DNA of 64,000 nucleotides from contig CBFFRQ010000061.1 in NCBI GenBank assembly GCA_965644315.1, forward strand, positions 62,001 through 126,000, given 5' to 3'. This DNA comes from Caecitellus pseudoparvulus (Eukaryota > Protista > Bigyra: Bicosoecida). How positions within the stretch are numbered: the first letter of the stretch is position 1; the number at the start of each line of letters is the position of its first letter. Below are positions 1-64,000 of the stretch, in pieces. A program made the translations under genes and the position numbers. The notes beneath the pieces were generated by a model. That model saw only the letters and a list, made by a program, of their open reading frames with translations, had not been told where the DNA came from and did not search any database.

Positions 1-2942
1 GACCCACCCGGCTGCGCTTCACGCCCCTGCGTCGGCCGCCAGACTTGGAGGCACTGGGGGGCGCGTCGCCTGCAGGTGCTGCCCCAGCACCCTTCGCCTT
101 GGCAGCACCATGGACAAAGCTGCCCACGTCAAGGATGGCGCCCTGGGGCAGTTCACACGCGTGGTGGAAGGCAGCCAGCCAATGTGTGAGAGAGATGCGC
201 TTGCCAGCGCGCTGGTAGATGCGGAATGCCATGGAGATGTCCGGGATGGTGTGGTCCACCAACACTCCAGCAGCAGCCCCCCCGCCATCACTGGAGGCTG
301 GGATGTCAATGAGGTACGCTGCAGGGTCAGCAAGCGCCCGCAGCACAGTTCCTCGCACATCAGGCGCTAGGGCCTTGCGCAGGCTGGAAGTGGTGCCTGG
401 GAACAGCACACTGCCCAGCGGCAGCTGGGGAAGTGACTTGCACCAGCGCCGGGCAATGGCTGTGATCCAGGGCCACACGATGGCATGGGCCCGGGACGCT
501 GGGCTTGCATGCTTGGCAGCTGCATGCTTCAGGGCTTCCGCCCGGCGCCGCGCTGACGAGGCGTACCGAGCTTTTTGTGTAGCGGCCGGCGCGTCTAGAG
601 TTGGTGAGACTGCAGTTGACTCGGGCTGCTCCAGCGCACGCAGAACAGCCGCGCCACCACACAGCTCCCGCCAAAACACCACTGGCCACGGAATGCTTGC
701 GTCCAGAGGCACTAAACCCTCCAGTGGGAGGTGGCCTTGGGCGGGGCTGCCTCCCTCCAGCAGCAGCTGCAGCACTTGGCGCACAAGGCGGCACTGTGCT
801 GGAACGGCGAGGTCCCTCACCCCGGAGCTGAGCGTGCTGAACCATGCAGACTGGGTGATGCAGCCAGTCCCCGTCATGGTCTCCGCGAACGTGCGTCGCT
901 CTGCCGTGCAGGCCAGCGGCGCACAAAGCACAGGCTCCCACTCCCCAGCGGCGCCCTGGACCGCGAAGCTGCTCCGCTGGGCCAGTAGCGTCAGGATGCG
1001 CAGCACACGGTGTCTTGCCATGCGGTGCAAGGCAATGCGAAACAAGTGCCGCGCCAGGAGCCTTCGTTTGCCCCGCGGGGCCCAGGTCGGAGCGCCTATG
1101 GCTGACGTGGGCGGGGCGTGCCACGCAGGGTCACTCGTGAGCACGGCACTGGCATCGTCCACGCCGAGGAGGAAGCCAGGTGGCCACAACGCGGGCGTCT
1201 GCAGGATGCTGACAGCAGATGCCTCGGGCGTGACCATGAAGTCGCCCAGCTGCTTGGTTGCGTAGGAACCCGCCTTGCGTCCCTTGACGCGGGGCGGGCC
1301 GCTGGGCTTGGCCTGGGGCAGGGGCCGGATGGGGTCGCCTGGGAGCAGACCAGGCACCGTCTCATCCTCCGCCAGACACTGGAAACAGGCAGCTTCAGGG
1401 GTGTCCTCGCCCTCACTGCCCTGGCTGGGCGCTTCGTCATCCCCAGGCAACACGGCAGCCAGCAGTGCGGGTGGGAGGGCAGAGGCCCGCTGAGCAGCAG
1501 ACCACCACAGACTGGAGCACGCCTCCAGAGGGGACACGTCCCCCTCACTACCTGTCTCGATACAGGCAGTCCATGCTTCGGGGGTGGCGGGCAGTGCCCC
1601 TGCACTAGCCCGCAGGAGACCCAGCAGTGCTGGTGGGCCGCTCGTGCCGGCAGCAACCCCCACCCAGGCCTGTGTGGCACCTCCAGGGGCACTGCTTTGC
1701 CCTTGCACCTGTTGACACAACTTGTCCAGCACAGCAACGTGTGGAGGGGGCACGAGGGGCTCAGGCAGGGGGGTGAGCAGCACTGACGTGGCGCGGTGCG
1801 TCGCTGCTGCGAGGGCGTTCGTGGCCATGCGGTGGGCCATGGCCGTGATGGAGAGGCCGTGAGCCAGGGCATGCCCCATGGCCCACTTCAAGGCGCTGGG
1901 CCCAGGGGCGCTGGGCAGGACCCCCCGCACGATGAGGACGTGCAGAAACACGTCCAGGCTGACAAGCGGATTGGGCAGGTGCACATTGAGCAAGCGCAGG
2001 CCCCGAGCTGCCACACGAGGCAGGCGAGCGTGGAAGGCCTCTGCCGGGGACGCCACGCAGAGGACGAGGGACAGGGGCAGGCGGCGTGTGGGGCGGGTGG
2101 GGTCTGGCGCCAGGCCTCGCACCAGGCTGGACAACACGCCTGGCTGGAAGCCGTCGGCATCCTCCAGGACAAGGACCACGTGCTGTGGGACCACGGCATG
2201 CTGCGCGAGGCAGCTGGCCAGGGTGGACAGCAGCGTCTCCCCAGGGCGGTGGCCCACCCCTTGCAGCTGCACAGCGGCCACAGAGCGGAGATCCTCCAGG
2301 AAGCTGGCGGCTTGCGACTCCAACGAGCTGTCCAGAAGGGGCGCCACACAAGCCCACAGGCGGGACACGAAGACTTTCATGGCCATGGATGGGCTGGGGC
2401 ACTCACTGGCACTGATGTGCAGTGTCAGACGGCTGCGAGACGAGAACAGGTGTCAGCGAGTCGGCGGAAATTGGTTGCGGAGGCACGCCACTCACCCTTT
2501 TTGCTCCAAGTGGCGCCGCAGCGCAGAGACGATGATGGACTGATCGCTCATATTGATTCCTGTGCCGAGTGTGAAAGATGGGCGGTGAACGCGGCTCAGA
2601 GCGAACGCAGCCAAGCTTTGTCAGGCCCGCCAGCTCACCTGTGTGCAGCAACACGCCCGGCACTTGCGGCAAGTGTTCCACCGAGGCCAGCTTCTCCAAG
2701 ACAGCCCCGAAGGCATGCCGGTGCACTTCATGCAAAGTCATTTGCGCCGCATCATGCACAAGCTGCTGCTGCAGCTGTGCGGCGCTGCGTCGAGCTCGAG
2801 CGAGCGCAGGCGGCTCTCCTTCCAGCTGCTCCCACTGCGGCAGCTCCGGCACACTCTGGCCGGGAATGGATGAGCCAGCAGGGAAGTAGAACGCATTGTC
2901 CACTACGGAGTCCAGCTGGGACGGGTTGCCTCCAGCTGCCAT
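1..2942 (-). CDS. ORC3: Origin recognition complex subunit 3 (multi-exon; 3' end beyond the left edge)
   Basis: Spliced reading MAAGGNPSQ...VPGVLLHTG|INMSDQSIIVSALRRHL...|LHISASECPSPSMAMKVFV...HVVLVLEDADGFQPGVLSSLV...LPLSLVLCVASPAEAFHARLP matches the ORC3 N-terminal AAA-like blocks. Introns at about 2638-2560 and 2494-2454. The main frame appears to run off the window edge, which would explain its absence from the ORF track. Confidence 0.8.
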
Positions 2943-3102
2943 GGCTCCCTCTGGAACCTGGGCGGCAAAGTGCTGATGGAGCCAATTTCCGCAGCACACC
3001 AGCCTGCCGACAGCGCTGCTCCACCGCCCCCTGGATCAGCACCACCACGCAGTGCCACCAAACTTTCATTGACATGTTGAACCGCTAAATTGTGCTGCAG
3101 CC

Positions 3103-4457
3103 TCATTCTCGCCGGGGCTTCTTTGCTGAAGGGGGCTCGACACCAGTCTCGCCTGCCTCAGCTGGCTTGAGCTGCAGGATGAGCAGCTGCATCTTGCGCA
3201 GCTTCGTTGGCTCGGCTGTGAGGCGCACAGTCGGTCCTGCCCGCTGCAGTGTCCCAGGGATGTCAAAGTTCATGGGTGCCTTCACCACCGCCACGTCGGC
3301 CCACCCGACACACTGCCGCAGCGCATCGCCCAAATGCACGTCCCCAACGTACATGGACACGGCGGCCGCCTTGGCGTACTCCGGCCCGCCCCAGGGGGGG
3401 TCGAAGTACACAGCACTGACGTGAGCTGGGAGGCTTGGGCCTTTGGCAGCAGCTGTGCCTGCCTTGGCGCTCTGAATGAGGGAGAGCGCGTTGCCACACA
3501 TGGTGGTGACCGACTCCGCCACCCCCGCCACAATCACATTGTGTGCCAGACACTCGGCGCGGGACGACGACACCTCCACGCTGAACACCCGCGGGAAGAT
3601 CTGCGCAAACGACAGCGTGTCGCCGCCCACACACGCCATGGCGTCCACAATGCAGGGCTGGGCGGACGGCGCGGCGTACATCTGCACCGCGTCCCACGCT
3701 GCCTCCGCAATGGTGCGCGACACAGCTGCCTGTGTGACGCTGTACAGCGCCACCTTGTCCACCCACAGCTGCTCCTGCTGAGCCGGCTTCAGGAACCGGA
3801 ACAAGAAACGCACCTTGCCTCGCGACTCCTCTGGCACTGCCGCCAGGCCCTGGTACACTGGCGCTGACAGGTCGTCCATCGCAGCACGAGACGCGATTTT
3901 GCCCACATCAGCCCCTGCACTGGCCGATGGGGTGTGCGTGGGCGGGGCTGGAGAGGCGGCCACGTCACTGGTGCTGTGCACGAGGATGTCCCCCTGTGCC
4001 TGCTCGCCGCCTGACGAACGTGCCACGAGCAGCACTTTGGACGGCAGGGCCAAGCTGCCGTCGGCACACTTCTCCCCACTTGCCCACTGCACATCTGCCA
4101 CAGCACCCTGCGAATCGCGGGAATGTGATTTGTTGTGGCATGCCTGCATGTGAAGGCAAGTGGGTGCAGATGACTCACTCTGGGCGCACCCGTCCCCGTT
4201 GCGCCGTGCCGCAAGTACGCCGTGAAACCTGCCAGCTTGCGGGCGTCCCGATCACTGGCGTCCGCCCGCAGCGACACCTCGGCGATGGCGGAGGAGGGGT
4301 GGGGGAAGCCTTCTTTCTGGTACCCTGTGACTACAATGCGCACTTCGGAGGCGATGGCAGCGGTGCCACTTTGCGTTGGCCGCAGTGAGATGGCGGCCAC
4401 ACGTGCAAAGGCGCCCTTCTCCAACACGCCCAGCTCAGCGCCAGCGGAGGCAGCCAT
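3103..4457 (-). CDS. RNA cap guanine-N2 methyltransferase (TGS1/Tgs2-like) with N-terminal extension
   Basis: IVDAMACVGGDTLSFA (SAM motif I), VEVSSSRAECLAHNV and VYFDPPWGGPEY are typical of the Methyltransf_15 family. The 5' exon from ATG 4457 joins through a probable short intron 4144-4178. Confidence 0.8.
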
Positions 4458-5476
4458 GGCCCGAAAGGATCACTGCAAACAGCAGCACCAGCAATCCTCG
4501 AACAGTGGCTGTGGGAACTGGTGCAGTGGGAACGCTGGCTAGGTGCGCAACTTGCCAGAGGCAAGGCAGAAAGTGCGAGCCTCGCCGCACCACCTCAAGC
4601 CGGCGGGGATGTGGAGCTGTTTCCTGTGGAAAATGCGCGAGTTGAGTGAAAATCCGGGTTCCTTTAATGAAGTTCAAATAGGAGCTGGCTTAAGGAAACA
4701 TGGGCTCCCCCTCTTGAGCACCACAGACACGGTATAGTTGTGCAGCCCAACTGCGGAAATTGCTCTTCAGACAAAGCAAATGTGGCGTGTCCCGCGCCTT
4801 GGAGCGGCTATTGAACAGCGACACTTGCACTCGATACAAAACGTAAGCATACAATCGTGCCTCTAGGTCTCCTGTCCGAAAATTCGAGGCGGCAATCAGG
4901 CAGAGCAATCGGACCAGCAGGCACACACAGCGCACACTGCTCGCCTGCCAAGCAACGAGTACAGCGCACTATCGCACGGGCAAGACTTACAAACAAGCAG
5001 ATTTGTACCACGATCGGTAGTAATTTTCTGGGGTTGCAAGCTTTTAGAAATTGTGTTCGACAACATGTCATCGTGAGATATTCTGCATGCATGAACTGTG
5101 TCCGGAATAAGCTGAGCAGCTGTGATCCTTACAGAGCTGGGGAAGGGCCAATTAGTGCTTTCACCATAGTGCGTTCTCAGCTATGAGACTGGGACGACGT
5201 CTGCAACCATCTTTGGGTTCACGAGGGCGAAGAGCTGCTGCACCAGCATACGCCAGGTAGGCCAACAGCACTCGTCCTCATCACAGCGCCACCGCCAAAC
5301 CATCAACTCCCAGGCGCCTTGTCCCGAAGCAGGTGCCCGCGGAAGGCACCTTTCCACGAAGTTTACCTTGCATAGCCTCTTCTCAGTTTGTCACGGACTG
5401 CTCGGGCGCTGGGGGTGGAAGCTAGGCTGCGCGGAGGCCAAGCGAGTCGGCCGGGGCCAGCTAGAGCAGTGGCGGC

Positions 5477-7558
5477 ATGGGCAACACTTGCTGCGCGGCT
5501 GGTGGGCAGGGAGCCAGCGATGCAGGCCCGTCCACTGCACCACTGCCTGTGATTGGGTCCAGTAAATTGCGAGAGAAGTATGAGCTGCTGCGTCTCATCG
5601 GGAAGTACGTCGGCGCAACCCGAAGCTAGCCTCGAGGTGTCGCAGCGACACCAGCATTGGAACTGCCCTTCACTACAGGGGCCATTATGGGCTGGTCTAC
5701 GCGGGGAAGGCGAAGGAGACGGGTCAAAATGTTGCCATAAAGATTTTGCAGCGTTCAAAGTCGCGGCCTCACCGGTTAAAGCTCGAGGTCAGCGAAAGCA
5801 GACGCATGTCCCTGCAGCACCAATGACGGCTGAGTGGCCATGGTGCTCAGCTCGTGCGCCACCGCGTTGCGACCCGCCATGGCTTCGCAGGTGGAAATCT
5901 TGAGACTCGTTGGCCAGCACAGGAATGTGGTCAGCCTTCTGGATGCGTTTGAGGTGCGTCACGACCAGGTTTACCCTCGCCGTGCAAATCAACCGTTGGA
6001 GCGTGCACTTTCCTTTGTGCCGCTTTGTTGCAGACTGAGCCAGCCGTTGAGCTGGTTTTCGAACTCATGGAGGGTGGGGAGCTCTTCGAGCGCCTCGTCA
6101 GCAAAGGACCATACAAGTACGCATGCCTTGCCGCGCGGCTGGTGCAGAGCGCCCCACCTCACGCCGTTGTGCCCCTTGTGCACACTGCAGGGAAGCACGA
6201 GCTCTGGTCATCATCAAGCACTTGGCAGACGCATTGGCATTCATCCACAGCAAGGGCGTCGTGCACAGGGACTGTACGGCAGCGCGAGTGCCACTGGCCA
6301 CGCGCTGCAAGCCCGCTGCACCTGCTTCCCGTTCTCCGCAGTGAAACCGGAGAACCTACTGCTCGACTGCGCTGACGAGAAGCGTGCACTGGTGAAACTT
6401 GCCGACTTCGGTCTGTCACATCTCCTCGGGCCAGGCACGACGCACATGACAACCGTCTGCGGCACGTGGGCATACAGCGCTCCAGAGGTGCGCATCAATC
6501 GACAGAAGTACACCCACAAAGTGGACACTTGGTCGCTGGGCGTCATCATGTTTGTCGTGTTATCGGGGTACCGTGAGTGCAGAGTGCAGGCAGCGAACGA
6601 GGTGGCATCCCACACCTCCCGCCCTCCTCCCCTGGCAGACCCCTTCGACCCCGACGGCGTGGCGCCAGAGGAAGAGCTGCAGCGCAACATCAAGTATGGC
6701 AACGTGGACTTTGACGATGATGTGTGGACGGGGGTGTCTGGTGCAGCTCAAGACCTCATTCGCAGGCTGCTCGTGGTGGACCCTCGCAGGCGGTATGACA
6801 CTGGGGACATCCTGGCTCATCCGTGGATCACCAAGAACAGACACTTGTGGGAGGAACCTCCCACGGGCAATCACCCCCCCACAGCGCGCAAGGCTGACAC
6901 AACTCGTGAAGCCCAGGCAGTGGGCCCGAGCTCCATGGGCTCGCCCCCTGCTGGAGAACCTGACTCGTCGGCTGCTGGGGTGGGAGGTGCCTTCATCCTG
7001 TCCCCGACAGCCGACTCTCACGACGAGGCGATCGCTGCTGCAGCCAATGGAGGCGTCGGCACCTTTGCCAAGCACCACAGCAGCAGCTCCAGCGCTGTAG
7101 CTGCTGCAGCTGCGGCCCCTGCAAGTCTTGTGCCGGAGGCGAGCGGCGAGGCTGAGAGGGTTCCTCAAGCCTTCGGCGCGATGCGGCATGCCACGGCTGA
7201 GTCGGGGGCGAGGACATCCAGTGACCTCCCCCAACAATCTGACGCCGATGAGTCTTGTGTTGGCGCTGTCTCCGTGACGCCCTTCATGGTGGCTGAGGCA
7301 CCCACTCACTTGCCCCCAAGACACGCTGCATCCACACAAAGCTCCGCTGCCGGGCAGAAGATAGTGCTGCCTCCACTAGAGTCAGCGAGTACGGGGGCCG
7401 AAAGCAAGCAGACCAGTGCTTTTCAAGGCGTTGGGCCAGTTTTGAGGACCCCAAGTGGACGGGACATTCACTTTGACACGATTCAGAGCACGGCTTCAGC
7501 TCCGAGCCAGGCCCGTTCCCAAGCAGCAGCTGAGGCCAAAGCCAGCCCCCCTGACTGA
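5477..7558 (+). CDS. CAMK-group Ser/Thr protein kinase with N-terminal MGNTCC lipidation motif
   Basis: Spliced: MGNTCC...KYELLRLIGK|GHYGLV...VAIK...E|VEILRLVGQHRNVV...ELMEGGELF...VHRDLKPEN...DFG...TVCGTWAYSAPE...DTWSLGVI...GYHPF. About six short GT-AG introns and a low-complexity C-tail. Confidence 0.92.
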
Positions 7559-7708
7559 AACACACCCCACTTTCGCCAGCTTGATATTTCCCAACTCCAA
7601 TGCACTTTATGGGAGCCAAATAGCCGAGCCCTTTGCATGCAGCGCACATGTCCACGCAGCTCCTTGCTGGGCATGAGAAACGTATGGGCGTTTCAGCCGC
7701 AAGTCACA

Positions 7709-10700
7709 ATGCAGAAACGCAGTCTTCTAGCTTTGCTGGGCATCACTATCGTGTCAATTAGCTCAGCTCATGTCCCTAAACAGCTCCATGAAGTATCAAT
7801 TCCTAAGCATCATGCTGCGTGCGGGCACTCTGACCCCCAGCTGCAGCGGTGGATGGAGGCCCAAGACGCCCACGTTGTCCCACAGCAGTACGAAGAGCAC
7901 GCCCACGGACGCTCCTTGAGCACCTTCGTCAACGTGCGCAACTCCACCGACACCACTCCCATCCGCATCAAGGTGAGACAGGGCACGTGGGCAGCCCACA
8001 CCATGGCAACTGTGTGGCCGTGTCGCTGGCATGGATGTGCCGCTGCCTGGCGCTGCCTGCTCATGCCAGCCACCCACGCTCACAGGTGCTGTGGACGGTG
8101 GTGGACGGCGGCGGTGTGGAGTACGACTCGCAGAAGGGCTCACTGCGCACGCGGTCATGCTCTCGGGCAGGGCAGGTGATCGACGTGGCGCCAGCGTCAG
8201 GGAGTGACTACGAGGAGTACACGTGCACGCCTGATGATGTTGTGGCGCCGGGGTCGGCTCGGTACACGGTGATGCAGCGGCGCACGGAGTGGGCGGCTGA
8301 GTACTGGGGCTCAGCGCTGACTGTCAAGCGCACAGCGGACCCCATCACCATCAGCGACGGCATTGCAACGAGCTACAACCTCAACGCGAGTGACATGTCT
8401 CACACGGGTGTGGACTTAGTTGTGATCATGATTGCGCGGCCTTCCCCCAACTCCCCCGTGGCTGGCTTCGCCGGGTGCATGCAGCGAGACCAGCACTACC
8501 GCTGCACGGTGGGCTTCTTCAACTGGGTCCCCGCCATCTTTGACGTGGAGAACTCCCTGCAGCCCGACGCCATTGCCAGCGAGCGGCACACGGCAGCCCA
8601 CGAGATGGCGCACATCCTGGGCGCCGTGCTGCTGGGCCCGCACTTCATCGACGCTGACACGGGCACCCCCATCGACTTGAGCACCATCGCGACTGTGGAG
8701 GAGCAGGACGCCACAGACTACCCGAAGCTGGTGACGAAGATCCACTCGCCACGTGTGCTGGCTCATGCTCGAGAGGCGTTTGGGTGCCCCACCCTCGTGG
8801 GTGTGCCGCTGGAAGATGTGCCCCTGGGCAGGGGTGCGCATTGGGAGGCTCGAGTGTTGGGCCCCGAGTTCATGTCGTATGGCAGCTTTGCAGGGGAGGT
8901 GTACGTGTCTGACCTGACGCTGGCGTTCCTGGAGGACACGAACCAGTACATTGCCAACTACACCGTGGCGGGGCGCCTCGTGGAGCCGACGGCGGTGGAG
9001 GCCGACACGGACATCTTCAACTTCCTCGTGTCGTCTGATGCCAGCGAGTACGAGCCGCCGCCGCCGCTGAGTGTGGGGTACTTGCGGTGGGGCCGCGGGG
9101 AGGGGTGTGACTTCGTGAACAAGGGCCCCGTGCACTGGCCTGAGCGGTACGTGTGCACAGAGCACCAGGACTACGGGTGCAGCCCGGACTACCGCGCATC
9201 AGCAGTGTGCATGCTGTCTGTGGGCATTCGAGAGGTGCGGGACTTCACGTGTGGGGATCAGACGGTGACGTCAGGTGGCAGCTTCGACACGTGGCGGACG
9301 ACGTGTCCGCCGGACACGAACGACAACTGCCAGGGTGGTGTGTGTGGTCTGCCCAGCATGTACCAGTACTTTGGCAACACCCAGCCTCGACACATGGCAC
9401 CGCTATCTGCGAAAGACATGTTTCCCACTGTCTCCACCTCTGTTGCGATCACCAGCGACTCGGTTGGTGGGGTTTCGTCGTCCATGGACTACGTGCCAGT
9501 GCGAGTGAAGTACTGGAACTGCATGCATCGCGCTGCAAGTGCTTCCGCCACAAACCGATCAAACGAAGAAGGGGCGTCTATTGATGCGTCACTATTTGGA
9601 AAGGAATCTGACATGGACCTCTTTGGTGGACAGGAAAATTGCCCCGAGTGCCGCTGCTTCCGCTCCTCCCTCATTGAGATCACTAAGGGCATTGACCCCC
9701 GCTTCCCACAGTACGGCCTCTGCTACCGCTCCAACTGCTACCGCAAGGACTACCTCCAAGTGGGCATCCGAGGCGTCACACAGGACAAGACATTCTGGTA
9801 CAAGTGCCCCGCTGGGGGCGGCAAGCTGTACATCGCGGGTTTCACAGGGGCAGTGCATTGCCCACCAGCGCAGGAGTTCTGCAGTCAGAATGAGGTGACG
9901 GGCATCAAGTATGCTGAGACGGATCGCTTGATGGAGTTCATCGTGTGGTTTTCGCTGGCGGGCGTGTTGGTGTTGAGTCTGATCGTGTGCGCGGTGCCAG
10001 CCTGCCGGGAGCCGCTGGTCCGGCGCGCGAAGCTGTGTTCTGGCTTACTTCACCTCGACGCAAACTACAGGATGAACCCTGATGTGCAAGCAGTTTTGAA
10101 GATCCAGGATGATTGGAAAGCTGACCCATGCAATGCTCGGGCACTGAGCGCACTCAGCAACATTATCGGCCTTATCGCCATCACCGTCGGAGGTGCAGTG
10201 ATCTGGTTGTACGCTTCCAGTGGCTTGCCAGCATCGGCAGCAGCGCCTGTCGTTGGCGGCAGCGTTTTTGCTCTGGTTCTCGCAGCTCTCGGCATCGCAT
10301 CAACCCGGGCAAGGTCAAAGGGCGTCTCGTGCACCGTCATTTCATACTTCTTCCTCAGCCTCTTCACCGTCCTGGCGCTGGCCTTCATGGCTCTGCAAAT
10401 CTACACCTCGGATGGGTCGACTTCGCAATACGTGGACAAGAATTGGGACAAGGTCTGTCCCTACTACCACAACCAAGACCCAGGATTTTGCCGAGAGACA
10501 GAGCTCGATCCCCAGCTTCGCGAGGAAGCTGTCGAAGAAGTCTCAAACAGCGTTGAAGGCAATATGCACGCTCTAATGGGAGGCGGGCTAGTCCTGGTGA
10601 TCTTGCTGATTGCTGGAATTCTCATCTCACTGCGCATTATCACCTTCCGTGTGCTTTCTCCGGCCGCATTCACCATTTTGAATTGGGCGACCCTGCTGTG

Positions 10701-11406
10701 CGGCGTGGCGCTCTTCGCAGCCTCCATATGGCTCACGCTTGACTACGGGCAAGGCACGGCAGCGCTGGCTGCATTTACGGTCGCCTGCGTCATGGCTGTG
10801 TTCATGGCCGCAACCTCCATCATTGGGCTGCGAGGTGCCTTCGCGTCCGACCAACGGCTCCTCACGATTCATCTGTGGCTAGTAGCAATCGCTGTGTTGG
10901 GGACAGGGGTTCTGGGCATTGGCATGCTCATGGTGCAAGCAGCGGCAGAGCAGCAAGTGGACAGGATGTCAGATGAAGAAATCGCCGAAGTGACGGGGCA
11001 GTTCAATGACAGCATGTCAAGAAGTGACCTGAAGCTGGCGGTGGGCGCCATGATGAAGACTGTGGCATACTGCTGCTTCGTGCTGTGCAGCGTCAATGCG
11101 CTGCTGGCCTTCTTCAACATCTACTTCTCCAGGCAACTCGGCATCCTTCAAGATGAAATCAAGGCGAAGCTTGCAGCACTCAAGGAAGGCGATGTGTCAT
11201 ACTCTGCACCGTGGGATGCAGAGAGCCGCAAGCGCAGGCTGATGCAAGCCAGACTTGCTGCTCCGCAGACTCAGGACCCTGAGAAGCAAGACGACACTCA
11301 TGACTCCCAGCCCGCGACTGAAAGCGACGAGATTTCCCCAAGCGGCATGGTGGAGCAGCCCGAGACCCCGGGAGGCCAGAGTGCTATCGTGCCGGAGTCA
11401 GCGTAA
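7709..11406 (+). CDS. Leishmanolysin-like (peptidase M8/GP63) zinc metalloprotease with ~9 C-terminal TM helices, copy A
   Basis: Signal peptide MQKRSLLALLG..., propeptide ACGH (Cys switch), HEMAHILG (HExxH), AHWEARV (third His), EFMS (Met-turn), Cys-rich domains, then hydrophobic helices. Intron at about 7973-8085. Confidence 0.9.
7811..10019 (+). repeat. Left arm of ~2.2 kb inverted repeat (pairs with 13058-15263)
   Basis: Direct comparison shows near-identity apart from islands at about 8373-8409 and 9375-9645 and scattered substitutions. Shadow ORFs are also duplicated (e.g. 8416..9165 and 13909..14658). Confidence 0.95.
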
Positions 11407-11480
11407 CGCAAGGGAACGCTGTCAAACCCCTTCAATGCAGCTCTCGCATGCTCTTTGCATTGGGGGCCAAGGTGCTCGCG

Positions 11481-14400
11481 CTATATCTGGGCATGAGGAC
11501 CTTTTCGTCGGATCCGAGGGCGTCGGGCGGCCTGGTGCGGAGTTGCAGGGTTCCCGGCAGACGGGGCTGGAGACGGTGTCGGAGCGGGCGTGGGCGCTTT
11601 CTCGCCCCTCGAGGCTTGAGAGACTGGCACACTTGGGGGGGAAGTTGGAGTACCAGACGAAGCAGCGGCTGGGGGGGCACGAGCTGGTGCATGGGAGTGT
11701 GGGTTGCGCCGCGTGCGGCGTGGGTGAGCGACACCTGACCCGACGGGGTTCACAGGGGCTGCTTTGGCCTCTTGGTCAATCACGCTCTGCCGACGCATGG
11801 CACTCTTGGTGCGGCGCAAGGTGTGGTCCAGCTTTTCCTCTTCGAAAAAGTCCTTGGTTCGGCTCGTGAACATCGCATTCAGCACGGCGACAGCAGTTGA
11901 GCCGATGCCGAGGATGATGATCGCAAAGCTCAGCTTCGTCATCGCGCTCTCGACGGCAGCCTTAAAGCCCTCCCGGGAAAGGCTCTGGTCAAACTGCCCA
12001 GCGATGTTTCCAAGCTCTTCATCTGAATACTGTGCAGTGCGAGGTGTGGGAGTTCAATTGTGTGCGTCGCGAGGTTGTGTTCAATCGGGTGCGCTCAAGC
12101 TTGCCACGTACCGAGTCAACACGCGCTTTGGCATCATCGATCGAAGTTAAGAGCAAGATTGCAGTCAAGAAGCATAGGATCGCGGACAAGGACGTTGTGG
12201 CCAAGTGGATGCGCAGCTTGCAAATGGACTTGGTGAACGCCGCGTTGAGTCCCAAAGCGCCGACGAGCACAAGCACAATGGCAACGGCGATCGCGAAGCC
12301 AAAGGCAGCTGCTGCAGCGCTGCCGCTCCCAAACTCAACCAAGAAGTAGATAGCGACACAGAACAGGACAGCTCCTGTGAAGACTGTGGCCCAATTTAGG
12401 ACCGTGAAAGCTGTGGCGAGAATGACATCCCCATGGATGATCTTGGCGGCCAACACCACGCCGGCCAGCAAGACCCCCATGATGAAGACACCAACGACGC
12501 CAACGATGTAGATTCGAGTCTGAACCTGCTCGGCAACGTCCTCTACAGCTTCAGCACGCAGATCGGGATTCACTTCAGTCTCCGCGCAAAAAGAGCGGTC
12601 GTAGTAAAAGTCGCACACACGGTCCCACTCCTTGTCCACGTACTCCTTTGTTGAAGTGTCAGACACGAAGACCTGCAGCGCCGCAAAGAGCACACCAAGA
12701 AGCGTGAAGAGTGTAATGAAGAAGTATGACAGGATGCTGCAAGACACGCCCTTTGCTGTGTCAGAAGATGAGTAGATGCCGATGCCTCCCAGCACAGCAA
12801 TGCACACGCCGAGGGCACACATGGGCACACCACTCGCAGCGGAGATGGCTGCTTGCGCCATGAGAAGGCCTGCAGCCACAAGAATCCCGATGCCAAGCAT
12901 GGCAATGAATGCGTTGAGTCGGGACAGGTGCTGCCCAAGCTCCGGATCAGGCGCCCAGACGGCTTTATCATCCAAAACCTCGCGCAGTGTCTTATCCTTC
13001 CTCTCGTTGTAGTCGTGGTCAAAGTGCATGACGCCACATTTTGCCTTGAAGAAGAACACCAGCGGCTCTCGGCAGGCTGGCACCGCGCACACGATCAGAC
13101 TCAACACCAACACGCCCGCCAGCGAAAACCACACGATGAACTCCATCAAGCGATCCGTCTCAGCATACTTGATGCCCGTCACCTCATTCTGACTGCAGAA
13201 CTCCTGCGCTGGTGGGCAATGCACTGCCCCTGTGAAACCCGCGATGTACAGCTTGCCGCCCCCAGCGGGGCACTTGTACCAGAATGTCTTGTCCTGTGTG
13301 ACGCCTCGGATGCCCACTTGGAGGTAGTCCTTGCGGTAGCAGTTGGAGCGGTAGCAGAGGCCGTACTGTGGGAAGCGGGGGTTGAGACCTTTCGTGATCT
13401 CGATGAGGGAGGAGCGGAAGCAGCGGCACTCTGGGCAGCGGTCTTGCCCCCCGAAAGCCTCAAACTCAGATTCATCGCCAAACAAGGCCGAGTCAATGGA
13501 AGCGCCTTCCTCTGACGAGCGGTTGCCAGCTGTCACTTGAGTGGAGATATCGGCACAGTTTGCATACGAAACTCGGACAGGTACATAATCAATGGAAGAG
13601 GAAATCCCACCCAGCCCCCCTGCAGTCAACTCTGCACTGAGCTCTGCGTTCGGAAATCTCGCAGAAGCATCCAAACTGGCCAACTTGCCCGAGCCTGGAC
13701 CAAAGTACTGGTACATGCTGGGCAGACCACACACACCACCCTGGCAGTTGTCGTTCGTGTCCGGCGGACACGTCGTCCGCCACGTGTCGAAGCTGCCACC
13801 TGACGTCACCGTCTGATCCCCACACGTGAAGTCCCGCACCTCTCGAATGCCCACAGACAGCATGCACACTGCTGATGCGCGGTAGTCCGGGCTGCACCCG
13901 TAGTCCTGGTGCTCTGTGCACACGTACCGCTCAGGCCAGTGCACGGGGCCCTTGTTCACGAAGTCACACCCCTCCCCGCGGCCCCACCGCAAGTACCCCA
14001 CACTCAGCGGCGGCGGCGGCTCGTACTCGCTGGCATCAGACGACACGAGGAAGTTGAAGATGTCCGTGTCGGCCTCCACCGCCGTCGGCTCCACGAGGCG
14101 CCCCGCCACGGTGTAGTTGGCAATGTACTGATTCGTGTCCTCCAGGAACGCCAGCGTCAGGTCAGACACGTACACCTCCCCTGCAAAGCTGCCATACGAC
14201 ATGAACTCGGGGCCCAACACTCGAGCCTCCCAATGCGCACCCCTGCCCAGGGGCACATCTTCCAGCGGCACACCCACGAGGGTGGGGCACCCAAACGCCT
14301 CTCGAGCATGAGCCAGCACACGTGGCGAGTGGATCTTCGTCACCAGCTTCGGGTAGTCTGTGGCGTCCTGCTCCTCCACAGTCGCGATGGTGCTCAAGTC

Positions 14401-15368
14401 GATGGGGGTGCCCGTGTCAGCGTCGATGAAGTGCGGGCCCAGCAGTACGGCGCCCAGGATGTGCGCCATCTCGTGGGCTGCCGTGTGCCGCTCACTGGCA
14501 ATGGCGTCGGGCTGCAGGGAGTTCTCCACGTCAAAGATGGCGGGGACCCAGTTGAAGAAGCCCACCGTGCAGCGGTAGTGCTGGTCGCGCTGCATGCACC
14601 CTGCGAAGCCAGCCACGGGGGAGTTGGGGGAAGGCCGCGCAATCATGATCACAACTAAGTCCACGTTGTCATGTGTCTGTTCAGAGCTCTCCAAATTAAA
14701 ACTCGTTGCAATGCCGTCGCTGATGGTGATGGGGTCCGCTGTGCGCTTGACAGTCAGCGCTGAGCCCCAGTACTCAGCCGCCCACTCCGTGCGCCGCTGC
14801 ATCACCGTGTACCGAGCCGACCCCGGCGCCACAACATCATCCGGCGTGCACGTGTACTCCTCGTAGTCACTCCCTGACGCTGGCGCCACGTCGATCATCT
14901 GCCCTGCCCGAGAGCATGACCGCGTGCGCAGTGAGCCCTTCTGCGAGTCGTACTCCACACCGCCGCCGTCCACCACCGTCCACAGCACCTGTGAGCGTGG
15001 GTGGCTGGCGTGAGCAGGCAGCGCCAGGCAGCGGCACATCCATGCCAGCGACACGGCCACACAGTTGCCATGGTGTGGGCTGCCCACGTGCCCTGTCTCA
15101 CCTTGATGCGGATGGGAGTGGTGTCGGTGGAGTTGCGCACGTTGACGAAGGTGCTCAAGGAGCGTCCGTGGGCGTGCTCTTCGTACTGCTGTGGGACAAC
15201 GTGGGCGTCTTGGGCCTCCATCCACCGCTGCAGCTGGGGGTCAGAGTGCCCGCACGCAGCATGTGAGCCATGCGATCGCATAAGAGGTGTATCAATGTTC
15301 GGCACGTGAGCTGCACAAACTGCTGCAAGGCCCATGGCGGCCACAAGGCCTAGCGTCGATTGTGGCAT
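11481..15368 (-). CDS. Leishmanolysin-like (peptidase M8) multipass protein, copy B (inverted paralog)
   Basis: Same catalytic motifs as copy A, with its own signal peptide MPQSTLGLVAAMGLAAVCAA. It has the same intron 1 plus a further intron at about 12110-12030 that joins to ORF 11481..11942. Confidence 0.88.
13058..15263 (-). repeat. Right arm of ~2.2 kb inverted repeat (pairs with 7811-10019)
   Basis: Reverse complement of the left arm, with divergent islands at about 14665-14701 and 13432-13699. Confidence 0.95.
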
Positions 15369-16276
15369 GGTGGGGGGAAAACGCTTGCGAGGTGCTGGGT
15401 ATAGTGGCTCTGCTCCCAAGCTGTGTCGGGAGCCTTAGCCGGCAACTACTCCACAGCCTTGATGCTGCATGCTCAGGGCGTACCCTGCGGGAAGCTAGGC
15501 TTGAGGGGGAGCAGTAGTTTGGGGGAGGGGTCTGTGTGTTTCACCTTGGCGTGTTGGGGAGCTGGTTGGCTGGCGCTTGAACATGTCACTTCGAGTCTCA
15601 TCGTGCGCCCCTGGTCAATTCCTGCCCAAAAAGAGTGGTATTCTGCATAACAGGTATGCTACAGCCTTGAGTCTTGGTCGTCATGGCGACTGAAATCCCT
15701 CATTGACGATGCAATGCTTAGAAAGGGCGGCTCGGAAGGATCAAAAACCCATGAGGAACGTTGAATTTGCCTGCGCTGACATTCCTGTTTGTGAAAAGGG
15801 GTGCTTCAATGACATGTGATCTCGGGAGTATCTGCTCTCCTTCATGAGACATCGCACCCCTCTGTTGTGGTCGCCCTTCAGGGGGCCGCCACGTCCACAC
15901 CCCCAGCCGCAGAGCGTCGTTCAAGTGTGCACGTTTCAGCCCCCACGTCATTCAGTTACTGCAGCCTACCTAAAGACATGCAAATGGGAGGTAGGCTTGG
16001 TTCTGCTGTGGCTGTGTGCCGGGGACACTGCCTCGATTCCCCTCGACAGACCCACTTGACAAAACCGATGAACCCCGCCTACTGCATCGTTCTGACGCCG
16101 AGGCGGATGAGCAAGCCAAAACTCCCCCCAGGGACTATAAGGCTCATTGAGTTGATTGCAGTTCATCTAGGTTCGTGCCCTGAAGCGCCGTGTACTTCCG
16201 CAAACCCCTGTGTGTGTTGTCCGGTCTGTAGCCATTCCGTGTGTCATCCACTTCCTGCGCGCTCGGCAGGCAGACC

Positions 16277-19200
16277 ATGGAGGAAGAGAGTAAACACGGT
16301 GCACTGGAGCTTGTTGAGCCACCCCCTGTTCCTGGCGGTGCTGCTGCTGAGAAGGAGGAGCAGGCCAGTGGCAGTGACTCGAGCTCAGACGCTGCAGAGG
16401 GGCTTGTTGCAGCGGAAAGTGCTGTCGGCTCGGCAACGTCAAGCTCCTCAAGTGGGAAGAAAGGCAGAAGTTCCTCTGAGTCCCTGGCAAAAATCGACGC
16501 GGGAGCGCCCATCGTTGTGCCAGGCATTGGCGGAGGTGCGGAATCTGCATCGCATGCGTGTCTGGCCCAGAGCGAACGCCAGCATTCTTTCCATGCACAG
16601 GAAGCCTGGAGATCGGCCCAGAAGACCAGGCACGCGTGATGCTCTTTCAACGTCGCATGCGGTTCTTCGTCATGCAGCGTGCGCGCCATCGGTTCTACTT
16701 CGCCCGCCACATGGACAGGTGCGTGCTGCTGCTGTACCAGCCCTTCCCTGCGCGTACTTTGGGTCGGCACCATTCAAATTCTCCCTCGATGACCTGCACA
16801 GGACTCTCGTCTACTGCTTGTTCTTGTTCCTCTATTGCTACTCTCAGGTCGTGACATACCAAAACCGGTAAGTGTGAGGCGGGAGCATGGTGTTTCGGCC
16901 ACTCTCCAACCCTCTCCACCCATGCGCTGTGCAGGCTCTTGTTCTGGTTATCGTACGGGACAATCGACGCAATTTTGGGTGAGGAAATGCCCGACACGGA
17001 GACGCACATCCAGAAGAGCTTTGAAGACATCGGGACGCCCGAGGAGTTCTATCAATGGACCAGCAGCGTGCTCGTTGGGCAACTGTACACGTCTGCGACT
17101 GGATTCTCAGACGCTGATGTTGGGTCAATTTACGGTGTGAATAACATCGTCGGTGCAGTGCGCATCGGGCAAGTGCGGGCGAAGCCACACCCCTGCCGAG
17201 GCCAGACAGCAACCATCAAGTTTGCGCCCAACTCAACGGCTTCCCCCACATGCTACCCTGTGTCCCGAGAGGACTTTGAGCAAAAGGATGAAGATAAAAG
17301 TGACTTTGGTGCCAATGGGGTCACGTGGTCCTGGGCAGGGAACTTTTCTGCAGGCAGTCCAGGAAGACTTCACTGGAGCATTCAGGAGGAGCGGGATCTG
17401 GGCATGCTCGGGCGGTCTGGTGCAAGCGGATTCACGACGTTTGAGGAGGTGTGGTTCCCCTCGCCCGCCTTTCCCGTGATCTTGCCGAACCCCGCTTCGC
17501 CCAATGCGGAAGCCATCGCTACCCGGCGGATCGCTGAGCTGCAACAAGGCGGGTACATCACAGCCGCCACGAGGCTAATCGCAGTGCAGCTCACGCTGGC
17601 CAACCCAGACCTGGACGTGATCATGCCCTTTGTCATGTACATTGAGCTGCCTGGAAGTGGCGGCCTGAACACCGGCTTTAAGTACAATGTGGTGCGACTG
17701 TACAGCATCACATCAAGCACGTCAGACTCAAACGCCGTGATTGAAATGCTCGTCCTGGTGTTCTACTTGTACTTCTTCTTCAAAATCTGCACAGGCATTG
17801 CCCGCAAGGGCCTGGGTTCCTTGCTCAAGGCCAGGAACCTTATCAACGCAGTGTCCATCCTCTTCTACGCTGGTATGTGGTGGGCCCGGTACTCTGCCGA
17901 AGTCACCAGCCCTGCCAAGGACGAGGTGTTCCTGCACACGGATACCTTCTATGCTTTTGAGGCCGCTGCCTCGTACCGCTCGCTCAGCGTCCTCCTGTCT
18001 GCCATCAACTCGTTCCTCGTCGTGTTCACGCTGGCAGACTATCTGTCCGGCTTCGGGGGCCTGCAGCTTGTGACTGGCTCACTGTACAAGTCCCTCCTCC
18101 CATCCGTGTCCTTCTTTGTCGTCTTCATCGTTGTCTTTGTCGGCTTTGCCATCGCCCACATGATGATTTGGGGGCAAGAAATGGAGCAGTTCCGGAATCT
18201 GTCGCAGACTTCGTACACGTTGATGATGTCGTTGCTTGGGGACGTGCCCGTCGAGGAGATGCGCCGCGTGAACCCTAGCATGACGCCTATTCTCGTCATT
18301 GGCTACATTTGCACGCTCACCTTTATTGTTCTCAACATCTTCATCGCCATTGTCACGGAAGCTTACGAGCGTCAGAAGACAGAGATGGAGGAGGGCATCC
18401 AGGCAAACCTCCTGGCTGACTTGTCCGCGTACTTGGTAGGCAAGTGCCGTGCCCTTCTTGGGGAAAGCGCAGAGGCCACACTGCGGTGGCTTTTGTCTGG
18501 GTGCACCGGCGTGGGGCGGTCCCTCACCTCTGGAAACCCGCAATCGCTGAAGCGGAGGATGGCCGCAGTGGGCATCGAGATTTCGGATCGGGCTGCAGAT
18601 CGCGCCTTCTTCACGGTGGAGGGCAGCGAGTACGCCGAGACCAAGGCGTTCACATCCATGGGTTTGTGTGCAGGCCAAGTCGGACAGCTGCAGAAGGCAA
18701 CAGCGGCCATCAAGGCACCCTTCGAAGCCATGCGACAGGAGGCTCGCCGGCGGGCTGCTTCCTTTGCCCGTGGTAATCCGATGGTGATGGCGAAGGCGGG
18801 ATCCCCACCGGCAGCGACCACTTCCACAGAAAGCCCCCCTCCAGCACCTTCCAATTGCTCGTCGGCCATGCGCACACTGAGCGCGTCTGAGCAGCCGTTG
18901 CAAACTTGCTGTTCCGCACGCCGAACCTGCTGCCAGCAGTTCTGCGATAACCCTACTGGCAGTTCGTGGGCCTGCCTGAAGTTGGTCATGGTGCGCCTAA
19001 CGTTGGTTCTCACAAACAGCTTGTACATTCACGTGTACAAGGTTTCCGCCGACAACCTGCGCAAATACGCACAGGACAGCCCGGACGGCAACCGCTTGAA
19101 GGAGGCGTTGTTCAAGTGCCTGCGGCAAGAGCGGGATGCATCCAAGGCCATGGCCCGCATCCTTCAGGCACGCGCAGAGCAAGTTTTGAGCGGAAGCGGG

Positions 19201-19425
19201 CCTCGTGCCCAGCAAGAACAAGCGAAGCTTGCTGCTGCATTGACCGCGCTGGGCGAGCAAACGCCACAATCCCATCGCCTGGCCGCCGCGTTGCAAGGTG
19301 CAGCAGAAGGCGCTGCGACACTCCTTGCCGAGAGATCGACCGAAGACATTCAAAAGGCGCTCAGCCTCTTGAAGCTGGGCGGCACCTTCTCGTTGGATTC
19401 CTCACAAGGGCCGCTTCCCGAGTGA
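16277..19425 (+). CDS. Polycystin-2 (PKD2/TRPP)-like cation channel
   Basis: TM1 (LVYCLFLFLY), then a TOP domain (FEDIGTPEEFYQW, NNIVGAVRIGQVR, YITAATRLIAVQLTLANPDLD), further TMs, pore FRNLSQTSYTLMMSLLGD and S6 FIVLNIFIAIVTEAY. The 5' introns lie at about 16540-16600, 16720-? and 16868-16934. The C-terminal extent is uncertain. Confidence 0.85.
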
Positions 19426-20746
19426 TAGCAACACTGGCCACGCGACCAGGACGGAGTCGGAGCTGACGCCGGGCTGCTTCACGCTGCTTGCCAAGGCAGC
19501 CTTCACGACGCCCAGTTTTTCCAATGCAGTGGCTTCCCCGTGCTTTCGGATCAGGCTTTGGTAGCCAGACCAAGTGCCCAGGTAGCCGATGGCCTCGTCC
19601 ACTGTCAGCCTCGCTTCCAAGACGAGAGTCGCCCGAGCAACGCCTTGGAAGCAAGGCATACCTGAAAAGCTGTATCGCCGAGGCCGCACTCTACAAGCGT
19701 CTTTCAGCTGCTCTGGATCGCAAGAAGCGCTGTCGGGGTGGGTCACTGCGCTGTGCACGCCAGTGTCGGCGGCGCTGTCAGCTTCAGGTGGATCCAGCCC
19801 ACGGTACAAGTCGATCACCAGGCTGCGCTTGGCCACGTTCCAGTGCTCCGCCAGCTCAGAGTCAAACCCACGCAGAGCCGCGTCAGCCTCTTTGAGCTCA
19901 GGGAAGCTTGGGAACCCTGTGAAAGGTGAAGGGTGCTGGTGTCAGGCTTGGTCCCTTGTCGCCAAGTTGGTGGCGAGCCTCACCGTATCCCACAACTGCC
20001 ACAGTTCCCCCAGGTTTCAACACTCGGTGGGCTTCAGCGTAGAATGCTGGGACATCGAACCAGTGCAGGGCCTGTGCAGCTCTGGGTTTTCAAGCAGGGC
20101 AGGGGTCGGTTCATGCAATTTGTGGTCTCGCGAAATCGCACCGAGTCGTCCGAGGCAGGCAGACTCACAGGACCATATCCGCCGACGCATCAGGCAGGCC
20201 CGTAGCCTCGCTTGTGCCCTGGGAAAACGACACACGCCCACTCTGCTGCTTCAAGGCACTGTCTACCTCAGGGTCAGCAAGGGTCGAGTCAGGAATTGGC
20301 TCGGCAGCAGGTGACATGAACGCAAGGCGGGCAGAGTGCGGGGAAGGAGCAGCGTCACCGCCGCTTGAGTCGCCGGCCTCCAAACGAGCCTGCCCTGCTG
20401 CCACTTGCTCCGCGCTGGCATCCAGGGCGGCGACTTCGTCGAACCAGCGAGCCAAGGGGAAGCTTGCTTGGCCGCTGCCAGCCGCAATATCCGCAGCCAA
20501 GCCGAAGCCAGCTTCCGTTGCGGGGGGACCGCTGCTAGGCTGGGCCGTACCAGACGCCAAGCATCCGTGGACATGATAGTGCATGAGGACGTTGAATATT
20601 TCGTCTGCGTAGTTGGGCCTGAACGTCGCGTACGCGCTGGCTTGAGCGTCAAATAGTTTGGCGTGTTGGCCAAAGGAGCCAGTGCAGAGTGGCCGCACGC
20701 TGTTGCGGCCAGCCTGCGCCAGGCCTGAGGTACCCCGGGCTGCCAT
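19402..20746 (-). CDS. Class I SAM-dependent methyltransferase (Methyltransf_11 type)
   Basis: LFDAQASAYATFRPNY, ADIAAGSGQAS, ALDASAEQV, LPDASADMV|AAQALHWFD...EAHRVLKPGG, YLGTWSGY. Two introns; the last exon is in frame with ORF 19402..19836. Confidence 0.88.
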
Positions 20747-21046
20747 GTTCCACTCAGTGGTACACGTGTAAAACGGTACTTATGGATGTGATGCTTGCTG
20801 TGCGGGTGAAGTTGATTGTGGCACCCTGCATAAAGTGAAGCGTATCACGTTGCCTTGGTTGGCGTGAAGCAGCCCGCAGGCCCGTGCAATGCGCCGGACA
20901 AAAAAGAGCCGCACAACTGGACTTACCGCAGTAGCTTCGTGCCTGAGTCCCGCCACGCTGTGTGCTGCTGACGCCCCATGCTTCCCTTACGCGGCAACTC
21001 TTGAATTGTGTGGGGGGCGATTTCCGCACTCAGTTTGCTGATCACA

Positions 21047-22276
21047 ATGGCCACACCACTGAACGAGCTCCTGCTGGATGCTGCCTCGAAGGGGGACTTG
21101 GATGAAGTCAATGCGTTGCTTGCTGCTGGGGCGAGCCCGATGAGTCGGGTGAATACACTCAGGCAACAGCGAACTGCACTTGGCGTGGCGTGTCTGGGCG
21201 GGTTCACAGACATCGTGGCGACCCTCCTGGAAGCAGGCGCTTTTGCCAGTCAGTTTGCAGGGCAAGCCGAAGTAGGGTTCTCTGACACATTCACATTGTG
21301 GAACGGTCTGGCCGCTGCCGCCAAGGGGCGTGCGCCGCTGCCCCTCGTGGAGTTGCTGGTGCAAGCTGGAGCTCGCGCACACCCACCCGCCGGCTCGGAC
21401 CAGCACCCGCTCAGTATTCTCACAGCAGCCATCCATGGGCCCCACAGCACGTCATGGACTCTAGAACAAGGTGGGAGGCATCTGGAGGCCACTGAGTGGC
21501 TTCAACTCGCCAAGCCTGCTCTAGTGAAGGCTGGGCTGTCATTCACGTCTCCTGGGAGCAAGTTTCAGGGACATGGTGACGAACCAGTGGCACTGCTGAT
21601 CAGGCAGGGTCACAGTGGGATGCCTGTCCTGCGGATGCTGGTGGAGTGGGGAATGCCCCTGCCTGAGCAGCCTAGCGCCGTACTGAGCACTGCAGCTATG
21701 CACGGCAACAGAACGGCATTGCTGTTCCTGCTGCAGCACGTGACCCAGACTGCACTTGATAACGCGTGTGTGTTAGGTGCTTGGGATGCGTGCAAGAAGT
21801 ATGTACGCGCACGGCCCGGCCTCCTTCCCCGCGTCGGCGGCCTGGCGCAACCCCTCCTGCTGCTCGCGTGCCACCTAGACCCCCGCCTGCACCACCTGGC
21901 AACGCGTATGACGCCAAGGGGTGCAGCGCCCCCTCGTCTGGGTTATACATTGAACCTGTGTGCGAGGAATGGTCTGCACCCGGCGTCTGACGGCGCCCCC
22001 CCTCTCCCTGAAGCCGAGGCGCGACGACTGAAATTCGACTCGTCGCTGTGTGTGGCGGTATGCCAAGAAATGGCGTCGCAGCAGGCATACTCCAGCCCTG
22101 ATGCCGTGCCGCCCGAAGTGCAGGCGGGTGCTTTGGCTCTCTCTGTCTTCCTCCAACGAGCCGGCGAGCTGAACCTGGGCTTGCTGGCAGAACCTGGACT
22201 GCAAGAGCTGACCAAGGCGGGCCTGTGGGCGCTGCGGAGGGATGTGGTGCTGCTGCGGGCTGCTCGCAAGGTGTGA
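21047..22276 (+). CDS. Ankyrin-repeat protein
   Basis: LLDAASKGDLDEVNALLAAGA, TALGVACLGGFTDIVATLLEAGA and further degenerate repeats; single exon. Confidence 0.75.
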   Translation: MATPLNELLLDAASKGDLDEVNALLAAGASPMSRVNTLRQQRTALGVACLGGFTDIVATLLEAGAFASQFAGQAEVGFSDTFTLWNGLAAAAKGRAPLPLVELLVQAGARAHPPAGSDQHPLSILTAAIHGPHSTSWTLEQGGRHLEATEWLQLAKPALVKAGLSFTSPGSKFQGHGDEPVALLIRQGHSGMPVLRMLVEWGMPLPEQPSAVLSTAAMHGNRTALLFLLQHVTQTALDNACVLGAWDACKKYVRARPGLLPRVGGLAQPLLLLACHLDPRLHHLATRMTPRGAAPPRLGYTLNLCARNGLHPASDGAPPLPEAEARRLKFDSSLCVAVCQEMASQQAYSSPDAVPPEVQAGALALSVFLQRAGELNLGLLAEPGLQELTKAGLWALRRDVVLLRAARKV

Positions 22277-22760
22277 GCGTGCGCCGGCGCTTGGAGCGCC
22301 CGCTGCACTCGCGGTGTGGTGCGAATCCACTGCACCACACACTGCGCTGCATCAGCTGTCGGCGCCGCATGGCCACCTCACCCCCCCCACCAACTCCGGC
22401 ACACAGCCACACGGCAGGCGCAGAGGCTGGCATGGGCTCGACAAAATATGCCAAACGCACCGAATGTAGCGAGAATAGGCTCAGCATCACTGTGTGCCTG
22501 CGACAGCCGCGTGAGCCTTGCATGGTTGGGGTGTGTGCGCTGCCACTTACAGGCACCGTGCCGGCCCAGCCAGTCGCCCACCCGCGCCGTGAATGCACTG
22601 GGTTGGGGACCGCAGGGACTTGTTTGTGCAATCTACATCTTCGTGAAGCCTTCTTGCTGCCTCAGAGACGCAGCGGCAGGGCAGTGGCGAGCGTCGTTAC
22701 GTCGCGTGCGGCACGTCGAGCATCTCCTCCCTTGGAGCATCTGAGGTATAGACGAGGGCG

Positions 22761-25700
22761 ATGGCCGCTTCCAAGGTGCGTTGCCGCATGCTTAGAGCGT
22801 CATGTGGTGCCGTCTGTGGGGCAGGCGCTCTCCCATGCGCCACGGCAAGTTGCTGCGCGCCGCTTGCAAGGTGCATTGCAGCGAAACGCCGCTGCAGCCC
22901 GCGCCCAACCTATGTTGGTGCATGAGGACCCAGCCCACGAGCCGCTGTACATGCTACGTGGTGGATACATCACCATACATGTTCCGTGGCGTCTGGTGGC
23001 GTTTGCGGCGTGCCCAGGGCCCTGCCGGCTTTGCATACGTTCTCGGCGTCTGCGCCAAGCTGGTTTCCTGCACCCACTCACTTGCACACCGCTGGCCCCC
23101 GCAGGAGGAGCTGCTGTTGCTCAGTTGCTACAGCTCAAACACTGAAGCCGTCAAGCAGTGCCTGGAGGCAGGCGCGGACAGCAACGCGAGAGATGAGGAG
23201 GGCTTTTCGGCACTCCACGCGGCGTGTGCCACCGGCAACGCCGACATGGTGCAGCTCCTGTTGCGGCATGGGGCAGATGTGAACGCTATTGACGCGTATG
23301 GCGACACACCGCTGATGTTCGCTAGCGCCGGGGGGCACTTGGAGTGCGTGAAGGTGCTGCTGGACACGACGGGCGTGGACATCTGGCACCGCAGCAGGGA
23401 CAACTTGACAGCGGCGCAGGCAGCGGAGGCGAACGGGCAGCGCAAAGTGGTGCAATACTTTCACCAGCGCCACTTCATCGGAGGGCTTGACTTTTCCACC
23501 GGCGTGCGGCTGCGGGGGCGCCTGAGCTTGGTGGACTCTGGCTCTGGCTACAAGTGGGCCCACGACCGCGTGTTTGTGCTGTCAGACAAGCTGCAGTCCC
23601 TGTACTTCTGGGAGGGCGACACGGACGTGGTGCAGACGAGCATTCGCCGCATCCGACTGCCCCACATCACCCGCGTGGACCACCAGCCCGACCACCCCAA
23701 GCTCTGCGTGCTCTTCTCCATCACTGTGTTGACAGGGCGGCGCCTGCCGCTCATGGCTCCCACGAAGGAAGAGGCGGCTACGTGGGTGCAGGCCATCCGC
23801 CATGCGTGCCGCCAGTACATCGCCGTGTACAAGATCCAAGGCGCCTTCCGCATGGCTGCTGCCGTGCGGCGTGCTCGTGCTCGGACGGCGCTGATGGAGA
23901 GTGTGGAGGATAAAATCGACGACACGCTGAGCACGCCAGCGGTGACCACCATGTACCGCCCGTACAAGCGCTCCCGCGTCGGGCGCAGTGACCGCATTGC
24001 GTGGGCCAAGAAGCACTACGTTCTGACGCCCCACCTTCTCACGGAGTACAGCACCAAGCGTGATGCGGCAGCGGCGCTGGACCGCCTGCACGAGTTGGCA
24101 GGCATGGGGTCCTCAGCCCGCAAGAAGTTCGCCAACGACTCCTCAGCCAAGAAGAAAGTGGAGGAAGCCAACAAGAAGTGGCGGTTCTCGGTCTTGGCTG
24201 GCACAGCTGGAGCGGCGGCCTCCGGCGGCGGCGGCGGGCGTGGCGGCGGCGGGGGGCGTGGCGGCGTGAAGCCACCCCCCCTGCCTGAGGGGGAGGAGGC
24301 GCCCACGCCGCCCGTGAAGAAGCCAGGCGGCAAGGGTGCCGCCAAGGTGCTGGGAGACGACGTGCTGAGCCAGGACCCAGGCGATCCCGGCGCCATGGTG
24401 GGCAGCATGGACCGCCACACGGGCCTGGTGGTGTCTCGGCTCAGATCCACCTTTGACGGCAGCATCTACCCACGCACTGCCACGGCGCAGCTGCTGTGGG
24501 TGGAACGCCAGCGGCGTTACCTGGAGCTGCGCCTGTCCAATGGCAGCCGTATCGTGCTGCGCGCTAAGGACGACGAGGAGGCAGAGCGATTCCAGATCGA
24601 GCTCCAGGCACGCATCCCACGGCTGGCCGCTGCTGCCACGGAGATCGCACGCATCTGGCACGCTTACCGTGTGCGTGGGAAGATCTTTCCCGAGATCCGG
24701 CGCTGGGCGGCGCTGCAGGTGGCCAACCGGAAGTACGGTGCCGGGACGGACGTGGTGGAGGGCGCCGTGACCATGATCCAGCGCAACTGGCGCGCGATGA
24801 AGGACTGGCGCACGTCCAACCCGTTCGCCCGCATCGCCATGGCCGCCGCCATGACCCGCCGGGCAGAGCGCCGCGCCAAGGAGAAGCTTGAGGGGGCGGA
24901 GATGTCCAAGCGGCGGGCAGCGCGCGAAGCGGCCAAGGCGGCGCTGGGGGACGGCGACGTCAGTGAGGAGGAGCCTGAGGACGCTGCCACCAGCATGGGG
25001 CGCCTGATGAAGGCTGCTCGCAGGGCCAAGGGGCAGGAGCGGCGGGGGCGGCGGCGGCTGGTGAAGGCTGCGTGGCAGGATGACGGGTGGGACTCCAAGG
25101 GTGTGCGGGCGTGGATCACGGCGGCCATCTCCGCAGTCACATTCGACGCGGCGCCCTCCGCGACGACGGGCGGCACGTCGCAGGCGCCAGGCCCTGCTGC
25201 GGGTGGCACGGGCTCCACCGCATCCCCTGCTGCAAGCCCTGGAGGGGGCGGCGAGGAGGCCAAGCAGGGGGGGGATGGGCATGCGGCAGGGGGTGATGGG
25301 GCGACGGGGCCGGCACAACCTGGTGCAGCCGACGCAGTGAGGGCGACGAAAGGCGCCCCCACGGCAGCCAAGGGACTGCACCTGACATATGAGCAGATGC
25401 GGCACATCATGACGCTGGACCTCATGCGGCGCATCGTGGAGCTGGAGGCGGAAGATGACTTCCGGCGAGCCAAGGCGCGGTGGCGGCGGCGGCAGCGGCG
25501 GCGGCGGCGCGAGGCCAAAGGACAGGCGCCGGGGGGCGAGGCCAAGGCTGGGGAGAAGGAGGTGGTGGACAGCGAGTGGGAGGACCGCAGCCCCGCCGAG
25601 CTGTCTGCCAGCTCGTACGAGGCGGAGACGACGCGGCGCCAGAAGTACAAGGTGAAGGGGCCCAACGGGCGCATCATCGACGTGGCTGATGTGGACGAGT

Positions 25701-27772
25701 TCCATTTCGACGGCATGACCAGCTTCACCCGCACGTCCGAGCGGCGGCTGGCGCGGCGCCTGATGGGGCTGTGCCTGGGCCCGGGCAAGGGCGACCAGGA
25801 CCTGGACACCTTCGACAAGGACATGCAACCCATCGACCAGATCATGCTGCAGCCTGTGCCGAAGGACCTGCCCAAGCGCCTGGAGTCCGTGCAGCCGGAA
25901 GACCTGCTGGGGCGGTGGGCGGACGCTGTCATCACCATGCGGGGTGGGCGGGTGGAGGAAGTGACCATGGACGACCTGGGTGTCACCGGGGGCGGCAAGC
26001 CCCGCTGGCGGTACGTGCAGGTGGAGGGGGGTGACGAGGAGGACGACGGGGGGTACTCCGCCGAGCAAGGCGGAGACACCCTCAGCAAGCTGCGTGCTCT
26101 CGGTCGCAAGACGGGTGACCTGCACAAGAAGTTCCAGTCACGCCTGTCCATTTTTGCCCGCAGTGGAGGCGATCTGGGCCCACCGGGCTCCATGGACACC
26201 GCCGCCGCCCGTCGCAAGTCGGCGCTGGGGCAGGGCCTCATGGGGCGCCGCACCAGCATCTCAGCGGCGGCGGAGGTGGGCCTGCTTGCTGCCGCAGGGC
26301 AAATGGCCTTCGCGTCGGGGGGGGGCGACAAGCGCAGCCTGTCCAAGGGCAGCTCTGGCTCCCGGGGCCGTGCCAGCATCATGGGCGCAGCAGGCGGCCT
26401 TGGCAAGGCCGCTGGCCGGCACGACTCCTTCGCCCCCACCTCCAACGGCCAGGGTGGAGGCGGTGACAGGCGCACTCGGCGCAGCCAAAAGCGCACTCTG
26501 TCTGCCCTCACAGGCGCCCGAAGCGGGGGTGTCGGGCGAGGCGGTGGCCGGGGTGGCCGGGGTGGTGGCCGTGGAGGGAAGCGTCTGTCCATCATGGACA
26601 AGTGGAAGGGGCGGGGGTCTGGGGGTGGAGCGGGGCTGGCGCTTGGCGGGCGGGGCACCGGCGCCCGTGCTGCCCAGCTAGCAGCGGCAGAGCAAGGCAG
26701 TGACTCCTCCGGCTCCAGCTCCAGCAGCAGTGGCTCCAGTAGTGGCGAGGAGCAGGCTGAGGGGCGGGACGGCGTGCGGCGGCCTTCGTACACGGGGCAT
26801 TTCCACTCTTCTTCCTCCTCTGGCACTGAGTCGTCTGATACAGAGGACTCGTCGTCTGGGGAGAGCAGTGGTCCCGAGGAGGGCGCTGGGGGTCGCCGCC
26901 CGACCCTGCCTGTGCTGGACGAGTCAGTGCCGTACGAGGGCGAGTCAAGCAGTGGTGACTCCTCCAGTGGCGAGGAAGAGGGCACTGATGCCTTGGGCAA
27001 GGAGCCTTGGTCACGGGCTGCTCCAGGGCCCAGTGGCAGCACGGGAGGTGCCGGGCCAGGCGGCCTGTCCCCTCCTGACGCTTCCTCCTCCTCAGACAGC
27101 AGTGACAGCGAGGACGAGGCAGAGACGGGGACACCTGCCGCCCCTGCCAAGCGGGGCAGTCCGGTGTACCAGAGCATGCCCCTGAAGGGCATTGCTGAAG
27201 GGCACGAGCCCGGCAGTGCGAGTGACTCGTCGTCGTCTGATGAGGAGGAGGCTGGCCCGCCAGGTGCGGGGGGTGGTGCCCGCCAGCCGCCCAGTGAAAC
27301 GCAGCAGCACAGCAGCATGCAAAACGCGTCATGGGCGCAGGACAGTGACTCCTCTGGTGAAAGTAGTGATGAGGAGGAGTCAGCTGCCATGGTGGCTGCC
27401 GTCAGCGAGAGCGTGCCCCACGAGGCTGCAGCCACACAGGCGAGTCAGTCAGTCCCAGCACCCTACGTGGGGGAGGAGTCCGGTGACTCCTCGGGGGACT
27501 CCAGCAGTGACGAAGAAGGGGATGCGGGAGGTGCAAGCCAGCCAGCGTGGAAGGCTGCGGCTGTGGGCAGCGTTCAGCCCCCAGCCGCTGGCACCGCCCT
27601 GGTGCTGGATGAGTCTTCAGACAGCAGTTCATCCGACGAGGAGGCTGCGGCAGCCCCCCCTCGGCCCATGAACCTTGCTTTTCAAAAGCGGGCGCCAGTC
27701 CCTGCAGGGCCAGCTGCGGGGGCTCTGGGGCCGGACTCCTCCTCAGGAGAGGATTCCTCGGACGAGGAGTGA
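22761..27772 (+). CDS. Large Ankyrin + PH + IQ + split-PH + IQ protein with acidic Ser-rich tail
   Basis: Ankyrin repeats (GFSALHAACATGNADMVQLLLRHGADVN, GDTPLMFASAGGHLECVKVLL). PH domain (KWAHDRVFVL...LMAPTKEEAATWVQAI). IQ-like motifs IQGAFR, IARIWHAYRVR and IQRNWR. Likely start MAASK followed by an intron 22776-23104. Confidence 0.8.
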
Positions 27773-27967
27773 CTCAGCAATGCAGCGTGGATTCTTGAGC
27801 GCTTTGTGCAGTGGACTTCAGACACCAAAACTTGAGCCCTACTCAAGGTAAATGCAGCCTCTACGGCATGTAGAGCTGTAGATCTGATCGTGCGCGCACG
27901 CCCTTCGCCCGGCTCGACCCGCTTCCTGATTCCTGGGAAACGAGGAGCACTGAGCCACGCGCAAGCC

Positions 27968-28686
27968 ATGGACACGACCGTCCCCAGTGGGTATGCTGAG
28001 ATGGGCGCCTCGTCCAAGGGAAGCTGGGCTAGCAGGAGCCTGGAACGCCTGTGTTACGTGGCGCTGTTCTTGAGCTTGGTCAGCAGCATTCACATCGGTG
28101 CGGCCGGCGTTTCAGCGCACATGAAACGCCACTTGAATTCGCGTGGCACACTCCGCCCCACCTGCTCACAGGGGCGTCTGGGTACAATGTCCCAATCGCC
28201 GTCTTTGGTCTCCTTGCTGAGGCCTCGCGTCGAGGGCGGCATGTCTTTGCTCTCCTCTTTGTCATCCCCGTGTCGTGGGTGCTGGACATTCTGCGCTTGA
28301 TGCAGTTCAACTTCCACTCGTGGGTGACCATTGGCGTCATCTCAGCCGTCGCCCTGTGCATGGTCGCCTTGGTCAAGCTGGTCATGATGCTGGCCCTCTA
28401 CCAATTGTTCTCTGAGATGGGCGGGACGTGGAGCCTGACCAACTCCAGTGCGTACCGCGCATCTCCGCTCAAGCACACAGCGCCGCTTAACTGCACGCGA
28501 CGCGCCTTTTGCACAGGCTTGCCGCTGGATCGCAGGCACAGTTTCAGCACTGACGAGGTCGTGGTCGGCGTCGTGTCCGTGCCTCATCGCGGGCACACGG
28601 CTCGTTTGGACGGACAGCACCCTGGCGTTGCGGGTCCCCGGCCTGAATCGCGGGGCAGTGAAGCGGGTGGGTTCGGAGCCATGTGA
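27968..28686 (+). CDS. Small multi-TM protein, AGTRAP-like
   Basis: Spliced MDTTVP...LCYVALFLSLVSSIHI|GASGYNVPIAVFGLLA...SWVLDIL...LVKLVMMLALYQLFSEMGG. The YN...D...K...Y...GG spacing resembles the AGTRAP family. Two short introns. Confidence 0.5.
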
Positions 28687-29431
28687 ATCTTGGCTGCAGA
28701 GCGCCTTTCTGCTCCCTAGGGTCTGCCAGTGGCGGTGCACCTGAACCGAGCTCTCTGCCGTGTGCTTGGGCTGCAGCGCTTCAAGCCCGAGTGATCAGCG
28801 CTCCGCCCTTCAAACGGGTTGCAATCGTACGTTATGTCGTGCACAAGGGGGAAGATGGAAATGTTTACCGTTCCAGTGGGTTCCCTGAGTGCTGTGCTGG
28901 TCTGGAGATTAGACATAGATCATCACCCAGACTCTTGAGCAGTCTGTGAACACTCGACAGAAGCAGAAAAACACAAGAAAGCAGGTACCCAATGCAATTG
29001 AATCATTATTGAAGTGCTGTTTCGCACTGACAGACTCCCCATTCGCCCACCCTGTGAATGTGAAGCGTTGCACGGGTTTGCAGCTGATCTTGACCTTCCG
29101 TAACTGCAGGACTCCAGCTCTGAGAAGCCTGAGTGGCTGACTTGAGAGCTCAGCAGGCTCCATGGATTCAAAGAAAGACAAGGCTAACAGGGAGGCTGTT
29201 GAGCGCCTAAAAGCTGGCATTCCACGGTACAATCCTCGCAAGTGCGTCTGCGAAACGCGGATGAAACGCGCATTCATGGACTGCACCTACGCCCGACTCT
29301 CTGCGCACCGCGGCACAGGGCCGCGAGCCTTCTGCCCTCCACATACACGGCATCAAGTAAGCTTGTGCAGTGCTGCGCTTGCAGGGCAGAGTGGAACTGC
29401 TTTTTCGCTTTGCCTCCTCGTAGCGCCACGA

Positions 29432-31027
29432 ATGGCCGAGCAGGGAGACGGGTTGGATGACGAGCGCCGCATGTTTGCCGAGGTAAGTCACGGCCCGCAC
29501 GGTGTCAGCAGCGCTCCGCATTTGAATCCACGCGTGTGACATGCTGCACGTTCGCAGTTGGGCGGGGTGAAGGGCTTGTCTCGAGCCTCTGGTGCTGAGC
29601 GAGCCATGCGAGGTGTGGCCACGAAGCCAACTTCCAAGCCGCCCAGCACCGGTACCAGCGCAGAGGGCGGCGCAGGGGAGCTGCTCACTGCCATGGCAGG
29701 GCGCCTGCGCACCCTGGAAGCCGCACAGCGGTCCATGCGGGATGCACTTGTGGCCAAGGACCAGCAGCTCATCCGCATGCGGCGCCAGCTGCGAGCGGCA
29801 ACGGCTGCCCTTGCAGATGCAGGGGGGGACAAGCAAGGAGCCGAGGCGCATGCGGCGCTGGAGGCAGAGAACTGCCGGCTGAAGTCGCAGCTGGCTGAGA
29901 TGGAGACGTTTCTGAACGACTATGGCTTGGTGTGGGTGGGCTCGTCAGCCACGGGCGGCGAAGCGACTCCCACAGCTGCAGGGCAGGGAGCGTCCACCGG
30001 CATCCAGCCAGGCGGGGCTGACAACGCAGCTGTCGTGGGCCGCGTGAGGGAGCTGAATGAGTTGGCAGGGGGCGCGGGCAAGCGGGTCGTGAAGCGTGGC
30101 GGTGCGGCGCGCTTTGAGGAAGCGGAAAAAGTGAAGCTGACGCTGTTCGCAAACGGTTTCATGCTGCGCCGGGGGCCATTCCGGCTGTATGACACGGACG
30201 AGGCACAGGCGTTTTTCAAGGACGTCTTGGACGGGTACTTCCCCTTCGAGATGCGGGAGCACCACCCCAACGGCGTCGTGTTTGACCTGGTGAACAAGCC
30301 TGGTGAGCAGCACACAGCGGGGGCCGGCGGTGAAAGTGACGCGCGGGGAGACATGCCAGGCAAAGGGCGGCGCCTGCAGGACGGCCCAACCGCTGCCGGG
30401 CTTGCCGCACACGGCGGCACACACATCGCAGTGGATGCCCCTGGCCAGGGTGGCAGGTTTGCAGCCAGTACGCCGGGGGTGACGGCAGGCGGGGGGGGAG
30501 GGGGCGGAGACACCATGTCAGCTGACGCGCTGGTGAAGGCGCTGCCCCCCTCCGTTGTGCGGAATGGGAAGGTGATCGCTGTGCGGGATGGCGTGGCGGC
30601 AATGCTGCGCGGGGCGCTGGCCTCCGACCGACCTGACATCGTGCTGGTGCAGACCCCCGTGGCACGTGAGCTGGCGTCAGGGCACGGTTCGCGGCCAGAG
30701 CTGGGCGGAACGGGGGGGCTGGATGGTAGCGGTGAGCTGGCACCGTCCATTGCGCCAGCCGACGTGACGACACTGCAGGTGAAGAGTGACAGTGGGCGCC
30801 AGACGCTGCTGCTGAAGTTTCACTTCCACGACACAGTGGGCGATGTGTACGACTACGTGGACCTGCACCGCACAAAGGACAGTGCCTACGTCCTGCGCAC
30901 GGCCTTCCCGCCGGCTGCGCTCACAGACCGCTCTGTGACGTTGGAAGAGGCTGGTCTGGTGCCAAACGCTGTGCTGCGCATTGCACCTCACGCTTCGCAG
31001 GAAGGCGCCAGCGACAGCAAGAAGTAG
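29432..31027 (+). CDS. UBXN11: UBX domain protein 11-like (coiled coil + SEP + UBX), p97 cofactor
   Basis: EMETFLNDYGLVWVG, LTLFANGFMLRRGPFRLY...DVLDGYFPFE (SEP), LPPSVVRNGKVI and LRTAFPP...TLEEAGLVPNA (UBX). Intron at about 29483-29558. Confidence 0.88.
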
Positions 31028-31582
31028 TGCGAGAGGTTCGAGAGCTGTGTGTTTCGTGGTGTTGGTGCGGTTGGCTACGCCGCAGTCCGGCTTGGCGTGA
31101 GGCCAGTGTTGCTTGGGAGCGCGAGCCGACACCAGTGGATTGGAGCCAGTGCCTGCGCAAGGCGGGGTGTAGGCTGGCATGCACGCCGCGCCTGCAGCTG
31201 GCAGGCGCTTCCAGAGCAATCGTGCACGCACCCTCTACCTGCAATGCATACAAATTTCGCCAGACTCATCGTGAACTTGAGTGCGCTGAACCAGGGGCGC
31301 TGCAATCGCGAGCTTCCCTGCGACGCCTTGCGTCACGCTGTGCACCTCAACACCCCGACGTGGAGGACGGCAGGTGTCCATGTTGAGCGCAGGGCAGCCC
31401 GCCAGAGCTTCAGCCGTGCACCATTCTCTACCCGTTTGCAGTCTGCAGGCTTGCAACCTCCAAAGCTGTGTCCTCGACCAAGAGGGCAGCGCCGGCTGGA
31501 AGCGTTTCACACCCATTGCAGCTCGGGCTGAAACGCCGCAGGCGACTCAGCTCCGGCCCAGTGCACTGAACGACGACCAGCC

Positions 31583-34500
31583 ATGGCAAGTCGGCGACGA
31601 AGTTCAATCTTTGATCCCTCCACCCCCCGCATGCGTGTGTCAGCCAGCCCCTCCCGGCGTCGAGCCACCTCTCGACAGAGCATCAGCGTCGCGCTGGGCG
31701 CCTTCGCGGCTGCAGGCGCCAAGCCGCTGGCCTCGGGCCCCTCCTTGCCAGCTGCAGGCTCAACTGGCAGTCATCGCAATCGGCCACTGCATGGCAGCTC
31801 CGGCCCCTCCTCCTCCCCCGCGCATGGCCGAAGTGGCCCCGCGCTCACGTCAACCCCCAGCATGCGGCCCAAGGTGGGTTTGCCAGGCCAAGCAGACCGC
31901 GTGCTGAAGCGCGCTCGCTGCGGCAGTGTCGTGCCACAGACCTTTACAGCTCGCCTGGCAGAGGCCCAGGCTAAGCCCGCAGCCGCCTACACAGCCCCAC
32001 GGGCGACAGCTGAGCGCATCGGCAAGCGGCTGAGTCACGTCATGCGCCTGGCCAGCGCCAGCATCTATCGCAAGGCGTCCCTTACAGACGCCGATGCCGA
32101 AGAACGTGGCCTGGCCGATGCCCAGACGTCCTTCACACTGAAAGCACTCGGGCCGGGTCAACTGCGATGGCTGGTGCAGGAGATCGTGCTGAATGACGAG
32201 ATCGGCGTCATGACGCTGCTGGGCGAAACGCAGTGCCTGGTGGAACGCCTTTTCGGTGCCGTCGGACAGGGCCTCCTACCGGTGGACGAGCAGTGTGATC
32301 GCTTCGACTTTGGGCTGGAGCTGGCCGCTGCCGGCGGCTGGACGGGGGTGCTGCGCTCTGTGGACGACCCGGCACACTCCCAGTGGTGGTTCACGTGGCA
32401 GAACAACATGCGCAACGCAGCGCTCATTGCTGCCGAAGCGGCAGAGGAAGCTGGCCCTGCCCCATCCAAAGCCCAGGATGCACTGAGCACCCTGTCTGGT
32501 GCCACTGGCAGCAGCGACGGCAGTGCCGGCAGCTCTTCGCCGCAACTGCGCGGCAAGAGTGTGGGACGCATGCCCAAGTCCCTCGCTCGGTTCGACTCGT
32601 CGCGCTCCATTCTGAGCTCTGACGGGAAGGACGGAGGTGCCGCGCCCTCCGACCAGCCTGCCCCTCTGGCAAAGCTCCTCCCAGGCAAAGTGTACTCACT
32701 GGTGCCTGCCTGGCAAGAGTACACAACAGAGCATGGAGCCAACGCGCTGTCCTCGCCAGGACTGCTCTTCACCACCTTCACCGCGTACTTTGCGCCTGAC
32801 CTGGCAGAGGCTCTCTTCCCGGCCCGGCCGGGCACTGTTGCCGCCTGCGCCTGCAACCGAACTTGCCCGGCAGCAGCCCTCGCGTGGCTGCTGGGAGGCT
32901 GCCACGTGGACGGCTGGGCGTCGCCTGCACTGTCTCCGTTCCACTGTGTCGTGTCGCTGTGGCGAGGCGCCTGTGCCTGCTGTGCCCCCTCGCGCTGCAA
33001 CGTCTCCTGCGGCAACCCCGCCCTGGCCCTGCGCCCTCGGTACTCCCGACCGGGGGAGGGGGGTGGCGAAGCAGCCCGCATTGCACTGCTGCAGGCCGCG
33101 GTGGCAGCCAAGCTCCCGGCGACGCCGAGTGCTTCCTTCTTGGCCACCCACAATGGCCTCAATGCGCCCCACTCCGAGGCGGGCGATCAGGACAAGGATG
33201 AGAAGCAGGACGCAGGTGGGCTGTCTACCCTCGCCGAGGTGGCGGAGGAAGGTGACGCAGACGACACGGCAGCCTTGCCCCTGGGGCCATTGCCCACAGA
33301 CGCGCCAGCTGTGCAGCTGCAGCCGCCACCCGGCGCCACTCTTGCGCGTTGGGCGGGTCTGTGGTGCTTCCTCATGTTCACCATCGCCACCCTTGCGTTC
33401 GCGCTGACACAGTACCCGGCCCAGCTTGACGCGATCCCAGCCGATGTGTACCTCACCCGCACCGACCGGAGAGCGCAGGCAGCCAACCAAACAACTCCAG
33501 ATGCCCAGCTCGGGCCTGGGGCTGACCTGCAGCAGCCGCACTCCCCCCTGCAGGCCTACCTCACCTCCCTCACAGGCATCGCGACTCTCATCCGCTCCTG
33601 CATCGTCATGTTCGGCGTCGTGCTGAGCCTGGACGCACCCATGGTGCTGGTGTCCTCTGCGTACTCCCACCCTCGGCTCCCACTGCGCCTCGCCTGCTTC
33701 GGCCACATCACCAAGGCACTCCTGGCGACAGCGCTTGTCGTGGTGCTGCCGTGGCTGGCCCTCACTAATGATGCAGTGGGAGATGCCTTGCCCGATGCTA
33801 TGGGCGGGCTCATCCTTATCCTGCCCTTTGTCCTGCCAGGCGTGGGGCAGGCGCTGCGCACGGTGCTGTATGCGCTGTCTCCATGGTGCAGCGTGGCAGG
33901 CGTCGGCTCACCCAGCTGCTGGCGCCAGGGCCGCCTGTGCCTGTCTGGGCAAGGGGCCATGCACTCAGGGCTGTTCTGCCACAGCAGCCCGTGCCTCTGC
34001 TGCGCCTGTGGTTGCTTCCCAGGTGGGGATGAGGACACCGCCGCCTGCTGCTGTGGGCCCTGTTTGGGGTGTGCGCAGGGCAACACCTCCTCTGCTAGGC
34101 GCGTGCGTGTGCAGTCTTTCTCTGCAAAAAAGTCAGGCCAGCGCGTTAACAAGGCAGAGGCCCTGCGGAGCAGCAGGCCGCGCACATCGTTGAAGGGAGC
34201 CCGCACGCAAGTTGGTTCTGCCTCCGCTGTCACGTGGGCCTTGGATGCCCACCTAGTGACGCCCTCCCCGACCCAAGGCGTGGAAATGGCGCCTTGTTCC
34301 CGCAAATCACGCAGCAGCCAGATGTCGGATGTGCCCATGCGCCGAGATGGGCAGGGGCCTGACCGCGCCGCCAGTCGCGCGAGTCGAGCTGTGGCGAACC
34401 CGCTGCACGCCGCAAGGGGGGGTGCGCCTGGCCTCCGAGGGGGGCTCAAAGGGGGTGGCCGCAGCAGCAGTCCTCGCCGGCGCCGCAGCTCAGTCAGCGA

Positions 34501-37500
34501 GCCACCCCACATGCGGCACGGTGCCACGCGCACGTCCACTGTAGTGGCGCATGGCTCCCCCCTGCCTAGCAGCTCTGGGGACGGTGACAGGAAGGAGACA
34601 CCTGCTGCTGCACCGACGAACACGCAGAGCAGGCGCGCTCGCTTTGCTGCCGCCGCCAGCAGTGCCCCGGCAGAGCACTCTGACACGCCCAAGCGAGGGA
34701 GCCAGAGCGGCCAAATGCTGCGCACAGCCATGTCCAAGAGCCGTCGGTACTTGTTCGGGGCCACTGTCGACGAAGAAGCCAAGGCGTATGCCAAGCGCGA
34801 ACGCCGAGACAAGGCACACATGACTGCCGTGTCCATGCGACACCTGCCCCTGGGTGGGGGCAAGCGTGCTTCCATCCGCATGACAGAGAGCATCGCCGCC
34901 ATCAAGGGCGTCCTGACAGAGTTTGGGCTGCATGCGCTCAACGCTGTGGCCACACACGAACGCCTCGTCGCCCGCCGCCTGGTGGTGTGCCTGCTGCTCA
35001 TGGTAGGCATCGCATGCCATGCAGTCGCCTCCATCTACCTGCCACAGCTGGCAGTGCGCGAGAAGAACACGCCTCAGGCCCAAATCGGCCTGTTCTGTGT
35101 GTACAAGGCCGTGTGTCTCGCGCTGTTCCACTTGCTCATCACCGTCCTGCCCTGGTACGCCCGCACTGGCATGGCTGGGCCGCCACGCTCATCAACTGCG
35201 TCCATCCTCGGAACAACAGCTGGTGCCTGCCTCCGGTGCTGCTCCGCCGTTGCCTGCTTTGAAGAGCAGGAAGGGGGCGTCAACCGGCCTCGAGCAGAGT
35301 CCGCGCCAGGTGTGCGCCGGCGAGTGCAACCAGGTGCCCTGTCAAGCTCCCCTGCTCAAGTGTGTGCCAGGCGGACATGTGGGGGCATTTGCTTTGGTTG
35401 TGCCCCCCGCAGCATCCCCGCCTGGAACATTGACGCCCAGTGGCTAGGGGTGCTGCTGTGGCCGGTGAATTTCAGAGCATTCTACGGCTCAAGTGGCCGC
35501 TTGGAGGCGCTGTCATCCTTGGTGCCTGACCCCTGGTTCAACACGGCAGTCATCACGTACACTTCCTTCCTGCTACACCTCTTGGAAACCCTTGGCTTCC
35601 TCAGCATGACGCCTGACATTGCCTCCAACGGCACCTTTGCTGCCGTCCTGATCATCGAGCTGCTGTCCTTGGGTGTTGTGCACTTTTCCTGGCTGCAGGT
35701 GTCCTGGCGTGACGTGTTCATCTACGGACACTCGTGGTACGGGCTGGTGTTGAAGGCGCAGGATGACCAGTACATGCGCGATCCGTCCGATGAGGGGCAC
35801 GACACGTGCTCCTTCGTCGGCCCCTTCCTGCGCCGCATCGCCATGGTGCTGGCCATGACCCCTCGCATGGCAGACCTGGAGCTGTGGACTGTCTTGGCTG
35901 ATGTGTCGGCAGAGGTGGACACAGATGCCCTCGGTGCCATGAACGCGTGGGTGCAGCACCAAGGTGCAGCCGCTACACGCCTGGCAGTCGGCGTGCCTGC
36001 CAGTGCACCCCAGCACGCCACCGCTGTCTCTGCGGGCGATGATTCAGTGCAAGTGCGTGTTCCGTATGTGCCACCACTGCCATCCAGGCGGCAGCAGATG
36101 TTCTGCTGCGGCTGCTGTGCCTGTCCACGTGCCGTGCAGCAGACCTGTGGCCGGCCAGCGTATGCGACGGAGGCCGAAGCCACCGCCGCAGAACATGACG
36201 CACTGGTGAAGAGTGTGGGGGAAGCAGATGTTATTTCTGCCATGTGGCGGGCGGCAGTGTCTGGCGCAGCGCGTGGCGGGCGCCTGGCAGCAGCACGGTG
36301 CGTGCAAATGCTCGCCGCGGGCGACGGCACAGAGCTGAACTTGGCAGAGCTGTTTGACGGTGACCCGCCCAAAGTCGGCGGCGGCACCCTACAGCGAGAT
36401 CGATCTTGCACAAGCTCCAGTCTGAGCGAGGGCTGGGTGGTGGACGAGGACGGCAAGGCAGGGTTGGGCCTGTGGTCCCCCAGGGCGGGTACGATGCAGA
36501 CGCCCACACGGGCGCTGCGACTGAGCCAAGAGGAGGGTGTTCTTCCCATTGACCCCGTAGACCACGCACAGACACCGCCCGAGCAAGCACCCGCTGCTGC
36601 ATCCCAACCTGCAGCTGACCGTCGGACCCGCGCTCGGACAGCCAGCCAGCGCAAGCTGGACTCTCCCTCTGAGGGGGATGAGGCAGTCAACAGCGACTCC
36701 TCACCTGACTCCCCCAGTGACTCTAAAGAGAGCGTGTCCAGTTCCAATCCGCTCGTCGTGGCCACGCCTTCTGAGACGGCTGACGAGGTGCCAGAGAGCA
36801 CTGTTGTGAACCCCTTGGCGGCAGCCTCCACAACTTCCAGTGGTGGCTTGGAAGGCAGTGCGGATGGACCTGCTCCCGCTGGTGACAGCAAAAAAACACC
36901 GCCCACCGACGCCGCGGCTGCCACTGCGGACTCCCACTCCAGCGCCCCTCAACCTGGAGATGGCATGCAGCTCAATCCCATGGCTGCGGCACTGCGGAAA
37001 GCAAGGAAGGGCAGCGCCGCTGGCGACGCAGGGGCAGCTGCAGCATCGCCGAGCGCTGGCGAGACGCCTGCTGCGCCAAGTGAGGATGAGGGTCTCGGCA
37101 AGCACCACGATGACACCAAGCGCATGCGAGGCATGAAACTCTTCGCACGGGCGGCGTCTTCTCGCGGCCGGGGCCGAGGCCGGCGCCGCCGTGCGAGCTT
37201 GGCTGTCACCACCGCCCAGAATGGTGCAACCAGTGCCAGCACGCCCCGACTGGTGCTGGAGGGTGGCGAGGGGGGGCCACGACGCAGCTTCGACGGGGGG
37301 CAGGCAGATGCTGCCTTTCTGAAGCAAGTAGACGCCATGCGCCGAACGGAACGGAGCAAGCGGGACAGCTCCGCCCTGCTCTCGACCCCCATGGGCGGCG
37401 GCATGGACTTGGTGGGGCATGAGGAGCGCCGAGCCGCCCCTGCACCCACCAGGACCAGACCACAGGGGAGGCAAGCCTCGCGCCAGCAGCAGGCACCTCT

Positions 37501-38953
37501 CAAACAGCAGGCTCCTCTCCAACAGCAAGCGCCTCGCCAGCGCCGGGCCTCCGTTCTCATGCGAGCTGCAGTGGCCCACAAGCGATCTGCACCTCCGTTG
37601 TCAGGTGGGCCTCCGGACGAGGCTCCCCCTCCGGAAGCAGCGCCCACTCCAGGCAGCGCCAGCAAACCCAGCAACAAGAGCCACAAGTACCGTCTGTCTG
37701 CTCTAGCACCACCTCCGCAACCCAGGGACGGCTGTGAGCCTGGGGCGGGGCCCAGTACCCCACACAGCCTGATGGTGGGTGCCGCGCTTGCGCGTGTTCC
37801 AGAGGGCTTTGACTCCGACTCGTCTGACAGCTCAGACTCCCCCAACTCAGACACGCGCGGCAAGGCAACCGCCCCGACAGTGGAAGATGAGGGGGGGAAG
37901 CCACGCGCCAGCCCCCCTCCCCCTCCTTCCCGTGGAGACGGTGCCGCTCACATGGCTGCATTGGCTGCACGGCACGGCAGAGCGCCACCGGCGGCGCCGA
38001 GCCGAACAGGAGCTCACACAGCCAAGCAGGGCGTGGTGACACGCGCAGCCTCGCCTGGCGGCGCCTCCCGCGCCCCTCCCCACATGCGCAGCAGCTCCGC
38101 GGACAGGTTCTCCAGAGTGCGTGCCGGCTCAGCTGCGGCACGGGCATCGTACATGGCCCCAGTGTCTGCTATCATGCCGTCTCCCCACAGTGGCGCTCGT
38201 CGCAGCAAGGGCAGGACTTCCATCCTGCCCACCTCCAGAGGCAAGCGCCAGTCTGTGCGCCCCTCGCTGCGGGGAGCTGCAGGGGTGGGAGGCAGGACCC
38301 CCAAGCGTGAGGAGGATGCAGGTTCGCCGTCTGAGCGGGAGCTGGTGACGATCCGGGTTGCGCCGCCGCCTGACGCGACCGCTGGTGCGGCTGCGGCACG
38401 TGATCGGCGCCGGGTGTCCACGCACGAGGCGCCCCCCCACGATGCGCAAGGATCGGTGGATGCCGCGCTGCAGAGCGCAGTGGACGCCCAAGGGCAGCAC
38501 TTTCATTTTTCTCGCTTCCTGTCGTCCATGGGCGCGGAGCAACGGCACTCACTCATCTTGCAAGCCTGGGCACTGGCACAAGCCCAGCAAACGCTGCTGG
38601 GCTGCCTGGCAATCACGCTTGTGCCGACGGTGTTCATTGTCACGCTCGGACTCATGTTGCTCAGCGACAACAAGCACGTCTTCTCCTTCAGAGCTGCAGA
38701 GCTTTCCCAGGTGGAGAACGGCTTTTGGTACTGCGGCATCAGCCTCGCCGCATACTGCATCGTCGCCCTCATCTTCGCCAGCCGACTGCACTCCCGCTTC
38801 AACCTGCAGATCTCAGGGCAAGTTTCAGCACTGCTCAGTGCCCGCCACCTCATCATCATCACATGGACATTCCTCTTCCTCTTCGCTGTGCATTACCTTG
38901 TGCAGCGGTCGCCAGCCAGCATTCTGCCGTGGGCTGAGCGGACTGCCAGCTGA
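31583..38953 (+). CDS. Very large uncharacterised polytopic membrane protein (2456 aa) with Cys-rich and disordered inserts
   Basis: Uninterrupted ORF with about 10-12 hydrophobic helices in clusters, separated by long low-complexity loops. No family recognised. Confidence 0.7.
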   Translation: MASRRRSSIFDPSTPRMRVSASPSRRRATSRQSISVALGAFAAAGAKPLASGPSLPAAGSTGSHRNRPLHGSSGPSSSPAHGRSGPALTSTPSMRPKVGLPGQADRVLKRARCGSVVPQTFTARLAEAQAKPAAAYTAPRATAERIGKRLSHVMRLASASIYRKASLTDADAEERGLADAQTSFTLKALGPGQLRWLVQEIVLNDEIGVMTLLGETQCLVERLFGAVGQGLLPVDEQCDRFDFGLELAAAGGWTGVLRSVDDPAHSQWWFTWQNNMRNAALIAAEAAEEAGPAPSKAQDALSTLSGATGSSDGSAGSSSPQLRGKSVGRMPKSLARFDSSRSILSSDGKDGGAAPSDQPAPLAKLLPGKVYSLVPAWQEYTTEHGANALSSPGLLFTTFTAYFAPDLAEALFPARPGTVAACACNRTCPAAALAWLLGGCHVDGWASPALSPFHCVVSLWRGACACCAPSRCNVSCGNPALALRPRYSRPGEGGGEAARIALLQAAVAAKLPATPSASFLATHNGLNAPHSEAGDQDKDEKQDAGGLSTLAEVAEEGDADDTAALPLGPLPTDAPAVQLQPPPGATLARWAGLWCFLMFTIATLAFALTQYPAQLDAIPADVYLTRTDRRAQAANQTTPDAQLGPGADLQQPHSPLQAYLTSLTGIATLIRSCIVMFGVVLSLDAPMVLVSSAYSHPRLPLRLACFGHITKALLATALVVVLPWLALTNDAVGDALPDAMGGLILILPFVLPGVGQALRTVLYALSPWCSVAGVGSPSCWRQGRLCLSGQGAMHSGLFCHSSPCLCCACGCFPGGDEDTAACCCGPCLGCAQGNTSSARRVRVQSFSAKKSGQRVNKAEALRSSRPRTSLKGARTQVGSASAVTWALDAHLVTPSPTQGVEMAPCSRKSRSSQMSDVPMRRDGQGPDRAASRASRAVANPLHAARGGAPGLRGGLKGGGRSSSPRRRRSSVSEPPHMRHGATRTSTVVAHGSPLPSSSGDGDRKETPAAAPTNTQSRRARFAAAASSAPAEHSDTPKRGSQSGQMLRTAMSKSRRYLFGATVDEEAKAYAKRERRDKAHMTAVSMRHLPLGGGKRASIRMTESIAAIKGVLTEFGLHALNAVATHERLVARRLVVCLLLMVGIACHAVASIYLPQLAVREKNTPQAQIGLFCVYKAVCLALFHLLITVLPWYARTGMAGPPRSSTASILGTTAGACLRCCSAVACFEEQEGGVNRPRAESAPGVRRRVQPGALSSSPAQVCARRTCGGICFGCAPRSIPAWNIDAQWLGVLLWPVNFRAFYGSSGRLEALSSLVPDPWFNTAVITYTSFLLHLLETLGFLSMTPDIASNGTFAAVLIIELLSLGVVHFSWLQVSWRDVFIYGHSWYGLVLKAQDDQYMRDPSDEGHDTCSFVGPFLRRIAMVLAMTPRMADLELWTVLADVSAEVDTDALGAMNAWVQHQGAAATRLAVGVPASAPQHATAVSAGDDSVQVRVPYVPPLPSRRQQMFCCGCCACPRAVQQTCGRPAYATEAEATAAEHDALVKSVGEADVISAMWRAAVSGAARGGRLAAARCVQMLAAGDGTELNLAELFDGDPPKVGGGTLQRDRSCTSSSLSEGWVVDEDGKAGLGLWSPRAGTMQTPTRALRLSQEEGVLPIDPVDHAQTPPEQAPAAASQPAADRRTRARTASQRKLDSPSEGDEAVNSDSSPDSPSDSKESVSSSNPLVVATPSETADEVPESTVVNPLAAASTTSSGGLEGSADGPAPAGDSKKTPPTDAAAATADSHSSAPQPGDGMQLNPMAAALRKARKGSAAGDAGAAAASPSAGETPAAPSEDEGLGKHHDDTKRMRGMKLFARAASSRGRGRGRRRRASLAVTTAQNGATSASTPRLVLEGGEGGPRRSFDGGQADAAFLKQVDAMRRTERSKRDSSALLSTPMGGGMDLVGHEERRAAPAPTRTRPQGRQASRQQQAPLKQQAPLQQQAPRQRRASVLMRAAVAHKRSAPPLSGGPPDEAPPPEAAPTPGSASKPSNKSHKYRLSALAPPPQPRDGCEPGAGPSTPHSLMVGAALARVPEGFDSDSSDSSDSPNSDTRGKATAPTVEDEGGKPRASPPPPPSRGDGAAHMAALAARHGRAPPAAPSRTGAHTAKQGVVTRAASPGGASRAPPHMRSSSADRFSRVRAGSAAARASYMAPVSAIMPSPHSGARRSKGRTSILPTSRGKRQSVRPSLRGAAGVGGRTPKREEDAGSPSERELVTIRVAPPPDATAGAAAARDRRRVSTHEAPPHDAQGSVDAALQSAVDAQGQHFHFSRFLSSMGAEQRHSLILQAWALAQAQQTLLGCLAITLVPTVFIVTLGLMLLSDNKHVFSFRAAELSQVENGFWYCGISLAAYCIVALIFASRLHSRFNLQISGQVSALLSARHLIIITWTFLFLFAVHYLVQRSPASILPWAERTAS

Positions 38954-38959
38954 GGCGGC

Positions 38960-41397
38960 TCACTGGGTGTGCTGGCAGGTGTCAAACACCCACGTCTCGG
39001 GGCGCCCCGAGTCCCCGTACGGGCAAAGGCCGCCGACAAACGTTCGCAGTACATACAGGCTGCCCGCCAGCGCCCCTGCCGCAACAATGAATGTGTAGTA
39101 TTTGAAGCGCGTCTCCCACGCTCGCAGCAGGCGAATGGAAAACAGCTCCATGCGCAGTGCAGCCAGCACCCACAGGTCCGCTGAGGCTGGCCGGCCGCTC
39201 ACGCTTTGTAGGGTGGGAGAAGGGCTCGAGTGCGATTCATGGGGTGCTGCTGTGTGGTGGGTGGGCGTCTGCACGTCGCTTGGGTTGCGGGGCTCGCCAG
39301 CTGGAGTGTACAGGCCAGAGCAGCTGCCAGAAGTTGCGGGCCATGAGCCATCTTGGGTGCCTTGGAGGGACCTTGTGGATGTGGCGGGCGGCAAAGCGCC
39401 CTGCGTCTGCCCGGGGACTTGGGCATTGAACGCGCTGGCCCGCGACTGCTGCAGCACCAGAGCCAGCGGAACGGGCTCCCACACAAACTCCGTCTCCCAC
39501 TGCACCTCCTGCTGCAGTTCAGCCCTTAGGTTTGCCCGAGCCACTTCCACAGATCTTGAGTGGGGACTCAGACATACCGGTGAGCAACTGCAAAACGCTG
39601 CTTGGGCAGGGGGACCCTGAGACTCTGATCTAGTAGGCTGTGGAGAGGCAGGCGTCGAACCAGCTTCCCCTCCCTTGAGCACGCTCTCCTTTTCCTGTAC
39701 AGCTCCGCGCCCAACTGCCGGTTGGGCGTCATCCAACACAACTGGCGCCTGGGGCTCAGCAGATGCGATCGTCACGCGGGAGATTGAGCCGCGGGAAGGC
39801 ATTCGAGTGGAGCTCCACCGACGGGTGGGCAGCAGCAAGAATCGCGAAGACGCTCGAGGGGTCGAGTCTGCTTGCGCTGCAATGCAAGACTGCATGTCTG
39901 ATGCAGTGACAGAGTTGTACTGCACTCCACAACACCGCACCATGGCATAGTACCCGAGCGCATACCCGACATCGGTGAGGGACTCGATGACGAGCTGCAG
40001 AATGACTCGGACCACAACGTCCCAGGCGGACAGCGGCGTGCCGCCGGGTATGGGGGGAATTCTGAAGACGAGGGTGACGGGAAGCGACAGGAGGATGCCA
40101 ATGTCCTCAAACATTGTCTCCAGCAACATAAACTGTACCCACGCACGGTTCTCAGGTCGCCCATGCTTGCGCTTCCGGTCCAGCCCGCCACACATTCGCC
40201 CGCAGCACTGCACGTAGCAGTCGTCGCGCGCGAGCATGCTCATGCGCATGAGGAGCTCGATGCCTGACAGCAAGATCGACACGCCCACTGTCTCCCATAG
40301 CGTTTCCATATTTGTGGCCAAGAAGCGGCCCACCATGGAGGAGAGCACGACGGGGCCCAGCATCGCCGTCAGCATGCGGTCCAGTGGGAAGTCGCCCTCC
40401 ATCCAGAACCGCGCCGCCGTGCGCACAGCACCCACTGGGATCTCAATCAGGAGCGGGAAGGCGACCAGGCGGATGATGATGCGAGTTGAGCTGGAGCCTG
40501 TGCTGAATGCTGGCGTCACAAACTCGAGAAGCACGACGGCCACGATGCTGGTCAGCAAGAGGGAGAGCAGGGACAGCTTGATCGGGCTGCTGACCAGTCC
40601 CTTGAGAACCCCACTGTACATGTACGGGGTCACCCACGCCGGGATGACTTGCACAATAAAACCCCCCAGCAGGATGACGGACCTGGCCACGTCGCGCTGT
40701 GCCTCAGACTGCGGCAGGGACAACCAGTACAGGGAGCCCCCGAACACGAGCATGGTGGGCAGGACACCGGAGAGGAACACGTACAGGACACGGTCCCACC
40801 GCACCCACTTGAAATTTGCAAAGTGCATGGTCACCATGGTCGTCAAACACAGCCCGGATAGCGTGCTGCCGACACCCGTGAAGAGGATGTCGTGCCACAG
40901 CTGTGGCTCGGACAGCGGCGTGTCGGTGGACAGCAGCCCCGAAATGATGCCTGCATACTGCGTCCCATTTGAGGATACTTCGATGCCTTGCTGGACTGCG
41001 CAGGTCCAAGGGCGGCAGGCGGTGTGCTCCCTGTGCAGAGGCCTGCGCCCCCGCTTGCCGTCGTTGCCGGCGCTTGCGAGCGAAGAGCACCAGAGCCAGT
41101 GCCTGCTCAGCAACCAACGCACCTGCGAACTTCCACTTCCCCGTGCTATACGCGTACTGCAAGCCGACAGAGGCACTCAAGAGTATGCCTAGAGAAAGAG
41201 TCAGAAACTTCACCTCCACCGCGTGCCGCCTGTGTTGTGCAGGCGATGCCAAGGGGCGGTGTGCGGGACAGGTCGCTGGGACCTTGGCAACCTGCCCCAG
41301 CGAAAGCCCAGCGTACGCACAGGGTTTTCCACAGGAGAGCTTCAGGGGCGTTCCCAGCGTAGAACATGTTCTTCGTAGGCATTGAGGATGTCATCAT
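38960..41397 (-). CDS. Uncharacterised polytopic membrane protein
   Basis: ORF 38960..41176 has about 9-10 TM helices. 5' exons join through gtgcgt...gcag introns. The start codon is uncertain. Confidence 0.7.
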
Positions 41398-41800
41398 GTC
41401 CCCTTCCAGGCCTCAAGGGCAGGCTGGGCAGGCGCTAAGCAATCGACCTCCGCTCGCCGCCGCCTTTCCCCGCAGAGATGAGAAAGCCCCACCCAGTCTG
41501 GAGATCTCCACCTCGCGGGTGGTGCTGTTCTTAAGCGGGGCCCTGGACTGCTGCTGAAGCCGGAGCTTGCGGGTCAAGCTGCTGGGGGCGCTTGGGGGTT
41601 GCTGGGTTTTGTCCGCAATTTCCTTGTGCTGGAAGGGCACTTGCTGCTTCCTCCTTCCACGTCACCTTGCTGTGGAAGCGCTGAGCACGCTCACCGCACG
41701 AGCAAGGCGCGGCACAGTGACGATGGGGTGCCACATTGCAGGGACACACAAATTACCCACACTGTCTGGCAGAAGCCCTCCCAGGTCCACGCCTTCCACC

Positions 41801-44763
41801 ATGGCTGCCCGGCGGACTGGCGCTCGAGGCCGCGGCCCGCACGCGTTGCATCAGGCCGCACCTGCAGCAACTGGCGCTGGCGCCGTGCAGGCTGCCCTCA
41901 AACGGGCGTTCTCCACTGGCAGCACGGTGCTGGCAAACTTGGGGCTTGGGGAATGGCCTGCAGCACTCTTTGATCCTTCAGTGCTGGCAGAGGAGGCGGA
42001 CAAGTGGTGGGAAGTCGCAGCTTTGACCAAGGTGGACGCCAGTGGCAATCAGTTGACCAGCCTGCCCGACTCGATCCAAGCACTGAAAGAGCTCGTCGTG
42101 CTCATCCTGCACCACAATGCGATCGGTTACGTGTCCCCTGCAGTGGGAGCCTTGGAAGCGCTGCAGGTTCTTGATCTCGGCAGGTACGGCACCTGACCCG
42201 AGCTGGCGTTACTCTGGCGTTACACGTTTTCCGCACCAGCACGCCTTCCCTCGCGATGCAGCAACGCTTTGCAAAGCATTCCTGAAGATATTGGGTACTG
42301 TACTTCACTCCGCAAGCTTGTAGTGAGCGGAAATCCAGGACTGGATTCCCTCCCTTCCAGCCTGGCTGAGCTGGTGCACCTGGACACACTGCACGCAGCG
42401 GGATGTAGGCTGCAGGCCCTGCCAGCGTCTCTGGGTGCCTGCACGGCCTTGCAGCATGTGGACGTGTCCATGAATGCGTTGTCTTCCCTTCCATCCACAA
42501 TGGCGGATTGCACTGCCCTTGTGCAGCTGGACGCGTCTCGGAACCGCCTGGCAGACTTGCCGCCTGGTCTCATGGCCAAGTGGCACGCTCTGGCAGTGCT
42601 GAACCTGCGCGAAAACAGGCTACGCACTTTCCCCACTCTGCCAGCTGGCACGTGCCTGCACACGCTGCAGCTTGGTTTCAACGCTCTGGCTGGGCCGGTT
42701 GCTGGGGACGCTCTGCTGCCCGCCAGTGGGCTTGGTGTGCTGGACTTGTCAGGTACGTGGCGCTGAGGGCAGTTGCCCAGGCAGGCAGCAGCGCTGCTCA
42801 CCCCAAGTGCCTGCAGCACGCCATGGCACCCCTCTCCTTTTCCACAGACAATGCCATCACTGAGCTGGACCAGAACCTGTGGCTCCTCACCGCTCTGCAC
42901 ACGCTGGACCTGCGCAACAACGACTTGAACGGCCTGCCGCCCACACTGGGCTTCGCGCCTGCTCTCACACGGGTATCTCTTGAAGGCAACCCCTTGCGCT
43001 CCATTCGCCGCTCCCTCGTCTCTGGCTCCGTGGAGTCGCTGAAGGGTTTTCTGCGTTCCCGGGCATCCGAGGCGCTGGCTGCAGCCTGTGAAGCCACGCT
43101 GGCCCAGCAGGCTGGTGCTCCTGGGACCTCGGAGGGGGCCCAAGCGACAACGTACACTGGTGGTGCAGGGTCGGGTTCCTTTGACGCCCTGCATGACGCA
43201 CGGGATGCGACTGCATCGGGCGTGCTGGACCTGAGCGGGAGGCAACTGCCCGAGGTGCCAGCACCTGTGTGGGCCGCGCTGGCTCAACTCAACGCCCAGG
43301 CGCAGGACACGAGCGGCGCCTCACTGGGACCTGATGGCAAAGAGCTGACTGGAGGGGCGCTGGTGTTCGGTGGGGGTCGCAGCGGCTACGCGGGCGGGCA
43401 GGTGCAGGCGCGTGGCACGAACGCCATCCACACGTTGGACTTTTCAGGGAACGCCCTGGCAGACGCGGCAGACGGAGACACGCAGCACATCCTGCCCTTC
43501 AACGCGCCCGAGTTCCTCCCCGCCGTCACGTGCGTGCGGCTGGCCGGCAACGCTGCCCTGTCCCTGCTGCCACCCCCCCTGGGAGCCTTTGCCCGTCTCA
43601 GCGTGTTGGACATCAGCGACACACGGCTGCGATGGGAGGGGCTGGATGGCGTGCTGATGGTGCCAGATGCAGAGGGCGGCATGGCGCCTGCCCCCGCCTG
43701 TGCCACCTTGCGCGAGCTGCGAGCGAGCCGGTGCGACCTGCGCCGCATGCCCTCGGCACTCGCCCTGTGCCCCCGCCTGGCCGTGCTGGACCTGTCTTAC
43801 AACAGCATTGACGTGGAGGAGGGTGTGGATGATGACACGCTGCTGCTGCCGAGCCTGACAGTGCTGAACCTCAGCAACAACCGCCTCTCCTGCGTTCCAT
43901 CGCCACTCCTCGCACTGCCCCGCCTCAGCCAGCTGAACCTGGAGAACAACAACATCTCGCACGTCCCTCCCGCCCTGGGCACGGCATCCCAGCTCAAGGC
44001 CCTGCAACTGGCAGGGAACCCCAGTCGCCTCTTGCGACCTGCTGTCCTGGCCAAGGGCACTCCTGCCATCCTGGACTTCCTCTGCAGCCGCCTGCCGCCA
44101 GGAGACCCCGCCGCTGAAAGCGCTGCCAAGCTGCGGTCACAGCTGGAGCAGACCCTGCAGCAGCGCGAAGCGCAGGAGAGTGCCGCAGCCGCGGCAGCAG
44201 CGGCGGCAGCTGCCGAGGCCACGTATGACCGCAGCATCGCGGGGAAGATTGGTGCCTCACACGCTGGAGCTGGCCGCAGCATGGCAACTGCCATTCCAGC
44301 ACACGGCAGCTCAGGTCCACGAGCACTTGGCAGCGGGCACTCTGCAGGCCCTTCCAGTGCTCTGCATGCCCCCCCGTCCCACCGAGAGCGTCAGCCTCGG
44401 GAGTACCAGGAGCACCCAACCCGAGTAGCGCAGCCGGAGAAACACGCTCACTCACACCAGCACCCGGCAGTGCACCTTGACCCTGGCCGGTACCGAGCGC
44501 CAGTCGCAGCAGCTACATCGCAGCCAGCGCAGCCTGCCTCTGAACGACCGCTGCCACACCAGGCAGCACAGCAGGCGGCCCCCGCTCGCCAAGACGCCGC
44601 AGCGCCGTCACGGTCGGAACGTGACATCGCACAGGACATGCTGCGTGTGGAGGGGCAGCTGTCAGGGGGCGGGGTGTCCAAGGTGAGGGCAATGAGTCTC
44701 AAGCGAGAGCTGGCGAAGCTGCGCGCAGAGCTGAGTGCGCGGCGCAATGGTGGCCGCAGGTGA
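41801..44763 (+). CDS. Leucine-rich repeat protein (LRRC40-like)
   Basis: DKWWEVAALTKVDASGNQLTSLP, many LxxLxLxxNxL repeats, LEGNPLRSIRRSLVSG...LKGFLRSR and LAGNP...AVLAKGTPAILDFL. Introns at about 42183-42261 and 42753-42848. Confidence 0.85.
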
Positions 44764-44906
44764 AGCATCGGCGTGCATTGTCCGGCGAGGATGGCGTCCA
44801 AAGTGCCACCACAGGAGTCAGTAGAGCGGCAGCGTGACAATGCAAGAGGGTCCCGTAGGCGCGCAGGTGACGTGCACCGGGAGACAAGCGTGCAGTTCCA
44901 CCGCGC

Positions 44907-46705
44907 TCAGTCCTTGCGGCTCTTCTTCTTGCTGCTCTTGGTCTTGTCGTCTGCGGCGGCGGAGCCTGGGGAGGTCTCCAGGGAGCGCTTCTTGGCCTTC
45001 TTCTCCTTCTTGGCGGACTTGACCTTCTTGTCCTTCTTCTCCTTCTTCTCCTTCTTGGCCTTCTTGGCAGACTTGACGACGTCCGTGCCGTCGTCCGAAT
45101 CATCCGACGCGTCCACGTCGGCGCCGCCAGCAGCAGAGGCAGCAGCAGGAGCGGGTGTGGCAGGGGCAGGGGGCGCAGCAGAGGCCTTCTCCTCCTCCGT
45201 GATGGGGGCGCCCGTGAGCGTGGGCAGGGTGGCCTTGCCCACGAACTCCGCCTTCCACCCCTCAGGCGTCTTCTCGTTGGGCTTGCCGTGCTTGTCCAGC
45301 AGGCCCTCCTTGATCATCTTCTTCTTCTTCTGTGCCACGGGCCCCAGGCCCCAGCGGCGAGGGTACGTGTCGCGCTCCATGATCACACGCTTGATCTTGG
45401 CCACGACGCCGTGGTCGATGGTGGCCATGACGGCAGTGGTCATCTGCGCGATGCCCACGGCGATGGCCTCGCCCTTGGTGGTCATGAGCACGACCTCCTC
45501 GCCGACGCCGACGTCGTCAGCGAAACGCAGGAGGCCAGGCACCATGAGCTTGGCGCCGTAGCAGATGGCGTTGACAGCGGAGTCCTTCACGACGATGCGC
45601 TTGTAGCTGGTGAGCAGCAGCTCCAGCGGCTTGATCACGCGGCGCAGGTACTTCTCGTCCTTGTTGTTGTCGTACACCCACTGGGCGTCCAGGACGTCGT
45701 GCATGGTGACGAGGTGCTGGTTCTCGTTCATGGCGCCGGACCGCACGCGGCGCAGCTCCTCCATGTGGGCGCCAGTCTTGGTCAGCAGACCCAAGTGCAC
45801 GCACAGGGTACGAATGTACGTGCCGGCCTCGCAAGACACCCAGAAGACGCCCAGGTTGCGTTCGGCGTCGTACTGCACCAGCTTCGAGTCGTAAATGGTA
45901 CGGATGCGCAGCTGGCGCTTGACGGCCGAGATGACAGGCGGCCGCTGGAACAGCGCGCCCGTCAGCGTGTCAATGGCCCGGTTGAGAGTTCCCTCCGAGT
46001 CCAAGGCAGAGTGCAGACGCACGATGGCCACGTACTCCTTACCAGCGCCCTGTGTGGGAGGAGGAGCAGGGGGCGGAAGTGCGAGGGTGGCCGGCAAGTG
46101 CACTGCACCAGGCGACACGAACCTGCTGGGACTTGACCAGGCGCGTGGCACGGTCAATGCAGACGATGAGGCAGCCTGTGACCTTGGGGTCCAGGGTGCC
46201 GCTGTGGCCAGTCTTCTCCACACGCAGGATTCGCTTGATCCACGCCACGACCTCGTGAGAGGATGGGTTGGCAGGCTTGTCCAGGTTAATGACGCCGTAC
46301 TGAGTGTAGTCCTTGAGGGGGCGCTTCAGCGGCGAGTGCCCTGATGGGATGGGCGTGTAGTGGGACGTCCGCACGTTCAAGCGGTCATAGTTCTTCAGCA
46401 GCAGCGGCCACGAAGAGGTGTCCAGCACGGCTGGTGCAGAGCTGGGCTGGATGGCGAAGTCGCCCTCCTGAGCTGCTGCGTCCTTGGAAGTTGCTGCAAA
46501 GGCGGGAAGGGATATGTGTGTACTAGTATTCAAGCATCCAACGCAAATACGTGGCAAACGGCACCAGCAAGCGGGCCTGGGGGGCTATTGCAAGTGGACC
46601 AGCGGAACAGCGGAATATGGCTCAAGAGCAGCCGACACTCCCAGGCCCCCTGTCGCTGCAAAGAAGCTTCCAAGCTGCACGATGCACGATGCACGCACCT
46701 GACAT
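44907..46705 (-). CDS. DKC1: H/ACA RNP pseudouridine synthase dyskerin/Cbf5
   Basis: [34 protein letters not shown] (catalytic Asp), PUA domain, [17 protein letters not shown] and a Lys-rich tail. Exon 1 is ATG TCA G; introns at 46494-46698 and about 46120-46050. Confidence 0.97.
46494..46698 (-). other. Long structured first intron of dyskerin (candidate ncRNA host)
   Basis: 205 nt, against roughly 65-115 nt for most introns here. It contains a perfect 9-bp stem GGGCCUGGG/CCCAGGCCC, a second hairpin and ACA triplets near the 3' end. Confidence 0.35.
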
Positions 46706-47014
46706 GCTGGGAGAGTCGGTGGTGAGCTCACAAGCCAGGGCCTGCGCCGTGGAGCTGGTGTGCTGAGAGGGCGTGCCGGGAGACTGGCGACACGAGAGCC
46801 GTGGCGGCTGACGGTGGCAGGCAGCAGGCGGGCTTGACCTGCGAAGGGGGTGCGTGAGCTGGCGCTGGGCTTTCAAAAGTGCTCCGGGTGCAAATCCGGA
46901 ACATTGTCACCCCTGCCCGTCCCCGCGCAACACCCCTTCGGCAGAGCAACGCAGCTGTCCCAGCAGCACCGTTGTGTGCCCGGCAGCAGCTGGTGCGTCC
47001 CGAAGTCAGTCAGA

Positions 47015-48916
47015 ATGGAGCTGAAAGTGAAGTGGAACAAGCAGCGGCTGTCTGTGGAGGTGGACCCCTCCAAGCCCGTCGCCGAGTTCAAGGCCGAGCT
47101 CCTGCGCGTGACAGGTGTGTCGCTGGCGTTGGCGTGGCAGCAGGCGCTGTCAGCAGGTACGCCCTGCTGCCCCCGTTTGGACCTCGCAGGTGTCCCAGTG
47201 GATCGCCAGAAGATCATTTCCAAGGCGTGGAGAGGCATGCTGAAGGATGACACAGACCTGTCCACGTGCAAGCTCAGGCCAGGCCTTCCCGTGCGTGCGC
47301 TGTTTTGTGCTCAGCCCATGCGAAACGCTGAAACGCGGGCCAGTGCCGAGGCCCCGCCGCTGCACGCGCGGCACTGTGTGCTGAACTTTGCATGCAGGTG
47401 ACTCTCATGGGATCCGCAGAAGGTGTGGCTGCCCTGGATGAGGCCGAGAGCAAGGTGGTGCGTCGGCACGGCGCTGCCGCAACGCAACACGCAAGCGTGC
47501 AAGCCGCCTCATGCCCACTGCGCGCAGGTCTTCATGGAGGACATGAAGCAGGAGGAGCGCACTGCCGCTGGTGTCGTGGCACCGTCGGGCTTCGTGAACT
47601 TGGGCAACACCTGCTACATGAACGCCACCACCCAGGCCCTGCGTGCCGTGCCAGAGCTGCGGAGTGGACTGGCCACCGTCTCGGACAGCCGGACTCTCAT
47701 GGCCCCGCAGCTGGCGCAGATGTACAAGGAAGCCGATGGCACGAGCAAGAACTACATGCCGTCCAAGTTCCTGGCCGCGCTGCACCGCATGCACCCCACC
47801 TTTGCCGAGCGCGGCAAGACGGGGCAGCTCATGCAGCACGACACAGATGAATTCCTCACCACCATGCTGGAGACGCTGAGCCACGAGCTGACCAAGGTGC
47901 CCGTGAAGGACGGCAAGCCCATGTTGCCCAAGTTGCTACCCCGCGTCAGCCACGACCCAGCACAGGCTGCCGGCGCCAGCACCAACCTAGTGGACACCCT
48001 CTTTGGCGTCGAGTTCAAGGTGACCGACACCAACACAGCTGACCCCAGTGAAGTCACCACGGCCTTTGAGTCCAACCGCAAGCTCGTGTGCAACATCGAC
48101 GGCGGCGCAGGCAGCTACAAGGCGGTGAACCACCTGACAGAGGGCGTATCCCTGGCTCTGAACGGCCAGCGCGAGAAGATGTCGACAAAGCTGGGCACCA
48201 CCACCATCTGGGACACCAAGCGGCGCATTTCACGGCTGCCTAAGTACCTCTGCGTGCAGTTCATGCGGTTCTACTTCAAGGCCACGCCTGACTCCGCCGA
48301 CCACGCCGGCGTCAAGTGTAAGATGATGCGCAAGGTCGCATTCGGCGAGAAGCTGGACGTCTTCGACTACTGCACACCTGAAGTGCAGTCCGTGCTGAAG
48401 GTGTCTCGAGACGCCGCTGACGCTGCAGAGGCCAAGAAGCTGGAGCAAGCGGGGGAGGTGGCGGCCGCCGCTGCGTCAGGCGGTGGTGGGGCCGCTGCCA
48501 CCGCGCCAGACGCAGAGGGAGATGTGACACTGGCCCCACCCGCGCCTGCACTGGGCGAGGAGGTGTCGGAGATCGACGCCGAGCTGGCACAGGCCCTGGC
48601 CCTGTCTGCTCAAGATGCAGATGCGGTGGAGGCGGAAGATGCGGCGGTGATGGCGGGGGCGGAGCCCCAGTCCGCCATCGGCGTGGGCCTGCCCACCTCC
48701 TTCCAGGGCCAGTACGAGCTGTTCGCGGTGGTGTCGCACAAGGGCCGCTCCGCCGACTCTGGGCACTACATGGGCTGGGTGCGCACGGAGGGCGACGCGT
48801 GGTTCGTGTTCGACGACGAGGAGGTGCAGCAGTGTGAGCTGGAGCACGTGCTGCAGCTGCACGGTGGTGGCGACAGGGACATGGCGTACCTCGTCTTCTA
48901 CCGCGCTAAAGAGTGA
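47015..48916 (+). CDS. USP14: Ubiquitin carboxyl-terminal hydrolase 14/Ubp6 (UBL + USP)
   Basis: UBL domain MELKVKWNK...TGVPVDRQK...VTLMGS, VFMEDM, Cys box GFVNLGNTCYMNAT, ISRLPKYLCVQFMRF and His box HKGRSADSGHYMGW...FDD. Three introns. Confidence 0.95.
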
Positions 48917-48925
48917 GGGGGTGCC

Positions 48926-50134
48926 TCAGCTGCCCCAGTCACGCTGCAGGCTGAACAGCTGTGTGGGAGCTGCTCTGGAATTCACAGCCACTTCTTCGGG
49001 CGAAGCCCGTGTTCCCTGCTTGGAGGCGGCCCACGCCCAGGGCGCAGTGCGCTTGGGCTTGGTCAGTGGGCTCCATGCGTCTTGCACAGCCCTGGCTTCG
49101 CCTGAGTGGAAGGTCAGCGCCACAGCCACGCCGCCTGGCCGCAGCAGGTGAGGCAGGTGCGCCAGCCCACGAGCCAGGTGTGCTGCCTCGTCATTCACCA
49201 TGATGCGAAGGACTTGCAGAGCCCGGGCAGCCACTCGCCCGGCACGCTTGGGCGTGGGCGGCCCTGGCACACGCCCCTCCAGCACTGCCTCGTACAGATG
49301 CCTGGACAGCTCCCCAGAACTGGTGGCTGGCCCCTCCAGCAGCAGACCAGCGATGGCAGCCGCCTCGCGCTGGCGGAAGTCTGCGTGCCGCATGAGAGAC
49401 TCTGTCAGCAGCAGTGGGGTGGTTTGGGTCAGCACTTGGGCTGCAGTCACGCCGCCGTCCAGATTGTACTCTGCACGGCTGCCTGTCGGACCGGGGCTGA
49501 ACGTTGCAAGAGGCGCAGGGACACAGTGCAGGGCGGTCTCTGGCAGCTCCGAGAAAAAACGCATGTCCAGGCTGCAGCCCTCGGGGCGAGACGTGAAGCC
49601 TCGACCTGGGCTGTCGAGCTGGTGGCTGCTCACGCCGGCGTCCAGCAGCACACCTGCGACCGAGTCGCAGCGCGCATGGTCGGGCAGGGAACGGTGCAGA
49701 AACAGCAGCCAGTCGGCGACATTCGCGTATGTATCATGAATCAGAATCACGGGATCTTGCACGGCGAACAAGCCAGGGAATGCGAGCGCGTGGGGTGGCA
49801 GCACTGTTGGCGTGATGCCGAAACGACGCTGAAACGCAGCCGCCGAAGCCGCGATGGCTTCCCCGTCCCGATCGAAGCCGATTAAACCACTCCCGCCTCG
49901 GGGCTGGAGGTGTTCCCACATTAAGCACGCGTGGCCGCCACCCCCAACCGTGCAGTCCACCAACCAGCCTTTGCTGTTCACTGGCTCCTGTTTATCTGGA
50001 GGGGCGAACGCCTTCCCCAGCTGCTGCAGTACCTCCTCAGCCATGACAGGAACGTGGTGAAAGGACCTGTTCGCCTGCCTGGCTGTGACCAACGTGCGTA
50101 GGCGCATGGTGCTGCGCTGTGCTGCAACCAGCAT
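48926..50134 (-). CDS. METTL15: RsmH/MraW (METTL15) rRNA m4C methyltransferase, probably mitochondrial
   Basis: HVPVMAEEV, DCTVGGGGHA, GFDRD, DAGVSSHQLD...RGF...LDMR, QVLRIMVNDE and TFHSGE. The Arg/Ser-rich N-terminus resembles a transit peptide. Confidence 0.85.
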   Translation of the reverse strand: MLVAAQRSTMRLRTLVTARQANRSFHHVPVMAEEVLQQLGKAFAPPDKQEPVNSKGWLVDCTVGGGGHACLMWEHLQPRGGSGLIGFDRDGEAIAASAAAFQRRFGITPTVLPPHALAFPGLFAVQDPVILIHDTYANVADWLLFLHRSLPDHARCDSVAGVLLDAGVSSHQLDSPGRGFTSRPEGCSLDMRFFSELPETALHCVPAPLATFSPGPTGSRAEYNLDGGVTAAQVLTQTTPLLLTESLMRHADFRQREAAAIAGLLLEGPATSSGELSRHLYEAVLEGRVPGPPTPKRAGRVAARALQVLRIMVNDEAAHLARGLAHLPHLLRPGGVAVALTFHSGEARAVQDAWSPLTKPKRTAPWAWAASKQGTRASPEEVAVNSRAAPTQLFSLQRDWGS

Positions 50135-50297
50135 CCTGCCGTGCGCTTGTGAAGGAGATTCGGCTGACTGTTTGCACACTCAGGCTGCAGCCCTGTGGCA
50201 CACCAGCTGCGCAGAGCACGTGCATTCCAAGCCGAGGAAGCTGGGGGACCACTGGAGAAACTGTACCCCATGCACATGTGTCACGGGGCCCCCTAAT

Positions 50298-53200
50298 CTA
50301 CAGCCCCACGGGGGCCGCCCGCCGCCCCAACACCCCTGCCACGCGAGGCAGCAACGCGGCGAAGGCAGGATCCAGGGCAAGCGCTGCTGTGCTGGGGAAG
50401 GTGATGCCAGGCGGGCCGCTTTGCCACTGTCCTTCCTGTGGCACTTGCTTGGGCTGGACGTGGTGGGCTGTGTCGCGCGTGGCTGCAGCAGGGGCCGCAC
50501 TGGCCGGCGCTTCGGGCGCAAGGGGTGGGGGCGGCACCACCTCTGCTTGCACTTCTCCGGCGACTGGGGCGACATCAGACGCGCCTTGGGCCTGGGGAGG
50601 GGGGTGGACACCAGGTCCTCTCGGCACGGTGTGCCCTGCCCGGCCAAGCCACCGCTCGTAGCCAGTGGCGGCGGGCCGGGGCACTGCAGACCCCGAAGCC
50701 ACTTGGGCACTGCAAGCGCTGACGCCGCTGTCGCCCTCAGACGGTGGCAGGGGAGCGTGTGGCGCCTGGCTAGCGGCAGGGCGAGTCAAGTGCCCCAGCC
50801 ACGCCCCCCAGCCACCGGATGCAGTGCCTGTTTCAAGAGGTGAGGACTGGCCTGTTGCTGCCTGCCCAGTGCCATCCACTTCTTCGCTGCTGCTGCCCTC
50901 ATCAATGCTGCTGTCTGCTGCCTGGGGGGCGGGTGAGGCTTGCACTGCCCGCCTCTCGCTGGCGAGAGTGGAAGTCGAGCTGCTGCGCTGAGAGGGCGTG
51001 CCTGCTTGCGAGCTGTGCTCATCGACGGAGCTGTGCTGTGTGTGTGACAATGGCAACACGACGCCACTGGCACCCTCGTTGCTTGAAGTGCCAGGTGAGG
51101 CTGGCAATCTTGCTCTGAGGGCATTCTGGGTGCTTGCAGCGGGGGTGGGTCGTTGGTATTCAGTCAAGTACTCCTCCAGCAGTGACTCCACAGACGCCTG
51201 GTGGGCTGGCGAGGGGCTGGATGGGGCAGGAACCGTGACTGCCTCAGCTTCAGCATGCCCAGAGGTGGCGGTGCGTTCCTGGGAGTGACTCGCGGCGCCC
51301 ATCGCCACGCCAAGCTGCAATTCGTCACGGCTGAGTGCTGCTCCTTCCTCGGCAGGGGCTTGCACCACGTCGCCTACTGAGACATCGGAAGAGGAGGGTG
51401 CTTTCTCCGTTTCAGAGGAATCCCCATCACTTGGTGCAGCCTCGTGGCCGCTGTCCGCGGAGCAGCTGCCATCACGCGAGGTCGCTGGAGAGTCAAGAAG
51501 ACTCTCCTGTGCTTGTGGTGTCGCTGTCACGGAGCCTGCAGGGGAGTGGCGGTGCCGTGAGTACACTGGTACTGGCACAGGTGGCGGAGGTGGACTGGTG
51601 CTTGGCTTGGAAGGTGTGTCTGGCGATGAAACGCTGCCCGCGCCCAGGCCCGGGCTCGGTCTTGGTGGGGGTGGTGATGGTGGTGTACACCGCTGTGACG
51701 AGGGAGGTTCACCTGTCTTTTCGTTCTGGCCAGGCTGTGAGTGTGGTTGGGGAGCCTGACACACGGCAGACACCGCTGCTGCCACCTGTGGCTGAGCGTC
51801 GCTGTCGCTGACGAGTGACAGCGCCTCTTCGTGCTGAGACAGGGAGGGGGGCGAGTCTGGTACGAGGTCTTGGCCTGACACATCTGACAGCGCCAAGCTC
51901 AGGTCCAGACTGGTATCGGAGGAGACGTTCGCCGAGGTGGCAGGGCCGCTCAGCGACCCGCTGGACGCCTCCCTACCCAACTGCCTCGAGGCGCGGCTGC
52001 CAGTAGGTGAGGGGGGTGAGACGTCTTCTGCCTCGGGCGGGGCAGGCGTGCTTCGATGGCTGCTTGCACTGCTGCCAGACGTGGCTGCAGAGACACGTGA
52101 GGGCTCAGGTGGCGGTGTGGCATGGAGGCCAGGCGGGGTTGATTCTCTGTCAGCAGAAGCAGCAACCGAATCAGCCTGTGAAGTGCTGTTCAGCTGTTGC
52201 GGACTCGAAGGCGGCTGTGGTGGCGACACTGTGCCGGAGGCTTTCTGCACGGGCTGGGACGAAAGCGTGTCTACAGTGGCTGACTCCTCGTCTGATGCTT
52301 CGGGCGAAACCGCGCTACTCGCCAGACCAGCCAAGAAGCGCTGTGTCGCACTTTGCAGGCTGGTCGTGAGCTGCTCCAGGCACGGTGACCCGTCCCCTGC
52401 TGAGGTTGGACTCGCACTTTGTGGCCGTTGGAGGGATGTGCTCAGAGCTTGGGGGGCGGTGGAGGCAGACGCACGGAGACAGTCAGTGCCCTGTGACACG
52501 GCAGGTGAAGGTGACACCGAGGGGAGCCCTGCAGATCCAGTGGATGCGGGTGTGGGCAAAGCTGTTTCCGCAGGCGCAGGCGAGGCTGGGGAGGCCAAGG
52601 CAGACGCGGCATCGGCTGCACCGAAGGAGGGCAAGTACCTGCCGACCTGACGCAGCAGCGCACCTTGGGCCTCGTCGTCCCACGAGCTTGCAGAAGACGC
52701 AGAGCTGACTGAGTGCCGCTTAGCCTTCCCGCTGGGTGTGGCGTTGGCCTGTGACACGAGCTCACGCAGCCTGGCCGAGTATGCTCGTTCGTACTCATCG
52801 TCCAGACGCGCCAGCCGGGCACGCAGACGAGTCACCGTCACCTCCGCAGGCTCCAGTGCAATCGTTTCGGCCGTCGCGTCTAGGCGCGGGCCTGGCTTCG
52901 AGACCCGCGCCGTCGCCTCAAGGCCAGACACCTTGGTGGGCTTGGAGGATTCCGCTGGCGAGGCACCGCTGGGCACCCAGGCAGTGGCCAGGTAGCGCTG
53001 GGTGGCGAGGGGCAGTGTTGGAAGCACTCCTGCCGCCCAGTCAGGCAGGTGCTGAAGTTCAGCTGCTGGAAGGCTGGGGCTGGTATCGCGCGGCGGGGAG
53101 GCGCCTATGGAGGCTGCGGATTCAGATGTGCTGCTCTTGGAACCCGTGGACCCGAGAGACGTTGACTGCAGTGCGTACATGTACGAGAACTCGTCTGCTT

Positions 53201-54617
53201 CTAGCGTGCTGGGGCCCGGGGGCGCTGTGGTGGCGCCAGCAGTGGAAATAGTATGCCGGGCGCCAACGACAGGCTGCGCTGGAGCGGGGGGGGAGTCCAA
53301 TGCAGCAGGAGGGCTGGGTGCCCTGGCCTCGGTGCCCTGCTGGTCATGTACTGGCTGCTGGCTCCTGGGTGAACCATCGCCCAGCGCCAGCGATACGAGA
53401 TCGTGCAGCGCCTCATCATCTGCATCACCCTCGCCCTCCCGGCTCGACGCCGAGCCCTGCTCCGCCGTGCGCATGCCTGCCTCACCCTCGCTTTCACGCT
53501 CTGACATTGCAGGTGTGCGGGCAGGCGTGTCAGCCGCGGACTCCCCAGGTGACTTTGAGCCGCTGAGCACAGCGGCTCCTTCGTGAGCTGGTGATGTGGC
53601 AGAAATGGGGGGAGAGGCAGGGCGCTCGACAGCTGCCAGGCCCTGCTCTGACGCTGTGGCTTTGTCCTGGGCCCAACGCCCAGTCAGCCTCCGCAAGGCA
53701 TCGATGACTTCTGAGCCGGAAGGGGGCGGGCGAGTGGGCAATGGCCCAGCCCTGGTGCTGGCCTCCTCACCCGAACCACCAGACCCTTGCTGCGAAAACA
53801 TGTCCCCATCACTGTCTTCACCTGACTTGCTTGTCCCAGCTGCACGCCCTGTCCCTTCGTCACCCGCAGGTGGCGACACGGGTCTCGCGGTCGGCGTTGG
53901 CTTGCTCTGTTGACGCTCAGCAGCAGTGTGCCGCAGGCTCGCGATGCGGCTTCGCAGGGCCGGGAGACGCGAAGGAGATGTGTGGTCTGCATGCAGCGAG
54001 CTCGATAGCTCCCCTCCCGACGCCGCGGGCCGCTGTGGCGTTGAGCTCTGGGCAGCACTCGAGCGCGTGCAGGCAATCACTCGCTTGGCTCGGGAGAGCA
54101 CACCGTCAATGTCGAAGTCTCGGAGGTCCAAGGGAGCGCTCTGCACAGTCGAGCTGATACCTTCATAGCTGGCGTCGGCGTCCCTGGGGGACGTTTCCTG
54201 GCTCTCAGGCTCAGGGTTTGAAGCGCCCGTCGAGGAGTTTCGTCCAACGCCAGCAGCTCCTGTCGCTTCGCCGCTGCGTCGAAAGGAGGCACAGAGACGT
54301 GGATTCCATGCACTGGGCCTGACTCACACCACTGTTGCTATTCAGATCGCGAGTGGTCTCGCAAAGCACTGCAGTGGTTGACACGTAGGGGAAGCAGTTG
54401 TGTCGTTGGCGTTTCACTCACGCTGGCGAGGCTTCCCACCAGAACTTCGTCCCAAATGTCTCCCGCAACCCTCGCTCACGGGGCGGACTCGACCTGCACA
54501 AGCGCCAGCACAGATCTTAAAGTTGCAGGCTTCGTTTTCAGGGCAGACCACTCACCGAAAACGCTTGATCATGGCAGCAATCGTGCCGCCTGGCGGCAGC
54601 TCTTCAGCGCTGGCCAT
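50298..54617 (-). CDS. Pro/Ser-rich disordered protein, PROSER3-like
   Basis: 5' exons read GTIAAMIKRFR|SSPPRERGLRETFGTKFWWEA, resembling the PROSER3 RFR...R...FWW block. They are followed by LDLRDFDIDGVLSRAKRVI and a long S/P/A-rich ORF. Confidence 0.55.
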
Positions 54618-55001
54618 GCTGAACGTCCGCGGTTTGAACGGATACAATGAACGCTTTCTGGACCGACAAATAAGCTTAGCACCCATGGGGCTTGTATTTT
54701 GAAGTGACACATCTCTTTGCGATGTACTATTGTGCAACTTTTGCTGCACTATGCTCAAAGGATTTGAAAGTAGAGATCGGTTCGTGCACTATTTACGTGC
54801 TACTGAGCTGAAGGAGTGGCGCAGCATCTGATTCAGTTTGCCACCGCGCACAACAGCTAAGATGACCCAGAATCTGTATTCGCGCACAACTTCATCCCAA
54901 CCCCGATGCCCTCTGCCGTTAATTCGCTTCCAAGGCGTCAATCGCGACTGCTCAGACTTCGCTAGCGTTGTGGAGGAAAGCGATTTCCGCACCCCAGCGC
55001 A

Positions 55002-56208
55002 ATGATCTGCAGGTGGGCCTGGCGATGCCTGGTCTTTGCTCTTGCCCTTGGTGTGGTCCCTTGTGCTTGTCTCGGAGGAAGGATCCCACAGACAGTCATC
55101 ATTGAGACGGACATTGGCACATGTGAGGGCAGATGCCGACGAGGCGCAGCCTGGCGCCACGTAGCAGCTCGTGCTCGCCGCTTGCGCAGACATGGACGAT
55201 TCATGGGCCATTGCGCAGATGCTGGCCCACCCTGAACTATTTTCCATTGCACTGGTCGTGGTCAGCACCCGGAACACCACCGCTAGGGCTGGCGTTGCGG
55301 CACGTATGTTGGTCGAGGCTGGGGCTAGCGGCATCCCCATTGCGGTGCACACGCCGACGGGAGACCAGAGCAACGCAGACATGCCACTGGCTACGTGGGG
55401 CAGCAGCATGCCCTTGGCATCGTACCCTGGTGGGATCCTGCAGCCCAACGAGACTCTGCCTGCCATGCGGGATGTGGTGCAGGCCGCGTCACCCACTGCT
55501 CCAGTGCTGTTCTTGCAGCTGTCCCCGCCTCTAGCTCAGGCACAGCTGCTGGCGCGGTGGCCGTCCCTGTCTCACCACATGCACACTATCCTCATGGGCG
55601 GCTCCTTGTGGGTATGCTATCGCCTGAACATCTCCTCGCCTTGCCCCGAGTACAACGTGGCTCTGAACTCCACTGCCTCTGCCATCGTGTGGGGCATGCC
55701 CTCTGCTAACTGGGCAGCGCCTCTGCGCATTGTGCCCATTCTGCCCTCCCGCCAGTTCGCCGTGAATGCCTCGGCGTACGCGACCTTCCTGCAGGCAGCC
55801 CAGCGCGGCGCACCGCTGCCCACCACCCTGCTCAGCGCCTTCAAGGCCTGGTTCAACGGTGGGGGCCCGGGCCTGTTCCCACCCCTGTGGCCAGCCTCGC
55901 CCGATCTGGGCACGAATGCCCTCTTCGACCTAGTAGCATCCCTGGCAGCCGTGCAGTGCGCAGAGAATGGCCCTGGCGGTGCCTGTGCTGCAGAGCAGGG
56001 CTCTGTGCCTGGGCTGGTGTGGGAGCAGCGCTCCATTCGTGTGAACGCGTCTGGGTTCACGGTGCCCTGCTCGATGCCTGGGTCGTGGGGCTGTGCCACT
56101 GTGCAGGTCGCACACGGGTGGTCGGGGTCGCAGGCGCTGTACCCGACTCTGCAGGCTGCTGCAGCTGGCGTGGTGGGGCAGGTGAAATCTTACGCCATGC
56201 TGAGCTGA
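55002..56208 (+). CDS. Secreted inosine/uridine-preferring nucleoside hydrolase family protein
   Basis: Signal peptide, then spliced VIIETDIGT(Y)MDDSWAI, ILMGGS, PEYNVALN and ALFDLVA. Intron at about 55123-55188. Confidence 0.8.
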
Positions 56209-56234
56209 GGACCATGTATTGAGGAGAGGGGGCG

Positions 56235-57975
56235 TCACATGCCCGGGGGCCGGGAGGGGGCGGCTTGCGAAGCTGGCGCGACCGGGTATACCGGGTACGC
56301 TGTCGTGCCGCCGACGGGGGGGTATGCGTACCCCACCTGGGCCGGCGCAGGGGCGGCTGGGCCACCGTACGTGGTCATGGGGATGGGGGAGCCGTAGTTG
56401 GGTGTGCGGTAGTCGGAGCCTGCGACTGGGTACAGGTTGCCGCCGGTGGATGGTGGGGCCTGACTGGGTGAAGGGGCAGGGGCAGGGTTGACGTAGATGC
56501 CCTCTGTCTTGGACGTGCCTGGGCCATCTGGCAGGCGGGCCATCTCGTAGGAGGGTGCGCCACCACTGCCACCTGCAGCTGCCGGCGACATGCCAGACGG
56601 CCCTGGGCTTGACGGGCTCACTGGATGTGCGATGGGGACATCTGCCTGCGAGCCACCTGCAGCTGGGGAGGACTGGGGGCGCCCAGCCAGCTCCTTGCGC
56701 TTCTGCAGCGCAAAGGCCACCAGGAAGATGATGCCGACGGCAGCGAGGCCTGCGCCGATCCACCCCAGGGTGGAGGACACCTGATCAATGATGAAGCCGG
56801 GGACGCCGAAGGAGAAGGTGCCTTCCGTGGCACGCAGAGCGACCACCCACGGGTCCTTATCGCTACGCAGTGTACCTTCCGTCGCAGCCACGCTGACGGC
56901 ACGATCGCCAGGGTCCGTGCCGCGCAGCACCTCCACGGGGATAAAGTTAAAGGGAGACAGGGTGGGGTTGTCCTCGGGCGTCAGCAGCACGCTCGGCATG
57001 TTGGCTTCGTCCAGCTGGGCGTGGTCCATCAGATCATGAGGCACCACGGCACAGCCAGCGCCTTCCTTCAGGTCCCACGCCCAGTCCCCAGAGGCAAGCA
57101 GTGTCGGCGTCTGCTGCGGCGTGGGCAAAGGCGAGGACAGCAGGGTTGGCGCAATGCACAGCTCAATGAGCTTGTAAAAGTGCGTGCACAGGTTGCCGCC
57201 GTGCAGGATTCCCTCACAAGCAGGGCAGTTGGAGTTGCCTTGGCATGCGCCGTGGCGCTTAGTGGCGGTGAGGGTCAGGGGCACCTCCACGATGGACAGG
57301 GAGTCGGACGCGTTCAAGGACGCGGGTGGCTGAGGGATGCTGAACCAGGACATTGACAGACTGCTCTGCACCGCCACACCTGGCTGCGACGGCAAGAACT
57401 CGTCAGAGAGCAGGGGCGCGGCCACGGCAAGGCCGCCAGCTGCCATGCGGAAGCGGAGCTTGGCGTCGTCACTGTACTGCTCGATGCCGTTGGGGAACAC
57501 GGCAAGCTTCCGGATCTCCTTGCTGTTGGCGCCGCGCTGAGCGGCGAAGTCCACTGTCACGTTGGCTTCAGCTGTGCAGGGGGCTGTCCCGACAGGGCAC
57601 GCCGCCAAGACCCACTTGCCGTTCTGAGGCTGTTCATCGGGCCGGTAGTTTCCTGTCGCCTGCTCGAAGCGCTGCAGCTCTGTGGCAGTCCAGCTGCCCA
57701 CCGCGTCGTTGTACAGCTGCAGGCGCTCCTCTCGCATCTGCACGATGGCCTCGCGGGTGCCTGCCACAGCTATGGCACCCGCGATGAACATGACCCCACA
57801 GCAGATGGAGCAGCATGAACATGCCTTGATTGCCCAGTGCGTGGCACAGAGAGCCTTCTGCAGCGGGCAGGAGGCGCAGGCAGGGGCAGTGAGGCATTGA
57901 CGTTTCCGCGACACGTCTGCAAAAACCGCAGCTCACAGAGAACGAGACTGTCTGCCCGCCGTTGGTCTGCTGCAT
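56235..57975 (-). CDS. Uncharacterised 2-TM protein with large Cys-containing ectodomain and Pro/Tyr-rich tail
   Basis: ccaccATG at 57975, intron at about 57936-57858, TM1 (ICCGVMFIAGAIAVAG), TM2 (LGWIGAGLAAVGIIFLVAFAL) and a YP-rich C-terminus. Confidence 0.7.
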
Positions 57976-58379
57976 GGTGGATACGAATCAAGACAGGGAG
58001 AAACTAAAACGGGTCTTCAACTTGGCCCCTTCGCCTTCAAACCCGTGACGGCGTGGGTCGCAGCAAGCCTGCGCTGCCAGAGGATGCGCTTGACCGCGCA
58101 AGGGTGTGTGGAGTGGCACGACAGAGGCACGTGTTCGCCCAGGACAGGGTTTGGAGACTCAAGAAGTACTTCTGCATTTACAGGCTCCCCAGTTTATTTG
58201 CGGGCACGCTTCTGTTTTGTCGGACACCGCGCGTGTGGGCGCTCTCGCAAGTGCTGGTGAGGTGAGGTGGCTTTGGCTCGCCCGGAGCCGGCGTTGCGTG
58301 CGGAAGCACAACATACATTCATGAAGTTTCAGCCACCCTGCTCGGACGACAACTAGCAAACCTCCCACGAATGGGCACG

Positions 58380-61300
58380 CTACTCAACAGGCCTGTCGCC
58401 CGGCCTGGGCGACGCAGCGAGTGCTGCTGTGGGGCTGAACGATGCCCTGGCCCGGGCTCCTTCCGCCTGCCGCTTGTAGTGTGCCTTCCTTGCCCGCCGC
58501 CCACTGCTCGCGGGCCGCGCACTGGCAGTGGGTGAAGTCGCATACTGTGCGATCTGGGCCCGCAGCAAGGTACGTCTGGACACGATGCCTTGGCTGGAGC
58601 GGCCAGTCCCGCTGAGTGGCGTGTGGTGGCGCCTGGGCGATGTGCCGGAGTACGTGACACGGCCATCGCCCGCGTGGAGTGACGACAGGCGCCGTGACAT
58701 GACAGGTGCAGCCTTCTTCGGGCCGGCCTCGGCTGGTGAAGCTGACTTGGAGCTGCCGATGAGGGGGTTGGTGTGAGGTGTGCCGCTTGCAGCTGCATGT
58801 GCGGCGACGGCAGCAGGAGAGCCGTCTGCGTGGAAGAGGGCACCGTGTGCACGAAGGGCTCGGTTTCCTCTGATCGGTTTGGAGCAGGAGCAGGTGCAGG
58901 CTTGGAGCAGCGACGGAGCGGGCCGGGCTGCAACAAGGCCGGCTGCTGAGGAGGACAGGGCGTGCAGTGCTGCTGCAGGCGTTGTGGCGTGCGGCATGTG
59001 CTGGAGTGCCGAGAGGAGGTCCGTTGCGGGGGCAGCTGGGCGGGAAGCAGGCGGGGGGCCAGGCAGCATGTGGCGGAGGAGGGCGGTCACGATGTGGAGC
59101 AAGCTCGGCATGGCCGAGTGAGCGATGTCCGCAATGCCGTCGTCCTCCTCTGAGCCTGCAGCTGGACTGGTTTGTGGTGGCATGTGGAGATGCGGGAGGG
59201 CATGGGCGAGGGTGGTGCGTACCCTGACGAGGCCACGGCGCATGGCGGGGCTGTATCCCCTGCACAGCACCAGCAGCATGCTCAGCACCATGGCAGCGTG
59301 CAGGACGAGCACGGCAAGGAGGACAACCGCACGCATGGACGGCAGAGCTGTGACGAGTGCGACGGCCACGCCCTGTGCCAGGACCCCCAAGTGTGCGGTG
59401 GTGTCCAGGTCGTTCAGTTCGCTGAGCGCCCAGGGGCGGCGCAGGGCAAGGGCTGTCGCACCGGCGAGGACCACGGCCATGCCGCAGCTCAGGCGGATCC
59501 AGATGTCTGTGGACAGCCACACACATGCCAGCATGGCGATGAGCTCGGCAGTGTGCACTGTGGCGAAGGCGTGGGTAGGCAGTACGGAGCCGCAGGAGGC
59601 GCACGCAGCCCGGTCTTGGGCGGCAGCATCTGCAGCCATGTCTGCCAGCGTGGCCACTGTCGGGTGGATGGGCTTCGCAGAGGAGGGAGTGGACAGTCGT
59701 GCCAGCACTACAGCTCGAGCGTGGGCGGGGGACAGCTGGCGGCGGTAGCCCTTGCTGCAGAAGGCAGCAGGGGAGGGTGCGCTGCGCTTGGCCCCTGGGC
59801 TGGCCAGCGTGCGTGCGAGGGCGGCGACGCCCAGGGTTCCTGCAAGGGCATGGACCAGTCCAGGTGTCCACACGATGGCAACCGGTCCCAGGGGATCCCA
59901 GGCCCCGAAAGGTGGCGGGCTGCTCACACGTGCAGCCGTGACCAGTGCCGGGTGCAGGAGCTGCATGTACACCGCGACAGGCAGGACGGTGAAAGCAGGG
60001 TGCAGCCGCCCGGCAAAGGTCTTGTGGGCCGCGAGTGCAGCCATGGCGAGGGCAAGGGCAGCGCCAGCAATGGCCACCCGGAGGATGGTGCTGGGGCCAA
60101 TTTGACCTGGGCTGACTGAGCCAGTCCAGCACTGCAGCGCAGGCACGACGTCTGGACTGCCAGCCATGGTTTGCATGGCTGAGCTCGTGTGGGACGACTC
60201 TGTGGCTGCAGGAGCGTCATTTGTGTCTTCGGCGGGATCACAGGCAGCCGTCCACTGCTGCAGCGTGTGAGCAGCCTGCTCAAGCGTGTCGCGCCGCCCT
60301 GGACCCAGTGCAGCCATCTGGCCAGCCATGCCAGCGTACCAGAGCAAGATGCGCACGGCCCCTGAGAACAGGCTCGTGGTCAGGCGGTCAGGCTGCGCCA
60401 GGTAGCGGGCGCCAGTCACGACTCCCAGCCCAATGGCAACGCCAGCTTGGACGCCGACCACCACCGTGGCTGACATGGCGGGAGACAGGCCAGTGTCCGG
60501 GCACCGACTGCAGGCAGCACATGCATCAGGTGGAGCGTACCCCGGCTTGCAGACGTGGCACAGCTTGCCGGTGTGTCCTGGCTGGCACGAGGTGAGGCGC
60601 TGTGGCGTTTGAGACTGCTGGCAGGACTGGTCTCTGGGGCACAGGTGCATGTTCGGTTCCTCTGAGTCGCAGTTGTCAGCGCAGAACAGTCGCCCGGGGA
60701 AGGCGGATGCTAGCGTCCCGTTGGCATGGCAGATGGCCCACCAGGGGCAGTGGTCGCGTGGTGGAGTGAAGGTAGGACTGGGGCTGGTGGAAGGTGTCGA
60801 TGATTGCGTGGAGGAAGGTGAGGGTGAGGGCGTGGCTGTCGCTGTCGCTGTTGATGTGCCAGTGGGGGTGGCCGATGCAGTGGGCGTGGCCGTTGATGTC
60901 GCCGTGGGGGTGGCGGTGCTGGTGGTGGATGCAGTGGGTGTTGCTGTCGATGCTGGTGTGAAGCTGCTTGTGCTGCTTGCTGAGGCAGTGAGCGTGGCAC
61001 TTTGCGAATACGTGGGCGAGGGGGTCGTTGGTGGTGTGGCAGTCGCTGATGAAGTTGGGGTGGGAAGCGGCGGTGGGTCTGCTTCACAGGCGAAAACGTT
61101 GTGTGTTGTGCAGCGTTCGTCATTGTAGAAGAAGTCAAATTCTTGGCGCATTTCTATGCATCGCTCACTGTTGCTGTTTGGTTCACTATTGGCAGTGTAC
61201 CACTTGTTAAAAGTTATTGGCGTGCTATCCCGCCACCGATAGATCTGGTTGTCTCCGACCATGTCAAATCCATCAATCCACAGTCCAGCAGCAAGTGTGC

Positions 61301-61613
61301 TTCCTGAGAAGCATTGACTCTCAGCCTCCGCCTTCAGACTGCTCCACATTGGATTGTTCATTACTCGAAGTAGCCCAACCCCTCCGTTGTTCACACATTC
61401 AGCTTCAGCGTTTTCGTGTTGCAGTGGAGTGCAGATCACTTGCACGCACGCTCCTCGAAGGCAATTGTACGACCCCGGACAATCAAACGGGCAAGTGCCG
61501 CTGCCCGCAACATGTACTGCACAGACTGTCATCAGCGCAAAGGCGAGGCCAGCTCGCTGCAGGGAACGCCAGCCTGGAGCATACTGGCGTTCCCTCGTGT
61601 CGATGCGAGGCAT
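58380..61613 (-). CDS. C-type lectin + Thr-rich stalk + Cys-rich + multipass TM receptor-like protein
   Basis: Signal peptide; CTLD (LWIDG...YRWRD...FNKW...EPN...ERC...YNDERC...FACE); TATPTA mucin stalk; CQPGHTGKLCHVCKPGY; then about 7-9 hydrophobic helices. Confidence 0.75.
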   Translation of the reverse strand: MPRIDTRERQYAPGWRSLQRAGLAFALMTVCAVHVAGSGTCPFDCPGSYNCLRGACVQVICTPLQHENAEAECVNNGGVGLLRVMNNPMWSSLKAEAESQCFSGSTLAAGLWIDGFDMVGDNQIYRWRDSTPITFNKWYTANSEPNSNSERCIEMRQEFDFFYNDERCTTHNVFACEADPPPLPTPTSSATATPPTTPSPTYSQSATLTASASSTSSFTPASTATPTASTTSTATPTATSTATPTASATPTGTSTATATATPSPSPSSTQSSTPSTSPSPTFTPPRDHCPWWAICHANGTLASAFPGRLFCADNCDSEEPNMHLCPRDQSCQQSQTPQRLTSCQPGHTGKLCHVCKPGYAPPDACAACSRCPDTGLSPAMSATVVVGVQAGVAIGLGVVTGARYLAQPDRLTTSLFSGAVRILLWYAGMAGQMAALGPGRRDTLEQAAHTLQQWTAACDPAEDTNDAPAATESSHTSSAMQTMAGSPDVVPALQCWTGSVSPGQIGPSTILRVAIAGAALALAMAALAAHKTFAGRLHPAFTVLPVAVYMQLLHPALVTAARVSSPPPFGAWDPLGPVAIVWTPGLVHALAGTLGVAALARTLASPGAKRSAPSPAAFCSKGYRRQLSPAHARAVVLARLSTPSSAKPIHPTVATLADMAADAAAQDRAACASCGSVLPTHAFATVHTAELIAMLACVWLSTDIWIRLSCGMAVVLAGATALALRRPWALSELNDLDTTAHLGVLAQGVAVALVTALPSMRAVVLLAVLVLHAAMVLSMLLVLCRGYSPAMRRGLVRVRTTLAHALPHLHMPPQTSPAAGSEEDDGIADIAHSAMPSLLHIVTALLRHMLPGPPPASRPAAPATDLLSALQHMPHATTPAAALHALSSSAAGLVAARPAPSLLQACTCSCSKPIRGNRALRAHGALFHADGSPAAVAAHAAASGTPHTNPLIGSSKSASPAEAGPKKAAPVMSRRLSSLHAGDGRVTYSGTSPRRHHTPLSGTGRSSQGIVSRRTLLRAQIAQYATSPTASARPASSGRRARKAHYKRQAEGARARASFSPTAALAASPRPGDRPVE
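60770..61080 (-). repeat. Coding low-complexity Thr/Ala/Ser/Pro repeat (mucin-like stalk)
   Basis: Repeated TATPTAS/TATPTAT units. Confidence 0.8.
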
Positions 61614-62082
61614 GCCACGCCAATACAAGGGGGTGCTTGAACGTCCCAAGATAACTACTTAAGAAAGAAGCCAAGGGGGCTCAGACACCACGTGACCGGC
61701 TCGCTGCGCGTTTTTGCAGCGGCCTGGCGTTGGTGCAGTGCACCGAGTCACAACGTTGGCAGCTGCAAAGTGCCAGGCAAGCTGGGTATGACGCACTGCA
61801 TCCTATTGTATGATTCCACTTAGCACTGTTTGTTGTCTGAGAGTTTATTTTGCGCGAGTGCGTCGTCTGCCAGAATCTGCGCGGCCTTGGGCTTGCAGCC
61901 TGGTGCAGTGCACCACCACGCTTTTTTCTCCCGCTTTAGCGCAGAGTATTCACAGCGATCCTCAACCCATGCCTGGCTCTCATCGCACAAAACCGACTAG
62001 ACATGGTACGTTTTTCACGTGCGAAAGATGCATTGAGAGGCGTGTGTGGCGTTGGAGTTCAACGCCGCACACAACCAGACAC

Positions 62083-64000
62083 TCACCACCTGGATCGGCC
62101 ACGAGAGCTGGATCGGCCTCCGTAGCCGCCGCCACGGCCTCGGCCACCTCGGCCACCACCACGTCCACGTCCTCCACGGCCGCCACCCCGGCCTCCACCG
62201 CGCGCACCCTGGAAGGAGGGCTTGGCCTTGAGCTCCGGCAGCGTCTCGCACTTGGTGATGCCGGAGGTGGGCTCCTCCAGCGCATGCTCGATTTGGGGCA
62301 TGACCTTGGAGGGCAGGTCAAAGACTGCTGCCGTTCCATCGGCGGCCAGGCGCATGCCCTTGATGCTCTCCACAATCTGTTCGGGCAGGTGGCGGCGCAG
62401 GGCGTTCCAGACGTAGCTGGCTGAGCGCATGCCCCCCTCCGCCTTCATGTGCGGGGCGGCTGTGTACTGCAGGGTCACCATGCCGTCTGCGGCGCTGAGC
62501 AGGGACCGGACGGGGAGGGAGTCTGTGTACCCGCTGGCGGCAGCCAGGGCGCGGGCGATGGTGTCCAGGGCATTGCCGTCGCACGCCTCCAGGGCTTCCT
62601 GTGCGGCGTCAGCGAATGCAGAGGCGACCTTGGCGTCCACGCCCACGACGCTGGCGACGGTCTCCTTGGCTGCGACGCCGACGAGGTCCGACACCTGGGG
62701 TGCGCCGATGCGCACGAAAGTGTTCTTGGTGGCGCGCTCGATCTCGCGCAGGACGTGTTCGTCCCTGTGCGTGTACAGCGTGATGCAGGTACCCTTGGCC
62801 CCTGCTCGCCCAGTGCGGCCACTGCGGTGGACGTACGTGTCCACGTCCGCCTTGCCACTGAAGTTGCGCTGGGGGGGCTGTAGCTGCACGACCAGGTCCA
62901 CGCCCTTGATGTCCAGGCCACGCGCGGCGACGTCTGTGGCGACGAGGCACCGGACACGCCCCTCCCGGAAGGCGGTGAGGGTGGTCTCGCGCTGGGACTG
63001 GCTGATGTCGCCGTGCAGGACGCCGCAGTCCACGGTGACGGCGGGGTCCACGCTCAGCTCGTTGGCGTCCTTCTTGGTGTCGCAGAAGATGATGGTGCGC
63101 CCCTTCACACCCGAGTACATGCGGATGAGGTCGTTGGTGGTGCTGGCGCGCACTTGCCAGGGCGCCTGGAGCACCAGGTGCTGCACGTCCTTGCTGGCTG
63201 CGCCAGACCCCTCCACGACGAGGTTGATGACCTTGGGGTCGGTCATGTACTTGCGCGAGACGTCCTTGCACCAGGAGGGCAGGGTAGCTGAGAACAGCAC
63301 CACCTGGGGCTTGGAGCCCGACATGCCCGCGAGGGCCTCTGCGCCGCCCTTCACACCGGACGCAGCGGCCGCCTTGGCGTTGAGGTAGGGGTTGAAGTCC
63401 AGGATCTCGCGCATGTCGTCTGCGAAACCCATGTCCAGCATCTGGTCGGCTTCGTCCAGCACGACATGGGTGAGGTTTTCCAAGTTCAACGTGCCGTTCT
63501 GGGCGTGGTCCTTGATGCGCCCGGGCGTGCCCACGACGATCTCAATGCCGCTGCGCATGGCCCGGCGCTGGGGTTCGTACCCCGTCCCGCCGTACACCAC
63601 CAGCGTGCGCAGGGTGGGGGCGGTCAGCTCGAAGTCAGACGCGACCTGCTTGGCCAGCTCACGGGTGGGTGCCATGACGAGGATGGCGGGGCCTGCGCCC
63701 CCTGCGCGGCGCACGGGGCCGCCTGGCGCCTGCAGCAGCTGTTCAATGGTGGGCAGCACGAAGGCCAGCGTCTTGCCCATGCCTGTGCGCGCACGGCCGA
63801 TGAGGTCTGACCCGCCGAACAGAGGTGCGAAGGTGCTTGCTTGAATGGGGAAGAGGCTCTTGATGCCGCGAGCGTGCAGCGCTTTGACCGTCACGTCTGA
63901 CAGCGGGAAGCGGGACAGCGGGGAGGTCTTGCCACCGATTTCCGCAGCTTTGGAGTCGTCTTCCGAGCCAGAGCCGTCACCGGCAGCGGCAGCAGCGGCC
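62083..64000 (-). CDS. DDX21: DEAD-box nucleolar RNA helicase DDX21/RH7 with GUCT domain (5' end beyond the right edge)
   Basis: LFPIQ, ARTGMGKT, PTRELA, TPGR, DEAD, SAT, LHGDISQSQRE, ARGLD, YVHRSGRTGRAG, RSLL-GUCT and an RGG tail. Confidence 0.93.
   Translation of the reverse strand, partial: AAAAAAGDGSGSEDDSKAAEIGGKTSPLSRFPLSDVTVKALHARGIKSLFPIQASTFAPLFGGSDLIGRARTGMGKTLAFVLPTIEQLLQAPGGPVRRAGGAGPAILVMAPTRELAKQVASDFELTAPTLRTLVVYGGTGYEPQRRAMRSGIEIVVGTPGRIKDHAQNGTLNLENLTHVVLDEADQMLDMGFADDMREILDFNPYLNAKAAAASGVKGGAEALAGMSGSKPQVVLFSATLPSWCKDVSRKYMTDPKVINLVVEGSGAASKDVQHLVLQAPWQVRASTTNDLIRMYSGVKGRTIIFCDTKKDANELSVDPAVTVDCGVLHGDISQSQRETTLTAFREGRVRCLVATDVAARGLDIKGVDLVVQLQPPQRNFSGKADVDTYVHRSGRTGRAGAKGTCITLYTHRDEHVLREIERATKNTFVRIGAPQVSDLVGVAAKETVASVVGVDAKVASAFADAAQEALEACDGNALDTIARALAAASGYTDSLPVRSLLSAADGMVTLQYTAAPHMKAEGGMRSASYVWNALRRHLPEQIVESIKGMRLAADGTAAVFDLPSKVMPQIEHALEEPTSGITKCETLPELKAKPSFQGARGGGRGGGRGGRGRGGGRGGRGRGGGYGGRSSSRGRSRW

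Follow-up and report, generated by a model that had tools for sequence, protein, structure and literature searches.

Two leishmanolysin (M8)–tetraspanin fusion genes, gene A on the forward strand and gene B on the reverse strand, lie tail-to-tail in the window, which is the whole stretch of DNA analysed (64 kb) from a marine protist. Both genes are intact and convergent, and their stop codons are 74 nt apart (Table 1). In searches for which the exons served as separate queries, Peptidase_M8 was found in both genes (E 1e-29; PF01457 at 103–104 bits against a cutoff of 21), which bears out the first-pass annotation of this DNA in its description of two M8 protease genes arranged tail-to-tail. 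The M8 head also matches 1LML (E 5e-8), and the alignment includes HEMAH as well as the H and M downstream of it; the hallmarks of M8 proteases, i.e. HExxH, a distal third His and a Met-turn, are all present. PF00335 (Tetraspanin) matches two stretches in each gene (39.0 bits in A and 33.6 bits in B; cutoff 32.1). In the translation of this tetraspanin-type protein, nine hydrophobic helices are visible, and four-TM units with a large second loop, by which a tetraspanin is recognized, are found. The loop that follows the fourth helix of A lacks a CCG motif and has only two separated Cys, and the tail is therefore described as tetraspanin-like rather than canonical. The signal peptides of A and B differ, and their tails are only 42–52% identical, so that the divergence of leaders and membrane regions was correctly recognized from the outset. 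Gene B has an additional intron of 82 nt that is not in A, and the intron 1 junction is matched by an NCBI gene model on a related contig.

Table 1. Positions, in the window, of the parts of genes A and B and of the paired blocks and islands
Feature	Position	Strand	Remarks
Gene A exon 1	7709-7972	+	Signal peptide diverged from B, then HAACGH region; identity with B from 7811
Gene A intron 1	7973-8085	+	GT..AG, 113 nt; 1 difference from B intron 1
Gene A exon 2	8086-11406	+	M8 ectodomain with HEMAH, TM1
Gene A exon 2, 3′ part	within 8086-11406	+	Tail: two tetraspanin-like 4-TM units, TAA stop
Gap between convergent stop codons	11407-11480		74 nt
Gene B exon 3	11481-12029	-	Last TM helix, Pro/Ala-rich tail, TAG stop
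Gene B intron 2	12030-12111	-	GT..AG, 82 nt; absent from A
Gene B exon 2	12112-14988	-	Ectodomain as in A except V1 and V2; tetraspanin-like tail diverged
Gene B intron 1	14989-15101	-	Compared base by base with A intron 1
Gene B exon 1	15102-15368	-	Own signal peptide
Block 1	7811-8372, partner 14702-15263		3/562 mismatches
Island V1	8373-8409, partner 14665-14701		25/37 mismatches
Block 2	8410-9374, partner 13700-14664		5/964 mismatches and one indel at 9374
Island V2	~9375-9699, partner ~13378-13699		~325 nt, 58% identical; part of M8 C-terminal domain
Block 3	9700-10019, partner 13058-13377		1/320 mismatch; Cys-rich juxtamembrane segment and TM1

A repeat search of the 64-kb window revealed exactly three inverted pairs (7811-8372/14702-15263, 8410-9374/13700-14664 and 9553-10019/13058-13524) and no other long repeats. 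The near-identity first reported for the 5′ halves of the two genes is real but is not uniform: there are three near-identical blocks (562, 965 and 320 nt, with nine base differences and one indel in total), which are split by the divergent islands V1 and V2. Block 2 contains the catalytic HExxH together with the third His and the Met-turn. V1 is a loop that is hypervariable throughout the whole protease family, and on its right V2 has no sharp border but a gradient (9553–9699). Intron 1, thought to differ by about one base between the genes, was counted (7973-8085 against 15101-14989) and differs at 1 of 113 positions. Because this intron is non-coding, selection at the protein level cannot explain the identity of the arms.

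The identity covers synonymous as well as non-coding sites and ends abruptly (dS 0.027 inside the blocks, above 1.4 outside). Segment by segment, dS between A and B is 0.026–0.028 in the blocks, 3.4 in V2 and 1.5–5 in the tails, with V2 and the tails saturated. The segment trees conflict accordingly: the path from A to B is 0.02 in the ectodomain tree versus 1.64 in the tail tree, and in the latter A and B are about as distant from each other as either is from genes of other species.

Two related lineages, K (L014) and Z (L012 and L015), are represented by contigs from short-read assemblies that have diverged from this genome by 2–3.5%. They carry orthologous tails A and B, V1A and V1B, and V2A and V2B; both types of V1, of V2 and of tail have orthologues that are 97–100% identical in other lineages, and the island boundaries are conserved across lineages. 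On these sequences, the duplication is older than the split of the three lineages. Between lineages, dN/dS is 0–0.19 everywhere, i.e., purifying selection, and only 0–0.04 for both V2 types. As both island types recur in related lineages under such strong purifying selection, they are two stable isoforms and not a generator of diversity. Of the substitutions private to this genome, as judged against the two related lineages, 12 occur in both arms and six in only one, although the arm sequences of K and Z may mix both paralogs, which weakens the polarisation at some sites. Likewise, where the two K copies overlap, over 151 nt, both have two changes private to K. Private substitutions common to both arms mean that conversion took place after the lineages had split. 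Old dimorphic sites (8232, 8472 and 8580) cluster beside V1, as would be expected if this island were under selection. In K and Z, the short-read contigs start or stop exactly at the arm boundaries, which is what would be expected if the arms were collapsed repeats in those assemblies too. No contig joining an arm to tail B was found by a protein search limited to the B tail.

In more distant relatives, comparison of syntenic loci revealed that the tail-to-tail pair is not conserved: between the polycystin gene and the kinase gene there is one M8 gene, in the orientation of B, and two further loci also have single genes. A scan of JGI metagenomes found no close relatives. An origin of V2A by import from a third paralog, C, was considered and set aside, as the evidence for it consisted of patches of only 48–70 nt at 85–87% identity, which is not convincing; over V2 as a whole, the three genes are separated by about equal distances.

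The converted blocks bear a GC-biased signature. GC3 is 0.80–0.83 in the blocks, 0.55–0.62 in V2, 0.63–0.67 in the tails and 0.46 in V1B, and the rise in GC3 is absent in the single-copy relatives P0003 and P0005. There are 0.019 S>W changes per S site in the arms versus 0.042 in the spacer; divergence private to a lineage is likewise lower in the arms than in the spacer (2.98% versus 4.25%; p 0.025). The contrast between W>S and S>W changes is a trend only (p 0.07) and is confounded by unequal coding constraints. Palindrome P6 of the Y chromosome likewise has higher GC, fewer S>W changes and lower divergence in its arms (PMC3723533).

The duplication is old, the conversion is recent and ongoing, and both types of each island are conserved under purifying selection. 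We consider it probable, at roughly 80%, that the locus as a whole arose by inverted duplication long ago and that ongoing gene conversion between the arms maintains the similarity of its ectodomain-coding blocks. Concerted evolution had been one of two possibilities raised in the first-pass annotation, and is strongly supported by the contrast in dS between the blocks and the sequence outside them, the conflicting trees, the 12 shared private substitutions and GC3. A leishmanolysin–tetraspanin fusion gene would have been duplicated tail-to-tail long ago, after which ordinary gene conversion by homologous recombination would repeatedly homogenise the blocks coding for the ectodomain and TM1, as in the arms of palindromes. 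V1, V2, the signal peptides and the multi-pass membrane tails would escape conversion and retain ancient, paralog-specific sequence. The islands probably persist because selection removes those conversions that erase paralog-specific function, and heterology that halts conversion tracts may help them to do so; the survival of a 37-nt island between converted blocks of 562 and 965 nt is probably likewise due to selection. The outcome would be two proteases that share one catalytic head but differ in V1/V2 surface, leader and membrane module. Inversions from rare crossovers would be expected as a by-product, not as the purpose, of the arrangement.

The other possibility raised at the outset was a functional flip-flop, in which the spacer is frequently inverted by crossing over within the three blocks, and varied combinations of leader, V1, V2 and tail diversify the protease. 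By geometry, a crossover between the arms in any block does indeed yield two intact, in-frame chimeras, and the identical runs within the blocks (253–431 nt) are ample for homologous recombination. The combinations of cassettes also differ between assemblies: V1A-V2A-tailA in the reference (this genome), V1B-V2A-tailA in K, V1A-V2B-tailA in Z1 and V1B-V2B-tailA in Z2, the link between V2 and the tail across 313 nt being V2B-tailA in both Z assemblies and V2A-tailA in the reference and K. This 313-nt link is the only cassette link that a paired-end library might resolve. However, short-read contigs cannot separate the inverted from the non-inverted state, because both states give the same assembly graph; and Z1 and Z2, though 99% identical, carry different V1 types, so the choice of path there is arbitrary. 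The Z scaffold with V1A-V2B-tailA was considered as a real recombinant, but this was dropped since Z1 and Z2 differ only in V1 and all three contigs begin or end at arm boundaries. For these same reasons, the differing combinations in the relatives are explained equally well by arbitrary assembly paths through collapsed repeats.

Nor does the neighbourhood of the genes suggest a flip-flop. Nine of the long ORFs (at least 220 aa) between 1 and 27.7 kb were compared with Pfam, and none is a recombinase, in agreement with the first impression of this DNA, although short or spliced genes could escape a search of ORFs of this length; these ORFs encode a kinase, a cap methyltransferase, a polycystin channel and ankyrin proteins. 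There are no short, specific inverted recombination sites in the window: the only inverted repeats are the homologous coding blocks of 320–965 nt. Each island has only two forms, under strong purifying selection, and the assembly has one orientation only, with no contig of the alternative orientation. In the best-studied palindrome, 56 conversions have been found versus three inversions (PMC3723533). A shufflon-like diversifier, with no recombinase, long coding arms rather than short sites and two conserved forms per island, is thus unsupported, and we regard frequent functional inversion as unlikely. Somewhat less probable still is a switch that needs no recombinase, in which crossovers in the blocks invert the 3-kb spacer appreciably, clonal populations are mixed, and the V2B-tailA link in Z is a real product of inversion.

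A recent partial duplication of the 5′ half, after which V1, V2 and the tails diverged very rapidly by adaptation, would account for the near-identity of the arms and would suit a V1 loop that is hypervariable family-wide. It is highly improbable, given the saturated synonymous sites of V2 and the tails, the nearly identical orthologues of both types of V1, V2 and tail with dN/dS of at most 0.19, and the private substitutions in both arms, which require conversion after the lineages had split. Equally improbable is an artefact of assembly or polishing, in which mis-mapped reads equalised the arms or a chimeric join created the palindrome: polishing readily collapses inverted repeats that are nearly identical, and the arms are known here from assembled sequence alone, but three independent public assemblies repeat the convergent tails, both island types and the arm boundaries, nine mismatches and sharp islands persist in the reference arms, and the shift in GC3 requires a long evolutionary time.

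Gene conversion between the arms is a known process, of which this pair is a new example; no new mechanism is indicated. Gene conversion and selection have together split one pair of genes into a shared catalytic head on one hand and private islands, leader and membrane module on the other. The system is compact and well delimited, which makes it a tractable model for how a short heterology (37 nt) withstands conversion. It could also serve as a model for the ratio of conversion to crossover in a protist, and for the contributions of V1, V2 and the tetraspanin-like tail to the choice of substrate or partner.

Several known systems can be compared with this locus. In bacterial shufflons and invertible switches (Rci, Hin/Gin), as here, inverted repeats flank a segment, and inversion in a shufflon exchanges C-terminal coding parts of a surface protein, as it would here. 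Those systems rely on short specific sites and on a site-specific recombinase dedicated to them; neither was found at this locus. The human RHD and RHCE genes are paralogous genes for multi-pass membrane proteins, in opposite orientation with their 3′ ends facing, and swap segments by gene conversion to give hybrid genes. The present pair likewise consists of opposed, 3′-facing paralogs between which gene conversion moves sequence. About 30 kb and one gene separate RHD from RHCE, and the hybrid alleles that arise there by conversion are polymorphic, whereas this locus is a stable mosaic of blocks and islands.

The GP63 arrays of Leishmania undergo mosaic or fragmental gene conversion, and variation in GP63 has been ascribed to intragenic recombination or conversion (PMC6367770). 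GP63 belongs to the same protease family and, as here, has a homogenised core with differing C-terminal ends and discrete variable motifs. There are many tandem, direct copies and many variants of GP63, for which a role in immune evasion has been proposed; the pair described here consists of two copies in inverted orientation, with two stable variants of each island that are maintained by purifying selection, and has a tetraspanin-like tail where GP63 has a GPI or short tail.

Palindromes of sex chromosomes are a further close parallel: in human Y P1–P8 and the X palindromes, as here, inverted arms more than 99% identical surround a unique spacer (PMC3723533, PMC8981503). In both, identity is maintained by intrachromosomal gene conversion, divergence between lineages is lower in the arms than in the spacer, the arms have higher GC and fewer S>W changes, and inversions, though possible, seldom occur. 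In contrast to those palindromes, the arms at this locus are about 50 times shorter (2.2 kb), lie inside two genes rather than enclosing whole genes, and are broken by two islands that resist conversion, and the spacer consists of the divergent 3′ halves of both genes.

Genes A (+ strand) and B (- strand) are convergent fusions of a leishmanolysin (M8) protease with a tetraspanin-like membrane region, and the gene pair itself is confirmed. Searched exon by exon rather than as joined spliced models, both long ORFs hold Peptidase_M8 (E ~1e-29) and Tetraspanin, each above the Pfam threshold, and both align with leishmanolysin 1LML, including at HEMAH, the third His and the Met-turn. An NCBI gene model for a related contig places the intron 1 junction identically. 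The layout (8086-11406; 11481-14988) is an M8 protease, TM1 and two tandem tetraspanin-like 4-TM units; this architecture is also found in dozens of proteins from protists and metagenomes (EukProt, MMETSP, Cymbomonas, others), and a literature search found no report of an M8-tetraspanin fusion. In animals, TspanC8 tetraspanins partner ADAM10, a pairing of which the fusion is reminiscent. A gap of only 74 nt (11407-11480) separates the two stop codons, so the 3′ UTRs have to be very short or overlapping, and read-through RNA of A or B would be able to form a 2.2-kb hairpin with its own 5′ half.

Features of the inverted gene pair (window coordinates)
Feature	Position or description	Orientation	Source
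Gene A exon 1	7709-7972	+	gene model
Gene A intron 1	113 nt, GT..AG	+	gene model
Gene A exon 2	8086-11406	+	gene model
Gene B exon 1	15368-15102	-	gene model
Gene B intron 1	counterpart of A's intron 1	-	gene model
Gene B exon 2	14988-12112	-	gene model
Gene B intron 2	82 nt, absent from A	-	gene model
Gene B exon 3	12029-11481	-	gene model
Inverted pair 1	7811-8372/14702-15263	inverted	repeat search
Inverted pair 2	8410-9374/13700-14664	inverted	repeat search
Inverted pair 3	9553-10019/13058-13524	inverted	repeat search

Apart from these three inverted pairs (blocks 1-3, together the arms), the 64-kb window has no long repeats. Counted base by base, mismatches number 3/562 in block 1, 5/964 plus one indel in block 2, 1/320 in block 3 (9700-10019) and 25/37 in the divergent island V1 (8373-8409), and intron 1 has a single difference in 113 bases. 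Island V2 (~9375-9699) has 58% A/B identity, its right edge being a gradient from 9553 to 9699, and identity past 10019 is 42-52%. The near-identical arms, the intron differing by about one base and the diverged C-terminal membrane regions of the first-pass annotation are thus all borne out. The homogenised part starts directly after the signal peptide, at HAACGH, and ends a few codons past the first TM helix.

Synonymous divergence between A and B is 0.026-0.028 in the three blocks and is saturated outside them (V2, 3.4; membrane-region tails, 1.5-5; V1, not computable). In maximum-likelihood trees with 14 homologues, the A-B distance is 0.02 for the ectodomain vs 1.64 for the tails, where A and B lie inside an unresolved group with other species' genes. 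Close matches to the locus (96.5-98% identity) occur in three public contigs: K (L014), from an assembly labelled Symbiodinium sp. KB8, and Z1 and Z2 (L012, L015), scaffolds from two metagenomes of a single project. Convergent tails are present in 3/3, and jointly these contigs contain both forms (A and B) of V1, V2 and the tail, each 93-100% identical to its reference (window genome) type; thus, the duplication and both islands are older than the three-lineage split. Of the reference-private block substitutions, 12 occur in both arms and six in one arm only, and the shared 12 require conversion after that split. Together with the low block divergence, they favour the concerted evolution that had been proposed as an alternative to a shuffling cassette. 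Two K-private changes are common to both K copies within the 151 nt comparable.

L014 (GCA_905221625.1, CAJNDU010010017.1, protein CAE7354384.1) is 97% identical to the 30.6-Mb protist genome over 7.8 kb, and probably represents contamination of the culture by a relative of the window organism, not dinoflagellate DNA. Its first part (L014:1-438) is a 338-nt piece (B's block 2 end and V2B), 100 N, then flank A, with order and orientation both at odds with the reference, which may be a scaffolding error from the repeat. The 74-nt gap is identical in K and one base different in Z. A scan of JGI metagenomes found no close relatives, and a search for proteins carrying B's tail found none.

More distant relatives with 44-48% identity (P0002, P0003) have a syntenic polycystin channel-M8 gene-kinase locus with a single M8 gene, in B's orientation, vs the inverted pair here; P0004 and P0005 also have single M8 genes, at a different locus. 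These single genes indicate that the inverted copy arose inside the window organism's own lineage, long ago. The kinase and channel neighbourhood (5834-7558, 16939-19425; L013, L016) is kept in the 44-48% relatives. The genome holds two further fusion-type paralogs plus several weaker M8-domain matches. One of these paralogs, C (G000:C61:58604-61596; L003/L005; + strand; 55% protein identity), shares gene A's contig and lies ~8 kb upstream of that gene, just before the start of the window; the other is on a different contig. C has 48-70 nt patches 85-87% identical to V2A, nearer than V2B, and these may record old micro-conversions. No further copies of the arms or V2 were found in the assembly.

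The blocks stand out in GC3 (0.80-0.83): values elsewhere are 0.55-0.62 (V2), 0.63-0.67 (tails) and 0.46 (V1B), and homologous segments of single-copy relatives have no such rise. The arms carry fewer lineage-private substitutions than the spacer between them (2.98% vs 4.25%; p 0.025) and half as many S>W changes per S site (0.019 vs 0.042); W>S:S>W is 23:23 for the arms against 37:74 for the spacer (p 0.07). GC and substitution patterns of like kind have been reported for human Y palindrome P6, where conversions outnumbered inversions 56 to 3 (PMC3723533).

Between lineages, all segments are under purifying selection (dN/dS 0-0.19; V2A 0.04, V2B 0.00), which argues that the islands are two stable, functional forms rather than fast-evolving cassettes. 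V1 directly precedes the conserved DLVVIM(I/T)ARP strand and is within the most variable 2% of ectodomain 13-residue windows across the family; V2 is not unusually variable family-wide, and the M8 C-terminal domain's conserved MDY(C/V)PV core lies within it. V1 is flanked by three old dimorphic sites (8232, 8472, 8580), which fits selection against conversion tracts covering V1. Between reference and K, synonymous divergence of V2A is 0.30, against 0.09 for the arms and 0.13 for the tails, a two- to threefold excess, and that of V2B is 0.04; a three-site cluster (9472-9480) within K's V2A is of B type and accounts for part of the V2A excess only.

Taken together, concerted evolution by gene conversion with selected islands is the mechanism we consider most probable (about 0.8): conversion between the inverted arms would homogenise the blocks, and selection would spare V1 and V2 by removing tracts over the islands. 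That the locus is instead a functionally used switch, in which arm crossovers invert the spacer, is improbable. As proposed, the products of a crossover in any block would be in-frame chimeras, and identical runs of 253-431 nt provide enough length for one; however, the assembly has one orientation only, no short specific recombination sites were found, and a scan of long ORFs from 1 to 27.7 kb contained no recombinase, in agreement with the first-pass annotation. Cassettes are combined as V1A-V2A-tailA in the reference, V1B-V2A-tailA in K, V1A-V2B-tailA in Z1 and V1B-V2B-tailA in Z2. These linkages were rejected as evidence of recombination, because Z1 and Z2 are 99% identical, differing solely in which V1 is present, and because both orientations yield the same assembly graph; the short-read K and Z contigs start or stop exactly at arm boundaries, as collapsed repeats do. 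The V2-tail link (313 nt), perhaps resolvable by read pairs, gives at most a hint of exchange: both Z scaffolds have V2B-tailA, and the other two assemblies (reference, K) have V2A-tailA.

The shufflon-like system first suggested is unsupported, since a recombinase and short specific sites define shufflons and the locus has neither in what was scanned. A further analogue with tail-to-tail genes is the RHD/RHCE pair. In Leishmania, the gene-converted GP63 arrays are alike in gene family and mosaic pattern (PMC6367770). Under conversion with selected islands, the locus is a further example of an already known process, not a new kind, and behaves as a miniature version of the sex-chromosome palindromes (PMC3723533, PMC8981503).
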